From IMG/VR virus record IMGVR_UViG_3300032030_000056, positions 1 through 64,000 of that record: a DNA stretch of 64,000 bases. One strand, 5' to 3'. The position numbers were made by a program, and so were the translations under genes. The stretch comes from a virus. Lineage: Duplodnaviria > Caudoviricetes. This document shows, piece after piece, positions 1 to 64,000 of the stretch (position 1 is its first letter; every line of letters begins with the position of its first letter). The notes under the pieces are model-generated. The model was not told the DNA's origin. It made no database searches and saw nothing but the letters and a program-made list of their open reading frames with translations.

Positions 1-297
1 GGTGCATCCCTGTGCCTGTGGTGGCCTGTGGGTGCATCCCTGTGCCTGTGGTGGCCTGTGGTGCATCCCTGTGCCTGTGGTGGCCTGTGGGTGCATCCCT
101 GTGCCTGTGGTGGCCTGTGGGTGCATCCCTGTGCCTGTGGTGGCCTGTGGGTGCATCCCTGTGCCTGTGGTGGCCTGTGGGTGCATCCCTGTGCCTGTGG
201 TGGCCTGTGGTGCATCCCTGTGCCTGTGGTGGCCTGTGGTGCATCCCTGTGCCTGTGGTGGCCTGTGGGTGCATCCCTGTGCCTGTGATGGCCTGTG
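1..297 (+). repeat. Tandem array of 10 copies of a 29/30-bp GC-rich unit GGTGCATCCCTGTGCCTGTGGTGGCCTGTG
   Basis: Counted directly. Units start at 1, 31, 61, 90, 120, 150, 180, 210, 239 and 268; three lack one G and the last has one G>A. No spacers. The array runs off the window edge. Confidence 0.97.
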
Positions 298-404
298 GTG
301 CTTTTGCTATGGTGCAATAACAAAAGCAACAAACAAAACTACCTCTTACTCAAGCAAATAAACCGAGTGAGGTGAGGGAGGCCTCGCTAGTATCTCAAAT
401 TAAA

Positions 405-430
405 GGGAGGGGGAGGGTGAGGGAGGAGGG
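405..430 (+). other. Putative G-quadruplex-forming sequence
   Basis: GGGAGGGGGAGGGTGAGGGAGGAGGG: at least four G3 tracts with 1-4 nt loops, in AT-rich surroundings. Confidence 0.7.
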
Positions 431-476
431 CACTAGGTGGTGCAAACACTTGATTTTTGAAAAAAAAAGAAAAAAC

Positions 477-575
477 GATTTTAAGGCGATTTAAGGGCAT
501 CAAAAATTTGGGGTGGTATAGTTTATTGTTTTTGATATTAGATGCGCTTAGAAAGCACGCTAGACCCCTTAAATC
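477..575 (-). repeat. Dispersed ~95-bp element, copy D
   Basis: TTAAG-N-GC arms at ~10-bp spacing around a core GGTGGTATAGTTTATT (512-527) that is an exact 16-nt reverse complement of 43438-43453. Confidence 0.7.
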
Positions 576-646
576 AAGTTTTATGGTTGTTGGTATGGTT
601 GTAGAATTGTTTATTTTATGATTTTGTGTAAATTTCGGCATTAAAA

Positions 647-679
647 TTTGTGTTATTTGTGATATTGTTATTAATTTTG
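647..679 (+). promoter_or_regulatory. Bacteroidota sigma-A type promoter
   Basis: TTTG (647-650), 21-nt gap, TAATTTTG (672-679), upstream of the ATG at 700. Confidence 0.65.
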
Positions 680-699
680 CAAGAAAAAAGTGAAATAGG

Positions 700-1110
700 A
701 TGGCTGACATACAGATTTTAGGTTTCATAAGGAACGTGAAATATTTGCCTGATGGTTGTTTAGTGTTCATTGATGAATACAAGTCGGGGTATAGGCGCAA
801 TGATGGCACTGTTGTTGATGAAAAGTTTTTGTCATGGCGGTGTATATTTGCGAATTATTTCAAGAATTTCATAGCCAAGCATTTTGGCAATGGTATGTTG
901 GTTCAGGTGAAGGGTGATGTTTTGCCTTATGCGATTGAGAAGGACAAGGTTATTGATGGTTACAGTGTAATGGGTCAAACAATCAACCGAGCTTCATATC
1001 CCAAGAGTGGTGCTAAGGCGGAGATAAAGGCGGTAAAGGATGGTGAGGAGTTTCTTTCCCGCAACAATGAGGTTCCTGATGTGGATGGTTACAACGAATC
1101 TGATTTTTAG
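700..1110 (+). CDS. OB-fold / SSB-like protein
   Basis: 136 aa with a beta-strand pattern like SSB (IQILGFIRN...SWRCIF...GMLVQVKG) and an acidic tail ending ESDF. Confidence 0.5.
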   Translation: MADIQILGFIRNVKYLPDGCLVFIDEYKSGYRRNDGTVVDEKFLSWRCIFANYFKNFIAKHFGNGMLVQVKGDVLPYAIEKDKVIDGYSVMGQTINRASYPKSGAKAEIKAVKDGEEFLSRNNEVPDVDGYNESDF

Positions 1111-1156
1111 TTTTTTTATTATCAACATAATAGTTTAATTTCAATTGCAATTGATT

Positions 1157-1672
1157 ATGAGTAAGGAAATCGTTAAGGTTGATGGGAAAGATATTGTCGT
1201 TCCCAATCAAGAGGAGGAAAAGGTTGTTGTGACCAAGCATGATGAATTATCCAGTCGAAGTGTGTTGGAAAAGATGCGCAAGGCGGAGTTGGTTGATTTG
1301 GTCATTAGCACGGAGATGCGGTTAAACGAGCAGGTTGACACGGTTGCTTTGCGTGATGCCAAGATTGCTGGTCTTTTGTTTCGTATTGGCAAGTTAACCA
1401 AGGAGCGTGACAATTTGGATGAAAACGGCAAGAAGATGGTTGAAAGCATTGCCAAGATGCGTGGTGATTTAAACCAAACCAAGCAAGCGAGTGCTGCCAA
1501 CAAGGTATTAGCTGACAATCTAAAGGCTGAGGTTGAGCGTTTAAAAAGTGTGATTAGTGGCATGGACAAGAATTTGGATGCCATCACTAAGGAGCGCAAT
1601 GATTTGTTTGACAAGTTGCGTGCTATTGATGAGAGTAAAAAGGCTGGTTTTTGGCACAGGATTTTCGGTTAG
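1157..1672 (+). CDS. Coiled-coil protein with C-terminal amphipathic membrane-targeting helix
   Basis: Long heptad region; ends KKAGFWHRIFG. ATG at 1157 preferred over the track start. Confidence 0.6.
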   Translation: MSKEIVKVDGKDIVVPNQEEEKVVVTKHDELSSRSVLEKMRKAELVDLVISTEMRLNEQVDTVALRDAKIAGLLFRIGKLTKERDNLDENGKKMVESIAKMRGDLNQTKQASAANKVLADNLKAEVERLKSVISGMDKNLDAITKERNDLFDKLRAIDESKKAGFWHRIFG

Positions 1673-1710
1673 TCTTATACCCTTTGTTTTAGTTTTGTTA
1701 TTATAAATTC

Positions 1711-1746
1711 AAAGCCGCTTGCCCATCTCGGGTTTGCGGCTTTTTT
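1711..1746. terminator. Intrinsic terminator between convergent genes
   Basis: AAAGCCGC...GCGGCTTT stem followed by a T-run. Confidence 0.75.
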
Positions 1747-1832
1747 CTAACTTGATTCAAAACCCCTTAAATCAGATTATAAGAAAGAAAAACATCCAAA
1801 TTAATTATTATTATGGTAGTAAGAAATTGTTG

Positions 1833-2336
1833 TTAATTGGGAGGTTGCAGGTTATGCAATCGTATAGTGCCGAGCATATAGTTTGATGTTGGGTTGCGGT
1901 GTAACTTTATCGTTGTCGGCTCATACTTTTCCAAGCAAGCGCATTTCACTTCTTTGTTTGCGTATTCTGATTTCACCCAAAGTATGCCGCTTGTAAGGTA
2001 GTTGATGAAGGCATCGTGTTGTGTTGCCACGTCAATTGCTGCGGATGAGTTGGCATATTTTTGGTGTACGATGAAAGTGATTGAGATATCCGAGTTTTTG
2101 TGTATCACAACGGGTTGTTGTGTTTGTTCGTCAATCGTTGTGACCATAACGTCTTCGACCTCTGAATCAGTCCATTGTGCCGTATATACGTTTACTGGCT
2201 CGCCTTTGTCGAAAAACCCAGTTATTGCAAGCACACGGACACCATTGACAAGCGTTGTAACGTCTTGCCAATCTTCTTGTTCGCTTTTTCTAACGAAATA
2301 GGTGTTTCTTAGTTCGTTGTTGATTGGGTTGCTCAT
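1833..2336 (-). CDS. Hypothetical protein, candidate distal-tail (Dit-like)
   Basis: 167 aa, beta-rich, downstream of the TMP in the tail arm. Positional inference only. Confidence 0.4.
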   Translation of the reverse strand: MSNPINNELRNTYFVRKSEQEDWQDVTTLVNGVRVLAITGFFDKGEPVNVYTAQWTDSEVEDVMVTTIDEQTQQPVVIHKNSDISITFIVHQKYANSSAAIDVATQHDAFINYLTSGILWVKSEYANKEVKCACLEKYEPTTIKLHRNPTSNYMLGTIRLHNLQPPN

Positions 2337-2920
2337 AATCTAAGTTGTTTTCTGTGTACTTTGATTTTGTTTGAAAGGCAATATTGCCCGATTTGCGTAA
2401 CGCATTGGTCGCTGTATTCGTAAACCGTTGCTGAACACGTTTTATCGGCTTCTTCAAACACCACTTCCGATGTATCAAATAGGTAAATCCTTGCGTTGTT
2501 GAAGCCTTGCATGGAAAGGTGCAGTGTTGTATTGCAACCGACATAGAAAGTGACGCATCTTGAGGTTGGCATTTCGACAATTGGGTTGTCACACCACATA
2601 AAAGCGTTCACATCTGCTTGTTCGTTGATTGTGTCGTTAAAATCCACATACAATTGGTAGGTATAACAGCCTTTTACTCCATCGGCATCATAGATAATTT
2701 GCTTTCCGTTGATATAATCGTTGAAATTGTCAAGGATATACTTTTTTGATAGCCCTTCGCCATTCCAGCAATATGTCATTAGATGAGGGAGTGCTTGCTG
2801 GCTTAGTGCCAACGTGATAAGTTTGCGCTTATCCGTACCAGCGGCTTGCCAATACCCACGATATTCACTGCAGAGGCCATTGACAAGTGCCGATTTTCGG
2901 TATTTTATAAGTTCATCCAT
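2333..2920 (-). CDS. Hypothetical protein
   Basis: 195-aa ORF with a TATCTTTG promoter element at 2934-2941. Confidence 0.6.
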   Translation of the reverse strand: MDELIKYRKSALVNGLCSEYRGYWQAAGTDKRKLITLALSQQALPHLMTYCWNGEGLSKKYILDNFNDYINGKQIIYDADGVKGCYTYQLYVDFNDTINEQADVNAFMWCDNPIVEMPTSRCVTFYVGCNTTLHLSMQGFNNARIYLFDTSEVVFEEADKTCSATVYEYSDQCVTQIGQYCLSNKIKVHRKQLRL

Positions 2921-2954
2921 CGTTTTGTTTTTGCAAAGATAGTGATTATTTTTA

Positions 2955-3776
2955 CTAATCGTCTATTTCTACTTGATAATTCATCAAAGCATTGTAAACT
3001 TTTTCAGCAATTTTTCCATTATTGAAATATTCGGTAGCAATTTCTTTGATAATTTCTTCTTTCTTTGCCTTGTATGCGTTAAATGCGTCAACAGCGTTGT
3101 CAAAACAACCAATATTTACACGTTCACCATTTTTTGAAGTATAAGCGAAATATTTTTGATTGTCCTTGCGAAAATGCACTCCTATTGGGCAATCACCACG
3201 CAACTTTTGTGTTTTTGTCAACAATGAATTGATTTCAATAGGCACAAAGCAGCAAGTTTGTGGGGAATAAAGTTTATTGCCTTTAACCAATATATCCTTG
3301 TCTAAGGCATATCCTTCAATGTAGTTCTCATCAAACCACTCTTTGAAATTTGAAAAACTTAGCCATTCTTCACAAACACAACAATCTTTGTATGTTTGAT
3401 TTTTTTCTTTGAATTTTGTATCATAGCATCGTTTTAGCATTTGTTCCCAAGTGTGGTAAGATTGTATTTTGACTTTGTTGTACTTGATGTTGCCTTCATA
3501 ATCATTCTTTCCTACACCACAAACTAATTTTGGTCTTTTTCGCACATTGCCAGTATTGCTTATTCTGCGTTTGATGTTTGCGCATATTGGGCAACCTTGA
3601 CCGATTAAGTGATTCCACACTGATATATGAAACAAGCCATGTTCCTTGCAAATTACAGGGATTTTGGACTTGTTGTTTTTGTAGTTTACATCACTCACTT
3701 GACCATAGCAATACCTATCACCATGCACTTCACTAAATTCATACAATAATTGCACTAAAGATTTTTTCTTTGCCAT
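2955..3776 (-). CDS. HNH-type homing endonuclease with N-terminal Zn ribbon and C-terminal AP2-like domain
   Basis: VICKEHG...GQGCPIC; YHTWEQMLKRCY...VCEEWLSFSNF...LDKDIL...YSPQTCCFVP; GVHF...IGCFDNAVDAFNAY. Start placed at MAKKK. Confidence 0.75.
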   Translation of the reverse strand: MAKKKSLVQLLYEFSEVHGDRYCYGQVSDVNYKNNKSKIPVICKEHGLFHISVWNHLIGQGCPICANIKRRISNTGNVRKRPKLVCGVGKNDYEGNIKYNKVKIQSYHTWEQMLKRCYDTKFKEKNQTYKDCCVCEEWLSFSNFKEWFDENYIEGYALDKDILVKGNKLYSPQTCCFVPIEINSLLTKTQKLRGDCPIGVHFRKDNQKYFAYTSKNGERVNIGCFDNAVDAFNAYKAKKEEIIKEIATEYFNNGKIAEKVYNALMNYQVEIDD

Positions 3777-3807
3777 ATTGTCTATACTTTTTACGTCTAT
3801 CAATTTG

Positions 3808-3879
3808 AAAGTGGAAAGGGCGATAGACTTACCCCTTGTCAATCGGTCATGACTCCGACCTATCCACTTTGCAAATTTA
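3808..3879 (-). promoter_or_regulatory. Internal promoter plus three-way-junction leader of the HNH gene
   Basis: TAAATTTG (3879-3872), then AAAGTGGA/TCCACTTT enclosing TCGG/CCGA and AAGGG/CCCTT hairpins. Confidence 0.55.
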
Positions 3880-3906
3880 CTAAACATTTTTGAATTACAC
3901 AAATTT

Positions 3907-6900
3907 TTAGTTTGCTAATTCAACACGCACTGCTAAACCGTTCGCATTCGACCAGCCTTGCAATATAGATTGGATTGACATCTGAACTTGATAGGATTGT
4001 TGCAACTCGAAAAGAATCTGGGCATTGGTGGCTATTGTGATGTCACCTCCAAAGTTTACAAGTATATCCCTAATCTGAGTTAGTATGTCCGATTGGTAAT
4101 ATACTTGTTGAGATACAGAGTTCATGTACGCTTCAAGTGCTTCAGCTGTTGTTTCGCTAATATTAGTGATGCCTTGTTGTAGGGCGGAAAGGTCTGCTCT
4201 TCCTGCGTTTTGGCCAAAAGTTATACCAAAAGCATCCATGTATGCAAGGAAGTTATTCTTGAAATCTTCACGGCCTTGTTCAAAGAAATCACGCATACCA
4301 GCAATATCCTCTGGTGTAGGTGTGATTGCTGCGTTATAAGCCGCAAGAGCATCCTCGTATTTTTTCCTCCACATATCACGCAGTTGCAAATTTGTGTATG
4401 TGGGTGATTCTTCGGCAAGTTTTTCAAATCCTATAAGTTTATTTTCAGCTTCTGTTAAATCCTTTTCTGCTTGTTTTACCCTGTCGCTTTCTGCGACTTT
4501 AGCGTTTACTCTATCCCAAATGCTGTTAATCCAATCACCAACAAGCCTTGACACGATTGCTTTCATAATCATGTTGTCAACCATATCTTCAAAGGCATCC
4601 TCAAAGACTTTCATGTAATCCTCGCCTTCTTTGAAAGCGTTAATCATGTCCTTGACGAGTTGTTCGGCAAAGTCACCCTTTGATGAAATGCCAAGCAAGT
4701 CGTTAACGATGTCTTCGGTTGCGTTGTTGATTTCGTTTCTAAGGTCAGCGATTTGTCCTCTAAGGTCTTCGATTGCAGATTCGTCACGATATTTGCTTTT
4801 TCTTGAACGCTCAAGCATTAATTGACGTTCAAGTTCTGCAAGTTGCATTTGCTTATTAAGGATAAGTGCTTTTTTTGCGCCATATTGTTCTGCGCCATAA
4901 GCCTTATTTGCGGCATTTTCAAGCACATTGTATGCGTTTGCCAAGCGTTTAACCGCCACTTGGCTTTGTTCTATTGAGTGGTTGATTTCATCATTGCCGC
5001 TAACCCAATCTAGTATTTTAGGGATTAATGCGGTTACACCGCCAATGACTGCTCCCCACCAGCCTCCCATAGTTTTTGCGCCAGCTAGTGCAGAACCAAC
5101 CACATCGACGACATCAGAAATGGCTTTAGCCACTTGTTTTAATTCGTGGTTGTTTGTTGAATCGGCAAAGTTCTTAAAAGTGTCGCTGAATTGCTTAAAC
5201 AAGTCAACGTATGCTTGTACTTGTTCGATTTTCTTGATAAGAGGTATCTTACCTGCTTCCGATTTTTCCTCTTTCAATTTAGCGATTTTTTCAAGCAACT
5301 TATCCAAGATGTCTTGTTCTTCTTTTGTAATTACGATGCCTTCTTTTCTTTTATTTGATAAACCCATTGAATCAATTTGTCGTTGCAATTCGGCAATTTC
5401 GGCATCGTATTCTTCTGCTCTTTCTTTTGCTTCTTGTGCGGCAATAGAATATATCTTGAACGGGTTATCTTTCATTTGTTCCTTGCGAAGTTGTCTCAAA
5501 GCCTTGTTCAATTTCAAGATTTCCTTTGGTTCAAGGTCTTTTGCCTTCTTTTTGTATTCGGTTATACGCTTGATAAGCAATTCTATTGCCGAATCTGCAA
5601 GATTTGAAAGGTTTCCAGTGGCTGTAATCCAAGTAGCCGATTTTTGGAACTCATCAAAGTCCAACTTAGCGTATGCTTGAAGTTCTTTTTTGTTGATAGC
5701 ATCAAAAATTTCCTTTCCTGCGTTGTGTTTTGTCGCAATAGCACGTTCACGTTCAGCTTCTTTTGCAATAGCCGAGCGTTTAGATTCATATTCAGCGTAT
5801 TTTTCAAGCAATTTCTCCCATTCTTCGACAATTTGCTTTGTTTCTTCTTGTCGTGTGTTATTTACGGCTTGGCGCATATTATCTAATGCCTTAATTAGAC
5901 CGCTATCCATTTCAGCACCGAATGTATTTACCCATTCATCGAAATTTGCTTTATTTAAGTTGTCGATAAGACTGAAGCCGACCTTACCTAAGGTTTGGTC
6001 AATCATTGCTTGCATCCTATTCAGCATACCTTGCCAATCCTTTGGCAATTCTTCGAGTTCTTCTTGTGATATGCCCAACAAATCGGCAAAAATTCCGCCT
6101 AATTCTGGATTTGCTTCAAGCTGTACGGAAAGTTCGTATTCTTCCTTGATTTTGTCAAGTTCGTTGTTCAAGCCTTTTGTGATAGCTTCAAGGTCGAATT
6201 TCTTTGCTTCTACCCGCAAATCACGGATTTTCAACTCTAATTCCTTGATTTCTTCGGGTTTTGCCTTTCCGCTTGCCACTAATTTGTCGAGTTGCTTTTG
6301 CAACATATCCATCAATTCACGGGGATTGTTCAAACCTGCGAATTTTTTGACGTCAAATTGCTCAAGACCCCATTTTTTGAATATCGCATTGATAGCATTT
6401 GCCGATTTTTCAAAGCCAGTAGTCGAAATTTCAAGTGCTTTTTGTCTAGATGCACCCGATTTTGTCAATGACTTGTATGCTGATTGCACTTTGTCAATGA
6501 TTTGCAATTCTTCCTTTAACGCTTTAGCCAATTCGCTTTCTGCTTTGGCTTGAGCACTACGTGCTGCGGAATTTTTCTTATTGTTTAGCTTATTTTGCTT
6601 TTTAAGTGCATTTTCTTCAGCGTCCGTTAGCCCTTGTAACGAATGGATTTGGTCTGTAAGCGACTTGTTTTGTTGTTCAAGACCTTGTAAGTAGTAGTCG
6701 TTATACTTGATACTGCCTTTTTTTGCTCTGTTTACGGCATCAATCTCTTCTGCTACCTTTTTTTGGTCTTTTTTCAATTGAACAAGCAATTCATGCGTTG
6801 ATTCTGCGTCTTTATAGTATTGTTCTGAAATACCTAAGTCCTTGAATGACTTTTGTAAGTCGGTTAATTGCCCAATGGTTTGAAAATATACGGGAATGTA

Positions 6901-9900
6901 AATTTTCCAAGTGTTTGCGTATTTTACATAGGTATATAAATCATCGAAAGAAGTGCCATACTCCTTTGAAAACGCTTGTGCTTGTTCTTTAATCCAACCG
7001 ATATTTTTGTCATTCATCCATTTTCCTGCCGCAATTTCCTCTTTTGTTAAGTTTTGCAACATTTTAGTGGTTTCTGAACTCCTAGTGTCTGATAACCACT
7101 GGAAAAATGTTTCTTGAAGTGACTTATTGGTGTTAAATTCAAGTTGCAGTTGATGTAATTTTTGCTCTGTTGCTTTCCTAGCATCGCCAGTTTGCGTTTC
7201 TAACAATCTTTCATATATGGCTTTTGTTTCTTCGTAGTATTCGTGTTCCGCTTTTATGCGTAACACCTTTGTTTGCTCTGCCGTTAACTCCTGTTTTTCG
7301 GCAATTGATTGGATTGCTTGTTCAAAAGCCATGCGTTGTGCATCCATGCCAAGGTTTAATTCTTCCGAATTAAACGTCTTTGCCATAGATTCTGCAACTT
7401 TGGTAATTTCGCTATTTACTTCTTGAATGTCATACAAAACATTGCCGAGGCCTACTGCAATTGGTTGTTCGCTTAGCTTCTTTTCCGCTTCTGCTACGCT
7501 ACCAAATTGACGCTCTAGTACCTCAAACGATTCTATATAGTCTTTAATATCGTCTTTAAGTCCTTCACCAAACATACCTTTCCATGTGGTGGTGGAAACC
7601 TTAATTGCATCTTCTTCTATCTTTTGCAACTTTCCTTCTGCGTCAGATAAGCTATCAACAAGGCCAAACCCAACTCTCAACCTTTCGTTTACATCTTCGA
7701 TTGCTTCTAGTTTAGCGATAAAAGTATTTGCTGATGAAACACTTTCCTCTATCTTTGTCCGCATAGTCTCCCATGCCTTTTGTGCTTCGTCTTGCGGCAA
7801 GTCCCTTTTGCCGATTTCCACTGTCGGGTCTTTTACGTCATATTCGTATAGTGATTTTCGAACATTATCGTATTCGGTGGCAAATTTTTTAAGAGTATCA
7901 GCGGTTTCCTTTGCGCCTTCAATAATATCTTTATTGATTTCCTTTATTGCTGCATCTGCATTTTGTATTGCAAAAATGATTTCAAAAATAGCACCGATAA
8001 GCAACATCGGCCATGTTGCCATAAATATTGATTTCAATGCAGTACCAACACCCTTTAACCCTGCGACAAATAAATTCCATGCAAGAGTCCATTTCTTTGT
8101 TTGTAGAGCTGCAACTTTTTGTTCTTCGGTTAACAACCCCATGTTAATAAGAGCCTTGTGTAATTCCACGTTTGTTTTGTTCATGGTTACAAGCCTCATC
8201 GCTTGGTTTGTTGTTAGGTTTTTTTCGACTAGTGCTAATTCATAATCTGCCGCAATCCATGCTTTTTTGCTTGCCAATGTTACTTTTGCAGTAACATATT
8301 CTGCGCTCTCTGCTCCTGTTAATGCTCTTGTTGCTTTAATTCGTTCATATTTTGCTACTATTGCACGATTTTCCGCTTTAACCATATAGTCTAGTTGTGT
8401 CGCAGAAACACCTACAAGTCGATTTATTACAAATTGGATGGCTTTATATGAACCTAGTGCGATAACTGTGGATTTTATCACATCACTTATGCCTTGCCAT
8501 CCTTCAAAGAATGCTTTCAAACCAGTGATAGGCAAAGATAATAGCTTTTGGTTTGATTCGCCAATCGAATTGAGCATATTATTCCAAGCAAGATTCAAGT
8601 TCGCTAATTGCACTTTCAAAGTACCTGCTTGCTTTGCTTGAAAATCAAAGAACTTGCCGCCTTCGTCAGTCATTTCGTTCAAAACCGACATAACATCATT
8701 GTATGAAACGGCTTTCTTTTTCATGCGGTCAAACACATCGCCAGTACTTACAACTCGTCCTTCGAGTTTCGTGTACATATCTGCTAGCGATGAAACGATA
8801 GGAAGACCTGCGTTTGCAAAGTCACGAGCATCACGGGAGGTTAGTACGGTTTGCGCCCTAATTTGACCCAAGTTATATACAAGACGTTCCATAGGTACAC
8901 CAACTGCGGCTGCAATATCAGCCATTCGTTTAGTGGTGTTTACAACTTCGTTTGCCTTAAAGTTGTATGCAGTCAATTGCTTTGCGGCAGTACCGAGTTC
9001 AATCAACGTAAAAGGTGACTTAATAGCCATAGCGTTTAACTCTTGAAAAACTTGGCTACCCCTTTGAAAACTATTCAAAAGCACACCTAATGACCTTTCA
9101 AGCAATTCGTATTGACCACGAACTTCGTATAATTGCCTTACAAATCCAGTGAATGCACCAACAGTAAGCATAAAAGCCAACCTATTTTTGATGTAGTTAA
9201 ATGCCCTGCCCAACGAATTGTTTGATTCGATTAGTCTAGCATTCTTGCCTAAAATTTCACTTTGCGTTTTTGACAAACGAGCATATTCTGCATTTAAGCG
9301 GCTTATCTCGGTGCTATTTGTCGGCAAAGTATTGCGTAAGTCATTAATTGCCTTCATCTTAGCTGAAATATCATTCAATGTGCGCTCTGACATACCAAGA
9401 ACACCATTTGTTGTCGTTGGAATAGCCGCTTTTGCCCTTAGTTTGGTAAGCTGTTGTTCTGTTTTTGCTATTGCAGCGTTTATGCGATTAATATCAGATT
9501 CTCGCAAAAGATTAAATGATTGTGGCACTTCAATCAATTTCTTTAAGCGGCTTAATCGCCTTTCAGCTTCACTGATTGTGTCCATAGGCAAAGATGTGGC
9601 ATTTCGCATAGCTTGCCCAATACTTTGCTTATGTGACCTTAATTGTTCTTCGTTTAGCTTTTGTTGACCCTTTGTCACTTCTTTTAGTTGAAGCTTTAAC
9701 CTTTCAATTATATTGTTGATTTCCTTCAACTCATTTTCGTATATGTTTGCTTGGTTTTGTAGAACTTCCCAAGACCTTATTGATTCCTTTAGCGCACCAA
9801 CAGTATCTTCTCCATATCCACCACCGCTAGAGCCGCTACGTCCTCCAGTACCACCACCAGTTGGTGTTGAGCTTGCCGCTCTAGCAGCACGTTCCATAGC

Positions 9901-10137
9901 AGTAGCAAAGTCTTGGAATGTTGTTCCCATAGCGGCAAATGACTGTTGTATGTCAGTAACACGGGTTCGTGCATCTTGTGCAAACCTATTTAGCGCATTT
10001 TGCATTCTGCCTATGTTTGTTTCAAATTGGGTAGCTGCATTGCTAAGTTTGGTGTCAACTTCGCTTACCAATTTGTTTATCGCACGGTCTAACGCAGAGG
10101 TGTCTAGACCAGCTGATATAATTACAGCTTCTGGCAT
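3907..10137 (-). CDS. Tail tape measure protein
   Basis: 2076 aa, helical; tape-measure domain (ELNAMAIKSPFTLIELGTAAKQLTAY...ADIAAAVGVPMERLVYNLGQIRAQ); hydrophobic segments; follows the tail chaperones. Confidence 0.92.
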   Translation of the reverse strand: MPEAVIISAGLDTSALDRAINKLVSEVDTKLSNAATQFETNIGRMQNALNRFAQDARTRVTDIQQSFAAMGTTFQDFATAMERAARAASSTPTGGGTGGRSGSSGGGYGEDTVGALKESIRSWEVLQNQANIYENELKEINNIIERLKLQLKEVTKGQQKLNEEQLRSHKQSIGQAMRNATSLPMDTISEAERRLSRLKKLIEVPQSFNLLRESDINRINAAIAKTEQQLTKLRAKAAIPTTTNGVLGMSERTLNDISAKMKAINDLRNTLPTNSTEISRLNAEYARLSKTQSEILGKNARLIESNNSLGRAFNYIKNRLAFMLTVGAFTGFVRQLYEVRGQYELLERSLGVLLNSFQRGSQVFQELNAMAIKSPFTLIELGTAAKQLTAYNFKANEVVNTTKRMADIAAAVGVPMERLVYNLGQIRAQTVLTSRDARDFANAGLPIVSSLADMYTKLEGRVVSTGDVFDRMKKKAVSYNDVMSVLNEMTDEGGKFFDFQAKQAGTLKVQLANLNLAWNNMLNSIGESNQKLLSLPITGLKAFFEGWQGISDVIKSTVIALGSYKAIQFVINRLVGVSATQLDYMVKAENRAIVAKYERIKATRALTGAESAEYVTAKVTLASKKAWIAADYELALVEKNLTTNQAMRLVTMNKTNVELHKALINMGLLTEEQKVAALQTKKWTLAWNLFVAGLKGVGTALKSIFMATWPMLLIGAIFEIIFAIQNADAAIKEINKDIIEGAKETADTLKKFATEYDNVRKSLYEYDVKDPTVEIGKRDLPQDEAQKAWETMRTKIEESVSSANTFIAKLEAIEDVNERLRVGFGLVDSLSDAEGKLQKIEEDAIKVSTTTWKGMFGEGLKDDIKDYIESFEVLERQFGSVAEAEKKLSEQPIAVGLGNVLYDIQEVNSEITKVAESMAKTFNSEELNLGMDAQRMAFEQAIQSIAEKQELTAEQTKVLRIKAEHEYYEETKAIYERLLETQTGDARKATEQKLHQLQLEFNTNKSLQETFFQWLSDTRSSETTKMLQNLTKEEIAAGKWMNDKNIGWIKEQAQAFSKEYGTSFDDLYTYVKYANTWKIYIPVYFQTIGQLTDLQKSFKDLGISEQYYKDAESTHELLVQLKKDQKKVAEEIDAVNRAKKGSIKYNDYYLQGLEQQNKSLTDQIHSLQGLTDAEENALKKQNKLNNKKNSAARSAQAKAESELAKALKEELQIIDKVQSAYKSLTKSGASRQKALEISTTGFEKSANAINAIFKKWGLEQFDVKKFAGLNNPRELMDMLQKQLDKLVASGKAKPEEIKELELKIRDLRVEAKKFDLEAITKGLNNELDKIKEEYELSVQLEANPELGGIFADLLGISQEELEELPKDWQGMLNRMQAMIDQTLGKVGFSLIDNLNKANFDEWVNTFGAEMDSGLIKALDNMRQAVNNTRQEETKQIVEEWEKLLEKYAEYESKRSAIAKEAERERAIATKHNAGKEIFDAINKKELQAYAKLDFDEFQKSATWITATGNLSNLADSAIELLIKRITEYKKKAKDLEPKEILKLNKALRQLRKEQMKDNPFKIYSIAAQEAKERAEEYDAEIAELQRQIDSMGLSNKRKEGIVITKEEQDILDKLLEKIAKLKEEKSEAGKIPLIKKIEQVQAYVDLFKQFSDTFKNFADSTNNHELKQVAKAISDVVDVVGSALAGAKTMGGWWGAVIGGVTALIPKILDWVSGNDEINHSIEQSQVAVKRLANAYNVLENAANKAYGAEQYGAKKALILNKQMQLAELERQLMLERSRKSKYRDESAIEDLRGQIADLRNEINNATEDIVNDLLGISSKGDFAEQLVKDMINAFKEGEDYMKVFEDAFEDMVDNMIMKAIVSRLVGDWINSIWDRVNAKVAESDRVKQAEKDLTEAENKLIGFEKLAEESPTYTNLQLRDMWRKKYEDALAAYNAAITPTPEDIAGMRDFFEQGREDFKNNFLAYMDAFGITFGQNAGRADLSALQQGITNISETTAEALEAYMNSVSQQVYYQSDILTQIRDILVNFGGDITIATNAQILFELQQSYQVQMSIQSILQGWSNANGLAVRVELAN

Positions 10138-10198
10138 ATCTTATTTTCTTTTTTTAGTTCGTTTTTATATATTGTTGTTGTTATATTCGTTGTCAAAA

Positions 10199-10543
10199 TT
10201 ACACCACTAAGGTTTCGCCACTACCTAATTTGAATTGCTTGAAGAAATCCTCGTTTTTCTTTTGTGCCTCCAATTCTTCCTTGTACTTGCCCCAAGTAAC
10301 CTTATCACTACCCCTCAAGTATTTAGTATGCGTGTTATCAATTGCCATGAATTGTATTTGTGCGCAACTTAGCTTGAATAAGTAGTCGTTTAAGGTGTAT
10401 TGCGGGAAAGCCCTTATGAAGTCTGCTGCGTCCGCAATGACAGTGCTTCCATAAACTGTGAGGCTGTCTCCGTTGACTTCTTCTTCCTCATCAGCAGAGA
10501 ATCCGTAAGCATATTCACCGATTTTCTGAGCAAAAAAAAACCC
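10199..10543 (-). CDS. -1 frameshift extension of the tail assembly chaperone (gpGT-like)
   Basis: Open -1 frame from the slippery G GGT TTT TTT site (10543-10532) to the stop at 10199. Confidence 0.7.
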   Translation of the reverse strand, partial: GFFFAQKIGEYAYGFSADEEEEVNGDSLTVYGSTVIADAADFIRAFPQYTLNDYLFKLSCAQIQFMAIDNTHTKYLRGSDKVTWGKYKEELEAQKKNEDFFKQFKLGSGETLVV

Positions 10544-10995
10544 GACAAGTCTATACTTTTGATTGCGCCAAGAATGATTGCCGCCCATTGGCCAGTGTCG
10601 AAAGTACTGTTCATCACTTTCATCTTCATGGTTTCAATCAGCTTGTCATTCCTTGTCATGGTTTCATTAACATTGTTGTAGCTTTTCACATCGTCAGGCG
10701 TAAACAAGTGGTTGCACAACACGATTGCCATGATTTCACACATGGAATCTAAGTCAGTGCAAAGTGCGGTGACTAGTTTGTTATCATCGTCAAGAGTTTC
10801 ATCGGCTTGTTTCATGTTTAGAGCCAACTTGCAGATGCGGAACACGGAATAGTACCGCATATTCTTGACCATGTATTCCTTTTCCCCTAATTTTACCAAT
10901 GAGGGGCAGTCGTTGATGATTTCCACTATATTCAACTTTACGTCAATAGGGAAATCTTGCTCGTGTTGTAAATTTGTGTCGTTGTTTTCGTTCAT
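10414..10995 (-). CDS. Tail assembly chaperone (gpG-like)
   Basis: Lies between tail tube and TMP and contains the slippery heptamer. Start placed at MNENN. Confidence 0.75.
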   Translation of the reverse strand: MNENNDTNLQHEQDFPIDVKLNIVEIINDCPSLVKLGEKEYMVKNMRYYSVFRICKLALNMKQADETLDDDNKLVTALCTDLDSMCEIMAIVLCNHLFTPDDVKSYNNVNETMTRNDKLIETMKMKVMNSTFDTGQWAAIILGAIKSIDLSGFFLLRKSVNMLTDSLLMRKKKSTETASQFMEALSLRTQQTS

Positions 10996-11188
10996 CGTGT
11001 GGTTGTTGTTTAGAATACCCCTAAAAGGGCTATAAATGCGTTGTGTTGCGTTTTCGTTAAAATGAAAGGGTGCAATCAAGGGTGAACCCCTCAACGCACC
11101 CTAACACGTTTTTACGAAAACAGGACTTTGTTGTTTTATGAGCCAAATATGTTAGCGTTGCTATCCATTATGTTGGCAATCGGTTTTT

Positions 11189-11698
11189 TTACGAATTTCC
11201 TGTTGATTGGTCGGGGCCGACAATAGCGTAAGTGCGATACTTCTTTTCGCCGTTATCGGTGTACTCGTGCATCAAAGAAGTGATAGTGCAAGCGTAGTTC
11301 AGCGCACCATCCTCATCTTTCTTCAAAGTGCCTACCAACTGACCCTTGTAGATAATCAGTGAATGGAAACCAACACCGAAGTCAAGTTTCCACTCTTTCT
11401 CTACTGATGAAATCTGGGTGGGTGCTTCGTAGGTGTTGCTTGTTACTTTGCCGCCAAACAAGTCCTCTAACTCATCCAAGTCGTAGTTAGCCAACTCAAA
11501 GTTGATGGTTACGGGATTACCCGTGTATTCAATGTAGAAAGGTGAGTCAGAAAACTCTGCATCAATACTAGTGCTTTCGGGCTCATCCTGCGTGATGGTC
11601 AGACCTTTCAATACACCAGCGACATCGGTATAATTACCAGAATTTGCGCCAACTGCACGATAGCCGAGCATCTTCGCTTTCAAAGTGGTTGTTGCCAT
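11189..11698 (-). CDS. Major tail (tube) protein
   Basis: 169 aa; GLTITQDEPESTSIDAEFSDSP...TINFELANYDLDELEDLFGG pattern; canonical position. Confidence 0.75.
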   Translation of the reverse strand: MATTTLKAKMLGYRAVGANSGNYTDVAGVLKGLTITQDEPESTSIDAEFSDSPFYIEYTGNPVTINFELANYDLDELEDLFGGKVTSNTYEAPTQISSVEKEWKLDFGVGFHSLIIYKGQLVGTLKKDEDGALNYACTITSLMHEYTDNGEKKYRTYAIVGPDQSTGNS

Positions 11699-11738
11699 AG
11701 TTGTTTAATCTAAATTTAGAAATTATACTTATTGTTAA

Positions 11739-12164
11739 TTAACTGTTTGTTATATACACTAAAAATGATTTGATAAAAGTAAGGTAGAAATTGTTCGCAT
11801 TTGTTTGTTCGCTTGCGTCCATTGATAACAAGCTGTTTTCCATCACATGATATTTTGCATTGCTTGCGTTTTCTATCACGTTGAGGATGCCGTTTTCAAA
11901 ATGGTTGTACTTATCAAAGTCAAGCCGCCCACGATTTCTCGTAGGAACATAAGCTGTCACATAAACCCTTGCCCATCCATAGGCATCAGTACCGAACTCA
12001 CTATCATTGTTCACATCGCCAATGCGAATGACGATAAAACCGTCTTTCTCATCGCTTGGTGTCAACTCTTGTGGTTCTTCTATTTCATACACATTCGTTG
12101 TTACTACATCGTAGAACAAGCTGCGTAAGTATTCATATAACCTTATTCTTGACTTGTCGAACAT
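11739..12164 (-). CDS. Tail terminator-like protein
   Basis: 141 aa, directly upstream of the tail tube gene. Confidence 0.5.
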   Translation of the reverse strand: MFDKSRIRLYEYLRSLFYDVVTTNVYEIEEPQELTPSDEKDGFIVIRIGDVNNDSEFGTDAYGWARVYVTAYVPTRNRGRLDFDKYNHFENGILNVIENASNAKYHVMENSLLSMDASEQTNANNFYLTFIKSFLVYITNS

Positions 12165-12179
12165 ATTATAATGTTAACT

Positions 12180-12713
12180 TTAGTATGTTGGTATTTCAAT
12201 TAGGAACTGCACCCTGCCTTGTGGTTCAAACTCTTGCTTGATGTGGTCGTAGCGTTCAGCCATTGTTGTAAACTGCACCCTTTGCTTTAGGAATACGTTG
12301 TAATGACCATATTCCCAATAAGCATAGTATGGTGCTGTTGCTGCCCAAACCACTTCCCAACCTCGCATTTGTTTCGGTTGGTATTGGCTTAGAAATAATT
12401 GAGCCAAATACCTGCCGTTAACCGCTTCTTTGGGTGGCATAGGTGAAATGGCATGAAGATATGAATCATAGGTAGCCTCTGGCATTTGGCGGTAATAACC
12501 GCTTCTAATCAACCTACCTTTTTGCCATACACCCCAACAAAGGCTATCAAGCAAGTTGCCAGTGTCTTCCATCATCATCTTGTCACCAATCTTGATGATT
12601 TCTTCACGGGCATAGGCAATCAATATGCGGGTCTGTTCTTTGTCCAATTCCCGCTTTTGAGCCATAAGTTTCTTGCGGAACTCGTTTGGTTTGAACTTTA
12701 GCCTTGTTGCCAT
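12180..12713 (-). CDS. Tail completion / neck protein (HK97 gp10-like)
   Basis: DTGNLLDS and APYYAYWEYG motifs; position. Confidence 0.6.
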   Translation of the reverse strand: MATRLKFKPNEFRKKLMAQKRELDKEQTRILIAYAREEIIKIGDKMMMEDTGNLLDSLCWGVWQKGRLIRSGYYRQMPEATYDSYLHAISPMPPKEAVNGRYLAQLFLSQYQPKQMRGWEVVWAATAPYYAYWEYGHYNVFLKQRVQFTTMAERYDHIKQEFEPQGRVQFLIEIPTY

Positions 12714-12716
12714 TAA

Positions 12717-13052
12717 TTACCAAGTGTTTCTAGCCGCATAAATGCTTACACCACCAATTTGTGATGGGTCTGCATTGTCAACAACTAGGTCAAAAGTCTC
12801 ACCATAACGTGTCAAAGTAATCTTGTCACCTTTCAGTGGCACAATCCATTCATCGTTTTCATTTTTAGTTAAAGGGATGCTAATGATGTACGATGCCGTT
12901 TGTAGGGTTCTACCCTCTTCGTCAGTTACCATGTGTTCATCCATGACACCTTCGTAGATGATTACCTCGTAATCTGCGGTTTCACCCTCAATAACACGCT
13001 TAATCGTGCCATAGTAAGGATATTCAAGTATTTCGCCACGTTTCATCGTCAA
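12717..13052 (-). CDS. Head closure / stopper-like protein
   Basis: 111 aa, beta-rich, with LKGDKITL; position. Confidence 0.5.
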   Translation of the reverse strand: MTMKRGEILEYPYYGTIKRVIEGETADYEVIIYEGVMDEHMVTDEEGRTLQTASYIISIPLTKNENDEWIVPLKGDKITLTRYGETFDLVVDNADPSQIGGVSIYAARNTW

Positions 13053-13073
13053 ACACGAACAAATCTACAATTA

Positions 13074-13454
13074 CTATAAATGTGTGACATCTTCAATCGG
13101 GATGAAATAAATCTTCTTTTTCACGCTTTCAAGGATGTCAGCCTTTTCATCTTCGTATAACTTGTAAATCTTAATTGCGTAAGTGATTTTATCGTCTTGA
13201 TAGTAATCGGTTTCTGCCCCAATTGTTTTTTGGTATCCGTTGTGTGCTTGTTGCAAAGACGATGTACTTGAAGGACTTAATAGTACGGCAGTGAATATGA
13301 TGTCAGCAATCATCAATTGACGTTGCCTTTCGGTAACACCGCCACCATAAACATCGTCTTCGGGTTCACAACCCCTATCGTATGCGATTTTGCGGAATGT
13401 TTCTTCCTCAAACGTATATCGTGTTGATGCTTTAAGCCATTCAAGTACTGTCAT
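13074..13454 (-). CDS. Head-tail adaptor
   Basis: 126 aa, helical, directly after the major capsid gene. Confidence 0.55.
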   Translation of the reverse strand: MTVLEWLKASTRYTFEEETFRKIAYDRGCEPEDDVYGGGVTERQRQLMIADIIFTAVLLSPSSTSSLQQAHNGYQKTIGAETDYYQDDKITYAIKIYKLYEDEKADILESVKKKIYFIPIEDVTHL

Positions 13455-13509
13455 CTATGCGTGGGAATTATGATAAAAACAAAACGAGAAAATCATCATG
13501 CAATATAGA

Positions 13510-14781
13510 TTAAGCGTCTGCGGTTGAGATGTCAACGCAAACGTGATACGGAGCCTCGGTCAATACTGTAGCGTAGCGACCAATAACATCGGTGTGGTAC
13601 GACTTCAACATTCCGTTGGGAACGACCTTGTTGATAACGTAAACCAAGTTGTTCCACTTAGCCATTGACCAATCAATGTTCTTGTTTACTTCGCCACTGC
13701 GCATCAACTCAACATCGGCAGTAGATGCATGAACAACAACACCTGCATAGCCGAGGGGACGCAATACAACAGTATTGGGTTTCCAACCCTTGACGGTGCT
13801 ATAAGTGGTGATGTTCTGAACGGTCTGCTGCTCACGCACGACACGGATAGGAGAAATCTTGGAAATAGTTGAGCGGCTATAAGCTACCAACTGGTCAAGA
13901 GTGATAACCGTAGTGTCGAGGTTAGAAGAACCGCTAGTGATAACGACAACCTTATCAGGAGCCTCAAGGCGGATGTAGCGATTTACCTCTGCAATAAATG
14001 CAGCGTTCTTCAACAGGATGGTAGTTACAATGTCGTAGGGGATATCCCACTCAAATGCCATGCTACCATCAAGTTTGTTCTCCTCCCTAAAGTCTTCCTC
14101 AATCTTACGCATCTGCTCGGGGATATCTGCACTTGCGTTAGACCAAACATAAGTACCTGCGGTCTTGAAGTTTGCAAGAGGGATATAAGCGGGCTGGTCG
14201 GGATGCACACCGCTAAAGCCATTGGTGTACACGGTGTTGCCGTTTCCGTCAGTGTACCTATAGCTATAAGCACCACCATATGAAAGGGTCATAGCAGCCA
14301 TGTTAGAAAGGCGCAGGTTGTGGGTCTTGATAAGGTCACGGAGGCCACGCTGAAGACCGAGAACAACGTCACGGTCAGCAGGAGCCATTTCATTCAATCG
14401 TGCGATAAGTTCCAACTTAGACATCGAGGTGTCGAACAAGCCCTTACCATACTGGTAGATAGAGCCAGTCTTTTCCTCGAAACCTTCGGGTTCAAGCTGC
14501 ATGGTTTCCGACAGAGGTGCCATAGGGTCAGCCATAGGAACAATGCGACGATTGCGCTGACGAACAGTCCAAGCAGGATTTTTCTTGGTGTCAGCCATAT
14601 CAATCTTATACTCGTTACCCTCTACATAGAAATGCTCAGTCCAAAAGTTAGAGTTTTCATCCAACTCAATGGTATCAACGAGGGTTTGGAGCAAACCCGT
14701 ACTATCGGAATCAAACAAGCGGTTATACAGCTTGTCGATTGCCTCTTCGGGTCGCCAAAAATTCTTATAAGCGTTTGCCAT
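13510..14781 (-). CDS. Major capsid protein
   Basis: 423 aa with biased codon usage, in the order scaffold / auxiliary / capsid / adaptor. Confidence 0.8.
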   Translation of the reverse strand: MANAYKNFWRPEEAIDKLYNRLFDSDSTGLLQTLVDTIELDENSNFWTEHFYVEGNEYKIDMADTKKNPAWTVRQRNRRIVPMADPMAPLSETMQLEPEGFEEKTGSIYQYGKGLFDTSMSKLELIARLNEMAPADRDVVLGLQRGLRDLIKTHNLRLSNMAAMTLSYGGAYSYRYTDGNGNTVYTNGFSGVHPDQPAYIPLANFKTAGTYVWSNASADIPEQMRKIEEDFREENKLDGSMAFEWDIPYDIVTTILLKNAAFIAEVNRYIRLEAPDKVVVITSGSSNLDTTVITLDQLVAYSRSTISKISPIRVVREQQTVQNITTYSTVKGWKPNTVVLRPLGYAGVVVHASTADVELMRSGEVNKNIDWSMAKWNNLVYVINKVVPNGMLKSYHTDVIGRYATVLTEAPYHVCVDISTADA

Positions 14782-14810
14782 ATCTTAAAATTGTTCTTTT
14801 TTTAAGGTGA

Positions 14811-15539
14811 TTAAATCCAAAAGATGCCTTCGATAAGTGACTTATTCTTAGCAAGGACATACTTGGGCAGCGGTTGAGTGCGCTGAATCCAAATCTGCTT
14901 GTCGTACACACCAGATGCGGCATACTTGGCATTGTTAAAGCCAAATGAGCCATCGGTAGGAAGCATCTCGCGGTTAGCCTCGTTGAACACGTTGGGGTTC
15001 TTAACAAGAACCTTTGCCGTTGCCGACTTAGACTTGCCCTCTGCTTCAACAAGGATGTCGTTTGCAGAAAGAGTAAGTGCTTGGTCAAGCGTTACCACGA
15101 ACCTGTTGTTTACTGAATCAAACTGGACATCAGTTACCTTTGCAGATTGACCAGTGTATTCGGCTGTGGTGCTAGTGATTGCACCAGTGCTTGTGTTTGC
15201 GGTGCTTGTGGTTACATAGATTGCATCGGGTGCTTTCATAAGCACCTGCCCAACCTCGGGTACATCAGAATAGCCATCACCATTTACATAAACGGTGGTA
15301 TCATTCGACACGTTGTTGGTTACAAGGAAAGAGCGGAAGATAAGCATACCGACTCCAGGCTTGTACTCCATCAACTGACCTGCCCAAAGATAACCAAGAC
15401 CCTTATTGGGGTTAAGGATGTCACCACCGAGCAGTACGTTTCGCCTGTCCTCGCCATTGCTATCCTTTACCCAAATCCAGCGACCGTCACCACGAACTTT
15501 CTTGGTGCGTTCAAAGAAATACGCTAAATTTGTTACCAT
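14811..15539 (-). CDS. Head decoration / auxiliary capsid protein
   Basis: 242 aa, beta-rich, between scaffold and MCP. Confidence 0.5.
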   Translation of the reverse strand: MVTNLAYFFERTKKVRGDGRWIWVKDSNGEDRRNVLLGGDILNPNKGLGYLWAGQLMEYKPGVGMLIFRSFLVTNNVSNDTTVYVNGDGYSDVPEVGQVLMKAPDAIYVTTSTANTSTGAITSTTAEYTGQSAKVTDVQFDSVNNRFVVTLDQALTLSANDILVEAEGKSKSATAKVLVKNPNVFNEANREMLPTDGSFGFNNAKYAASGVYDKQIWIQRTQPLPKYVLAKNKSLIEGIFWI

Positions 15540-15588
15540 AAAAGTGTTGTTTGTTTAATGTTTATTAAATTTATATTTTCTTTGTTTT

Positions 15589-16236
15589 TTAAGCCTTTAG
15601 CTTTGGCAAGGAGCGCAGTGATTCGATTTCATTTGTAGTTGTCTGCTTCGGTTTCAAAGGCTTTGTATCGCCAATTGCGACCTTAAAGATAGCTTGAAAT
15701 CGTTGTGTCAATTTCTTTGCTTGCCCCTCGCTCGATTCGTTAGTATCAACCGCAAAATCGCTGGCATATTCTTCCAACGAACTATGCAAATCCTCTCTAA
15801 CGCTTTTTTTTGCCAATGCCAATATCTCGTTGAATTTTTCTTTTCGTTTTGCATCGCTTTCAAATTGTTCAAGACGTGCTAATTTTTCTTTCAACTCTTC
15901 GGAAATTTCCATTTGTTGTTTAGTGGCTTCTTCCGATTGCTTGGCTTTGGAAACCTTCTTGTTTAATTTCTCGATTTGGGCTTTCAAATCATCAACCTCT
16001 GCTTGGTGCGCCTTTTGCTTGTCGGTCAACCCTCGTGATGTAGCACTGAATGCCGTGTTTAGGTTAAACTTCAAATCATCAAGCACATTTTCGTCGTTGA
16101 TGTCGGCTTCTTCGCCATGTTTCTTCAAAAAGAAATCGGCAAATTTGTCCTTGAACTCGCCCGTTAATGTTTCCTCGCTGTAGCTTTTCTCGTTACAGTA
16201 TTCATTTGCTTTCTGCAAAATTTCTTCTTTGTTCAT
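15589..16236 (-). CDS. Capsid scaffolding protein
   Basis: 215 aa charged coiled coil; first gene of the left arm. Confidence 0.6.
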   Translation of the reverse strand: MNKEEILQKANEYCNEKSYSEETLTGEFKDKFADFFLKKHGEEADINDENVLDDLKFNLNTAFSATSRGLTDKQKAHQAEVDDLKAQIEKLNKKVSKAKQSEEATKQQMEISEELKEKLARLEQFESDAKRKEKFNEILALAKKSVREDLHSSLEEYASDFAVDTNESSEGQAKKLTQRFQAIFKVAIGDTKPLKPKQTTTNEIESLRSLPKLKA

Positions 16237-16270
16237 AGTTTTCTACTATTAATTAAACAATTAGTGTATG

Positions 16271-16392
16271 CAAAATTACAAAGCACTAGTTGTAGTTTCA
16301 AATGCTTATTTTGTTTTTTACTTAATAATGTGAGAAATCAATGTAAAAAACAATAAAATGGTGACTTAATATATAACAAGTTAGTAATTTTG
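16271..16392. promoter_or_regulatory. Back-to-back virion-gene promoters with a central inverted repeat
   Basis: Minus-strand TAATTTTG (16278-16271) with TTTG at 16302-16299; plus-strand TAATTTTG (16385-16392); 11-bp inverted repeat 16311-16321/16343-16353. Confidence 0.65.
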
Positions 16393-16401
16393 TGTTGTAA
16401 T

Positions 16402-18180
16402 ATGGGCAAAAAGAAAAAAGACATAGTGTTATCACCACTAGAGGATGGCAATCAAAAGTTTGCCATCCGTTCTAATGCCGACATCGTTTGCTTTACTGGC
16501 AATACTGGTGGCGGCAAAAGCTATGCCTTATACTATGCACCCATAGAGTACCTTGCCATGAATGACAATGCCAAAATCGTTTGCTTTATGCGTAACGTGA
16601 GCGATTTTTGGGGTGCTGGCAAGGTAAATGACACGTTGAAAAAGATGTACCCGTTGATTGACCGAAGTGTCAAGAAACAACCGCATGACCCGATTGGTGA
16701 GATTATCCGCAACCAAACCGACATGGGCATGAAATTGTACAACGGCAGTGAAATCAAGTTTCAACAGCTTGACAATGAGAACCCGATTGTGATTGATAAA
16801 ATCGCAAAGGGTCTGCAAGCGAAAAAGTTGATTTTTGATGAGTGCAACAAGTTTGAATGGCGCACAATTACTGCGTTTTTTCCTCGTCTTCGTTCTGATA
16901 GTTCGGGCAAGGCTCAAATTTTCCTTGCCCAAAACCCTGAACGTGAATGTTTCTTGCGCAAGTTGTGCGGCAAGGGCGAACACGGAGGAGGTTGGATTAA
17001 CGATGATGGAAGCGTTGACAAGTCTATGGATGGTGTGGTAATGTTTTTCCACATGGTTGAGGGTAGCACCGACAAGGCTTATTTTGGTAGGACAAAGCGT
17101 GAAGTGTACGAAAAATGCAAGGAACACATTGACGCTTTGATTGCCGTTGACCCCGATATGTCGTATGAGGATTTCATCTTGTCTATGGTATTCTACACGT
17201 TTGACGTAAGGGATAACAAGAAGATGCTTTCCAAGAACAAATCCTATCGTGGTCTTGCAGCAAATTCATCTACCGCAAAATCATCGTATGCCGCCAATTG
17301 GAACTATTCGTTAACCGATGAACAAACGGATATTGACGAGTTGTCAAACGTACAATTGACAACAACCGACATTGAACGTATGTTCAGACCTATTGATATT
17401 CCGCAAACAAGCGAACTAATGAGGCGGTTAATGACTGTTGACATGGCTACTACTGGTTTTGATAACTTGGTGATGAAATATTGGGAATTGTGGTCTGGTT
17501 TTGGTTGGATTTGCCGTGACATTGATTTTTGCGAAAAGAACACCCCGCGTGAGGCTGTTATACGCATAAACCAGTTTCGTGACAAGCATGATTTGGTTGA
17601 AAAGAACTCAATGATTCTTGATGTTCAAGGTTTCGGCTTTTTGCGTGATTGTTACCCACGACAAATCTACTTTTCGGGTGCTTCCCAACCGTCACAAAGA
17701 GGCAAGACGTTATACACGGCTTTCAAAGACGAATCAGCTCACTTGGCAATGGAAATGATTACTGCTGGGCTGATACATTACGAACCTCGTCTTGCCAATA
17801 TGCGCTACACGCACCAAAACATGAAACGGATTGGTGCGACTACTATATTGCGGCATTTGAAATTTGAGAGCGTTATTTTCCAATTCCACCGCACACCTAA
17901 TGGCCGTTTGGTTGTGTTGGAGAAAGAAAAGCAAAAGACGTTCTTGAAAGGAATGTCGCCCGACCTTACCGATAACATCATCATGCTATGCGGAGGCACT
18001 TGTTATGATTGCTACCGCATATTGCGTGATGATGCAGGTATGTCGAAAAAACGCATGGAGGATAACGATATGTTGTCTTTTCTTGGTGCAGATATGCCCA
18101 ATCAAATTGGCGATGGGATAAGGACAAGAAAGCGGATTAGGAACGCTGATGAAATTTTGGAAGTATTAAGCATGATTTAG
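16402..18180 (+). CDS. terL: Terminase large subunit
   Basis: Walker A GNTGGGKS, Walker B LIFDE, coupling motif AQNP, nuclease TVDMA and SPDLTD. Confidence 0.92.
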   Translation: MGKKKKDIVLSPLEDGNQKFAIRSNADIVCFTGNTGGGKSYALYYAPIEYLAMNDNAKIVCFMRNVSDFWGAGKVNDTLKKMYPLIDRSVKKQPHDPIGEIIRNQTDMGMKLYNGSEIKFQQLDNENPIVIDKIAKGLQAKKLIFDECNKFEWRTITAFFPRLRSDSSGKAQIFLAQNPERECFLRKLCGKGEHGGGWINDDGSVDKSMDGVVMFFHMVEGSTDKAYFGRTKREVYEKCKEHIDALIAVDPDMSYEDFILSMVFYTFDVRDNKKMLSKNKSYRGLAANSSTAKSSYAANWNYSLTDEQTDIDELSNVQLTTTDIERMFRPIDIPQTSELMRRLMTVDMATTGFDNLVMKYWELWSGFGWICRDIDFCEKNTPREAVIRINQFRDKHDLVEKNSMILDVQGFGFLRDCYPRQIYFSGASQPSQRGKTLYTAFKDESAHLAMEMITAGLIHYEPRLANMRYTHQNMKRIGATTILRHLKFESVIFQFHRTPNGRLVVLEKEKQKTFLKGMSPDLTDNIIMLCGGTCYDCYRILRDDAGMSKKRMEDNDMLSFLGADMPNQIGDGIRTRKRIRNADEILEVLSMI

Positions 18181-18184
18181 TAAA

Positions 18185-19714
18185 ATGATAGAGCAGCACA
18201 ACATAAAGTGGTATCTTGAAGACCCTACTAGGTTTATCCTTATGAAGCCTTTTACCCGTGGAGGTAAGTTAGGTGGTCATGGGTATGAAAGAACCGAGAT
18301 ATTGAACAACACGATGATGGAAACGGGTTTTGCGAACTTGAAGTTAAATCCAATTTCGCAAGACCTGTACTTGACCGAGTACAATCCCGATTTGCACCAC
18401 ATTATCTTGAATCAAGCTATTCCTCACATCAAAATCGTCATTGATGGCATAGCATTGCCATCAAATATGATGGAACTCACCCAAACCGCCTCTTTCCAAA
18501 AGCTGATTCATGCCGCCCATGTGCGCAACCTTACCGCCAATCCATTGGACTTTTCCTTGTGCAATGAAACTCCCGATAAGGGCGAGTTGGACTTGTTTAG
18601 CAAGGCAAAGCAAGAATGGGCATGGAGGGATAGAGAATGGGATAAGTACGAAGCTATCAGTACTTGTAAGAAAGTTGGCAACTGTGGTGTCTTGTTTTCC
18701 TTTGATGGCAATGAATACCAAGTTACCAACTATTCCTACGAGGATGGCTACCAAATCGTTCCCAATTACAACGAGTATGGGATTGAAATTGCTAGGTCTT
18801 TGGTGTACCAAATTGACAATGAGATAATTGTTGATGCCTATGATGCCAAAAAGCATTATAGGTGCGTACACACCGAAAATGGTTGGAACATTAGCGAAGA
18901 AGTACATGGTTATCCTATCTGCCCATTGCTGCACAAGCGTGGTAAACCTGCTTGGGAATATGCCGAAAGTAGCATTGAAATGTGGGAGTTGATGGCGAAC
19001 ATTCAAGCAATTGCTTTGAAGCGTTTTGGTACTTTCGCATTGGTGTTTATCGGTGAAATGGATAGGGATAGCTTTAAGCGTGACAGTTCCACCTTGATTG
19101 TCAACCTTTCAAGTGATTCGACTGGCGGCAAGCAAGATGCAAAGGTGTTGGAGTTCCCTGAGCCTCAAACTATGGATGGGTACTTAAAAACGCTAGAGGA
19201 AAAGATTTCCTTGTTCAGTTCAACATCTTTCATTACACCAAAAGATATCACAACAAGCAATAGTGGTGGTAATGGTATCGCTTTGGCTATGTCAAATGAC
19301 TACTCATTAGCCACCCAATCCGCTCTCGATTGGCAACCTTTTGCTAGTCAAATGTTTAGGTTACACCTTGCTGGCCTTGACCTAGAGGGCAACAACACGC
19401 AAAAGTATTCGAGTTTGCGAGTTAAGGCTAGGATTATACCTTGGTCTTTGGAAACGAACAACACTAAGATTACCAACTTGGCAATGGAAGCACCTTACTT
19501 GTCAACACAAACAGTTGTCGAAAGGTGTCCCGATGCCGCACCCGATGAGGTTCAAAGGATTTTGGCTGAAAGGGGCTCGTTGGTTGAACGTGGTTCACAA
19601 CTTATCCAAGACACGGCAGACAAGGCGCATAACATTGCAACCAACCGAAGCAATGAAATTGTTGACAACATGACTAAGGTTGTTGACGTTGAAGCTGCAA
19701 AAGTAAATTCATAA
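18185..19714 (+). CDS. Portal protein
   Basis: 509 aa directly after TerL; SPP1-like features (SSTSFITP...SGGNGIALAM). Confidence 0.8.
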   Translation: MIEQHNIKWYLEDPTRFILMKPFTRGGKLGGHGYERTEILNNTMMETGFANLKLNPISQDLYLTEYNPDLHHIILNQAIPHIKIVIDGIALPSNMMELTQTASFQKLIHAAHVRNLTANPLDFSLCNETPDKGELDLFSKAKQEWAWRDREWDKYEAISTCKKVGNCGVLFSFDGNEYQVTNYSYEDGYQIVPNYNEYGIEIARSLVYQIDNEIIVDAYDAKKHYRCVHTENGWNISEEVHGYPICPLLHKRGKPAWEYAESSIEMWELMANIQAIALKRFGTFALVFIGEMDRDSFKRDSSTLIVNLSSDSTGGKQDAKVLEFPEPQTMDGYLKTLEEKISLFSSTSFITPKDITTSNSGGNGIALAMSNDYSLATQSALDWQPFASQMFRLHLAGLDLEGNNTQKYSSLRVKARIIPWSLETNNTKITNLAMEAPYLSTQTVVERCPDAAPDEVQRILAERGSLVERGSQLIQDTADKAHNIATNRSNEIVDNMTKVVDVEAAKVNS

Positions 19715-19718
19715 GCGT

Positions 19719-22700
19719 ATGATGAACGGGCTAAACATAGACTTCCCAATTTACTACGATGATGGGAATGGTATAAGGACATCATTTCACGGCATGGTGT
19801 TAAAGAAAGCCGTTGTTGATGGTGTTGTTATGTCTTTGTCAGACAAGATTACTGGTGATGTCGTGTATAATGGTAGCGACTTGCAATTCACAATGCAAGA
19901 GTATGTGTTGTATAACGATGTCAAGTATTCTTTGGTTAACCCGCCTACTGTAGTAAGGGAGGGTCTTGTTGCCGACAATAGCGACTTAAAGGGTGCTACA
20001 AGATACTCGTTTGAGTTTTATCACCCTATGTATATGTTGTCGAATTTTCCGTTTACTGATGTTGCGGTTAGTTTTGATGAAATACGCTACAAGTCACATG
20101 ACAAGTCTTTCAGTTGGATTGGCAAGCCATTGGACTATGTAAACAAGTTAAACAAGAACTTAGAGGGTACTGAATTTGTTGTTGTGCTTAGTTCAAGCGT
20201 TTCTCAAGGCATAATAGATACCTTGAGTGATGTGTTGACATTTGATAACTCAACTATTGCTGATGCCTTAAAGACTGGATATGATACTTGGGGTTTGCCT
20301 TATGTGGTTGACAAGTTGGAAGAAAGTCAATACTTCTTTACTGATGCAAACAACAACAATGTTGACTATTATTCAATCGAAGGTGGTAAAAAGAGATTTG
20401 TGATTATATTTGGCTTACCTGCCAATGAGATATATGAAAATGAAACTCAAAAGTTGCTTGGTAATCCGTTTGTGTTCCAATTCGGTCAAGGTGTAGGCTT
20501 AAAGAACAACTCTCGCACACCTAGAAACAACAAGATTGTGACTAGGATTGCTGGCTATGGTAGTGAAACGAACATACCTTATGGCTATCCTCAAATACGT
20601 TGGTATGGAGACCCTGATGCTACTTGCACAATCGGAGATAGCGTTGGAATACAAGAAAACGTCACAATAAATGGTGTGTTCTATGAGAGGATAATGTCTT
20701 ATCCAATATACATGGGTATTGTTGGTGGTGAGTATGTTAAACTGATTAAGCATCCTTTCACTAGGTCACACCTAATGCCATCTGTATATGCCAATTCTAT
20801 TTTCAACAAGGTTAGTCAATACAAGGTTGATGAAAACGAGAATGTTATATTCAACCCAGACTTTATGCCAGATGTTGAGATAGTTGACTACTACGATGCT
20901 GTTGGTAGTGATTACCCAAATAACATCAACTTATCAGCACCATCGTATGAAATCCATGAGTTTGAGGAAATTAAACCCGAATTGGGTGAGGCAAATATTC
21001 TTGGTGCAAATCCAATCAATGCCGATTTGACTGATGCTGATGGATGGGATGATACGATGGATGATGATGGCAACTACCTGCAAAGCTATTTCAAGATAAC
21101 TTTGCCTGAATTATCGTTTGACATCTATGCTTGTGCCGCTATTACTGAGGAAATGAAAATCAATATGCGCAGTGGTGCTTGTATTGGTTGCACTTTCACA
21201 GTTCAAGTTGATTGGGAAGACTATAAGCGCAATTTCTATGATAGTGACATGAACTTTGCGCCTAATGGTAGCCAGCGTGACTTGACACGCTATCCTAATA
21301 GCAAAGATGGCAGTATTTCGGTAATCGTTCAAAAGGACATCAATACGTTTGGAACATTGATGCCTAATATTTACCAAAATCCTGCCGCTGGTGATGCTTT
21401 CGTGGTGTTGGGTATATCATTACCCCTTGAATACATTACGGATGCGCAGGAACGCTTAGATGCGGCTATGAAATCGTATATGTTGGAGAACAACGTGTAC
21501 TATTTCGATTATCCTTTGAAGTTTGACGAACATTTCCTTGCCAATAGGACTTACATACTCAACCAAATACGGCCTAACTCAATCATTAGGTTTAGGTACA
21601 ATAACGAAATATTGGAGTTGTTCGTTAAGCAATTGACCATAAAGTACAACGAAAGCGTATTACCTCAATACGACATCACGTTGACTGATAATGTTGAGAT
21701 TGTGCTTAATCAAATTGGTCAAGTTGCTGACGATGTTGAAAAGCTAGGCACATTGATTGCTATGTTGCGCCAAAACTTTGGCAACAATGTAATCTATGAA
21801 TTAGCCAAGAAATTATCAAAGGTTTCTGACGATGCCGCTGCTGGCCACATCACTTTCACGAAAGGCACAACAATTAGTGATGATGGTTTCACTAGCGGTT
21901 GGTTGGTTGGTAATGGCGCAAGAATTGACAAGGATGGTAATGCAGAGTTTGAGAACGTGCGTGTGCGTGGTTCTATGACCGCAAGCGAAATCGTGTTCAA
22001 CTTGATTGATGCCGAAGAGGGTGAATCTATACGCTCTATAGGTCATGGCATTATTGACACTGTTGAAATGATTGATGCAACACATGGAACGGCTACATTG
22101 CGCATGGATGAGGACGAATATGCCACTATTGACGAAAACGACATTTGCCGAGGTATGTATAACATCCTTTCTAGGGATGGTTATGCAAACCAAGAGGAAG
22201 GCGATGATTACAATGGTTTCCGCAATCAAGTAGGCTTCTTTTCATCATATTTCACTATTGACGATGATAGCGTGGTTAAGTCAAAAGGCAGTTGCACGTT
22301 TAATTTCACCTTGCAAACTGTTGACAAGAATGGCAGCCCTGTTATAAACTACCCACCTTGCGAGGGTATGAAATTTGTTGCTTACGGCAATACAGTAAAC
22401 ACGTCAAGACAATCTTGTATGTACACAAGTGCCGTAGGTCAAGCACCGAAACGACTTTACCTTGCAGGCATTGACCACTATTGGATTGAGCCTAGAAACG
22501 TAAAAATAGCACAAGGTTACATTGATGGTGTTAGAGTGACCGAAGTTATCACCCAATCGGAATATATCTCATATTACGCTCAAGACCCGTCTAGTGTGTT
22601 TACATCAAACGGCAAGTACTACCACTATAAGACGTTGCATGGTGACGCTGGTTTCTATTGCGAGGATAACATCTATTTTGGTGGTATTCTTAACCAATTC

Positions 22701-25190
22701 ACTGCTGCTGATTGGGATGCTATCCGTGACGAACTTGGTCAAGGCATACACGCACAATTATTGCGTGGCAGCGACAATATCATTGTTGACGCATTAGGCA
22801 ATGTGGTGGGAGGTTTGTATGTGCAAGATGGTAATATTACCACTTACAAGTTACATACTGGTGTTATCGTGTATGATAGCGGCAAGGATAGGTATTTGGA
22901 TGTTGCTTCAAACAACTCTGAAATAGGCGAAAATGAGTTTGGCTTATATGTTACCGCAAATGGTTGTGGTGTTTTGCGTGATGGCGCAGATGTTTATATT
23001 ACATCAATCGCAAACACGGCAAATGGGAACACACCATTAACGGATGGTGAATTAGAGTTAATGCGCAATACGGATGAAATCACGGTTGACTTCATCGTTG
23101 TTACCGCAAATGGATGGCGCACACAAATGACCTATCCTGTCAAGATTACCCACCTTGATACTTCGTACATCACGTTTGATTTGACTAACGAGATGGACAC
23201 ATTTGCATACCGAACCCAAACCAAGCGTTATGATGGTCTGCCCTTGTCAACATCAATTAAGGGGTATGTAAATGGCGAAGAAGCAGACATTGTTTCATTG
23301 TACGCTACTAGCGATTTTTGGGGTGGAAGTACAATTGTGCTTGATGATGTGCATCCTAATGTAATCAAGTATTATGGAGGCACTAATAATGATAACTATG
23401 GCATAAAGGCAACAATCACAAGAAACGGCACGTTAACATTAAGCCATACAAGTTCGTTAAATGACGAGGTTGACATTCCAGATGCAAAGCATGAATTTAC
23501 GCTATCTTGCGTAGTCAAGTATGCTGGTGTAAACTACACAAGCCCTGCCTACAAATTCATCGTAACCGAAACTACTGATGCGACATTATACAAGTTGTTG
23601 CTTTCGGCAAATTCGGTTTTAAAAGACGAAGGCACTTACACACCATCTACAATTGATGTGCAAGTACAAGTGTATAGCGATAGCGGGATGAGTGTGTTTA
23701 CACCAAATGCGTCAACTGGTCATGTGGTTGGAAATATCTATGTCAAGTACATCAATGGCACTTACGACCCTTCGGTTAGTGCATCGACATTGATTTCAAG
23801 CTGGAGTGCAACAATGCCTAGTAGCTTTGATGCTATACCTACTTGTTTGACGATTCTTGTCGTTGACCTTTCTAACCAATCATCGCCAGTAGTGCTTGAC
23901 GTTGAAAGTGTTCCAATGACTGCAAAGGGTAGGGATGGTGCAGGTCAGCCGTGGATAAAGGTTAGCCCTGACAAGATTATCATAGATTGCAATAGTCAAG
24001 GCGAAATCAAATCCACTAAGCCATTTACTGTTTCCGCACAACTTTATTGGGGTGACAATCTTTGCACTTTGAATACAGCTAATTGTGGTATATCATTACC
24101 ATCTGATACGTCAACTGACCCTGATTCATTTGCTAATAACAACAAAGAAGCAAGACGTTCATATACGTTTACGCAAGGCGATACGTTGGAAAGCACTTAC
24201 ATTAATGTGCATCTTGAAGGAACGTATTATGATGGCACTACCACTACTACGCATACGGCAGACACATCTATTGTTGTTCAAGCCAATACGCAAGGTACGC
24301 AAGGTGCGCAAGGTGCTTCTGGTGCTGCAATCGTATTTGCTGGTGCTTGGGATAGTGAAACCTATTATGTATGGAATAACAATATCCGTAACGCAGTAAA
24401 GCATAATGGCTCATACTGGTTTGTAAACAAGCGCACAAATGGCGAAGATTTGTTAGGCATAGAGCCAACATCAGAACACACCGAGGAATGGTTAGATGTT
24501 GGCGCATTAAACTTTGTTGCTACCGAATTGCTACTTGCAGAAAATGGTACAATCAACTTGTTCTCAAGTAACATCATCAACTTGTTTAATGGCTCTACTA
24601 AGGTAGCTACTATTAATGGTGATGGCTATGGCTCGTATTGCACCTATTATGAAAGTGGTAACAAGCGAATGGAACTTAGCTATAGTGGCTACTGGTACTA
24701 CTACAATGACAATGCAGAAAATACTTGGAATTGGAGGATTGGTCATGGTGGTGATATAAACAAAAGCAGGAGTGATGATTGGTTGCCTTATTGGTTATGC
24801 AATGTTGGCAATGGTGGCATTGAACCACCCAGCAATAGCTTAACAAACTTCAGAAACGATACAACTTATAATAGGACTGAATATTATAAGTTTATTAGTG
24901 GAGGCAATAACTTTACTGATTATGATAAGTGCTTGTTTGTTTACAAACCATCGAACGATAATCCAACAAATACAACACCGCTACCATCGGGTTGGTACAC
25001 TCCAAATATTGAAGTCTTGCACAAGATAGATGATGAGGGTGTAACCATGTTATATTACATCACTATCTACAAAGTAGAGCAAACCACATCTAATGGGGTA
25101 ACAACTTCAAGGATTACCGAAAGGTGGCTTCGCATTTGGGATGGTAGTAGCTATGTAAATAGACAAGACGCATTATTGCCTACTGATTAG
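19719..25190 (+). CDS. Giant tail hub / central fibre protein
   Basis: 1823 aa; tail-endopeptidase-like NKIVTRIAGYGS motif; C-terminal GTQGAQGASG / FAGAWDSETYY fibre motifs. Confidence 0.8.
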   Translation: MMNGLNIDFPIYYDDGNGIRTSFHGMVLKKAVVDGVVMSLSDKITGDVVYNGSDLQFTMQEYVLYNDVKYSLVNPPTVVREGLVADNSDLKGATRYSFEFYHPMYMLSNFPFTDVAVSFDEIRYKSHDKSFSWIGKPLDYVNKLNKNLEGTEFVVVLSSSVSQGIIDTLSDVLTFDNSTIADALKTGYDTWGLPYVVDKLEESQYFFTDANNNNVDYYSIEGGKKRFVIIFGLPANEIYENETQKLLGNPFVFQFGQGVGLKNNSRTPRNNKIVTRIAGYGSETNIPYGYPQIRWYGDPDATCTIGDSVGIQENVTINGVFYERIMSYPIYMGIVGGEYVKLIKHPFTRSHLMPSVYANSIFNKVSQYKVDENENVIFNPDFMPDVEIVDYYDAVGSDYPNNINLSAPSYEIHEFEEIKPELGEANILGANPINADLTDADGWDDTMDDDGNYLQSYFKITLPELSFDIYACAAITEEMKINMRSGACIGCTFTVQVDWEDYKRNFYDSDMNFAPNGSQRDLTRYPNSKDGSISVIVQKDINTFGTLMPNIYQNPAAGDAFVVLGISLPLEYITDAQERLDAAMKSYMLENNVYYFDYPLKFDEHFLANRTYILNQIRPNSIIRFRYNNEILELFVKQLTIKYNESVLPQYDITLTDNVEIVLNQIGQVADDVEKLGTLIAMLRQNFGNNVIYELAKKLSKVSDDAAAGHITFTKGTTISDDGFTSGWLVGNGARIDKDGNAEFENVRVRGSMTASEIVFNLIDAEEGESIRSIGHGIIDTVEMIDATHGTATLRMDEDEYATIDENDICRGMYNILSRDGYANQEEGDDYNGFRNQVGFFSSYFTIDDDSVVKSKGSCTFNFTLQTVDKNGSPVINYPPCEGMKFVAYGNTVNTSRQSCMYTSAVGQAPKRLYLAGIDHYWIEPRNVKIAQGYIDGVRVTEVITQSEYISYYAQDPSSVFTSNGKYYHYKTLHGDAGFYCEDNIYFGGILNQFTAADWDAIRDELGQGIHAQLLRGSDNIIVDALGNVVGGLYVQDGNITTYKLHTGVIVYDSGKDRYLDVASNNSEIGENEFGLYVTANGCGVLRDGADVYITSIANTANGNTPLTDGELELMRNTDEITVDFIVVTANGWRTQMTYPVKITHLDTSYITFDLTNEMDTFAYRTQTKRYDGLPLSTSIKGYVNGEEADIVSLYATSDFWGGSTIVLDDVHPNVIKYYGGTNNDNYGIKATITRNGTLTLSHTSSLNDEVDIPDAKHEFTLSCVVKYAGVNYTSPAYKFIVTETTDATLYKLLLSANSVLKDEGTYTPSTIDVQVQVYSDSGMSVFTPNASTGHVVGNIYVKYINGTYDPSVSASTLISSWSATMPSSFDAIPTCLTILVVDLSNQSSPVVLDVESVPMTAKGRDGAGQPWIKVSPDKIIIDCNSQGEIKSTKPFTVSAQLYWGDNLCTLNTANCGISLPSDTSTDPDSFANNNKEARRSYTFTQGDTLESTYINVHLEGTYYDGTTTTTHTADTSIVVQANTQGTQGAQGASGAAIVFAGAWDSETYYVWNNNIRNAVKHNGSYWFVNKRTNGEDLLGIEPTSEHTEEWLDVGALNFVATELLLAENGTINLFSSNIINLFNGSTKVATINGDGYGSYCTYYESGNKRMELSYSGYWYYYNDNAENTWNWRIGHGGDINKSRSDDWLPYWLCNVGNGGIEPPSNSLTNFRNDTTYNRTEYYKFISGGNNFTDYDKCLFVYKPSNDNPTNTTPLPSGWYTPNIEVLHKIDDEGVTMLYYITIYKVEQTTSNGVTTSRITERWLRIWDGSSYVNRQDALLPTD

Positions 25191-25210
25191 TAATTTAAGA
25201 ATATAAGAAT

Positions 25211-26380
25211 ATGGCGCAATTAACGACAGATAACATTAACACAATCGCAGCGGCAGTTGCCTCTATGGGCGATGATGATTACTTGTACATCTACAAGGCG
25301 GATGGGCAAGCAATGGGTCGTATTACTAAGGCTCAATTGTTGCAAGGCATAAGGCAATCGGGTGGAGGTATGTCTGCTACTATTTACCAAGCCATCCAAA
25401 CCAATGTTGAAGTATTGAGGTTAAATTTTAATGCCCTTTCTAGTGCGTTGGCAAATCTTGCTTTTTCGGAAGACAATCCAAATCTTAGCGTTGGTGAGTT
25501 TAACTGGCCTGAGCAAGAAAGCGGTGGGGGTGGTGATGAACCTACTCCTACCGATGAACCTACAATCACGTTCAAGAATGGTAGCGGCAACACAATAACC
25601 ACATTGAATGTTGGTGAAATAGCAGACGGAGAATCTAGCGTAAGCAACACATTCTTTGTTTACGGAACAAATCTTACTGATGATATAACATTAAGCGTTA
25701 CCAATGGAAGGTTTGATGTATTACCGACAACAATACCAATGAACAATGCAGCTAGTGGTGTACAAGTAACCATTACTTATAGTGGAAATTCATCATTGGC
25801 TACTGATTATGTTGTTGCATCATCAAATGGCGCAACAAGCAAAACTTTGATAGCCACCGCAACAAAAGATGAAGGACAACAAGGTGGAGATGAACCAACA
25901 CCATCACAGTCGATTAAACTTGTACATGGCAAGTATATCGCCTATCAAGGAACATCACCCAAAACACCTTCTAACGCATCTTTGTACACTGACATCTGCT
26001 GCATGACAGCAGTTCTAAGTGTGAATTTCAGTGACATTGATGAAACTGTTTGGGAAACAGCATATATAGAATGGGTTCATGGCGGTATCGCTTCAAAAGG
26101 GAATATATCATTTACAAAGAACAATGGCACGACCGCCGAATCTGTGCAAGGTGCTTCAAGCGAAAAAGACACCTATTCGGTTGACAATATGACCAGCCAG
26201 ACATTATCATACTGGAAACAAAGAAGGACTTTAGTTAATGGCCTTATCGCCACATTTAAGTATGATACATCGACAAACAAAGTCGCTTCGGGTTGTTGCG
26301 TGGTGCTAAAAGACGCAAATGGCAATATTCTTAAAACACTTATTAGTGCGAATGACCTGCAAAACGCAACTTGGGAATAG
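25211..26380 (+). CDS. Tail accessory protein with Ig-like domain
   Basis: 389 aa; two GGDEPTP linkers bracket an Ig-like beta domain (VYGTNLTDDITLSV). Confidence 0.55.
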   Translation: MAQLTTDNINTIAAAVASMGDDDYLYIYKADGQAMGRITKAQLLQGIRQSGGGMSATIYQAIQTNVEVLRLNFNALSSALANLAFSEDNPNLSVGEFNWPEQESGGGGDEPTPTDEPTITFKNGSGNTITTLNVGEIADGESSVSNTFFVYGTNLTDDITLSVTNGRFDVLPTTIPMNNAASGVQVTITYSGNSSLATDYVVASSNGATSKTLIATATKDEGQQGGDEPTPSQSIKLVHGKYIAYQGTSPKTPSNASLYTDICCMTAVLSVNFSDIDETVWETAYIEWVHGGIASKGNISFTKNNGTTAESVQGASSEKDTYSVDNMTSQTLSYWKQRRTLVNGLIATFKYDTSTNKVASGCCVVLKDANGNILKTLISANDLQNATWE

Positions 26381-26382
26381 CA

Positions 26383-28056
26383 ATGGCAACCGACTTAACA
26401 AATAACGACAACGCTGGAACTGTGGTGAGCCGAATCAACACAGCCATCGAGGAGCAGAACAAGGGGGTGAGCCAACTTGGTGCTGCCCCCAGTGCCAGCA
26501 CGGTGATTTCCCGTGTCCATGATGCAATTGATGCAGAGGGCAACAACCAACTTTATGATGTCAGCAATAGTGACAATGCGGTTGACTTCATCCGCAAGGT
26601 CAATGATTTGTTTGCATCCATCCGCAATGGTGGAGGTGGTGATACTCCAACACCGACATATCACGATGCGCCTAGCATCCTTATTATTGGTAACTCATTT
26701 ACTCTTGATTCATGGACGTATGTGCCGTTTATCTTGAAAGCTGTTGGTATCAACATCAAGATTGGTATGTGCTATACAGCATCTACTGGTCTTGGAGGAC
26801 AATACGGCAACTATAATTACGGCCCGAGTTTTACGTATGATTCTACAACTGGCACTTATGTTGATGCAACTAATAGAGGTTTCTTTTATATCGACACATC
26901 AAAGGATAATGCGTGGAGTCAAAAAATTGCAAAGGGTACGTTTAATAAAGGTGAACAACGTATTGATGCCAATCAAGATGATTATCGTGTCCCTACTCCA
27001 CGTCAATGTGTTGTATATTATGAAGGCATGGAGAATGAACTTCAAAACGCACAGAAAGCATTGGAGGATGTATCAAATGAGTTTACCTATGGCAACATAG
27101 ATAAACTTGGCAAACTTTGGGATGTGATTGTGTTACAACAAGTATCAACACAAAGTGTTACATTGAGTACATACGTTGCCAGTGATGGGAAAATTTATTC
27201 ATTGAAACTAAAGGAGTTGATAGATAACGATATTGCTAATGATTATGTGCTTGGTTGGAACATTAACCATTCAAGGAGGGATTATGATGCGCCAACGGAC
27301 ATCTTGGCAAACATAAAAGACTGTTATGATGAGGGCGAAAATGACCAAACAACAATTGCGGCAAAGATTGATGTCGTATTCCCATACGGAACGGCCATAT
27401 TTTATGCAAGGAACAATCCAACACTAAAGCAAATAGGGTATGGTAACTATACTGATTTATGGGTAGATGGTCAACATCTTGCTGGCGGTTTGCCTCATTT
27501 CTTGGCATCACTTACTATAGTTGAGAAAATATTCAGCAAATACTATCCTAATGATGGGTTATCAGTAACCAATAATGCGGCAATCGCAAACATCATACCA
27601 AATAGCAATTGGGTAAATAGTCATGGTAATATGCCATCTCCTCGTGCAAAATCGCCATACATTGTAGGTGCTACGGCAGAAAATTGCGCCATAGCTAGGC
27701 AAATCGCTGAAGATGCTTGCGACGACCCTTGGGATGATAATGGTAATTTATCGTTAAAGATAACGATTTCTTGCACTAATTGCTACATAGACAGTGCTCC
27801 ATCTGAATATGGCATCGAACAAGGTTCAAAGAACGCAACATTCTTTGTTGGGAAAGGCGAAGCTATCATTGATATTGTTATCAAGACAGAGCAAGATTAT
27901 TCTTTAACAAAAAATGGTTCAGCGCACAATTGGAGGTACACAAGACTTGGAGTTGGTACTGCAACGTCTTTAACAACATCATCAAATCAATGCAATGTAT
28001 CTTTGGGTAGCGAACAAGTTACAAATAACATCACAATGTTATTTAGGGCATTTTAA
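26383..28056 (+). CDS. SGNH/GDSL hydrolase-domain virion protein (DUF4886-like)
   Basis: ILIIGNSFT (block I), WDVIVLQQVS, DGQH (D-x-x-H). Confidence 0.7.
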   Translation: MATDLTNNDNAGTVVSRINTAIEEQNKGVSQLGAAPSASTVISRVHDAIDAEGNNQLYDVSNSDNAVDFIRKVNDLFASIRNGGGGDTPTPTYHDAPSILIIGNSFTLDSWTYVPFILKAVGINIKIGMCYTASTGLGGQYGNYNYGPSFTYDSTTGTYVDATNRGFFYIDTSKDNAWSQKIAKGTFNKGEQRIDANQDDYRVPTPRQCVVYYEGMENELQNAQKALEDVSNEFTYGNIDKLGKLWDVIVLQQVSTQSVTLSTYVASDGKIYSLKLKELIDNDIANDYVLGWNINHSRRDYDAPTDILANIKDCYDEGENDQTTIAAKIDVVFPYGTAIFYARNNPTLKQIGYGNYTDLWVDGQHLAGGLPHFLASLTIVEKIFSKYYPNDGLSVTNNAAIANIIPNSNWVNSHGNMPSPRAKSPYIVGATAENCAIARQIAEDACDDPWDDNGNLSLKITISCTNCYIDSAPSEYGIEQGSKNATFFVGKGEAIIDIVIKTEQDYSLTKNGSAHNWRYTRLGVGTATSLTTSSNQCNVSLGSEQVTNNITMLFRAF

Positions 28057-28069
28057 AAGCATATAAGCT

Positions 28070-29443
28070 ATGGCAACAACAACGACATTAACAAGGATAA
28101 AGCACGTTCAAGGGAACGTATTGAGGTTGGCAATACCGCTCACACTAAGAACGGTCACGTTGTCTAATGGTGAGGTTACGACAACAGATTCTGACTTTGT
28201 GCCTAACGGAATCGTAAAGGTTTTATTTGGTCAAACGTCAAGGCATTTTGAATATATAGCATCTATGCGCAATGGCAATGTTGCAGTAGTTGAGGATAAG
28301 GGTACTTTACCAGTAGGCACTTATGCAATCACAGTATTGTGTAATGATGATAATGGCAACCCAATGCGATTTAAACAAGTTGCGGTTGTTCGAGTTTTTG
28401 ATGCTACTCGTGATGCTGGTATTGACATTGGTATTGAATTTGAATCACAAGAATGGTTGCTTGATGGTGCTATCTTTATTGCCATTAAGGGAGAGGATGG
28501 TACAACACCGCATATTGGAGAAAATGGGCATTGGTTTATCGGAAATGTTGACACTAATGTAGAAGCAGCGGGTGTTGGAATTGATGAAATCACGGTTGAC
28601 GAAACAAGTATTGAAGGCGAATACAATACTATCACAATCAAGTTGACCAATGGTGATACCACTCAAATCCACATCAAAAACGGCTCTACTGGTGAACCAA
28701 TCTTGCCTAATGATATTGTTCGTGATAACAACTACACACATACCGATAACAACTACACGTTAACTGATAAAGACAGGGTTTCAACAATACCATATTTGTT
28801 TGGCGCAGTTCGCTATGATACTCTTTCAAGGCGAATAAACTTTTTCCCGCCAAATAATCTTTCGAGACCACTTGCATACATTGATGCAACCCCATTCGTT
28901 AAGGATGGCTTGATTAATCAAATCAGTGTACAAGGCGGTTATTTGGTTTTGAAATACAATAGTGATGCTAATCGTTCTGATTTGAGGCTCGATTTGAAAT
29001 ACATTTTCAATTCATCATTATACTTAACCGAAAAAGAAGTAACAATTAAATTGAATAAGAAAGCCGACATAAACGATGAAAACAGGATTGACTATTCAAC
29101 GCTACCTAGATTCGTTTTGGACAGCATTAACTTCAATAATAATGGAATGATGCCTGCCCAATCAATTGATGGAACTACAAGACATTGTATTGATGGGTAT
29201 ATCCGCAAATTCATCATGCAAGGATTAACCTTTAAATCAATACAGTACATACCAGATGAAGGAACATTGTATTACAATAAGGCTGATTCAAAGTTCTATG
29301 TTTGGGATGGTGGTGAAATGGTTGAACAAAACATAGCTGGTGCAAGTGGTGGCGGTGGCTACCATGTAAGTTATTCAAATGGTGTGTTAACTTTTTCGGG
29401 GAGTAACCAACCAACTTATGAAAATGGTGTATTAACTTTGTAA
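28070..29443 (+). CDS. Baseplate / fibre-base structural protein
   Basis: 457 aa with GEDGTTPHIGENGHWFIGNVDT and HTDNNYT fibre motifs. Confidence 0.6.
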   Translation: MATTTTLTRIKHVQGNVLRLAIPLTLRTVTLSNGEVTTTDSDFVPNGIVKVLFGQTSRHFEYIASMRNGNVAVVEDKGTLPVGTYAITVLCNDDNGNPMRFKQVAVVRVFDATRDAGIDIGIEFESQEWLLDGAIFIAIKGEDGTTPHIGENGHWFIGNVDTNVEAAGVGIDEITVDETSIEGEYNTITIKLTNGDTTQIHIKNGSTGEPILPNDIVRDNNYTHTDNNYTLTDKDRVSTIPYLFGAVRYDTLSRRINFFPPNNLSRPLAYIDATPFVKDGLINQISVQGGYLVLKYNSDANRSDLRLDLKYIFNSSLYLTEKEVTIKLNKKADINDENRIDYSTLPRFVLDSINFNNNGMMPAQSIDGTTRHCIDGYIRKFIMQGLTFKSIQYIPDEGTLYYNKADSKFYVWDGGEMVEQNIAGASGGGGYHVSYSNGVLTFSGSNQPTYENGVLTL

Positions 29444-29468
29444 TATAATAAAGAAAAGAAAAAAAGAC

Positions 29469-31184
29469 ATGGCAACACAAGAAACTATAAAACAAATAGT
29501 ACAAGGTGGAGTACCGAGGGATATCGAGGATGTTACTGCGAGGACATTAGTCCAGTCTTTGCAAAATGCTCTTGATACCCTTACTAATGGCGATACAACA
29601 TCGGCTATTGAATCTTTTAACGAAATCATTTCATTCCTTGAAAATGTAGAGGATAGTAGTACCCTTAGTGGTATTATCGCTGGCATACAAACAAGCATTA
29701 GTGGGAAAGTTGATAAGGTCAATGGCAAGGGTCTTTCGACCAATGACTTCACCGATGCGCTATTGATGAAGCTCAACGGCATCGCAACGGGCGCAACCGC
29801 CAATGTCGGAACTGTCACTGCGGTAAAGATTAATGGCACTGAACCTATTGAACCCACAAATGGAGTTGTTGACCTTGGTACTGTTGCTGCTGGTGACAAG
29901 GGTGACAAGGGTGACAAGGGCGACAAGGGTGACAAAGGTGACAAGGGTGACAAGGGTGACAAAGGTGATAAAGGAGACCAAGGCAATAGCGGTGTCGGCA
30001 ACGCTGACAACTTTGTGAGCGTGAATAACCTCAATGGTGGCACTACTGATGATGCGAATACGGTATATGTCCTTGGAGCGAACATGGGCAAGAAGCTGGC
30101 TGACGAAGCCATTGTCAACAAAGGCAGTTTCGCATCTGCCTACGACAAGGCTTTGGCGAACAATGTCATCTTTCCATGGATGCTTGTTGACACCGACACT
30201 CAAGGGAACAGCATTACCAAGATGATTTGGCATTCTGGCGACAAGGTGTTCATTGACGCTATCGGCTCGATTGTTGACGGGCAGAAGAACGGTCTTACCA
30301 TCAAGTGTCTTTCTCCATGCACATTGAGGCTGTACACAGGAAGCAGTAGCTATGACTCATATCCTTTGGTCGCAGGTGAGAACAATTTCTCGTTCACCGC
30401 TTTAGGGGGTAGCACGTTTGGTAAGATTATGTTCTACGATACCACTGACACTGACACTAACACAAACTCAGTGGTTGAGATTGACTTTGGCGGCATGACA
30501 CTTAACCCGTCTGCAGCATTATACTCAACCCTTTACGGACTAACGGAGTTGAAGGTTGTCAAGCGTCTTGTCGTAGATACGGAAAATGCAACAGGCTTTG
30601 TTGCGAATGGTCTATTTTCTGACTGCAACAAACTTGAGTCGCTTGATATTTCAGGATTGATTACTACAACCAGCACCGCAACGAGTTCGGTGGCAAATAT
30701 TCTAAAATCAATCACACATAATAGTATTGTCAACTTAGACTTGAGTAAGTTGTCCATTGATGTGCCATGTTTAATGAGCTTCTTGAGCTCGGGAAATTCT
30801 TCATCAATAACTGAGGTTATCGACATAAGGGGTGTTGACCTTACGCACACCACTTATATGTACCGATTTATGGGGGGTCAATCGAGCTTGAAAACGCTCA
30901 TTGTCGGCAACTTCACGAACAGCGCATTGTCAAGTTCAAGCACTTCTGGCAAAATGACTGAAATTTTCCATAATGTTTTGTCATTGGAGACTTTGGTATG
31001 CACCAAGCAGACACCGCCAACGCTTGTAAGTGGCGATTGTGATTTTATCGCTTTGTTGAAAGCAAAGAGTTCGGTATTCGACACTATTCTTGTACCGCCA
31101 AATTGTTTGTATGCATACCAGCAGGCATCGGGCTGGTCAACCTATTCAAGCATGATGTCGGAATATAATGAGGGGGATTATTAA
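29469..31184 (+). CDS. Tail fibre with collagen-like stalk and leucine-rich-repeat (BspA-like) C-terminus
   Basis: KVDKVNGKGLSTNDFT, (GDK)9, LFSDCNKLESLDIS, TILVPPNCLYAYQQASGW. Confidence 0.75.
   Translation: MATQETIKQIVQGGVPRDIEDVTARTLVQSLQNALDTLTNGDTTSAIESFNEIISFLENVEDSSTLSGIIAGIQTSISGKVDKVNGKGLSTNDFTDALLMKLNGIATGATANVGTVTAVKINGTEPIEPTNGVVDLGTVAAGDKGDKGDKGDKGDKGDKGDKGDKGDKGDQGNSGVGNADNFVSVNNLNGGTTDDANTVYVLGANMGKKLADEAIVNKGSFASAYDKALANNVIFPWMLVDTDTQGNSITKMIWHSGDKVFIDAIGSIVDGQKNGLTIKCLSPCTLRLYTGSSSYDSYPLVAGENNFSFTALGGSTFGKIMFYDTTDTDTNTNSVVEIDFGGMTLNPSAALYSTLYGLTELKVVKRLVVDTENATGFVANGLFSDCNKLESLDISGLITTTSTATSSVANILKSITHNSIVNLDLSKLSIDVPCLMSFLSSGNSSSITEVIDIRGVDLTHTTYMYRFMGGQSSLKTLIVGNFTNSALSSSSTSGKMTEIFHNVLSLETLVCTKQTPPTLVSGDCDFIALLKAKSSVFDTILVPPNCLYAYQQASGWSTYSSMMSEYNEGDY
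29892..29981 (+). repeat. 9-bp coding repeat GGTGACAAG-like x10, encoding (GDK)9-GDQ
   Basis: Counted directly. Confidence 0.95.
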
Positions 31185-31185
31185 T

Positions 31186-33687
31186 ATGGTCAGCAAGCAA
31201 GGTCTTTATGTGTCGATGGTTGACGGTGAGGCCGTGATGACGTATGACGGCAAGCCAGTGGATAAGGTACTTTCTAACACAAGATACCCTCTTGGATTGT
31301 ACGTTAACGGGGGCAAACTTATCCTCAACACATCCGTAATCGCCGAATCGCCATCTCCCGCAGAACTGTTGGCTTACAGTGACCTTTATTTCGATGAGGT
31401 CAACTTGTCGGAAAACGGGCAATGCGTGAACATCACATTAGAGAATTATAACAAGCTGCTCAATGGGCAGTTTGTTGACGGATATAAGCGGTTTTCACCG
31501 TCAACCATCTACAACATCGTGTCTAATGTGAATTCTGCCGAGACGGTAAACTACACCATTTCTAATGGTAAGGTCATTTTCAGCGGTGATGCTTTTGATA
31601 TGTCTGACAATATGTTGTACAACAACGTGTCTAATGAACTCATCGAGAACACGGTTAACGGCACTGCCAACATATCCAACTCTGCGTGCCCCGTTGTGAA
31701 TGTCAAGTATTTTAACCCCGTTATCCATGTCGGTGAAAATGTCACGTTGGAGTATTATGTCGATAACCAAACGATGTCATCACTAAACTATGACGAACTC
31801 GATGACACGTTCACCGTGATTGTCGAGACAAGCCTTGGCGCAACCGTCAAGAAAAACACCTATGCTGGTCGTTTCACGATTGAGACACCCGCTTTCAACA
31901 CCGCTGGCGAGTACTGGATTTCCGTCAAGTGCATCGACTCCAACGGGGTCGAGAGTGTCACCAAGTACTATGACGTGCTTGTCAAGGCTGCGGCGCAGGA
32001 CAATTTCTATGTGATGCAATCGTCAGACCTTGCAACATACGGCATCGTTGCAAACCTCGACCAAAAGGATGCATCACTTGCTAACAAGTCTGCGCTGACC
32101 AACTTCTTCGCAGCCGTCAAGAGTGGTGAAATTGATGGTAGTAGTGGCTACAATGGTGTGAAGATGGTCAATGCGATATACTATGTCGATTACCATGCGG
32201 TGAACGGCTACGGAACGCAGACCTATTACAAGTGTGCCGTCACATCCAACAAGATTACAGCCGTTGAGACCATTACGGAGTCTGACGTCATCACGTTGGA
32301 GGCTGTGACCCATCTTGCAAGCAGAGCACCTGCCGTTGGCGATAACTGTGTTACTTCTGACGCATATTACTATTATGTGGTCAACACGTCATACGCTGGC
32401 GACTACATCGAGTTCCCAGATGGGTTCACGGTTGACCTCAATGGCTCGTCAATCCGTGCCTCGCAATGCAATGACCTTGCGAAAGGGTGGATTGTTTATC
32501 TGAACGGCAACCATGACACGCACATCATCAACGGAAAACTTGTGGGTGTGTACAATGGTTTCGATTTCGCCACCACATCACGCAGGGTCGGCTCCGCTTC
32601 ACCTGCCGAGTGGCTGTCGGTTGTAGGTCTTGAGGCTTGCAAGTACTGCTCGCTTGAAAACCTTGACATCAGCAACGCAGTTGGCTATGATGGGCAGATG
32701 TTCGCCAAGAACCACTGGTTTGGCGTTACACCTGAGTTCACGGAGGACAAGCGTGTTGACTTGTCAGACGGCTCGGTCATCACTGCGCAGAACATGATGG
32801 TTACTCAGATGTTCGATTGTAATCCAAGTCATTCTGACGGGTATTTGTGTTTCGGGCGCACAGGTTACATGGGTTACAAGAACATGGGAACCCGCAGGGA
32901 ATACTTCGTGTCGTTCTTCGATGAGAACAAGGACTATATCTCCAGCGTAAAGACCAAGTTCTACTATCTTGTTCCAGTGCCGAGCAGTGCGGCATACGCA
33001 ATAATCAGTTGCTATGGGAAATTGCTGGCAAGCGGCACAAGCAATGATGTCGATTGGAAAAATGAAAGGACATCAGGCTCGTTGTTGATGATGTTCCCCA
33101 CCTTGTCAACTGGTATTGTGTATTCAAACTGCCATTGGCATGACACAAGGACAACTGCCATTTCCCCTATTGCCGCAAGGAGTACCCTCATAGATGGGTG
33201 CAGCTACAAAAATATCGCAAAGGAGAAAGAAAAGATTAACGGAGGCTGGAGTGCTGTGACCGCCCTCATGGGTGACATCGAGGACTCTTGGCAGTTGTGC
33301 CATGACATTGAAGTACGAGACTGCTCTTGTGTCAAGGGCGAAGGAGTTGATGAGTTCGCTGTACATTTCTGCAATGGCTTTACCATGACTGGGTGCAGAG
33401 GAATGGAACTTAGCGACAGGGGCGGCATTGAATACGGGTTTGTTGAGGGCAATGACCTCGTTGGCATGGAGATTCAACGCAACCACAACTGCTATCATCC
33501 AGCCGTTGTGTATTCCGACAACACGATTGACACTTTGCTTGTCCGTTACGGCTATTCAGAGGGTGCTAGTGTCGTGTGGGGAAGTATTGAGGCAGAAAAG
33601 GTTGTAACAATGCTGAATTCAACGATAAAGAATCAATGCTTGTATGAGGATTTGAATCTTAAAAATTCAATAAATGGAGTGACATAA
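31186..33687 (+). CDS. Putative tailspike / depolymerase with Ig-like and beta-helix regions
   Basis: ~833 aa; IEFPDGFTVDLNGSSIR, THIINGKLVG, GIVYSNCHWHD, TLIDGCSYKNI repeats typical of right-handed beta-helices. Confidence 0.55.
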   Translation: MVSKQGLYVSMVDGEAVMTYDGKPVDKVLSNTRYPLGLYVNGGKLILNTSVIAESPSPAELLAYSDLYFDEVNLSENGQCVNITLENYNKLLNGQFVDGYKRFSPSTIYNIVSNVNSAETVNYTISNGKVIFSGDAFDMSDNMLYNNVSNELIENTVNGTANISNSACPVVNVKYFNPVIHVGENVTLEYYVDNQTMSSLNYDELDDTFTVIVETSLGATVKKNTYAGRFTIETPAFNTAGEYWISVKCIDSNGVESVTKYYDVLVKAAAQDNFYVMQSSDLATYGIVANLDQKDASLANKSALTNFFAAVKSGEIDGSSGYNGVKMVNAIYYVDYHAVNGYGTQTYYKCAVTSNKITAVETITESDVITLEAVTHLASRAPAVGDNCVTSDAYYYYVVNTSYAGDYIEFPDGFTVDLNGSSIRASQCNDLAKGWIVYLNGNHDTHIINGKLVGVYNGFDFATTSRRVGSASPAEWLSVVGLEACKYCSLENLDISNAVGYDGQMFAKNHWFGVTPEFTEDKRVDLSDGSVITAQNMMVTQMFDCNPSHSDGYLCFGRTGYMGYKNMGTRREYFVSFFDENKDYISSVKTKFYYLVPVPSSAAYAIISCYGKLLASGTSNDVDWKNERTSGSLLMMFPTLSTGIVYSNCHWHDTRTTAISPIAARSTLIDGCSYKNIAKEKEKINGGWSAVTALMGDIEDSWQLCHDIEVRDCSCVKGEGVDEFAVHFCNGFTMTGCRGMELSDRGGIEYGFVEGNDLVGMEIQRNHNCYHPAVVYSDNTIDTLLVRYGYSEGASVVWGSIEAEKVVTMLNSTIKNQCLYEDLNLKNSINGVT

Positions 33688-33718
33688 AATTTCCGTAACG
33701 AGAAAATGATAATATGAT

Positions 33719-34183
33719 ATGATTGATTTGAACGGATTAAAAACAATGGCACTACTTGTTGGTGTCGCTGGAATAGCGGTGGTTATCGCAATAATGCTTG
33801 ACCTTGCCAGTGGGTTGCGCAAAGCAACATTGATGGGTGAGGCAAGAACATCGTATGCCTATGAACGCACCACGACCAAGTTGCTTAATAATTGTTCTGC
33901 AGTTATTATCATGGCGATGATTGATGTGCTTCTTTTCTTTGGTCATTTATGGGAACTTATTGGCATGAGTTTACTTAGCAATGTTCCTGTAGTAACATTT
34001 ATTGTTAGTGCATGGATGTGTTTTGTGCAAGTTGTTTCGATACGAGAGAAAGCCGAGGATAAGGCAGAACGAAAAAGTGCCGATACGTTGAAACAGCTTG
34101 CAGAGGTATTAACAACTGAACAACTGCAAGCCTTGTTAAGTAGGGTACAAGACAAGGACAAAGAAATCGAAGAAAATGACTAG
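33719..34183 (+). CDS. Holin
   Basis: Three hydrophobic segments, LDLASGLRKA motif, charged tail, overlaps the endolysin start. Confidence 0.75.
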   Translation: MIDLNGLKTMALLVGVAGIAVVIAIMLDLASGLRKATLMGEARTSYAYERTTTKLLNNCSAVIIMAMIDVLLFFGHLWELIGMSLLSNVPVVTFIVSAWMCFVQVVSIREKAEDKAERKSADTLKQLAEVLTTEQLQALLSRVQDKDKEIEEND

Positions 34184-34718
34184 GATTGAAAAATACGGAA
34201 CATTTTGCCGCAGTTTTGAGAGTGGTTGGTCAAATCACCCTAATGACAGTGGCGGTGCTACGATGAAAGGTGTCACTTATGCTACTTTTTGCAGGTTTAG
34301 GGCGGCAAAGGGTTTACCAAAGCCGAGTATTCTTGACTTAAAGAATATAAGTGACAAGGAATGGAACAGTATCTTGCGTTGGCACACTTGGGATAAAATC
34401 AAGTGTGACGAATACAAGAGTGAGTGGGTTGCTTATTTACTTGCCGATTGTGTGTGGATGACTGGAATAGGCTATATAAAGCGTGTACAAGCGTTGTATG
34501 GCTTGAAAGCGGATGGTATTGTGGGTAAGGTTACTCTTGGAAAATTGAATAGCCTAGACCAAAAATCGTTGTTTAATGCACTATGGAAACAACGCAAGGT
34601 GTTTCTTGAGGGCATAAGCAAGGGCAAAAATTCTGTTTTCCTTAAAGGGTGGTTGCGAAGGCTCAATTCGGTGCGTTATGGTTCTTTGTTGTGTAATGGC
34701 GGCAAGGAATTGACATAA
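34176..34718 (+). CDS. Endolysin, glycoside hydrolase family 108
   Basis: FESGWSNHPNDSGGATMKGVT; LKADGIVGKVT; C-terminal FLKGWLRRL. Confidence 0.9.
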   Translation: MTRIEKYGTFCRSFESGWSNHPNDSGGATMKGVTYATFCRFRAAKGLPKPSILDLKNISDKEWNSILRWHTWDKIKCDEYKSEWVAYLLADCVWMTGIGYIKRVQALYGLKADGIVGKVTLGKLNSLDQKSLFNALWKQRKVFLEGISKGKNSVFLKGWLRRLNSVRYGSLLCNGGKELT

Positions 34719-34720
34719 TC

Positions 34721-34847
34721 AAAAAAAACATAGTTGACTCGTTTCCCAACGAACCAACCAGTATAGAATAAAAACATAAAATTAAAAATGTGAATCATGA
34801 AAAGATTTCAATTACAAAGATAGTAAGTTTTTTTGATATGGAACAAA
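34721..34847 (-). ncRNA. Putative antisense sRNA unit (promoter plus ~85-nt transcript with terminator)
   Basis: TTTG (34847-34844), 21 nt, TATCTTTG (34822-34815); GNRA-capped hairpin 34758-34733 followed by a U-run. Confidence 0.45.
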
Positions 34848-34960
34848 AAGATAAAGAAAAAAGGGCAATATTGAAAGGCGGAATTTATACCATCTGCCTT
34901 GCTATTGTATTGCTTGCTATTTCAGTGTTATGTGCTTTTATTGACTCTTTATTTAAGTAA
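34838..34960 (+). CDS. 40-aa single-pass membrane peptide (not in the ORF track)
   Basis: MEQKDKEKRAILKGGIYTICLAIVLLAISVLCAFIDSLFK, translated by hand. Confidence 0.6.
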   Translation: MEQKDKEKRAILKGGIYTICLAIVLLAISVLCAFIDSLFK

Positions 34961-34969
34961 GATATTGCT

Positions 34970-35506
34970 ATGGAACTTGACAAAAGAAAAATTTGGTCAG
35001 CAATCATTGGCTTTATTGCTTGCTTGGTAATTATCGGTTGCCTTGCTATAGGCTTCTTTATTGGTAAAAGCATTGGCAGTAGAAATGGTGGCATAGAAAT
35101 CAAGCGTGATACAATCACACGATGGGACACTATACCTCACTATTACCCAAAGCCTGTTGAGGTTGAAAAGGTACGCACCGAATACCAATACTTGCCATTA
35201 GTCAAGAATGTGACTGAAACCATTGTTGACAAGCAAGTGGTCACGTTGCATGATAGTGTATTGGTAGAAGTGCCAATCACATCAAAGCACTATCACGAGG
35301 AAAACGAATACGATGCTTGGGTGTCGGGTTTTAACCCATCATTAGATAGCATACGAACATATAACAAGACCGAGCAAATAATGATAACTAAGATGAAAAA
35401 GCCTAGCCGTTTTTCGGTTGGGTTGCAAGCTGGTTATGGCTATAACTTCAATGCTAAAGCATGGGGTTGGCAAGTCGGTCTTGGAGGAACTTATAGATTC
35501 TTTTGA
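34970..35506 (+). CDS. Spanin-like lysis accessory protein
   Basis: N-terminal TM helix; C-terminal amphipathic beta strands ending GLGGTYRFF; follows the endolysin. Confidence 0.55.
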   Translation: MELDKRKIWSAIIGFIACLVIIGCLAIGFFIGKSIGSRNGGIEIKRDTITRWDTIPHYYPKPVEVEKVRTEYQYLPLVKNVTETIVDKQVVTLHDSVLVEVPITSKHYHEENEYDAWVSGFNPSLDSIRTYNKTEQIMITKMKKPSRFSVGLQAGYGYNFNAKAWGWQVGLGGTYRFF

Positions 35507-35640
35507 ATGTCTTTTTTCTTTTTGCCTATTATTTAGTTTTGGTTTTTATTTGGTTAGTTATTAATGTTTTTAGTAGTCTAGTATGCTTGTAGCGGTGACG
35601 TTGTGAGTATGCTTTAGTAGTAATAATTTTTTCATACGCA

Positions 35641-35676
35641 AGCTGCCTAATCCGTGAGGACGAGGGCAGCTTTTTG
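35641..35676 (+). terminator. Intrinsic terminator ending the lysis operon
   Basis: AGCTGCC...GGCAGCT stem with inner TCC-GTGA-GGA, then a T-run. Confidence 0.75.
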
Positions 35677-35700
35677 TGTTTTTAGATTGTTATAATTACT

Positions 35701-35757
35701 AAGTTATGGACTTAATAAAATCCATAACTTGCTTTGTTTCTTGTGGTTATAACTTTG
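35701..35757 (+). promoter_or_regulatory. Promoter and perfect 10-bp inverted repeat upstream of the six-gene operon
   Basis: AAGTTATGGA-N10-TCCATAACTT (35701-35730); TAACTTTG at 35750-35757. Confidence 0.6.
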
Positions 35758-35823
35758 TGTCGTGACAGTCACAAAGAATGTGTAATTCCTTTTTATTCAT
35801 CACAACAAAGAAACAAAGTTAAT

Positions 35824-36813
35824 ATGGCAGAAATTTATCAATTGCCCGAAAACGGCAACAACAACGGAACTAACATTCCCTTCTCCATTCCCATCGGTTT
35901 TGGCGGATATGGTAATGGATTCGGTAATGGATTTGGAAGTTTCAACAGCATTGCAGATTTGTTCGGTCTTGCTATCATCGCCTCGATGTTTGGTTGGGGT
36001 AATGGCGGCTTTGGTGGTGGCTTTGGTTTTGGCGGCAACAATGGTGCTGCTGGTTTCCTTGCTAACCAAATGAACAACGATAGTGGTCGTGAGTTAATCA
36101 TGAACGCAATCACCAATCAAGGTGAGGCAAGTCGCACCGCTATTCAGACCCTTTCCACGATGCTTGGTCAAGACTTTAACCTTGTGAACGCAGGTATTCA
36201 GAGCGCACAGAACACGCTTAATCAGATTGCCAACGCACAGGGTATGTCAACCTTGCAGATGATTAATGCTGTTCAAGCAGGTGATGCTAACCTTGCAAGC
36301 ACCATTCAAAAGTGCTGCTGTGACAACCAACTCGCCATGTGCCAGCAGACCAACGCTTTACAGAACAGCATCAATGGCGTAAACAACAGCGTCAATGCCA
36401 AGGCTGCGGCAGACCAGTTGGCCATGTGCCAGCAGACCTATGCGCTCACAGACAACATGAACCGCAACTATCTTGCTCTTGATAACAAGATTGATTCGCT
36501 TGAAAGCAACCGCAAAGACCGTGAGATTACCGCACTGACCGCCAAGGTTGCCGAATTGGAATCGCAGAAGTTTACGACTGGTGTTGTTCAGCAGGCCGTC
36601 AGCCCGATTCTTGGTCAGTTGTCGGCATTAAACAACGAGATTGACGACATTAAATGCAAACTCCCTGAGACCGTTAGTGTTCAATACCCCAATTTGCAGG
36701 TTGTAAACGCTACGCCTTACGTTAATGGCGGTTTCTATCCCAACAACGGCTTTAACTACTTTGGAAACGGTTTCTTTGGTGGTAACGGCTTCGGTAATGG
36801 CATCGTATTCTAA
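35824..36813 (+). CDS. Gly/Asn/Phe-rich, Cys-motif coiled-coil protein of unknown function
   Basis: 329 aa from MAEIYQL; NGFG/GGFG termini, hydrophobic helix, QKCCCDNQ, two AMCQQT repeats. Confidence 0.85.
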   Translation: MAEIYQLPENGNNNGTNIPFSIPIGFGGYGNGFGNGFGSFNSIADLFGLAIIASMFGWGNGGFGGGFGFGGNNGAAGFLANQMNNDSGRELIMNAITNQGEASRTAIQTLSTMLGQDFNLVNAGIQSAQNTLNQIANAQGMSTLQMINAVQAGDANLASTIQKCCCDNQLAMCQQTNALQNSINGVNNSVNAKAAADQLAMCQQTYALTDNMNRNYLALDNKIDSLESNRKDREITALTAKVAELESQKFTTGVVQQAVSPILGQLSALNNEIDDIKCKLPETVSVQYPNLQVVNATPYVNGGFYPNNGFNYFGNGFFGGNGFGNGIVF

Positions 36814-36840
36814 TTAAAGCAATTCAAGGAGGATAAGGAA

Positions 36841-37182
36841 ATGGGAAATTGTTTTAATATTACTACTAACGCAGGTGGTATTCCGTATTTGAACGTGACC
36901 AATGTAACCGTTGGCACGGAATCGGTTGACCTTGCGCTTGGTTTTCGCAGAATACAGCCAGTAGGTTATCTTACTATCCGTCTTGCAACCGCAATTCCTG
37001 CCGATGCAACGACCACATTGCCCGTAACGCTTACTCTTAACGGCACTACTCGTAACCTTACATTATTTGATGGTACGCAAGTTACTGTTGCCGATTTGAT
37101 TGGCGGTACTGGTGTGTTCCTTGTTTTCAATGACCGTTTCAACGGGATTTTGCAACTTGTTTCAAGGACGGTAGGGGCTTAA
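36841..37182 (+). CDS. Small beta-sandwich protein of unknown function
   Basis: 113 aa, Thr/Val/Gly-rich beta pattern; AAGGAGG upstream. Confidence 0.8.
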   Translation: MGNCFNITTNAGGIPYLNVTNVTVGTESVDLALGFRRIQPVGYLTIRLATAIPADATTTLPVTLTLNGTTRNLTLFDGTQVTVADLIGGTGVFLVFNDRFNGILQLVSRTVGA

Positions 37183-37221
37183 CACTAAATTTTTACTAAC
37201 AAATTAATTACAAACAACAAT

Positions 37222-37734
37222 ATGGATTTCAATAGTTTAGGAAACGGCAATCCTTTTTATGTATTGCGAAAGGGTGAGAAACCGACTTTAGATGTTGGTG
37301 TAGTAAAGTCAAAATCACAGCCAAGGGCAAAGTTCAATACCCAAAATCCTAATGTGATGATTGGGTTACAGCCTCAGCAAGTTATTGATGTGGTTGCCAC
37401 AATCAACGGCAAGGATGAAACATTTGGTGAGATACCGATTAACATTGAAATCGCTGAACGTGGCAACAACACGTTTAGTGGTAGTCGTGAAGCGATGTTG
37501 CAAGCGGTTGATGCGATGCTACAAACGTCAAAGAAAGCGATTGAGCAAGTAGGTTATCACAAGTCGGTGATTACGGAAAGCGAAAAGATGTTAGAGGTGT
37601 TGAACCCACGATATGCCGAGGAAAAGCGTCAAGCAAGGACTATCAGCGAACTTGAGAAACGTCAAGCGGCAACAGACCAAAAACTAGATAGTATTCTTTC
37701 GATTTTACAAAAGTTGGATTCGCCAGCTAGCTAA
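37222..37734 (+). CDS. Hypothetical protein with C-terminal coiled coil
   Basis: 170-aa ORF with an A-rich leader. Confidence 0.8.
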   Translation: MDFNSLGNGNPFYVLRKGEKPTLDVGVVKSKSQPRAKFNTQNPNVMIGLQPQQVIDVVATINGKDETFGEIPINIEIAERGNNTFSGSREAMLQAVDAMLQTSKKAIEQVGYHKSVITESEKMLEVLNPRYAEEKRQARTISELEKRQAATDQKLDSILSILQKLDSPAS

Positions 37735-37763
37735 CAAATCCATCACAAACAAAGCATTTAATC

Positions 37764-38015
37764 ATGGGATATATTTTTGTAGATAGAGAAAGCGAAAGTG
37801 GCGGTGGCATGGAAAAGATGCGTCAGCAGATGCGCCGTAATATGCGTGGTGGCAACTATCGTGGCGGCAGTGGTAGCGGTAGCGGTAGTGGCAACTATCG
37901 TGATGGCTATCGTCAAGGCTACAAGCATGGTTGGGAAGACCACGAGGATGATTGGATGGAAGACGATGAAATCGAATATCGTCGTCGCAGGGATAGCCGT
38001 GGCCGCTATATGTAA
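37764..38015 (+). CDS. Small disordered RG/GS-rich protein
   Basis: 83 aa: RGGNYRGGSGSGSGSGNYRDGY, an acidic patch, ends RRRRDSRGRYM. Confidence 0.75.
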   Translation: MGYIFVDRESESGGGMEKMRQQMRRNMRGGNYRGGSGSGSGSGNYRDGYRQGYKHGWEDHEDDWMEDDEIEYRRRRDSRGRYM

Positions 38016-38047
38016 TCCAATTCCATTGTAATAAACAAAAACGATAG

Positions 38048-38096
38048 TCAGTCGGTGTGTAGCCAACATAAACGTGTTACACCCGACTGATTTTCA
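38048..38096 (+). terminator. Hairpin / terminator inside the six-gene operon
   Basis: TCAGTCGG..GTGTA / TACACCCGACTGA stem followed by TTTT. Confidence 0.5.
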
Positions 38097-38122
38097 TTAA
38101 ACCAAAAACGACAAGAACGATT

Positions 38123-38533
38123 ATGAATAATTTTTTGAATTACATGATACCAGAGGACATGGAACAGTATCTTTCATACTACGGCATGAACTTCAACAAA
38201 AAGTTGTGTGAATTTGCGGTAGGCTTGATGGAAAGAGAGGATGCAAGCGGTTCGGTTGTTAAGTTATCACCAATGAAACTTGAAGACTTAAAGACGTTGC
38301 TTGCTAACCACAAGATAGATATAGAGCAAAAAGATTGGTACAATGCCTTATATATTGCCAACATGGTCAAGGCAGACTATTGGGGTAGTAGTATCGAGGA
38401 TGATGCACACTTGGCTAAATATGTCGAAGATGTGATTTGTGATGTTGATGCGGCAGACGGTCAAACCTTTGCACGTTTCCTTGCAGACTGTTCGATTAAA
38501 GGGGTGCCTATATACTGGAACTTAATGCTATGA
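38123..38533 (+). CDS. Hypothetical helical protein
   Basis: 136-aa ORF. Confidence 0.8.
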   Translation: MNNFLNYMIPEDMEQYLSYYGMNFNKKLCEFAVGLMEREDASGSVVKLSPMKLEDLKTLLANHKIDIEQKDWYNALYIANMVKADYWGSSIEDDAHLAKYVEDVICDVDAADGQTFARFLADCSIKGVPIYWNLML

Positions 38534-38539
38534 TGTGTT

Positions 38540-38935
38540 ATGGTAACGAAATATCTTGATGTTCCTCAAAACAAATGGGGAATAGTTGTAGTCCTTGATT
38601 ACGATGTTGATTATGAATATCGTGATATTAAGGCTATAATGATGAGTTTCGGCATTTTGGATGAAAGCAAGATTGAAAGGTCTATGCGCATATTATCCGA
38701 GCCGAACACTGGCATGACAATTTCAAATATTGACTTGTGTATGTCCGTGATTTTCATTTCTGAAGCAACAAGCACAAGTGAATGGTGGGACACTAGTTTG
38801 CATGAGTTATATCATGTGTCAAATGCAATCATTGACTACTATGGTGTTCCTTACGAAAGTGAAGATGCTGCATATTTGATGGGTTACTTGACAAAGGAAT
38901 TTATTGAGAAAGTCGGCAATCCGTGCTACGATTAA
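38540..38935 (+). CDS. Putative zincin metallopeptidase
   Basis: HELYH (HExxH) followed by ESEDAAY. Confidence 0.6.
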   Translation: MVTKYLDVPQNKWGIVVVLDYDVDYEYRDIKAIMMSFGILDESKIERSMRILSEPNTGMTISNIDLCMSVIFISEATSTSEWWDTSLHELYHVSNAIIDYYGVPYESEDAAYLMGYLTKEFIEKVGNPCYD

Positions 38936-39028
38936 TTTTAAGACGTTTTAAGCGCATTTTACGGCTTAGTGGATAAGTTGTACCACATTAACCATAAAAT
39001 GCGCTTAGACGTGCTTAAAACGGCAAAT
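38936..39028 (+). repeat. Dispersed ~95-bp element, copy A
   Basis: TTTTAAGACGTTTTAAGCGCATTTT...AAGTTGTACCAC...TAACCATAAAATGCGCTTAGACGTGCTTAAAA. Confidence 0.7.
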
Positions 39029-39037
39029 ACGGCTATT

Positions 39038-39223
39038 TTAACTTGTGTACCCTAGTTGCCGCATCAATTCATCAGCGTATTTAACCGTTTCTTCACAAAC
39101 TACAGCCCTTAACTTTGATTCGGGCAACAATGCTTCTTTTTTGATGTCCTTGTACAAAGTGGGCATCATTTGCATGGCGATACACGCTCTAATGTTTTCT
39201 GCGTTTTCACTTGTATATTTCAT
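39038..39223 (-). CDS. Hypothetical protein
   Basis: 61 aa; last gene of the minus-strand block. Confidence 0.6.
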   Translation of the reverse strand: MKYTSENAENIRACIAMQMMPTLYKDIKKEALLPESKLRAVVCEETVKYADELMRQLGYTS

Positions 39224-39229
39224 ATAGCA

Positions 39230-39850
39230 TCACAAACTTAGTGGTTCTGGTATATATTTTTGTTGTTCTTCTACCCATGTGAACTTAGCACCGCAATGCG
39301 GGCAAATGATTGACAAACCTTTTGCTACATCAATTTCACGAGAGCAATTAGGGCAAAGCGCATTAAAATGTGGATAGACCGAGATAAAGTGACGTTCAAA
39401 TCCGTCACCTCCCTCTAATGCGCCCTGTGCAGCCAACTCACGAATCAATGCCGTGATGTCACGCACACTTGCCTCTTCCAAGTTTTCACTACGCTTGGCG
39501 AGTAAGTTTGAAAGCATTTGCACAATTTCCTCTGCGCTGAACTTGTAGTCAGAAAGGTTTCTTGCTTGCGCTTGAATGTCGGTGCGGTATAATTCAGACA
39601 CATGGTCTTTCAAATGCACACATTCTTGTTGTTGAAGCATAACGCTTGCATCCTTTTTTAAACTTGCAAGGTAGTCTTGTTCTTCCTCCGTGCCTTGCAT
39701 ACGTTTGAAATTAGCCAAGTCGTAAACCATTGCATAAGCAACAGCATCCTCTTCGCCCAATGCAACCATCGTTACGAAAAAGTATTGCTTTTCATCAAAC
39801 GTGATGTTTCTTGTGCGCAATGTTTCAAGTGTTGATAAGTAATCGAGCAT
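39230..39850 (-). CDS. Hypothetical protein with C-terminal Zn ribbon
   Basis: CPNC...CPHC near the C-terminus. Confidence 0.7.
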   Translation of the reverse strand: MLDYLSTLETLRTRNITFDEKQYFFVTMVALGEEDAVAYAMVYDLANFKRMQGTEEEQDYLASLKKDASVMLQQQECVHLKDHVSELYRTDIQAQARNLSDYKFSAEEIVQMLSNLLAKRSENLEEASVRDITALIRELAAQGALEGGDGFERHFISVYPHFNALCPNCSREIDVAKGLSIICPHCGAKFTWVEEQQKYIPEPLSL

Positions 39851-39858
39851 ATCCTATA

Positions 39859-40383
39859 TTATAAGTTTTTGCGTCTTGCGTATTCACACATCAGTACGCT
39901 ATCAACCTTGTTATCATCAACTTTTTTTGAACGTGCTGACTTTCTAAAGTCAATAGTGGGGAATAATCTTTTTGCGCAATTGATTGAGGTTTGCTTTGTG
40001 TTAACCTCTTTCCTTGTCGTTTCCTTACCCCTAATGGTTACTGCCTTGTAATTAACAACCATATCCGAGTTAGACCACATTTCATGTTGCCATTCTTTCG
40101 GTTGGATTAGGGTATAAGGGATTCTGCTTGCTGCAAGCAAGCCAATCAAGTACCCTTTGTTGAACCCGAAAGCAAAAGTAGCCTTTGCACTACTTCCCAT
40201 TATAGCATGGACATCTTCAATCACACAAGCGATATTTTCATACCTATTGCGGATATCAAGCATTATTTGGCTTAATTCGTACAAGTCATGGTCTTCAATG
40301 CTATAATATTCCCAAGCACCATCGTGTTGTAAGGATATAAAACCTTTACTACCGACATCAATTCCTATGTATGTTTTCTCCAT
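39859..40383 (-). CDS. RuvC-like Holliday junction resolvase
   Basis: YIGIDVG, VIED, SSAKATFAFG, DSVLMCEY. Confidence 0.8.
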   Translation of the reverse strand: MEKTYIGIDVGSKGFISLQHDGAWEYYSIEDHDLYELSQIMLDIRNRYENIACVIEDVHAIMGSSAKATFAFGFNKGYLIGLLAASRIPYTLIQPKEWQHEMWSNSDMVVNYKAVTIRGKETTRKEVNTKQTSINCAKRLFPTIDFRKSARSKKVDDNKVDSVLMCEYARRKNL

Positions 40384-40389
40384 TTTGTA

Positions 40390-40815
40390 TTAATTTTTTT
40401 GTTGCACAATCTTAAACTCAATCTTGCCTTTTGCCGCTTTAGGTATGCCAATAGTTATCACTATGGGTTCTTCAAACTTGTCGGCTTTTTTAATTTCCAA
40501 TAGTTGTCGTATTTCTTCCCATTTCTTACCCCAATAGTTTGATTTTGAGATAAGATTGATTGTTTTTGTTGTCGTTCCGCAAACGGATTGGCTCGTGAAC
40601 GCACTCCCTTTCGTGTGCAGTACTTGTGCAATCCTTGTGTATGTCATTCCAGTAATTTGACGCATTGCATACCAACAGAGTCCACGGCAATTAGGATAAG
40701 GCATTGATTTGCTATGTAACAATCCTTCAATAGTCACGTCACAAACATCGCAAACGACTTGGAACACCTTATCCATCAGTTCACTTTCGCTAATGCTTTT
40801 TTCTGTTTCTTTCAT
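40390..40815 (-). CDS. DnaA C-terminal-like HTH DNA-binding protein
   Basis: VFQVVCDVCDVT...RGLCWYAMRQITGMTYTRIAQVL resembles DnaA domain IV. Confidence 0.5.
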   Translation of the reverse strand: MKETEKSISESELMDKVFQVVCDVCDVTIEGLLHSKSMPYPNCRGLCWYAMRQITGMTYTRIAQVLHTKGSAFTSQSVCGTTTKTINLISKSNYWGKKWEEIRQLLEIKKADKFEEPIVITIGIPKAAKGKIEFKIVQQKN

Positions 40816-41236
40816 TTATTCCGTTTATTATTGTTTGTTGATTCATTGGAAGCCTTTCAACGAACAAGTTAAGACGTTGCTTGTCTTTACCAAGCACTCT
40901 ATCCCAAATGCCGACAACGGAATATCTGAAGCGGAAAAAGGTGCAAACCCCTTTATAAGCGACTGTGTTTTCGTCAACTTGCTTTTGCAGGTATATTTCC
41001 CATCTTGGTTGCCTTTGCCTTTCTTTGTACGTTTCTGACTTGTTATCGTATTCAAGCAATGGCTTTCGCCTTATCCAAAGGTATGACTTGCCGTCTTCTT
41101 TGAAATAAACCCCGTAAATTGGCGACAAGTCTATACCTTCGATTGTTAGTACACCCTCATACCTGCCACCTGAACGTCTTTCGATGTAGCCGTTCAAGTA
41201 GTTGTTATAGGTATGTTGGGTGTCAAATGCGCTCAT
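40790..41236 (-). CDS. Hypothetical protein
   Basis: 148-aa ORF in the operon. Confidence 0.7.
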   Translation of the reverse strand: MSAFDTQHTYNNYLNGYIERRSGGRYEGVLTIEGIDLSPIYGVYFKEDGKSYLWIRRKPLLEYDNKSETYKERQRQPRWEIYLQKQVDENTVAYKGVCTFFRFRYSVVGIWDRVLGKDKQRLNLFVERLPMNQQTIINGINERNRKKH

Positions 41237-41237
41237 G

Positions 41238-41633
41238 TTAATTTCTGCCGATATCGGTTAATTCCTCAGTCCAGTCTTGACAATCAGCAAGCAGTCGTAT
41301 CAAATATGAGTATCGACCACTGCCTTTTGATGTGTTAGGTAATTCAGCTTGAACAAATTCTTTCAGTTCGTTAAGCATTTCAACAATGGTGAAGTGACCG
41401 CTATCGTTATATGCGTTCTCCCAATCAGTTTCATCGGTGCAAACAACTGGATATTCGTGGTGTTCTTCGCCAGTCATTTCAAACCCATAATCGCAAGTGG
41501 TCACATTTACAGAACTTTTTACCAATGAATATTCAATGTAAATATCAAAGTTAAGTTCTTTATCCTCCTGTTGGTTATATGGTGCGTTAGGGTCGTCTGC
41601 CGCACCCATCGGGTAATTATCTTTATAACTCAT
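41238..41633 (-). CDS. Hypothetical protein
   Basis: 131 aa starting with the YPMGAADDPNAPYNQ motif common in gut phage ORFs. Confidence 0.7.
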   Translation of the reverse strand: MSYKDNYPMGAADDPNAPYNQQEDKELNFDIYIEYSLVKSSVNVTTCDYGFEMTGEEHHEYPVVCTDETDWENAYNDSGHFTIVEMLNELKEFVQAELPNTSKGSGRYSYLIRLLADCQDWTEELTDIGRN

Positions 41634-42798
41634 GAATCATCATCGGCATTTGAATTGAAACATAATCAGTATTCTCGACTTGTTCATCGGGCAACACCAT
41701 AGCTGCCCTTTGACCGCTAATCAACTTGATGCGAACATTTTCGCTTTTCACATTCTTGATAACATCAACAAATGCACTGCAAGTGAAACCGATTTGAACC
41801 ATTTCCCCATTGTATTCGCAAGGGAATGTTTCTTTTGCTCTTGTGCTGTAATCAACATCAGATGCCGAAATTTCAACAATGTTGTTCTCAAAAGTCAACA
41901 CAACCATTTGTGTCTTTTGGTTGCCGAAAGCCGACACACGACGAAGTGCGGAAATGAAAGCATCACGAGCAATAACGACAACCTTATCATTTGGGTATTC
42001 TGGCAACACTGCGTCATAGTTCGGGTATCTGCCATTTGCCAACCTAGTTGACATTTTCATCACATGGTTGGAAATGGTAAACTTAGAATCGTCAAACTCG
42101 ACATTCATCGCCATGCCATCGCCATCGGTTAAATTTGACATTGAAAGGTAGTTGGAGATTACACTAGAAGGCTTTTTAGGAATAGTGAAGCCACAACCAA
42201 TAGCACAATCATCAAACATGATGTTTTCCTTAAACCGCACAAGTTTTCGTGTATCGGTTGCCACAAACACTAGTTCCTTTTTACCTTGTTCATCTGCGAT
42301 AAAATCAACATGGATGCCGCACATCTGCGGTCTTAGTTCATCATTATCAACCGCAAACTCGGTAGTATTGATGCCACTGAACAGGTCTTTTGAATTGATT
42401 TGCAATGAAACCAGCTTTCCGTTAGGCACATCGCTCGACATCGGATATTCGCTTGCATCCAAGTATGGTAATTCAAATTGGCCATTATTGTACTTGAATG
42501 TGGCAATGTGCGATTCATCGTTTAATTCAAGTTCAACGATTGCGTCACCAAGAGAGCGTAATCCAAGCGTAAGTTTTTGTGAGTCGATACAAAAAGCAAG
42601 TTTTTCATCAGTAGGTGTAAACAAAGGCACATTCAGTGACATCCATGTTTCGCCATCGCTTCCAGTGATATTCATGCCATTTTCGGTTTCAAACCTCAAA
42701 TAGTCGAACATACGGATAATGTTTTTGTTGTTGCACAATTGCGCTAATTGAACAACGCTAGGCAACACATCACTCGCCTTGAATTTAATCATTTTCAT
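41623..42798 (-). CDS. dnaN: DNA polymerase III beta sliding clamp
   Basis: 391 aa; ITGSDGET, DNDELRPQMCGI, VATDTRKLV, GRYPNYDAVLP, SIQMPM. Confidence 0.9.
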   Translation of the reverse strand: MKMIKFKASDVLPSVVQLAQLCNNKNIIRMFDYLRFETENGMNITGSDGETWMSLNVPLFTPTDEKLAFCIDSQKLTLGLRSLGDAIVELELNDESHIATFKYNNGQFELPYLDASEYPMSSDVPNGKLVSLQINSKDLFSGINTTEFAVDNDELRPQMCGIHVDFIADEQGKKELVFVATDTRKLVRFKENIMFDDCAIGCGFTIPKKPSSVISNYLSMSNLTDGDGMAMNVEFDDSKFTISNHVMKMSTRLANGRYPNYDAVLPEYPNDKVVVIARDAFISALRRVSAFGNQKTQMVVLTFENNIVEISASDVDYSTRAKETFPCEYNGEMVQIGFTCSAFVDVIKNVKSENVRIKLISGQRAAMVLPDEQVENTDYVSIQMPMMIHEL

Positions 42799-42831
42799 AA
42801 TCTTTTGTTTTCCGTTTTGTTAAAGTTGTTG

Positions 42832-42862
42832 CAAAGATAGTTTATTGTTTTTAATATCCAAA
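42832..42862 (-). promoter_or_regulatory. Promoter upstream of the clamp gene, with a degenerate operator
   Basis: TATCTTTG (42839-42832); 9/14 match to TTGCAATATTGCAA at 42849-42862 with the same 9-nt spacing. Confidence 0.55.
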
Positions 42863-42863
42863 A

Positions 42864-43199
42864 TTATTTGTCAATGTTTTTGTTTTTGTGCTTAAACAAG
42901 AGTACTGACAACTTGCTATATATGCCTTGACGATGCAGTTTCTTGATTTTGTCAAAAATGTCATTATCAAAGCAAAAGCGGTAAGAAAGACCTAACATTT
43001 TAGGCACTTCGTCACGATTTACACGTTCATCATCGCAAAGTCTAGAAAGCATCAATGTTTCTTCTTCCGTTGCAGAACATTCGCCACGTTTGTTCTCCTG
43101 TATCAAGTTGTCAAGCCATTCCTTTAAGCCAAACTTACTGGCCAAGTCTTTCAACATTGATAGGTAGTGACGTGCTATGCGTTGCAGTTCTTCATTCAT
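42864..43199 (-). CDS. Hypothetical protein, possible HTH
   Basis: 111-aa ORF. Confidence 0.65.
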   Translation of the reverse strand: MNEELQRIARHYLSMLKDLASKFGLKEWLDNLIQENKRGECSATEEETLMLSRLCDDERVNRDEVPKMLGLSYRFCFDNDIFDKIKKLHRQGIYSKLSVLLFKHKNKNIDK

Positions 43200-43387
43200 T
43201 GTTCTCTTAACCTTATGGTTATTGAATAATCATTAAGTGGAAGTAATTCACATATTCCAAGTTTAGAATTGAAAGAACAGTCTGGCGTCTGTACTTCTTG
43301 ACATACTGACACTTCAATAGGTATTAACTTTTGTTTCTCTGCATCAGTGATTAAATCATAGATGTTTTTATATGTTATTCGTTCCAT
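43196..43387 (-). CDS. Hypothetical protein
   Basis: Start placed at MERIT. Confidence 0.5.
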   Translation of the reverse strand: MERITYKNIYDLITDAEKQKLIPIEVSVCQEVQTPDCSFNSKLGICELLPLNDYSITIRLREQ

Positions 43388-43400
43388 ATTGTTGTTTTTT

Positions 43401-43495
43401 GTTTTAAGCCGTTTTAAGGGCATTAATTTGCTTGGTTAATAAACTATACCACCTAAGTAGCAAAATAGCGTCAAACACGCTTAAAATGCAAAATA
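43401..43495 (+). repeat. Dispersed ~95-bp element, copy B
   Basis: TTTTAAGCCGTTTTAAGGGC...AATAAACTATACCACC...CAAACACGCTTAAAATGC. Confidence 0.72.
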
Positions 43496-43503
43496 GGCAT
43501 ATT

Positions 43504-45645
43504 CTAAAATGGTGCAGGGTTGTCGCTTGGTGTAAAATCATCCCACAAAGGCGGTTCTTCTTGTGCTTGCGCCATTTGTTGCGGTTGTGGTTGATATTCC
43601 ATTTGCACTTGCGTAGGATTTTCTTCCCAACCATAATGGATAACCTCATCTTGCGTGTTTTTAAACCTTCGGCTTTCTATTTCATAGTGCATACCGACCA
43701 TGTGGTCAACAATGCCGTACATTCTGTTCTTGCAAACCTCAATCACATTGCCAAAACCTTGATACCTTTGTATCTCGCCTTGACCGAAATACTCTGCACC
43801 AGTTCGCAAAAAGTCGTTGTTTACACGATGCACGATAAACACGTTGTCAACGGCATTGGTTAAGTCGCTAGAGCCGCTGATGTCGTTTTTACGCAAAAAA
43901 GTCAATGATTTTCGTGGGTGAGCAACCAAGATGATATGCACGTTGTTCCTTTTCGCAAAATCCTTGATTTGGAGTATCAATTCCTTTTGCTTGTTGTTCC
44001 TATCTCCGTCAAAAAGGTCAATATCCAACGAAAACAAGTTGTCAAGCGTAAAAACCTTAACATTCGCTTTCAACAACTCTTCCATATCGTGAAAGATTTG
44101 TTGCCATTTAGTGCCATACTCGTTGTTGTAAAGGAAAAACTTTCCGTCAAGCCAATGGTCAATGCTTTCTGCCACACCTTGCGGCACATAATACTTGCCA
44201 TTGCCATAAGATGATGGCTTTAGGTGTTCACGACCAGCAGCAACCATTTGCAACCATGCTTTCAAGATGTCGGGGCGCAACTCACCACTCCATAAAGCAA
44301 CATTTGTGCCTTGTTGGACTATATTCAAAAGCAAAGTGTTTAACCATGATGATTTACCGCTACTGTTGCTACCACTTAACAACGTAACCTCAGACATATT
44401 CAACCCTACAATAGCTCGGTCAAGTTCAATAAAGCCAGTTTTTACGTTTTCTAGCGCAGATAGGTCTATTTTTTTGATGTCTGACAAACATAGCCATTTA
44501 CCACCCAATTCGGGTAATTCCTGCTTAATCTCATACTTTGGCTTTGGCGGCCTCATGTATGGCATAGGCATCATAGGCGGCATATTGCCATATTGTTGTT
44601 GCCTATCATAAGCGTTTGGCTCGTATTTCAACCTTACATCATGCCATTTCTTGTCTTTGCAATGTGAATGAGTGCAATTAAACGTGATTTTACCCTGTCC
44701 ATCAACAAATAATGCACTATCCCATTTTTTGCGGTCACTATGGTTCTCAATCCAAGGACAAAACTCCAATTCATAGATTGTGCTATCACCACTTGATTTT
44801 TGCCTATATTTTATGCCTTGCCTATCCAACCAAGATGATAGAGTGAATTGTGTCAAACCAACCCAATTGCCACGAAATGCAACTGGAGATTGCTTTGGTC
44901 CTTCTTTTGGCAATAAGTCGGCAATCTTATGAAATAGTGAATCATCATTTGCTGATAAGTCTTGAGGCACTTTAACAACCCTTGCAATCCTCCAAGGTCT
45001 TTCTTGACTGTTTGCGCCTTTCTTTGCCCATGTGCCTAGTAACTTGTCAATTCTTGCAGGATTGAACACTTTTTCATCTATGCCAACGTGTTGGTCACTA
45101 AACAAAACACTCAAGGATTGGAGAAACCTTTTTACCAACTCATTATGTTCATTGTCATTCGGCATATTGCATGGCAAGTAAAGATGCCATCCATTTCCGC
45201 TTACTGTCACAATAGGTTCGTTAAATCCTTGTTTAAGCAAGTATTTATACACATCAACGCATTTTTGGTGCGCTTGCTCAAATTCCTCATTGCTTGAACT
45301 AATACCTGCCGCCCTATTTGGGTCAAGGTCTATCATCACAAATCTTCGTCTTGTGATGTCACCATCGGTTGTCGTGCTTTTTGGCTTTTTGACAAATATA
45401 TCCCTTTGCTCACGGCTATACAAATCGGTGTTGATGTCATTTAGCGTGAAATAGGCTTGCATAGTGCCATAGAATTTCTCGCTATCATGTGACAACAATG
45501 GTTTCAGTCTTGCAACCAATGTTTCAACATTTGTAAAGTAGCCGCTGAAAGTAGTCTTGCCTAAAAGTCGTATTTCGACAAGTTTACCATCACGCTTGAA
45601 GATTTGCCACCACAATTGTAGTTGTTGTTCGTCTATCTCGTACAT
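43504..45645 (-). CDS. AEP-type primase fused to DnaB-like (SF4) helicase
   Basis: IDLDP, SGNGWHLY, RIDK (AEP motifs); CPW..H..C.HSHC Zn site; GSNSSGKS, LDNL, LVAHPRK, GSSD, KNRMYG. Confidence 0.85.
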   Translation of the reverse strand: MYEIDEQQLQLWWQIFKRDGKLVEIRLLGKTTFSGYFTNVETLVARLKPLLSHDSEKFYGTMQAYFTLNDINTDLYSREQRDIFVKKPKSTTTDGDITRRRFVMIDLDPNRAAGISSSNEEFEQAHQKCVDVYKYLLKQGFNEPIVTVSGNGWHLYLPCNMPNDNEHNELVKRFLQSLSVLFSDQHVGIDEKVFNPARIDKLLGTWAKKGANSQERPWRIARVVKVPQDLSANDDSLFHKIADLLPKEGPKQSPVAFRGNWVGLTQFTLSSWLDRQGIKYRQKSSGDSTIYELEFCPWIENHSDRKKWDSALFVDGQGKITFNCTHSHCKDKKWHDVRLKYEPNAYDRQQQYGNMPPMMPMPYMRPPKPKYEIKQELPELGGKWLCLSDIKKIDLSALENVKTGFIELDRAIVGLNMSEVTLLSGSNSSGKSSWLNTLLLNIVQQGTNVALWSGELRPDILKAWLQMVAAGREHLKPSSYGNGKYYVPQGVAESIDHWLDGKFFLYNNEYGTKWQQIFHDMEELLKANVKVFTLDNLFSLDIDLFDGDRNNKQKELILQIKDFAKRNNVHIILVAHPRKSLTFLRKNDISGSSDLTNAVDNVFIVHRVNNDFLRTGAEYFGQGEIQRYQGFGNVIEVCKNRMYGIVDHMVGMHYEIESRRFKNTQDEVIHYGWEENPTQVQMEYQPQPQQMAQAQEEPPLWDDFTPSDNPAPF

Positions 45646-45651
45646 AGCGAA

Positions 45652-45813
45652 TTATGTTGTTATGTTGCAGCTATAATGATATACACTATAATCTAGGTAT
45701 GTCGAAGTTGAATACCTTTCAATAGTTATAGATTTGATACTGCAACCATGTTCTTTCTCAAATTGTGTTGCTAACTTGATAAATTCCTCTTTGTATTGGT
45801 CTATCGTTTTCAT
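45652..45813 (-). CDS. Small hypothetical protein
   Basis: 53 aa from MKTID; ATGA overlap with the upstream stop. Confidence 0.5.
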   Translation of the reverse strand: MKTIDQYKEEFIKLATQFEKEHGCSIKSITIERYSTSTYLDYSVYHYSCNITT

Positions 45814-46691
45814 CGCTTTACCCATTTTTGTTGTTGCTTGTTCCACGTTAATGTTCCACGGCCATTATTGAGAACGATTTTTGCCCCATCGGGTCGCTTA
45901 TCATCATCATAACCATCTGCAATGCTATCTCCATCAAAATACCAACCAGTATAGAGGAAACACTTGTAGTAGTCATTCCACATCAATGCACCACCAGTAA
46001 TAGGGTGATATGTGTTGTCGTTCTCTTTGTTCGGGTCAAACATCACATTGTTGCCTTGAATGATTACATCATTGAATGTTTTGTCACGCAGGTAGCGTTC
46101 AAAGTCCTTTTGGTAGCTTTTTTCTCTAGTTGCCACATAAACCTTGATATGTTGCGCCACACAATCCATTTCTTTGTCAGTTAGCTTGTGCCAATATTCT
46201 TTGGCTTTTTTCTTGCTTCCTTTTCGATTGTAGGCAACCCAACATTGCTCAAATAGTTCTTCTTTTTCTTTTTTGGTATTTTTTTCTTTTTCTTTAATTG
46301 TAATGCCAAATATAGTATTACAATCAATATTATTACTACTAGTATTATTACTAGTATTATTGGGTGCAATTTTTGCACTACCCCTGTCGAATTTTTGCAC
46401 TAGTGGTGCAATTTTTGCACTACCCAATGAGTAATAACAAAACTTGATGTTGTTTCTTGTTTCTTCACGTTTTTTAATCAAACCATCATCAACAAGAGAT
46501 TTCAATGTTGCTATAATGGTGTTTCTTGTCAAGTTAGTCCATTCGCATAGATAGTTAATACTGCCATTAAACTCGTGATTTCCGTCTTTACAAAAACCAT
46601 GAATAATAGCATATATAATAAGCCGATTGCCACTTAAACCGAGTTTAGTGACCATCGGTGCTTGAATGACTATATAATCATCTTGCTTCAT
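45810..46691 (-). CDS. Replication initiator (N-terminal winged HTH, lambda O-like)
   Basis: LIIYAIIHGF...SINYLCEWTNLTRNTIIATLKSLVDDGLIKK; internal repeat-encoded linker; C-terminal FEQCWVAYNRKGSKKKAKEYW. Confidence 0.75.
   Translation of the reverse strand: MKQDDYIVIQAPMVTKLGLSGNRLIIYAIIHGFCKDGNHEFNGSINYLCEWTNLTRNTIIATLKSLVDDGLIKKREETRNNIKFCYYSLGSAKIAPLVQKFDRGSAKIAPNNTSNNTSSNNIDCNTIFGITIKEKEKNTKKEKEELFEQCWVAYNRKGSKKKAKEYWHKLTDKEMDCVAQHIKVYVATREKSYQKDFERYLRDKTFNDVIIQGNNVMFDPNKENDNTYHPITGGALMWNDYYKCFLYTGWYFDGDSIADGYDDDKRPDGAKIVLNNGRGTLTWNKQQQKWVKR
46328..46425. promoter_or_regulatory. Putative replication origin: three iterons and an AT-rich tract inside the initiator gene
   Basis: AATTTTTGCACTA at 46368, 46390 and 46410 (22- and 20-bp spacing) beside a TATTATTACTA-type tract. 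Confidence 0.65.
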
Positions 46692-47440
46692 TGTTCTGGA
46701 TAATCATTAGAATTAAATATAGATAATTGACTATTTTCTTGTGGCAAACCTAATATACAATCGCATATAAAGTTCCTTGCATAATCAGCAGAAATCATAG
46801 ACCTCTCCTTATTACAAATACCATTTTGCCATGTTCCTCTACTTTTTGCAAGTTGATGTTTTTTTTGTTTTTTATCAAATTGATATGTAAATAAGTTTGT
46901 TGGCTCACAATTAAAAAACCAATAGCCAGTAGGTTTAACAAAATAATCTCCACGCAACATTCTATTATTATCTCTTATTGACGGAGGTTTTATAAAATAA
47001 TTATTCAAAAAACTTCCTGTAATTGGGTTTTCAAAAATCAAACGAAATTTACGTTTTAAGCAAACCCTTACCATTTTTGTCAATGTGATGAGATATTCAT
47101 TTCTTCTTTTTTGCCTCTCGATTATTTTATCACACGCTTCCCATTGCTCTAGTGACCTATAATTTGTATAATTCAAACTATGTGCATATTGCGACATTTG
47201 ACAAAAATATATACAAGGGAAAAATGCAAATATAAGGTCATTGCTAGTTATTTTATCAAAAACGCTAGGCTTATCATCATAGGCATCATTAATTGCTTTG
47301 AATAAGTCTTCAATATAGTCTGTTTGTCCAAAGTCATTTTTAATATCATAGTCTTCCGCATTGATACCTAACTTAATGAACTCGTTTTTGAATGTCCCAC
47401 TCTGTTCAAAAAAGCAATAAACTTTGCCTCTTATTTCCAT
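46688..47440 (-). CDS. C5-cytosine methyltransferase-like protein
   Basis: VYCFFEQSG (motif I-like), AFFPC (catalytic PC), IFENP, KPTGYW; C-terminal QLSIF. Confidence 0.65.
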   Translation of the reverse strand: MEIRGKVYCFFEQSGTFKNEFIKLGINAEDYDIKNDFGQTDYIEDLFKAINDAYDDKPSVFDKITSNDLIFAFFPCIYFCQMSQYAHSLNYTNYRSLEQWEACDKIIERQKRRNEYLITLTKMVRVCLKRKFRLIFENPITGSFLNNYFIKPPSIRDNNRMLRGDYFVKPTGYWFFNCEPTNLFTYQFDKKQKKHQLAKSRGTWQNGICNKERSMISADYARNFICDCILGLPQENSQLSIFNSNDYPEQ

Positions 47441-47455
47441 GTTAAAAATAATTAA

Positions 47456-48043
47456 TTATTCTCTTTGTTGGTCTATGAGTTTATAAAATTCCGCCTTAAC
47501 ATTATTGTCAGACTTAAATATTCCCGATAGATGTGAAACGGTCATTTTTCCATTACTCTTCACACCCCTCATTGTTTTGCATAAATGCGTTCCACGTAAA
47601 ACAATAGCCATGCCTTGAACATTGCCATCAAGAGCATCGGTAAGCATTTTGATAATATCAAGAGCTAATCTTTCCTGTAATTGAAGTCTTGCTGCGCAAT
47701 ACCCAACAACTCTAGCAATTTTTGAAATTCCTAAAATTCTTCCATCTTCATTTGGTATATATGCAAAATAATATTTACCAAAAAAAGGCATCATGTGGTG
47801 TTCACACATAGAATAATAATCACCTGTATCGAAAACAATATCAGTAGACCTCATATCGTTTTCAAATGTTGTTATTTTTGGTGCTTGATTTGGGTCATAA
47901 CCACGAAAGATTTCACTCCACATACGAATAATTCTGTCTGGAGTTCCCAATAAGCCTTCTCTTTCTGGGTTTTCCCCAATATGCAATAATATTGTTTTTA
48001 TCGCACATTCAATATCTTTTGTGTTTGTAACGATAGTCTCCAT
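47456..48043 (-). CDS. folE: GTP cyclohydrolase I
   Basis: REGLLGTPDR, SMCEHH, GISKIAR, LQLQERL, HLCKTMRGVK. Confidence 0.95.
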   Translation of the reverse strand: METIVTNTKDIECAIKTILLHIGENPEREGLLGTPDRIIRMWSEIFRGYDPNQAPKITTFENDMRSTDIVFDTGDYYSMCEHHMMPFFGKYYFAYIPNEDGRILGISKIARVVGYCAARLQLQERLALDIIKMLTDALDGNVQGMAIVLRGTHLCKTMRGVKSNGKMTVSHLSGIFKSDNNVKAEFYKLIDQQRE

Positions 48044-48576
48044 TTTGGATTTTTTTTAATAAATTCTACACATTGTTTAATAATCTCTTTGTTTCTTTTA
48101 TTATCCCCTGTATCACAAGGTTGAATATAATAATAATCGGCCTGTATGCCAAAGTTTGATATTTGATGAATACCGTCATATACAACTTTAACTTCGTTTG
48201 CGTGTTTGATAACAGGATGCCCGATTTCCCCAACATATCCTTGTTTTGGAGATACTGTAACCCAATCTATATTACTTAATACAGGTCGCGTTCCATTTGT
48301 TTCTATGGCAACGTATTTTCTTATTGCGTGTAATTTATCAATAAGTGTTTTTGTTAGTTGTATTGTTGGTTCACCACCTGTAATCACAACAAGTTCTGCG
48401 GGATTTTCTGATACAACATTTATTATCTCATCTTCAGGCATAATAATCCAATCTTTATGGTTTGTGTCGCAAAAAGAACACTTTAGATTACACCCAGCAA
48501 ATCGAATAAAAGTTGCTGCAGTTCCGGAATAATATCCCTCCCCTTGTATTGAGTAAAAAATCTCGTTTACTTTCAT
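47998..48576 (-). CDS. queE: 7-carboxy-7-deazaguanine synthase (radical SAM)
   Basis: FYSIQGEG, FIRFAGCNLKCSFCDT, ITGGEP, IETNGT, SLQTQK. Confidence 0.95.
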   Translation of the reverse strand: MKVNEIFYSIQGEGYYSGTAATFIRFAGCNLKCSFCDTNHKDWIIMPEDEIINVVSENPAELVVITGGEPTIQLTKTLIDKLHAIRKYVAIETNGTRPVLSNIDWVTVSPKQGYVGEIGHPVIKHANEVKVVYDGIHQISNFGIQADYYYIQPCDTGDNKRNKEIIKQCVEFIKKNPKWRLSLQTQKILNVR

Positions 48577-48578
48577 AA

Positions 48579-48911
48579 CTAACTCTGTTCGTAAATCGCA
48601 ATATTACCATCACTCTCCTGAACGCTGCATTTGTAACACTCGTGTATTTGCTGTGTTACCCATTTTGCAATATTTTCTGCGGTAGGATTAAACTCAACAA
48701 CATCGTTAAGTAATTTATGGTCGAGTTTGTCGTGTATCATTTTTTTAATAATTGTAAAATCAACAACCATACCATTTTTGTTGAGTTTTTCAGACTTGCA
48801 ATATACTGTAACTATCCAGTTATGCCCATGAAGATTACTGCATTTGCTATTGTAATCAAGAGTCAACATATGAGCTCCTGCAATTTCTAATTTTTTTATA
48901 ACGTAATACAT
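48579..48911 (-). CDS. queD: 6-carboxytetrahydropterin synthase
   Basis: AHML...CSNLHGHNW, DHKLLN, NPTAENIA. Confidence 0.95.
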   Translation of the reverse strand: MYYVIKKLEIAGAHMLTLDYNSKCSNLHGHNWIVTVYCKSEKLNKNGMVVDFTIIKKMIHDKLDHKLLNDVVEFNPTAENIAKWVTQQIHECYKCSVQESDGNIAIYEQS

Positions 48912-48922
48912 AATGAATATTT

Positions 48923-49576
48923 TTATTGTTCATATTTTGTTTTATCATCAATTCCGGCCTCAATCATTGCTTGTTTTCTTTCAACACAGGTTCCGCATTG
49001 CCCACAATGATTTTCTCCTCCCTTATAGCACGAATATGTCATTGAGTAGTCAATCCCAAGTTTTTTACCTATCCTAGCAATATCTGCTTTACTGATGCCA
49101 GTATAAGGTGCTGAAATATTGACATTGTTATATGTGCCATAAGCCATCGCTTCGTTCATTGACTCTATAAAAGTTGCCCTACAATCGGGATAAATGGCAT
49201 GGTCTCCGAAATGGTTGGCGATGAGTACCTTTTTAAGCCCTTTGCTTTCAGCCAATCCACACGCTATTGATAACATAATACCATTACGAAATGGAACAAC
49301 TGTTGATTTCATGTTTTCATCCGCATAATGCCCATTTGGTATAGCATCAGCACCTTCAAGTAATGAAGATTTGAAATAATCACCGATAAAGGTTAAAGGA
49401 ATTACAATGTGCGGAATACCAAGTTTTTTACAATGAATTTTTGCAAATTCTATCTCCCTTTTATTGTGGTTACTGCCATAGTCAAATGTAACCGCTAAAG
49501 ATATCTCGAATTGTTTATCATATAGTAGAGTTACGCTATCCATACCTCCACTAACTATTATTATAGAATCTTTCAT
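48923..49576 (-). CDS. queC: 7-cyano-7-deazaguanine synthase
   Basis: SGGMDS, VPFRNGIMLS, YPDCR, TYSCY...HCGQCGTCVER. Confidence 0.96.
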   Translation of the reverse strand: MKDSIIIVSGGMDSVTLLYDKQFEISLAVTFDYGSNHNKREIEFAKIHCKKLGIPHIVIPLTFIGDYFKSSLLEGADAIPNGHYADENMKSTVVPFRNGIMLSIACGLAESKGLKKVLIANHFGDHAIYPDCRATFIESMNEAMAYGTYNNVNISAPYTGISKADIARIGKKLGIDYSMTYSCYKGGENHCGQCGTCVERKQAMIEAGIDDKTKYEQ

Positions 49577-49582
49577 ATTTTT

Positions 49583-49909
49583 TTATTTGTCGCTTTCTAT
49601 TGTAACACTCCAATCAGTTAAATCTTGATTATCCTCCAAAAAAACAGTTACTTTTAAGTAACTAGGCTCAATTGTTTTTATTATTTCATCATAAACATTA
49701 ATAGCTATATCTTCTATTAAATCATAGAATTGCTTATCAAAAAATTTACGATATTCTATAATATCAAGAACCTTATTATTTGGAATATACTCTATTGCTA
49801 CATTACAATACTCTTTTTGGCCTGTAACTTTGCAATAATTCACAAATGGCTTTATTTTTTCAAAGCGTATTTTTATTTTTTTTGATGAGTTAAAATTTAT
49901 GGCTTTCAT
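49583..49909 (-). CDS. QueF-like T-fold protein lacking the NADPH motif (candidate amidinotransferase, QueF-L)
   Basis: CKVTGQKE aligns to QueF CPxTGQPD; YIPNNKVLDIIEYRKF replaces the E(S/L)KSxKLY motif; conserved Glu in LIED. Confidence 0.7.
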   Translation of the reverse strand: MKAINFNSSKKIKIRFEKIKPFVNYCKVTGQKEYCNVAIEYIPNNKVLDIIEYRKFFDKQFYDLIEDIAINVYDEIIKTIEPSYLKVTVFLEDNQDLTDWSVTIESDK

Positions 49910-49910
49910 T

Positions 49911-50837
49911 TTATGTTGTAATTAGAATTTGTTTTCCATATTCTCTATAGTCTTGGTTGCCACACCAAATTTCGTACAGTCGTTTATACATTTCGCAGCT
50001 AACTATACTCGCGTTTGTTATCCTTGCGCTTTGGTATTGTTCTATTGACTCCCATAAGTCGTTCCCAACCATAGCCTTTACTTTATTTGTGTCCAGCCAT
50101 TCGATTCGATGTCCGCTTGTGGTTAGCTCTCCAAATTGCATAGGCTTCTGCCAAGTAACGCTGTCGCTACTTGTGCATAAATGTGCGCATTGTTGTAATA
50201 CACTTTGTTTTGTGCAACCAAGTAGGTGTATATCAATAGTTGGTTTTTTTTCTTTGATATATTTTACTAGAGGTAATGTGTAAAGGTTGTTTTTTGTCAC
50301 ACCACTACCTATAGCAAGATAATCGCTATACTCTATAAGCCTATCCAAACCATATTTATGGTCTTCTATATGATATACATTGATTATCCTATTATTAGGA
50401 AGCTCCTCGGCCATCCTTTTTCTGAGTGCCCAAGTTTCTTCTACGCCAAGAACGGCTTGTGCATCAACCTCTACAACTGTCACATCTTGAGCATGGTCGT
50501 TTGTAAACCTTATTAATTCGTCATACCATTTATATACAAATTCTTTTGTTGCTTTGTCTTTATGTTTCCCAAATAGTAAACTATATAATCCACTATCTTG
50601 GATGGTATGTCGCATATTACAGTTAATATATTGAGGCATTTGCATATTTGCATCGGTCATCCATTTAAGAGGTATAATAGGCCACACCTTTTTCTTGAAT
50701 ATCCTTTCAGCAACAAAAGGGAATGCGGTATATAAACCATATTGAACACCTAATTGTGATGCAACAATACAATAATTAGGTTTTTCAACACCAGCAAAAT
50801 GAACTTTTAGATTTTGTGGTAAATGTAATTGTTCCAT
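49911..50837 (-). CDS. dpdA: DNA 7-deazaguanine transglycosylase (TGT-like)
   Basis: QDSGLYS, IHLLG, TSSDS motifs, adjacent to the preQ0 genes. Start placed at MEQLHL. Confidence 0.8.
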   Translation of the reverse strand: MEQLHLPQNLKVHFAGVEKPNYCIVASQLGVQYGLYTAFPFVAERIFKKKVWPIIPLKWMTDANMQMPQYINCNMRHTIQDSGLYSLLFGKHKDKATKEFVYKWYDELIRFTNDHAQDVTVVEVDAQAVLGVEETWALRKRMAEELPNNRIINVYHIEDHKYGLDRLIEYSDYLAIGSGVTKNNLYTLPLVKYIKEKKPTIDIHLLGCTKQSVLQQCAHLCTSSDSVTWQKPMQFGELTTSGHRIEWLDTNKVKAMVGNDLWESIEQYQSARITNASIVSCEMYKRLYEIWCGNQDYREYGKQILITT

Positions 50838-50838
50838 G

Positions 50839-51330
50839 TCAGTCGAATATAGAAAGTTGCCTAGGCTCAATAAAATCTTCTGATTTTTTAACTTGAACTA
50901 CATTTTGATGTTCCTGGTCAAATAAATCCTCAAGATTTAATGGTTTAACAACACACTCAAACCCTCCCCATTGTCTAGGGTCAAAATTTGGATTAGTTTC
51001 CATATCGGATAGAATGTTGTCACAATTCCATGATAAGTTTTTTGATTGGGATAGATTATCAACAAGTGCTATCTCTTTCCCTTTTGTATCATTTATGGAA
51101 ACATCTATTCTTCTTATGCATATTAAAACATCGCCACAAGTATCTATTGTAACAACTTTAATCCCTAGCTTTTTTGCAGCTAAAAACACATCGTTCCCAC
51201 AGAGGATATTACCATCTCTGTCCGATACAATTGAGCGGGCGCATCCGAGTTTTTTTAAGGAGTGTTGGATGAGTCCATTACCATAACTCGTCCCGTCATT
51301 ATATCTATTTTCGTTTTTTTTAATGCTCAT
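50839..51330 (-). CDS. ParB/Srx-like N-terminal domain protein
   Basis: NRYNDGT...SLKKLGCARSIVSDRDGNILCGN..AAKKLG...EIALVDN; ends QLSIFD. Confidence 0.7.
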   Translation of the reverse strand: MSIKKNENRYNDGTSYGNGLIQHSLKKLGCARSIVSDRDGNILCGNDVFLAAKKLGIKVVTIDTCGDVLICIRRIDVSINDTKGKEIALVDNLSQSKNLSWNCDNILSDMETNPNFDPRQWGGFECVVKPLNLEDLFDQEHQNVVQVKKSEDFIEPRQLSIFD

Positions 51331-51474
51331 ATATGTTTTCTATTTATGTTTTCTTAAAAACCAAAGTGATAGTGTACTGTAGTGCGAGTACAAATACACT
51401 ATACACTTTGGATAAGAGCGTTCAATTAAAAGATGAGGAGCTATTAGGTTCTCGCACAACCTTGTGGATTTAAC

Positions 51475-51882
51475 TTAGAACGGTGGTTGTTCTGAAGAAG
51501 GGCTAGGCATTGGTGCGGGTGCTGGAGAATAACCACCATATTGTGGTTGTGGTGCTTGCGGGTGGTAAGGCGCAGGATTCACTTGTTGATGTTGTGCTAC
51601 ATTTGCTTCGTTTTCCCTTGTCGCTTTCCACGCATTAATTGACGTGAAATACTTGCCGTTGTATTGTCTGCTTTCGATGTCGAAACTTACTGTGTAAATT
51701 CCGCCAAGTTGAATATTCATTTGAGCATACTTGTCTTGCCCAAGTGTTTGAAAGTAGATAACACGAGGATAATCCCCAAAAGTAGTACCAACGAAAGAAT
51801 ACCTTGTGTAAGTTGTTGCTCCGTCTTTACCTAAGAAACTTTGCGGTTCAAGGATTTCGGTAATTTTTACTTGTACTTCCAT
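51475..51882 (-). CDS. DUF3127-type OB-fold ssDNA-binding-like protein
   Basis: TFGDYPRVIYFQTLG...VSFDIESRQYNGKYFTSINAWK; Pro/Gln tail ending QPPF. Confidence 0.75.
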   Translation of the reverse strand: MEVQVKITEILEPQSFLGKDGATTYTRYSFVGTTFGDYPRVIYFQTLGQDKYAQMNIQLGGIYTVSFDIESRQYNGKYFTSINAWKATRENEANVAQHQQVNPAPYHPQAPQPQYGGYSPAPAPMPSPSSEQPPF

Positions 51883-51929
51883 TTTCTTTGTTTTGTTGTT
51901 TGTTGAGTTTGTAATGTTGATATTTCCTG

Positions 51930-51960
51930 CAAAGATACAACACTCGTTGCAATATTGCAA
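51930..51960 (-). promoter_or_regulatory. Promoter with operator palindrome
   Basis: TATCTTTG (51937-51930); TTGCAATATTGCAA at 51947-51960. Confidence 0.8.
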
Positions 51961-51994
51961 GTTAATTTTTTCTAAATTTATCGGCTTAAATAAA

Positions 51995-52078
51995 TCGTTT
52001 TTAAGCGCATTTTTGTTGCTAGCTTAGTAGTTATACCCTTTAACCATAAAAGCGGCTTAAAAGTGCCTTAAAATGCTA
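51995..52078 (+). repeat. Dispersed ~95-bp element, copy C
   Basis: TTTTAAGCGCATTTT...AGTTATACCC...TAACCATAAAAGCGGCTTAAAAGTGCCTTAAAATGC; shares blocks with copy A. Confidence 0.7.
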
Positions 52079-52081
52079 AAT

Positions 52082-52516
52082 TTAGTGTTTTATTGTGTTC
52101 CTTATACCCATAACAATCAAAAATAGGCAAATCACGATATTTGCTACTGAAACAAAATAGTAAACATTGTAATTTGCCAATTCATGTGATTGAAAATAGG
52201 ATTTTTCAAAGAGTTGTAACGCTAGGTAAACAATTGCAAGTTTGTTGAATATGCAGGTGCGTATGGCGATTGACAATATTACCAAAAATGCGACAAATTG
52301 GATATTGTACTCAAACCATTGCCCAAGAAACCAAGAAATCGGCTTATTAAGCATTATGCCATCTGCGCAAATCACAAAATCTTCGCAATATAGCGATTTT
52401 ATATTCTCAAAGTAAGAAATAGCTACAACTGCGCAAATCAAGAACGGCATTAGCTTACCGAACTCAATCAACGTGATGCGCATTCGGTGAGATAGTCCGT
52501 TCTTGATTGCTTTCAT
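52082..52516 (-). CDS. Multi-pass membrane protein
   Basis: 144 aa with about four hydrophobic segments. Confidence 0.7.
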   Translation of the reverse strand: MKAIKNGLSHRMRITLIEFGKLMPFLICAVVAISYFENIKSLYCEDFVICADGIMLNKPISWFLGQWFEYNIQFVAFLVILSIAIRTCIFNKLAIVYLALQLFEKSYFQSHELANYNVYYFVSVANIVICLFLIVMGIRNTIKH

Positions 52517-52698
52517 TTTCGCTTTTTCTTTATCGTTACTTTGAAATTTGCACCAGCATCGGAAGGTGGTCTGCTTTTGACTTTTTTCAAGCTATCGTTG
52601 CTTGTGGTGTCATTCTTTTGCCTCAACTGCACAGATTGCTTAACCTTTACCTTGCCTTTCGCTTTGCGTGTCTTGCGTTTTCTCCTCTTTATAGCCAT
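52513..52698 (-). CDS. Small highly basic protein
   Basis: MAIKRRKRKTRKAKGKVKVK..., 61 aa; fills the gap between neighbours. Confidence 0.45.
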   Translation of the reverse strand: MAIKRRKRKTRKAKGKVKVKQSVQLRQKNDTTSNDSLKKVKSRPPSDAGANFKVTIKKKRK

Positions 52699-52706
52699 CC
52701 TATTAA

Positions 52707-53093
52707 TCAAAAAAGACTTTCTTCGGCATCCTTGCAAGCCTTTTCAAATTCAGCTTTCAATTCATCCAGTTTTTGTCTAACTTCATCACTTATGCGTGGG
52801 CAACCATTCAACCAAGACCTAAAATTAGGTATATTTTGGTTGTATTGTTCTGCCCAAATGCAATACTCGTTCCATTGGTCGAAATATGCGAAATTCACAT
52901 CTTCGTTAACAATGATGCGTATCGTGTCATAGTCTAGTGCGTAATTATCGCCATAGCACCACAACCCGCCAATTTCATCACTGACCCAAAAGCCATAGCT
53001 TTCCTCAAGATGCCATTTTTTGCATAACATCTTGACGTAGCCATTGGCGGTTAATTCGAAGTTCTTTTTTAGTGTTTCGACCTTGTTATCCAT
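52707..53093 (-). CDS. Hypothetical protein
   Basis: Start placed at MDNKVETL, after the stop of the upstream gene. Confidence 0.65.
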   Translation of the reverse strand: MDNKVETLKKNFELTANGYVKMLCKKWHLEESYGFWVSDEIGGLWCYGDNYALDYDTIRIIVNEDVNFAYFDQWNEYCIWAEQYNQNIPNFRSWLNGCPRISDEVRQKLDELKAEFEKACKDAEESLF

Positions 53094-53097
53094 TTCT

Positions 53098-53304
53098 TTA
53101 GTTTTCTTCTTTTTTGCCATTTCGAGCGTACCATTCATCATAATCCGTTGGTTTCTCGATAAGTCGCCCATTCATCTTACCTCTTGAAAATGTATGTACT
53201 GGTAAAACACCAGAACTAATCAAGTGATAGACGTGAGCGGTTGTTTTGCCTATATATTCGGCATATTGGCTTACTGTTATGTAATTCTCTACTGAATTAG
53301 TCAT
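53098..53304 (-). CDS. Excisionase/MerR-type HTH DNA-binding protein
   Basis: YITVSQYAEYIGKTTAHVYHLISSGVLP. Confidence 0.75.
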   Translation of the reverse strand: MTNSVENYITVSQYAEYIGKTTAHVYHLISSGVLPVHTFSRGKMNGRLIEKPTDYDEWYARNGKKEEN

Positions 53305-53309
53305 ATATT

Positions 53310-54014
53310 TTAGTCAGTTTCTTTGTTTTGTTGTTTTATAGCGTCTTTTTTCAAGATTTCTTCATTTTCCATTGATTGAATTGCTTCAATGTTTTCTTGC
53401 ATTACTTGTTCGTCCGTTTTAGGCTTGAAAATAACCCTTTCGGTAATATCTTCGGAAAATTCACGGATTTTGGCAATGCACCCATCAATGAATTGCTTGT
53501 TTGTCAAGCCTTCTTTGTGTTCGTCAAGCAAAATGGCACTTTTGGCGATATTATACATATAATCCAAAAAGACCATAAATCCATAAACTTCGGTTTCACC
53601 AATAGAGAACAAAGGATTAAAAATGTTGTAAAACCACTCATCTACGAATGTAGCAGTAAGGTAATCAACATCATTTTCGCCTTTTTCTTTCAAAGTGTTC
53701 ATCAGCTTGCCGTATGAAAAGAATTTGTAGCCATCTGTATCAGTAACGGTACAATCATTTTCTTCAGCAATTTCGATAAAACGCTTGATGTACAAATAAG
53801 GTCTGCTGACACCACTTGACGTGAAATTGGTAAACACATGGTCGTGGTAGCCAGTACCTACAACGGCACATTCATTGGTTAAGGTTAAACGAAGACCCTT
53901 GTCGCTGAAAAAGATTTCTTTCGTTTCTTTTGTCCTGTCAACGTGAACCACTGCACGTTCAATGCGCTTTTCCAGTTGCGCTTTTGTAGTCTTTTGGCCT
54001 TGAGGTTGTTTCAT
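53310..54014 (-). CDS. Hypothetical protein
   Basis: 234-aa ORF. Confidence 0.8.
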   Translation of the reverse strand: MKQPQGQKTTKAQLEKRIERAVVHVDRTKETKEIFFSDKGLRLTLTNECAVVGTGYHDHVFTNFTSSGVSRPYLYIKRFIEIAEENDCTVTDTDGYKFFSYGKLMNTLKEKGENDVDYLTATFVDEWFYNIFNPLFSIGETEVYGFMVFLDYMYNIAKSAILLDEHKEGLTNKQFIDGCIAKIREFSEDITERVIFKPKTDEQVMQENIEAIQSMENEEILKKDAIKQQNKETD

Positions 54015-54016
54015 TG

Positions 54017-54547
54017 TTATTTCTTTCTCTTGTTGTTGATTTCTGAATAGATAACACTTAATCTCATCACAAGTGCATCGTGACCAGTAGGCACACGACC
54101 TTTGATGCGGTTGCGCTTGTTGTAGTCCTTAATGAAAGCTGCTGCCTCTTCATCATTTGTCACGTTGTCAAAGAAATACTCGTTTTTTGGTAATTCGTTG
54201 TTCGTTTCGACACCCTCGTTTTCTAATTCCTTTGCTTCTTCCAAAAGTCTTTTTGCGGCATCTTTGCTTTCATCATCCAAATCCATGTGTTCTACATCTT
54301 CATCCATGTATTCGGGAACGACAAAAATTTGCTTTATACCAACGAATTGCTCAAGCGTAAACACCTTGGTAACTCTTGGTTTTTCGTCTTTTTCACTATC
54401 AAACGTAACCACACCATAGCACTCGCGCCCGTCTGCCATTTCAATCACACCGACACCAACTTTGAAAGATTTAGTGCCATCCCACTCTTTTTTAGGTATT
54501 GCAGGCAATCCTAATGCCTTACAAACGAAATCCTCGTAATAAATCAT
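54017..54547 (-). CDS. Hypothetical protein
   Basis: 176-aa ORF, first gene after the operator-bearing promoter. Confidence 0.8.
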   Translation of the reverse strand: MIYYEDFVCKALGLPAIPKKEWDGTKSFKVGVGVIEMADGRECYGVVTFDSEKDEKPRVTKVFTLEQFVGIKQIFVVPEYMDEDVEHMDLDDESKDAAKRLLEEAKELENEGVETNNELPKNEYFFDNVTNDEEAAAFIKDYNKRNRIKGRVPTGHDALVMRLSVIYSEINNKRKK

Positions 54548-54577
54548 AATAAACTAGCTTATATATTAAAAACTTTG

Positions 54578-54609
54578 CAAAGGTAGTGCTTTGTTTGCAA
54601 TATTGCAAA
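54578..54609 (-). promoter_or_regulatory. Promoter with operator palindrome
   Basis: TACCTTTG (54585-54578); TTGCAATATTGCAA at 54595-54608. Confidence 0.8.
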
Positions 54610-54639
54610 TAGATGATTTATTATTTTTCAACGAGAACA

Positions 54640-54680
54640 AAAAATGTTGGCGGCAATGATTCACATCAGACCGCCAACTA
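54640..54680 (-). terminator. Terminator after recT
   Basis: GTTGGCGG / CCGCCAAC stem with inner GAT-GTGA-ATC, then a T-run on the minus strand. Confidence 0.7.
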
Positions 54681-54732
54681 ATGCTAAAAGATATGTAAAC
54701 CAACAAAATTGTAAGAATGAAGAAATTAAGTA

Positions 54733-55605
54733 CTATTTGTTTTCGTTTTCTTGAGTTTCTTCGTTTTCATCGTCAACGGAAAAATCCGCATCAATGAACC
54801 TATCGGCAACTTCTTGTGCGTGTTGTGCGGCAAGCAACATTTCGTCAGTATTGTCCGTATATTCATACTTTGTTACCGATTCTTTCATAACGCTTTGGTC
54901 TGCGATGATTGCGTCTTGCAACTCAACGGAAAGCGGAGCGTTCTTTGAAAGATTCAGCTTAATTACGGTTTTTAGTGCCATAGTAAGGAAATTCAAAGTC
55001 CAAGGACTGTTTCTGCGCACATATTCGTTGTTTGAACGATATGACTGTGAATAGCGTTTTGCGTGGCTTTCCATTTCTTCCGCAGACATAAAGAATGTTG
55101 ATTCTGCGCCATTCAAAAGACGGAAATAGCTTGCGTAACCGATAGTGGGCAATTCTGCACGTTTCTTTTCATCTTCGATAAAACGGAACACACACTCGCC
55201 AGTAAGTCTGTTTCTGCTTACCAATTCGCCTTGTTTGATGTCGGTTGCATTGGGGATTGTCGCAAATTGGTTTGTGCGCAAAGCGAGTTGCTTGTAGCCT
55301 TTTGCACCGATTTGGAATTGAGCGACAGTTACTTTGTTCTTGTTATCCTTATAAGGGATAACGTAAGCAAAGCCGAGTGCGTTATCAAGCGGTAGGTCGA
55401 GTGCGGTTGCTTTCATTGCAGCAAACATAACAGTGTACGGCTCACACGCTTGCAAATTTACGTTGTTTGCGACCAATGCGGTTAGGTTGTTAACGAAAGA
55501 AGCTTTTCTTTCGCCCAAAACGCTTTCCAAATACTCTTGTGTCTTACTGTTTGTGATTGCACGATTAAATTTTTGCAATCCAGTTTCTTGCTTTTGTTCT
55601 GCCAT
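54733..55605 (-). CDS. recT: RecT-family ssDNA annealing protein
   Basis: ATALDLPLDNALGFAYVIPY, AQFQIGAKGYKQLALRT, MALKTVIK. Confidence 0.9.
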   Translation of the reverse strand: MAEQKQETGLQKFNRAITNSKTQEYLESVLGERKASFVNNLTALVANNVNLQACEPYTVMFAAMKATALDLPLDNALGFAYVIPYKDNKNKVTVAQFQIGAKGYKQLALRTNQFATIPNATDIKQGELVSRNRLTGECVFRFIEDEKKRAELPTIGYASYFRLLNGAESTFFMSAEEMESHAKRYSQSYRSNNEYVRRNSPWTLNFLTMALKTVIKLNLSKNAPLSVELQDAIIADQSVMKESVTKYEYTDNTDEMLLAAQHAQEVADRFIDADFSVDDENEETQENENK

Positions 55606-55619
55606 GATTTTCTCTTTTT

Positions 55620-56663
55620 TTAGTCGTTGTTATTTTGTTCTTTTTGCGGCTTGACTTTGATAGAAAGGAAGCCTTTTCTTTTTGTTTCTTTTTTGTATTT
55701 TGCTTTGATTCTCTTTGCTATCGTTGGGTGCTCTGCGGCAAAATCATCCATGTAAGCCTTTGCATCAAACGAAACAGTTGTTGTGGGTAATACTACCGAA
55801 AAAGTATAGTCTTGACCAGAAACGCTCTTGATGCCTTTTTCTACCATGAACTCGTATAGCTTTTGTTTGAATTGCTCTACCCTTTTTTCCTGTTGTTTGA
55901 TGTTGCGCATCACTTCAGCGATTTGCAGGAATTGTCCTTGTATTTTTTCGGGCAAGTATTGTGCTTGGACTATATCGTTCTCAGAATAAAAATCAAATGT
56001 TTCCAAGAACTCGTTAACCAAATCCATAGCGTTGTTCATATCGAACAATTTGCTATTGAACCTGACTTCTTGAATTGTAAGCCTTGTTTCGTCAAACGTA
56101 AAAGGTTGTTCCAAGTCAATCCCTTCGGTATTGTAGTGTGCAAGATATACTTTACACCTCCATTTCTTGCCCAACTTTAAGCATTTCTCACGACCGAATA
56201 GCGTGTGGTGATACAATTGCGCACGATATTCATTCCGCACTTCTTGTGTTGTGTACTTGCTTGCCTTGACTTCCCAAATATAGATTGTTTGGTTTTTATC
56301 GTCTTGAAATGCGACATCAACGTGGTCAATACACTTCACGTTTTTGCGTGAATACTTTTCGCTTACCCAACACGGATTACTTTGGTAGTGTTCTTCATCT
56401 CCTTTTGAAATCAATTCAAAAACGCATTGTTCTACATAATCTCCATATTCCATTGCTCGATTGGTCATGTTTTCTTGATGCACCAAACCTTTGCAAATGG
56501 CAAGACGCTTGTACGCAGACGTTGGTATTGCGCCAATTGTATCAATTTGTGCAAGCATTTTTGCATCACTTCCACCCAAGCACCCAACTCTTGTGCTAAT
56601 CACATCTGCTTTGTGTGCATAGGTCATTTTCTCGTCTTGTTGATGTTTTTGTTCTTGTTCCAT
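55620..56663 (-). CDS. YqaJ / lambda-exonuclease-like recombination nuclease
   Basis: RVGCLGGSD, AMEYGDYVE, HVD...WEVKAS, AQLYH; adjacent to recT. Confidence 0.8.
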   Translation of the reverse strand: MEQEQKHQQDEKMTYAHKADVISTRVGCLGGSDAKMLAQIDTIGAIPTSAYKRLAICKGLVHQENMTNRAMEYGDYVEQCVFELISKGDEEHYQSNPCWVSEKYSRKNVKCIDHVDVAFQDDKNQTIYIWEVKASKYTTQEVRNEYRAQLYHHTLFGREKCLKLGKKWRCKVYLAHYNTEGIDLEQPFTFDETRLTIQEVRFNSKLFDMNNAMDLVNEFLETFDFYSENDIVQAQYLPEKIQGQFLQIAEVMRNIKQQEKRVEQFKQKLYEFMVEKGIKSVSGQDYTFSVVLPTTTVSFDAKAYMDDFAAEHPTIAKRIKAKYKKETKRKGFLSIKVKPQKEQNNND

Positions 56664-56668
56664 TTTAA

Positions 56669-57010
56669 TTATGCGGTTTTAATAATTGATATATCTCGTG
56701 AAACGACATTGTTCTGTATTATTGTTTTGCCTCCTACTTCCGTCTTATGGCTTGTAAGTCTTGCTTGCACATAGACTTTATTGCCTTGAGTTAAACCAAT
56801 ACGTTCAATATAATCAAGTTGTATTTTCTCATACACAAAGACACGGATAAGTGTCAATGAATATGAGCGGTCTTGTGTATCGTGGAAATCCCTATTGTAT
56901 GCGTCTATCTCAAGTATAAACGTACAATATTTGTTTCCGTTTTCTGCCGTGCCGAATTTTATCCTTTCTCCGACACGACCAACCAGTATCACAATGTTTG
57001 TATCTTTCAT
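56669..57010 (-). CDS. ssb: Single-stranded DNA-binding protein
   Basis: NIVILVGRVG..., LTQGNKVYVQARLTSHK. Confidence 0.75.
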   Translation of the reverse strand: MKDTNIVILVGRVGERIKFGTAENGNKYCTFILEIDAYNRDFHDTQDRSYSLTLIRVFVYEKIQLDYIERIGLTQGNKVYVQARLTSHKTEVGGKTIIQNNVVSRDISIIKTA

Positions 57011-57031
57011 TGTTTTGTTGCTTAAAAAATT

Positions 57032-57068
57032 GAAAAACGGCTGACGGCTTTCTCAAGTGGTCAGCCGT
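57032..57068 (-). terminator. Leader terminator / attenuator upstream of ssb
   Basis: 9-bp stem with inner TT-GAGA-AA and a T-run, ~60 nt downstream of the promoter; 15-nt core identical to 59800-59814. Confidence 0.65.
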
Positions 57069-57130
57069 AACTAACAATCTAAATTTTACAAATTATGATT
57101 ACAAAATATTCGTATTATTAATACACATTG

Positions 57131-57162
57131 CAAAGTTACAAAACATTTTGCAATATAGCAAA
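57131..57162 (-). promoter_or_regulatory. Promoter with operator palindrome (one mismatch)
   Basis: TAACTTTG (57138-57131); TTGCAATATAGCAA at 57148-57161. Confidence 0.75.
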
Positions 57163-57175
57163 CAAATAAGGCAAT

Positions 57176-57700
57176 TTATTTTCGCATCTTTGCCTTAAAC
57201 TTGTAATGGTGGCAGGTTTCAGCTATATTTGATTGCATTGTTTCGATTCCGTCAAAACACGGAAAATCTGCGCAATTGTAGCAAATGCGTTTTGGCTTGT
57301 GTCCACGTCTTACTCCGTTTCTATAAGCATATAGCTTTACTGTTGCGGGAACGCAGTTGCATTTGTTAGCTATCACGTCAACAGGTAATCCTTGAGCATA
57401 CAATTCAAGCAACAATTTTTTGTTAACATACTTTTGTGGCGAAATACCCATTTTGCGCCTTTCTAAGCGTTCTTTTTTCGCTATCCTATCCCCATATCGT
57501 TGGCGGTATTTTAATTGCGTTAAAAGCCGTTTATGATGCAAATTTGGGTCGTTCATCACTTGCTTGTGCCGTTCTTTTTGGTAGGCCAATTTACAAGCCT
57601 TACATTGTGAAGAAAAGCCGTCGCCCTTATTACCATTTCGGTAAAACTCGGACAACGGCTTAACAATTCCGCACTTAGTGCAACATTTTTCACTATCCAC
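57176..57700 (-). CDS. Zn-finger plus HTH protein
   Basis: CTKCGIVKPLSEFY...CKAC; IANKCNCVPATVKLYA; CYNCADFPC. Confidence 0.65.
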   Translation of the reverse strand: MDSEKCCTKCGIVKPLSEFYRNGNKGDGFSSQCKACKLAYQKERHKQVMNDPNLHHKRLLTQLKYRQRYGDRIAKKERLERRKMGISPQKYVNKKLLLELYAQGLPVDVIANKCNCVPATVKLYAYRNGVRRGHKPKRICYNCADFPCFDGIETMQSNIAETCHHYKFKAKMRK

Positions 57701-57899
57701 TATTTGTTTCTTTCTGTTGAAATTTACTGCAATAGCCTAGTCTTTTGGCACTGTAGTAATATTGCCTTCCACGTTCACCAACCACGTCACTTATATAAAT
57801 TCTTTTCGGTCTTAGTGTGCAGACCATAACTGGTGTTTTTTGTTTGGTGTTTGTGTAGCCGAAGTCATAAAATTCACAATCAGCGCAATGATTCATCAT
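57693..57899 (-). CDS. Small Cys-containing hypothetical protein
   Basis: CADC...C...C pattern, 68 aa. Confidence 0.55.
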   Translation of the reverse strand: MMNHCADCEFYDFGYTNTKQKTPVMVCTLRPKRIYISDVVGERGRQYYYSAKRLGYCSKFQQKETNSG

Positions 57900-57904
57900 A
57901 GTTA

Positions 57905-58786
57905 TTACATAGCCAAACGGAAACCTATGCTGTCTAACTTATAGGTCGGTGTCGCAGGGTAGCGATAACCGCAACGGCAATTCTTTGCCGCATCGCCAAA
58001 ACCTCCGTTTCGGTAAGTTCTGTAGGTTCCAGTAACATTACCTTGAGGGTCGGTTTGTTGTTCAGATGGATATGCGGCATAGTAGTCACTTACCCATTCG
58101 GAAACATTTCCAGACATATCATACAATCCCAATTCGTTGGCTTTTTTCTGCGCAACGGCTTTTGTCGTTCCACCGCTATTGGATGTGTACCAAGCGACTT
58201 CCTTAGGTGTATTGCTACCCGCAAAAATAGTGCCTTTACTCTTGTTGCCGCCACGGGATGCAAATTCCCACTCTGCCTCGGTAGGCAAGCGGAATGTTTC
58301 GCCAGTCAACTCGTTCAACTTTTCAATGAAAGATTGACAATCATTCCAAGACACTCTTTCTACTGGGTTGTTCGCATTACCCTTGAACTTACTCGGGTTA
58401 TTACCCATAATTGCTTCCCATAAGGCTTGCGTGACTTGCGTTTCACAAATCCAAAATGGCTTAGTGATATGTACAACGTGTTGAGGTCTTTCGTTAGTAC
58501 CAGAGCCAGTTTCGGTTGGAGGTGTACCCATCGTGAAAGTACCTCCATCAATTTTTCGCATCTTGAATGTCACGTCTTTGACAGTAAACACCTCATCCTC
58601 ATCATTAGGCTTTGGATTAAGCATTTCGTCAATCGTGTCAACCAAATCATTGATGTCAACATTGCCATCATCGTTTGCATCAAACCGAGGGTCTTTGTTC
58701 CCTTGAAGCAAAGCATCGCTAATTTCGTTGGCATCTTTCATGTTGACAGTGCCATCTCCATTAACATCATACTTGTTGTTATTCAT
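57905..58786 (-). CDS. Dockerin-like domain fused to an FGE/SUMF1 (C-lectin fold) domain
   Basis: YDVNGDGTVNMKD and FDANDDGNVDIND EF-hand pair; GGTFTMGT, ETQVTQALW, PVERVSWND, RLPTEAEWEFA, GLYDMSGNVSEW, IGFRL. Confidence 0.9.
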   Translation of the reverse strand: MNNNKYDVNGDGTVNMKDANEISDALLQGNKDPRFDANDDGNVDINDLVDTIDEMLNPKPNDEDEVFTVKDVTFKMRKIDGGTFTMGTPPTETGSGTNERPQHVVHITKPFWICETQVTQALWEAIMGNNPSKFKGNANNPVERVSWNDCQSFIEKLNELTGETFRLPTEAEWEFASRGGNKSKGTIFAGSNTPKEVAWYTSNSGGTTKAVAQKKANELGLYDMSGNVSEWVSDYYAAYPSEQQTDPQGNVTGTYRTYRNGGFGDAAKNCRCGYRYPATPTYKLDSIGFRLAM

Positions 58787-58938
58787 AGTCGTTATTGTGT
58801 TGAAAATGAAAAAAGTTGTCAGCTAGTTCCTAACCATCATACCCTACTTATGAGGGCTTAACCAGTTGGCGGCTTGGCTGAATGTTCCATCATGCTTATG
58901 AAAAAACTTCCATCTTATGGGCTTCCCCATTTTTTGTT

Positions 58939-59026
58939 TGGTGACGAGGTTGGAGTTGAACCAACGATGAATGCTGGTCGGTGTGAAAACCGACAATGGC
59001 ATTTTACCCATTTTGGCTATCTCGTC
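58939..59026 (-). tRNA. Aberrant tRNA-like gene with encoded CCA; identity unresolved
   Basis: Acceptor GACGAG/CTCGTC-A-CCA, perfect T-arm GTTGG-TTCAACT-CCAAC, anticodon arm GTCGG-TTTTCACA-CCGAC (8-nt loop), weak D-arm, long variable region. Confidence 0.55.
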
Positions 59027-59166
59027 ATTTTTTTTAAAACCCTGTCATGCATCACTGCGGAACAGGGTGCAAGAATTCATTAGTCACTTTTTTAATAGTC
59101 AAACATTCAATCCTTTAAACACTAATTAACTAATATCCATTCATCTTATGAAAAACTTTTACCGAG

Positions 59167-59241
59167 TCGGAGATGATGGACTCGAACCACCAACCCCTTG
59201 CAAATCATAGCAAGTGCTCTTTCCAAGCGAGCTAACCTCCG
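59167..59241 (-). tRNA. tRNA-like gene with an 8-nt anticodon loop (TATGATTT)
   Basis: Acceptor CGGAGGT/ATCTCCG, D-arm GCTC/GAGC, anticodon stem CTTGC/GCAAG, T-arm GGTGG-TTCGAGT-CCATC. Confidence 0.75.
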
Positions 59242-59612
59242 ATTTGTCCCCTTTTTTATGCCTCACGGCACATTAGGGAACTTGTATTAAAGAAAATCAA
59301 TGCTGATTTTTATTCGGCACACCTTAGCATCCATCTTGCTGTTAAACAGGGTGAGAGTATTGCTAATTGTGTACTAGTCTTACGGACACGTCCGTAGGGG
59401 TCTTCCGTGTGTCGCTCACACTCCCTTAGTTAACCCAAACTAACTCTGCGTTTATTTAAATGTCCGCAACTCGACATCTTTGCTTTTAGAAACCTTGCGT
59501 GTTTCACAACAAGCAAGGAAAATATTCATTCATAAACAATGTAAATAAAAGAGCCTACAGTTTTTAAGGTTTGCTTTACTTATATACTTTACTAATTATG
59601 GCAAATAGTATC

Positions 59613-59640
59613 TTGTGACTGCTGAGGGACTCGAACCCTT
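59613..59640 (-). pseudogene. Orphan tRNA 3' half (T-arm and acceptor strand)
   Basis: AGGG-TTCGAGT-CCCT-CAGCAGTCAC with no matching 5' half upstream. Confidence 0.35.
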
Positions 59641-59784
59641 ACCAAGTGATTATCCAATTATATATTAACTAAAAAAATCTATCAACGCTTATGAAAAAAA
59701 TCTGAGACACCTTGAAGCTACTTTCCGTGAATGGATATTTTCCAATGACGCACCATTCACCATGCGTCCAGCAGTCGTGTTATA

Positions 59785-59823
59785 AATAAAAATGGCGGGC
59801 GGCTTTCTCAAGTGACCCGCCAT
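59785..59823 (-). terminator. Leader terminator / attenuator, second copy
   Basis: ATGGCGGG/CCCGCCAT stem, same CACTTGAGAAAGCCG core as at 57045-57059, then a T-rich tail. Confidence 0.65.
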
Positions 59824-59958
59824 CCAACTTTTTATAAACAATCTAAAACTCCAATTCATGTTGTGTTCAGGCACGTTTCCTATATCAAATCACAAATGGA
59901 TAGAATTTTCAGCAATAAGTGTCAATATGTCAAAGAGCGTACCGATAGAATCGCACAA

Positions 59959-59990
59959 CAAAGGTAATACCAATATTGCAATATTGCAAA
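59959..59990 (-). promoter_or_regulatory. Promoter with operator palindrome
   Basis: TACCTTTG (59966-59959); TTGCAATATTGCAA at 59976-59989. Confidence 0.8.
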
Positions 59991-60022
59991 TTTATTGTGC
60001 GATTTTTTTTGAAAAAGTTTTA

Positions 60023-60199
60023 TTATCGTTCAGATTTGGTCTTTACAGAACCCAAATACCAAGCCGTATGCTTACGTTGCCACTCTTCCTTATCACGTCT
60101 TTTCTTTGCATCTTCATCATCCAAATAGTTACCGCCTCCGTTGATGTGCAACGGAACAGTATAGTCTGGTTCAACCCTTTTTCTCTTGTTTCTTTCCAT
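60023..60199 (-). CDS. Hypothetical protein
   Basis: Start placed at MERNK. Confidence 0.45.
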   Translation of the reverse strand: MERNKRKRVEPDYTVPLHINGGGNYLDDEDAKKRRDKEEWQRKHTAWYLGSVKTKSER

Positions 60200-60563
60200 T
60201 TGCTTTATTGTTTTTATTAGATTTGTGTGTTTCAGTCCAACGTACACGATTGTCATTTATTTCATCGAATTTTCTATTTAATTCTTGACAAGTCCTATAT
60301 TCCTTTCTTGCATCGTATTTCATCTTTCTATTGATGATTGGTTGTGCAATCGTTTCAAGTAAAGAGTTGGACTTATCCAATTTGTTCTCGATTTCACCGA
60401 ATTGAACAACATCAAACTGGTGTGCATCCACTTGGTTTTTACAAGTGATGTTAAACCAATCCTTCATACCTTTGAAGCCTTGATATACGCACCAACATAG
60501 CCAAATCAAAGCTATTGCGATAACAATCAATGTGGTTAAAATGGCAGCTTCCATAATCATCAC
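60171..60563 (-). CDS. Hypothetical protein with N-terminal TM helix
   Basis: AAILTTLIVIAIALIWLCWCVY. Confidence 0.6.
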   Translation of the reverse strand: MMIMEAAILTTLIVIAIALIWLCWCVYQGFKGMKDWFNITCKNQVDAHQFDVVQFGEIENKLDKSNSLLETIAQPIINRKMKYDARKEYRTCQELNRKFDEINDNRVRWTETHKSNKNNKANGKKQEKKG

Positions 60564-60850
60564 TTACTTACATAGGTTATTGTTGTTTTTTCGATGTATT
60601 CACCTGCCCCGCAAATCGCACCAATATCTTTCCATGATTGCATTTCGCTGAAAGACTGGTATGCGCCACGGATGCCGACAAAGCCATCCTCGCATTTATA
60701 CACATCTACTGCGGTGCTATACCAACTATGTTCGTTTAATTCAAGACCGATGGCTACTTTTTCGACATTAGTTGGGATAACATCCTCTACTTCATAAAGG
60801 CTATAAAACTTGCCTCCGTTTACCAACTTAATCAATTCTTGTACTTTCAT
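60560..60850 (-). CDS. Hypothetical protein
   Basis: 96 aa; 4-nt overlap with its neighbour. Confidence 0.7.
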   Translation of the reverse strand: MKVQELIKLVNGGKFYSLYEVEDVIPTNVEKVAIGLELNEHSWYSTAVDVYKCEDGFVGIRGAYQSFSEMQSWKDIGAICGAGEYIEKTTITYVSK

Positions 60851-60866
60851 TGTTTGTTATTGTTTT

Positions 60867-61061
60867 TTAGTTGTTCGTTTTTTTTACTTCATTATAACAC
60901 TTAATAAGATATGCGGTACAAAAGCAGATAACTGTTCCTGTTGCTGTATATGATATGTCAATCGTGCGATTAGCTATTATAGAATATAGCATATCAGCAA
61001 TTTCCACATATCCATCTATAATACCTAATAGGTATAGGAATTTCTCCTCTTTTAGTGTCAT
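60867..61061 (-). CDS. Small membrane-associated hypothetical protein
   Basis: 64 aa; coupled overlap. Confidence 0.5.
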   Translation of the reverse strand: MTLKEEKFLYLLGIIDGYVEIADMLYSIIANRTIDISYTATGTVICFCTAYLIKCYNEVKKTNN

Positions 61062-61471
61062 TTGATATTGGTTGTGTCTTTGTCACATTCCATTTCCTCA
61101 TCTAGCCACCTATCAATAGCAATAATAGCTTTGTTAGGTAATTCTCTTGCCGTTTTATTGCTTTTGATATATTCAACAGTATTACTGATACCATATATCA
61201 TGTAACCCTGCTTTGTACTTGGTAAGAACGTGGCAATGATTAAACAAACAATACCTACACGAACAAACGGCTTTGAGATTTTAATTACCATGTTGTTGGT
61301 TCTCAAGCATTCCATGTCATAACTAGATGTGGTGTCTTCTTCAATACCTGCGTTCAAACAAACGCAGATAATCCAAGCTACAGCGGCCACAATGCCTAAG
61401 ATAGAAAACACGATACTTACACCAATAATGCTGTCAAAAATCGAAATAAAATACAAATCAAATCCAATCAT
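61058..61471 (-). CDS. Two-TM membrane protein
   Basis: Two hydrophobic segments, then FLPSTKQGYMIYG. Confidence 0.7.
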   Translation of the reverse strand: MIGFDLYFISIFDSIIGVSIVFSILGIVAAVAWIICVCLNAGIEEDTTSSYDMECLRTNNMVIKISKPFVRVGIVCLIIATFLPSTKQGYMIYGISNTVEYIKSNKTARELPNKAIIAIDRWLDEEMECDKDTTNIK

Positions 61472-61497
61472 AGTTTTTAATATTTAGTGGTTAATAA

Positions 61498-61887
61498 TTA
61501 AAGTTCAATCTCTTTATCTATGCCTCGCTCCCTCAGCAGGTGTTGCAGGGTGTGGACATATAACATCCCAGGTTTGTACGAAATTTGAATTGAAAATGCT
61601 CCGTGGCGATGTAAGTCAACTACTGTTTCTCGATAGTGAAACCCAATCCTAACGTGTGTATTACACTTATCTTCTGGAATAAAATAGGACTCACCATAGG
61701 TGTGAAACCCGTTCTTCACCAAGATTTCCTCGGTGATGGGAATTGGGGACAACTTATCAACGCCAATACCGCCAAAACCGCCTTTTTCGGAATAGCTAAT
61801 ACTTCCGTTGAAACCTATTGCATCAACACGCACAGGTCGCCTGTTCAGATACAAAAGGTCGCCAATCATTAACTCGCTCGTTTTCAT
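61498..61887 (-). CDS. Hypothetical protein, paralog of 61884-62297
   Basis: ELMIGD...PIPITEEILVKNGF...VHTLQHLLR. Confidence 0.75.
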   Translation of the reverse strand: MKTSELMIGDLLYLNRRPVRVDAIGFNGSISYSEKGGFGGIGVDKLSPIPITEEILVKNGFHTYGESYFIPEDKCNTHVRIGFHYRETVVDLHRHGAFSIQISYKPGMLYVHTLQHLLRERGIDKEIEL

Positions 61888-62297
61888 AGCTGCACCTCCT
61901 TTTTAATGCCAACAAGCCGCAACAGGTGTTGCAACTCATGGACGTAATGGATAGAGACTGTTGCATCAAGGTCTCTTTCCATAAGGTCACTATTATGTTT
62001 GGTAATTCTAACATAATCAATCGTCCCTCCACAACCAAGTTGGACATAAATTTTGAAACCATCATCTGTTGTGGTTTCACAGTAATGCCATCTTGGGCTT
62101 CTATAGAACACGTTCTCCACCAAGATGTCCTCGGTGAGAGGAATAGGGTCGATGCGGTCAAGACCATCATCGCTACACCAGTAGATTTTGTAATCGGGGT
62201 CAAATACTCCAATCTCATCAGCGTGGATTGCTCCAACTTTGAGGTTGAGTCCGTTGACGCTCACCCAATCCCCGACCATTAAATCAGTCACTCTCAT
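61884..62297 (-). CDS. Hypothetical protein, paralog of 61498-61887
   Basis: DLMVGD...PIPLTEDILVENVF...VHELQHLLR. Confidence 0.75.
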   Translation of the reverse strand: MRVTDLMVGDWVSVNGLNLKVGAIHADEIGVFDPDYKIYWCSDDGLDRIDPIPLTEDILVENVFYRSPRWHYCETTTDDGFKIYVQLGCGGTIDYVRITKHNSDLMERDLDATVSIHYVHELQHLLRLVGIKKEVQL

Positions 62298-62611
62298 TGT
62301 TCGCCTCCTTTCTTGACTGGCGGTTGAGGGAGCGGCATCCAGTGGGTGATATCAAACGGATCTCCCCACATATCTGTCCACGTTTTGGCATCGAAGTTAT
62401 ATCGAAATTCTCCAGATGTCAATCCATCAGTAGCCCACACGCTGATAGACTGTTGCGTTTTACCATTTTCTTTCGGCAGTTCATCCTCCACGCTCACCCA
62501 TGCGGGGTGGGAGTCTGCCCACTTTGCGCCGTCAATAAAGTGGATGCGCTCATCTGGATATTTATAGCGGGCAGCATCACGAATTTGTTGCAGTCGTTTC
62601 TCGTTGCTCAT
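62294..62611 (-). CDS. DUF551-like protein
   Basis: WVSVEDELP...ITHWMPLPQPP. Confidence 0.75.
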   Translation of the reverse strand: MSNEKRLQQIRDAARYKYPDERIHFIDGAKWADSHPAWVSVEDELPKENGKTQQSISVWATDGLTSGEFRYNFDAKTWTDMWGDPFDITHWMPLPQPPVKKGGEQ

Positions 62612-62613
62612 AA

Positions 62614-63063
62614 TCAGTCCTCCTTGTTAGTTGTTTCACACGTTGGATTAAAAGGCGGTTGGAATGGACTTTCCACAATAGGGTGTGTAAGCCTATAAAA
62701 TATCTCGCTTCTTTGTTCATCAGTCAATGCTCCCCAATTTATGTCTTGCGTCAGACAATTTTCTAGTCTTTTCAGCATTCCGATGATTGAGGTGATGTCG
62801 CAAGCCCAGGCGTTTTCAAGATTGTCAGCCTTTTGCCTTAGATGTTTTGCCCAAGGAATAAATCCGTCAATCTTGGCATTAGTCTTACCGACCTCTACCT
62901 TGATGCCATACAATTGGCTGACCACATTGTCAAAGTGCGACCAAGTTGACTTGTGCTGTTCTGCGATGTGGTCAAGTTTCTTGCCTACTACAAGCAGACC
63001 TAATGCAAGGATAATCTCAACGGCAATAACCGCTAATAATATTAATGTTTCAAATGTTGCCAT
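62614..63063 (-). CDS. Hypothetical protein with N-terminal TM helix
   Basis: LILLAVIAVEIILALGLLVV. Confidence 0.65.
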   Translation of the reverse strand: MATFETLILLAVIAVEIILALGLLVVGKKLDHIAEQHKSTWSHFDNVVSQLYGIKVEVGKTNAKIDGFIPWAKHLRQKADNLENAWACDITSIIGMLKRLENCLTQDINWGALTDEQRSEIFYRLTHPIVESPFQPPFNPTCETTNKED

Positions 63064-63172
63064 AATCAGTCCTCCTTGATTTTTATGGTGTCACCAAGTG
63101 ATTTGCCCTTATAATGCTTATTGAACCACTCGCTTTCACCTATGCGTTTGTATCGTTCTTTATAGTCCATAA

Positions 63173-63529
63173 TCACTCAATCATTAGCCCTTTTCTTAGC
63201 TCAAAATCAAAACAAACCAACTTACAAGCCGTTTCAGGACTCATGCTTTGTGCTGTTTCACAAGTATCTTCATCATATTTGTCGCAGATAAGACAACACT
63301 TCCTTACAAGACAATCCTTGCGCCTTAATCGGTTTTCTTGTATTCTTGGTGTAGTGTGTCTTTGGTTAATCTTATTTAAGCCAAGACTATCTGCCCACCT
63401 TGAAACTGTACGCACACTGATATTCAGTTGTCTTGCGCATTCATCAATAGTACATTGCTCATAGTTGGCAAGCATCCAATCTATGTCCTCTTGCCGCATT
63501 GTTCTAACTCTGCCCATATCAACAATCAA
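63173..63529 (-). CDS. HTH plus Cys-rich hypothetical regulator
   Basis: TIDECARQLNISVRTVSRWADSLGL; CLIC...C...C. Confidence 0.65.
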   Translation of the reverse strand: MIVDMGRVRTMRQEDIDWMLANYEQCTIDECARQLNISVRTVSRWADSLGLNKINQRHTTPRIQENRLRRKDCLVRKCCLICDKYDEDTCETAQSMSPETACKLVCFDFELRKGLMIE

Positions 63530-63734
63530 TTATTACTTTACACGAAAGGTCAACTATGTATTGGCTTAAATACTCAAGTGCATCTTTTCTATCCAACGCA
63601 GACCTGCATATTTCCCACTTTTTGAATAGCGGAAATACACCTACCTTGTGGTATATGTCATACACTAATGGCTCTGTACCTTCTTGGTATTGCCCTCTTG
63701 CAAATCGTCTTACTACTTTAATTTTCATAGTCAT
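63519..63734 (-). CDS. Hypothetical protein
   Basis: 71 aa; coupled overlaps. Confidence 0.55.
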   Translation of the reverse strand: MTMKIKVVRRFARGQYQEGTEPLVYDIYHKVGVFPLFKKWEICRSALDRKDALEYLSQYIVDLSCKVIIDC

Positions 63735-63988
63735 TCCTCCATTCTCTTAAAAATTTTATCAACTAAACTTTCAGTTGTCACACCATCATCAAATTCAGCA
63801 ACATTAAAGTCGAGTTCAAAACCAAGTACCTCACCTAATCTTTTCTTGGCATACTGGTAGCCGTGTTCTGCACCTTGATAATGAGCCTCTCCTATCTCTT
63901 TGAGGGTATAAGGGTCATTAACACCAAAGGACTTGCGCCCCTCAACATACTTGTCTGATTGTGTATTGAAATCTTCTTGTCTGCTCAT
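63731..63988 (-). CDS. Hypothetical protein
   Basis: 85-aa ORF at the window end. Confidence 0.6.
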   Translation of the reverse strand: MSRQEDFNTQSDKYVEGRKSFGVNDPYTLKEIGEAHYQGAEHGYQYAKKRLGEVLGFELDFNVAEFDDGVTTESLVDKIFKRMEE

Positions 63989-64000
63989 ATCAAAACAAGT

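Follow-up and report, generated by a model that had tools for sequence, protein, structure and literature searches.

Clients of the bacterial beta clamp that bear a C-terminal QL(S/D)LF peptide include Pol II, Pol IV, UmuC, MutS, Hda, PolC and many IS transposases (PMC9690074), and unrelated mobile-element proteins have acquired this pentapeptide convergently (PMC9690074; PMC4549789). In eukaryotes, the cytosine C5 methyltransferase DNMT1 is tethered to the replication clamp PCNA through a PIP box, and new DNA is methylated (PMC9690074). Bacterial DpdA, the TGT-fold DNA transglycosylase that uses preQ0 pathway products in Salmonella Montevideo, requires DpdB, a ParB-like accessory protein (PMC10164549). 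Phage DpdA1-DpdA4 systems combine FolE, QueD, QueE and QueC, with or without QueF, with a DpdA-type transglycosylase, and their modification has been described as post-replicative (PMC6884629, PMC10516641). Some phages also fuse a ParB_N-type domain to a DNA-modifying methyltransferase (phrog_498; Aphanizomenon phage CL131 'DNA methylase N-4/N-6').

The locus reported here has a counterpart to each of these systems: two proteins with the pentapeptide consensus at a flexible terminus, a C5-methyltransferase-like enzyme that may be tethered to a clamp, and a ParB_N-like protein paired with a TGT-fold transglycosylase beside the genes of a preQ0 pathway. It lies in a 64,000-nucleotide stretch of DNA from a gut-type Caudoviricetes phage, the whole of which was analysed and is called the window (IMG/VR record IMGVR_UViG_3300032030_000056, positions 1 to 64,000). 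An earlier note had pointed to dnaN and to a methyltransferase-like and a ParB-like gene, the latter two with QLSIF-type tails and bracketing a DNA-modification cluster. All three are minus-strand ORFs, and the latter two do flank the block FolE-QueE-QueD-QueC-QueF-like-DpdA-like:

41623..42798, minus strand: beta sliding clamp DnaN, 391 aa (three Pfam clamp domains)
43504..45645, minus strand: primase-helicase with PrimPol-like N-terminus and DnaB-like C-terminus, 713 aa (Pfam DnaB_C, E 2e-8)
45810..46691, minus strand: replication initiator / DnaD-like HTH protein, 293 aa (Pfam HTH_36; phrog_270, replication initiation protein, E 1e-19)
46688..47440, minus strand: minimal C5-cytosine-methyltransferase-like protein, 250 aa, QLSIF tail (phrog_757, E 2e-22)
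47456..48043, minus strand: FolE, GTP cyclohydrolase I (Pfam, E 2e-52)
47998..48576, minus strand: QueE-type radical SAM enzyme (Pfam Radical_SAM, E 4e-13; place in the Que cluster)
48579..48911, minus strand: QueD, PTPS family (Pfam, E 3e-28)
48923..49576, minus strand: QueC (Pfam, E 3e-58)
49583..49909, minus strand: short QueF / QueF-L-like protein, 108 aa (NCBIfam QueF-II, E 3e-9, under the cut-off; Pfam QueF match weak)
49911..50837, minus strand: DpdA-like enzyme of DNA/tRNA-guanine-transglycosylase fold, divergent subfamily (phrog_887, E 8e-16)
50839..51330, minus strand: ParB_N-like partner of the DpdA-like enzyme, 163 aa, QLSIFD tail (PHROG ParB-like families)
51475..51960, minus strand: SSB-like protein with DUF3127, at the head of the gene block (Pfam DUF3127, E 2e-19; phrog_4932, single-strand DNA binding protein)

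The primase-helicase, which also matches AAA_25 and, weakly, LigD_Prim-Pol in Pfam, gives the cluster a replication-module context. For the short QueF-like protein, dPreQ1 and dG+ as products are not distinguishable from sequence (PMC6884629).

Both tails are as the earlier note described them. In the methyltransferase-like protein QLSIF occupies residues 238-242, 8 residues before the end (C-terminus ...ENSQLSIFNSNDYPEQ), and the ParB-like protein ends ...EPRQLSIFD, the QLSIFD tail being residues 158-163. These are the only two occurrences of QL[SD][LI]F among all window ORFs of at least 60 aa. When the 109-protein proteome was shuffled 20,000 times, the mean was 0.061 motifs anywhere and 0.0035 in the last 15 residues, against two tails observed, and no shuffle (0/20,000) gave two tails. 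The two QLSIF tails are real and beyond chance.

The tails also persist in homologs. Across 193 relatives of the methyltransferase-like protein the consensus is Q-L-[ST]-L-F, followed by a stop or by D/E; position by position, the 173 tails have Q in 126, L in 86, S/T in 101, L in 145 and F in all 173, with F as the final residue in 88, while shuffled controls gave no strict match. Among ParB-like proteins, the nine close homologs all terminate in [QE]L[ST][LI]FD, and F162 of the tail is invariant in 22 clusters (50% identity clusters, reaching down to 30% identity), although the K/E-rich linker before it varies. These comparisons mark the tail, which follows a variable linker, as a conserved short linear motif in both families, and its consensus is identical to QL(S/D)LF, the C-terminal clamp motif known from the literature (PMC9690074). 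The motif has arisen on unrelated folds: in related loci, about 15 of the 18 N6_N4 methyltransferases of full length have the same kind of tail, as do one phrog_799 and one DUF4942 methyltransferase. In the related locus L164, the C5 methylase (PF00145) and a class-I methyltransferase are both without it.

We consider it probable that the locus holds two separate DNA-modification modules with the same docking device, and that the tails insert into the beta-clamp cleft. Motif positions 1 and 2 are, however, degenerate in many methyltransferase-like relatives (QPTLF, QKSLF, LTTLF); since these are without Q or L there, affinity for the clamp may vary widely among them. This degeneracy would also fit docking on another shared hub, for which the primase-helicase and the DUF3127 SSB-like protein are candidates, or a C-terminal degradation or packaging tag. 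These two candidate hub proteins themselves have PF tips, which indicates that the phage uses several short docking tails. We judge such alternatives unlikely: read position by position, the consensus Q-L-[ST]-L-F is the canonical motif for clamp binding (PMC9690074), and the phages that have the tail differ greatly in their replication modules, most being without DnaN and without this primase-helicase. With that distribution, a universal host hub fits better than a phage-specific one. Host clamps are universal.

The phage's own clamp could also receive such a peptide. The identification of dnaN holds, as DnaN matches three Pfam clamp domains (E 8e-18, 1e-8 and 7e-8) and 8dt6, a beta clamp, is its best PDB sequence match (E 1e-39). 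For the pocket (subsite 1) we compared the residues taken to line it. Relative to E. coli DnaN, L155 is M and V360 is I, whereas V170, T172, L177, P242 and V247 are unchanged; the aligned C-terminal M362-P363-M364 is retained, and the hydrophobic character of the cleft is kept. Neither PolA, PolB nor PolIII-alpha was found in the window phage, and the phage clamp must therefore serve the host polymerase, which itself uses such a motif.

The methyltransferase-like protein has no match in Pfam (PF00145 included) and none among PDB profiles; its only profile match is phrog_757, annotated 'DNA methyltransferase'. Across 27 sequences it retains invariant F-x-x-S-G, FPC (P75, C76) and ENP (E137-N138-P139); going by pattern, we take P75-C76 to be the catalytic PC of motif IV and ENP to stand for the ENV of motif VI. 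Its model has a pLDDT of 72, with residues 141-210 poorly modelled and no target-recognition domain recognisable in the protein, and the tail forms a short low-confidence helix in AF2 (pLDDT below 60). The top VIA-align rows were DNMT3A, M.HhaI, MET1, DNMT3B and Dnmt2 at Z 7.2-7.9, a range common for chance Rossmann matches; Foldseek returned E 4e-3, and PF00145 is carried by 14% of members of its Atlas neighbour cluster. We regard the methyltransferase fold, assigned from matches at Z 7-8, as putative.

The DpdA-like enzyme has a TGT-type TIM-barrel fold. Its AF2 model (pLDDT 86.6) aligns over its whole length with bacterial TGT from Z. mobilis (Foldseek E 3e-5, probability 1.0, TM about 0.5), although phrog_887 is its only profile match, with none in Pfam, NCBIfam, the PADLOC TGT/DpdA models or PDB profiles. 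The invariant residues D92 (in QDSGL), D136 and D236 are candidate counterparts of the catalytic aspartates of TGT. A tblastn search found only one isolate relative, orf78 of Faecalibacterium phage Roos (36%), and weak Sulfolobus virus matches. The gene most likely starts at ATG 50837, 1 nt past the TGA of the ParB-like gene; this start replaces TTG 50870.

In every context seen, the ParB-like gene adjoins the gene for the TGT-fold enzyme with a 1-nt spacer. Pairs with a tailed ParB-like gene occur in the window and in related contigs (L002, L003, L084/L169, L104, L164/L202, L166, L203, and the P0009 and P0250 contigs). FolE, QueE, QueD and QueC adjoin the DpdA-like gene in the window, L002, L164, L203 and the P0250 contig, and a Vut_1 transporter takes their place in L166; the DUF3127 SSB-like gene upstream of the ParB-like gene is kept in L002, L003, L164 and the P0250 contig. 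The ParB-like protein matches PHROG ParB-like families (E 3e-9 to 4e-5), sister partner proteins pass the Pfam ParB_N cut-off, and a family profile search reached 3263 representative clusters, ParB_N-methyltransferase fusions among them. In this DpdA-like subfamily a ParB_N partner is general, and the C-terminal modules of the partner are interchangeable. The earlier note had proposed that the ParB-like protein acts as an adaptor or CTP switch for DpdA. Its fixed place beside the DpdA-like gene suits an adaptor, and we infer that the two proteins form a complex, but a CTP switch finds no support, since the arginine of the ParB_N GxxR motif is absent and each of the 22 tailed members of the family has V or T in its place (CGNDV in the window protein). 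The 163 residues comprise the ParB_N-like part, a short motif, the linker and the tail, and no SspE-like alpha-helical C-terminal domain was found in them.

Some phage proteins and toxins are known to act on the clamp, and the main effect of tail binding could be to block or hijack the host clamp, shutting off host replication or competing with host polymerases, while the phage's own DnaN spares phage replication. That the tails serve in this way and do not position enzymes is highly improbable in our view: one is carried by enzymes with invariant catalytic residues (PC and ENP in the methyltransferase-like family), the other by an accessory protein locked to the DpdA-like gene, and most tail carriers are without a clamp of their own.

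The earlier note had also combined methylation and deazaguanine insertion into a single double-modification system, coupled to replication through the phage's own clamp and with the ParB-like protein as an adaptor or CTP switch. In the window, the tailed genes do flank the Que cluster near dnaN, and DnaN is encoded by each of the four records, complete or nearly so, that have a tailed ParB-like gene, but by none of the 32 DpdA records where the partner is of another type. These four form a single lineage, however, their DnaNs being 35-40% identical, and no DnaN lies in the 12-20 kb around the pair in the partial contigs L202, L203 and L166, which have the tailed ParB-like gene. Of 27 complete genomes with the methyltransferase-like gene only three encode DnaN; most carriers in this family have no phage clamp, and dependence on one is not supported. 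The methyltransferase-like and deazaguanine/DpdA-like genes co-occur in 0 of 47 records (a search without its own positive control, with which local tblastn agrees), and in the close relative L002 the methyltransferase-like gene is reduced to a 51-aa remnant. With the GxxR arginine absent as well, we find a single system very unlikely; as far as gene content indicates, there is no conserved double-modification system.

We propose instead a model of two modules. The first would be the minimal C5-methyltransferase-like enzyme with its C-terminal QL[ST][LI]F peptide; the second, the ParB_N-like helper, translationally coupled to the TGT-fold DpdA-like transglycosylase and fed by the phage's preQ0 pathway. 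In each, we infer, the flexible peptide inserts into the hydrophobic cleft of the host clamp, the phage clamp or both. Clamps stay behind on DNA that has just been replicated, and docking would thus concentrate both the methylase and the complex of helper and DpdA on new phage DNA, ahead of host nucleases. The shared tail suggests that both modifications may be written directly behind the replication fork. It is tempting to speculate more broadly, though here we stop a little short of even confidence, that gut Bacteroidota phages repeatedly place a clamp peptide on unrelated modifiers, that DpdA-like enzymes receive it via a switch-less ParB_N adaptor, and that modification is co-replicative. 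The adaptor modules (clamp tail, zinc ribbon and other domains) would then offer different routes by which DpdA is loaded onto DNA.

How phage DNA becomes modified quickly enough to evade host restriction matters in practice, and work on 7-deazaguanines has so far described insertion just as "post-replicative". Clamp-docking tails on a DpdA helper and on several phage methyltransferase families offer a concrete mechanism that is cheaply testable. Our literature search found no report of such DNA-modification proteins as clamp clients in bacteria or phages, and no paper on clamp-type tails of phage methyltransferases or of a DpdA helper. The large unannotated ParB_N-DpdA pairing in phages, parallel to DpdB-DpdA, may also explain why some phage DpdA enzymes have failed in heterologous tests.

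Each known system differs from this locus in an instructive way. Unlike the bacterial clamp clients, the phage carriers act in DNA modification; they comprise a C5-methyltransferase-like enzyme, several N6/N4 methyltransferases and a base-exchange helper. Salmonella Montevideo DpdB is a two-domain protein of about 40-47 kDa with a DGQQR/GxxR NTPase arginine and an SspE-like helical domain (PMC10164549), whereas the 163-aa phage partner has neither and ends in a clamp-type tail instead; the phage DpdA-like enzyme, for its part, is without attached restriction genes and matches no curated DpdA/TGT sequence model. The papers on phage DpdA1-DpdA4 (PMC6884629, PMC10516641) mention neither a ParB-type partner nor a clamp link. 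In the ParB_N-methyltransferase fusions the two activities share a chain, while the ParB_N-like domain of this locus forms a polypeptide of its own, has a transglycosylase as its partner and ends in a clamp-type tail. DNMT1 belongs to another domain of life, uses another clamp and motif, and serves in maintenance methylation with the help of large regulatory domains, in contrast to a minimal enzyme of 250 aa. If the docking proposed here is true, these phage modules would be a prokaryotic counterpart of DNMT1-PCNA.

That two proteins of this phage carry clamp-type peptides at their C-termini is confirmed, and the observation is strengthened. The positions proposed in an earlier note for both QLSIF peptides and for dnaN were correct on checking, and QL[SD][LI]F is found in no other ORF of at least 60 aa in the window. 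The chance expectation for the motif in the last 15 residues is 0.0035 (20,000 proteome shuffles), and two occurrences were reached in no shuffle. The tail consensus of both families, ParB-like and MTase-like, coincides with the C-terminal consensus published for clamp binding, QL(S/D)LF (PMC9690074). Both genes belong to a single, tightly packed minus-strand block running from 51960 down to 39859.

Genes of the block, all minus strand, in order from the 51960 end (assignments from Pfam and PHROGs)
51475-51960, minus: DUF3127 SSB-like protein, first in the block
50839-51330, minus: ParB-like protein, second, ending QLSIFD
49911-50837, minus: DpdA-like protein, third
minus: QueF-like protein, fourth
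minus: QueC, QueD, QueE and FolE, in that order
46688-47440, minus: MTase-like protein, QLSIF near its C-terminus
minus: DnaD-like initiator
43504-45645, minus: primase-helicase
minus: two small ORFs
41623-42798, minus: DnaN
minus: three small ORFs (one with a DnaA-type HTH) and a Holliday-junction resolvase

The virus record is complete at 79,785 bp and has direct terminal repeats; its first 64 kb make up the window. Megablast with the 9.7-kb region gave no match among GenBank phages. GC is 0.32 at 46001-50000 versus about 0.40 in the remaining genome; this block holds the MTase-like gene and the Que cluster, and its composition is consistent with acquisition as cargo. No DNA polymerase of family A, B or C was detected in the complete 79.8-kb genome, which does encode DnaN, the primase-helicase, SSB-like proteins and the resolvase; the phage clamp would therefore have to work with a host polymerase. 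Aligned to E. coli DnaN, the phage protein retains the hydrophobic cleft positions, which we take to be the pocket residues, and the C-terminal MPM. Other C-termini also drew our attention. The primase-helicase ends in DNPAPF (APF or VPF in relatives) and the SSB-like protein in EQPPF (LPF or DDDLPF in relatives), ends that look like the SSB C-terminal tip. A 154-aa protein of unassigned function (phrog_35741; 52707-53171, minus strand) ends in EESLF, and its homolog in the related locus L002 in SESLF, possibly a third clamp-type tail of this phage.

The MTase-like family is large (6773 clusters at 90% identity) and its tail is widely kept. An [LIMF]F pair lies within the last 18 residues of 173 of 193 distinct relatives, the phenylalanine being final in 88, and the counts by position are Q 126, L 86, S/T 101, L 145 and F 173, followed by a stop or D/E. 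Strict matches number 91, against none in shuffled controls. The 250-aa protein itself matches phrog_757 and had no match in Pfam or, by family profile, among PDB sequences; PADLOC and NCBIfam matched neither it nor the ParB-like and DpdA-like proteins. A PC dipeptide and an ENP triplet are invariant across the family and an F-x-x-S-G segment is also kept; we take these to be motifs IV, VI and I, respectively, of C5-cytosine methyltransferases. C5 DNA methyltransferases top the structure list for its model (pLDDT 72), only at Z 7.2-7.9, Foldseek matches were no better than E 4e-3, and PF00145 is carried by 14% of members in an Atlas neighbour cluster. We read the protein as a putative minimal C5-pyrimidine-methyltransferase-like enzyme with no recognisable target-recognition domain. 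The preQ1 methylase DpdM, whose fold has been described as unprecedented among nucleic acid methylases (PMC10516641), was considered and rejected as its identity, since the family is unlinked to Que genes and has C5-methyltransferase motifs.

The tail of the ParB-like protein is also persistent. This 163-aa protein matches several PHROG ParB-like families, and its profile, searched against 1.84 billion representatives, recovered 3263 ParB_N-type clusters and extends to ParB_N-methyltransferase fusions. Only the closest 22 or so clusters align over the full length; almost all of them have the ending xx[LI]F[DE], with the final phenylalanine invariant down to 30% identity and preceded by an unconserved K/E-rich linker of 15-25 residues. 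All nine close homologs end in [QE]L[ST][LI]FD. Related to it is a 285-aa 'ParB-like partition protein' of Porphyromonas phage phage005b (PP754928.1, 15327-17109), whose gene is followed, in overlap, by that of a 313-aa protein annotated as a beta-glucosyl-HMC-alpha-glucosyltransferase. The two genes may form a further ParB-partnered DNA-modification pair, or the annotation may be wrong.

In every context found, the DpdA-like gene lies directly downstream of the tailed ParB-like gene (the window, L002, L003, contigs P0009 and P0250, L084/L169, L104, L164/L202, L166 and L203). Its start is most likely the ATG at 50837, one base past the ParB-like TGA, in agreement with the L002 relative and with the model, whose first 14 residues are disordered. 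The protein is 309-319 aa long, has phrog_887 as its sole sequence match, and is modelled as a TGT-type barrel (pLDDT 86.6; Foldseek E 3e-5, probability 1.0, against Z. mobilis TGT), with a QDSG motif invariant in the family. No curated TGT or DpdA model matches it, its profile found among PDB sequences only glutamate racemase, a chance match, and the only relative from an isolate is an ORF of Faecalibacterium phage Roos that carries no annotation; the subfamily is thus divergent and essentially uncharacterised. It has at least 884 metagenomic members. The lone sequence retrieved no related loci; an alignment query was required.

In nearly all of 80 viral contigs carrying this DpdA-like subfamily, the gene has an ORF of 110-250 aa upstream of it, and several of these ORFs exceed the Pfam ParB_N cut-off. 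The aligned partners have in common a ParB_N core and an L-x-L-D-D-F-F segment and differ in the C-terminal module, which may be a QLSLF tail, a CPxCG zinc ribbon or another small domain. In the form L-x-[LIV]-[DE]-D-[FL]-[FL] the segment is common to all ParB_N-like partners, whatever their module, and is a candidate DpdA-docking peptide. In the window it reads LNLEDLF (residues 131-137 of the ParB-like protein); we disfavour it as a second clamp motif because it is present in every DpdA partner regardless of tail. The precursor genes around the core vary, from a complete FolE/QueDEC set, in some cases accompanied by QueF, to a Vut_1 gene (a YhhQ-type queuosine-precursor transporter) that replaces FolE/QueDEC after the pair at L166:6001-8088 and suggests salvage of the precursor, not synthesis. 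The subfamily also includes DpdA-like-QueC fusions of 523-526 aa (P0132, P0134 and P0135). In another virus record, G048, a tailed ParB-like gene is followed by two tandem DpdA-like paralogs (L169:2912-4684). Some 4 kb further downstream (L084:8064-9530) the record also encodes two N6_N4 methyltransferases, whose tails are QLTLF and QLSLF.

The same tail recurs on other folds. A scan of the final 12 residues of every ORF in the fetched related loci gave 60 matches to Q[LM]x[LIMF]F: 37 MTase-like, 7 ParB-like and 16 others. These 16 include four N6_N4 DNA methyltransferases, one phrog_799 and one DUF4942 methyltransferase, a radical SAM protein and a PcfK-like protein; the last two end in QLSLF (L020:1263-2450) and QLDLF (L107:3095-3655). 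More loosely, an xx[LI][FW] tail is present on about 15 of about 18 full-length N6_N4 methyltransferases of related loci. This tail is missing from two enzymes at L164, one a PF00145 methylase and the other a class-I methyltransferase. That unrelated DNA-modifying folds have gained the same tail is the strongest comparative argument for a universal DNA-bound hub as its target, most obviously the clamp.

The earlier note also proposed that the two activities form a single double-modification system, and this was not upheld. A DpdA-like gene was found in none of 47 virus records with an MTase-like gene, in a search that had no internal positive control; local tblastn, with positive matches in L002 and L003, agrees: L047 and L077 are the only loci in which it placed Que genes close to the MTase-like gene. 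In L002, whose cluster proteins are 74-87% identical, the MTase-like gene is cut down to a 51-aa remnant (L002:13911-14066), the C-terminal part, with the end ELSLFD retained. A neighbouring N6_N4 methyltransferase (L002:14932-15726) has a KTLWDL end, and an HNH/NUMOD4 homing-endonuclease gene precedes the primase-helicase gene there.

Nor do the tails appear to depend on a clamp encoded by the phage itself. DnaN is encoded in 6 of the 47 MTase-like records and in 3 of the 27 that are at least 90% complete, yet the MTase-like tail is conserved throughout. For the ParB-like tail, DnaN is present in all four complete or near-complete records (the present genome, the L002 contig, G048 and G049) and in none of the 32 DpdA records whose partner is of another type. 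The four DnaNs are 35-40% identical and so represent one lineage, and three partial contigs that carry a tailed partner (L202, L203 and L166) show no DnaN in the 12-20 kb surrounding the pair. We have downgraded a requirement for the phage clamp and treat the co-occurrence as unproven, probably reflecting shared lineage.

The reading best supported by these sequence comparisons is docking on a clamp, which would couple modification to replication, and we consider it fairly probable. Full-text searches found no paper in which DpdA, or a DNA methyltransferase of a bacterium or phage, is tied to a clamp-binding motif, and papers on phage deazaguanines call the insertion post-replicative and mention neither ParB nor the clamp (PMC6884629, PMC10516641). 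As a ParB-fold partner beside a DpdA-type enzyme, the ParB-like protein resembles bacterial DpdB, a ParB-fold ATPase required by DpdA (PMC10164549). However, the GxxR/DGQQR arginine is replaced by V or T throughout the tailed clade and there is no SspE-like domain, so the protein is not DpdB. The role suggested for it earlier, adaptor or CTP-switch for DpdA, holds in its first part, as an adaptor fits, whereas the arginine replacement leaves a CTP switch unsupported.
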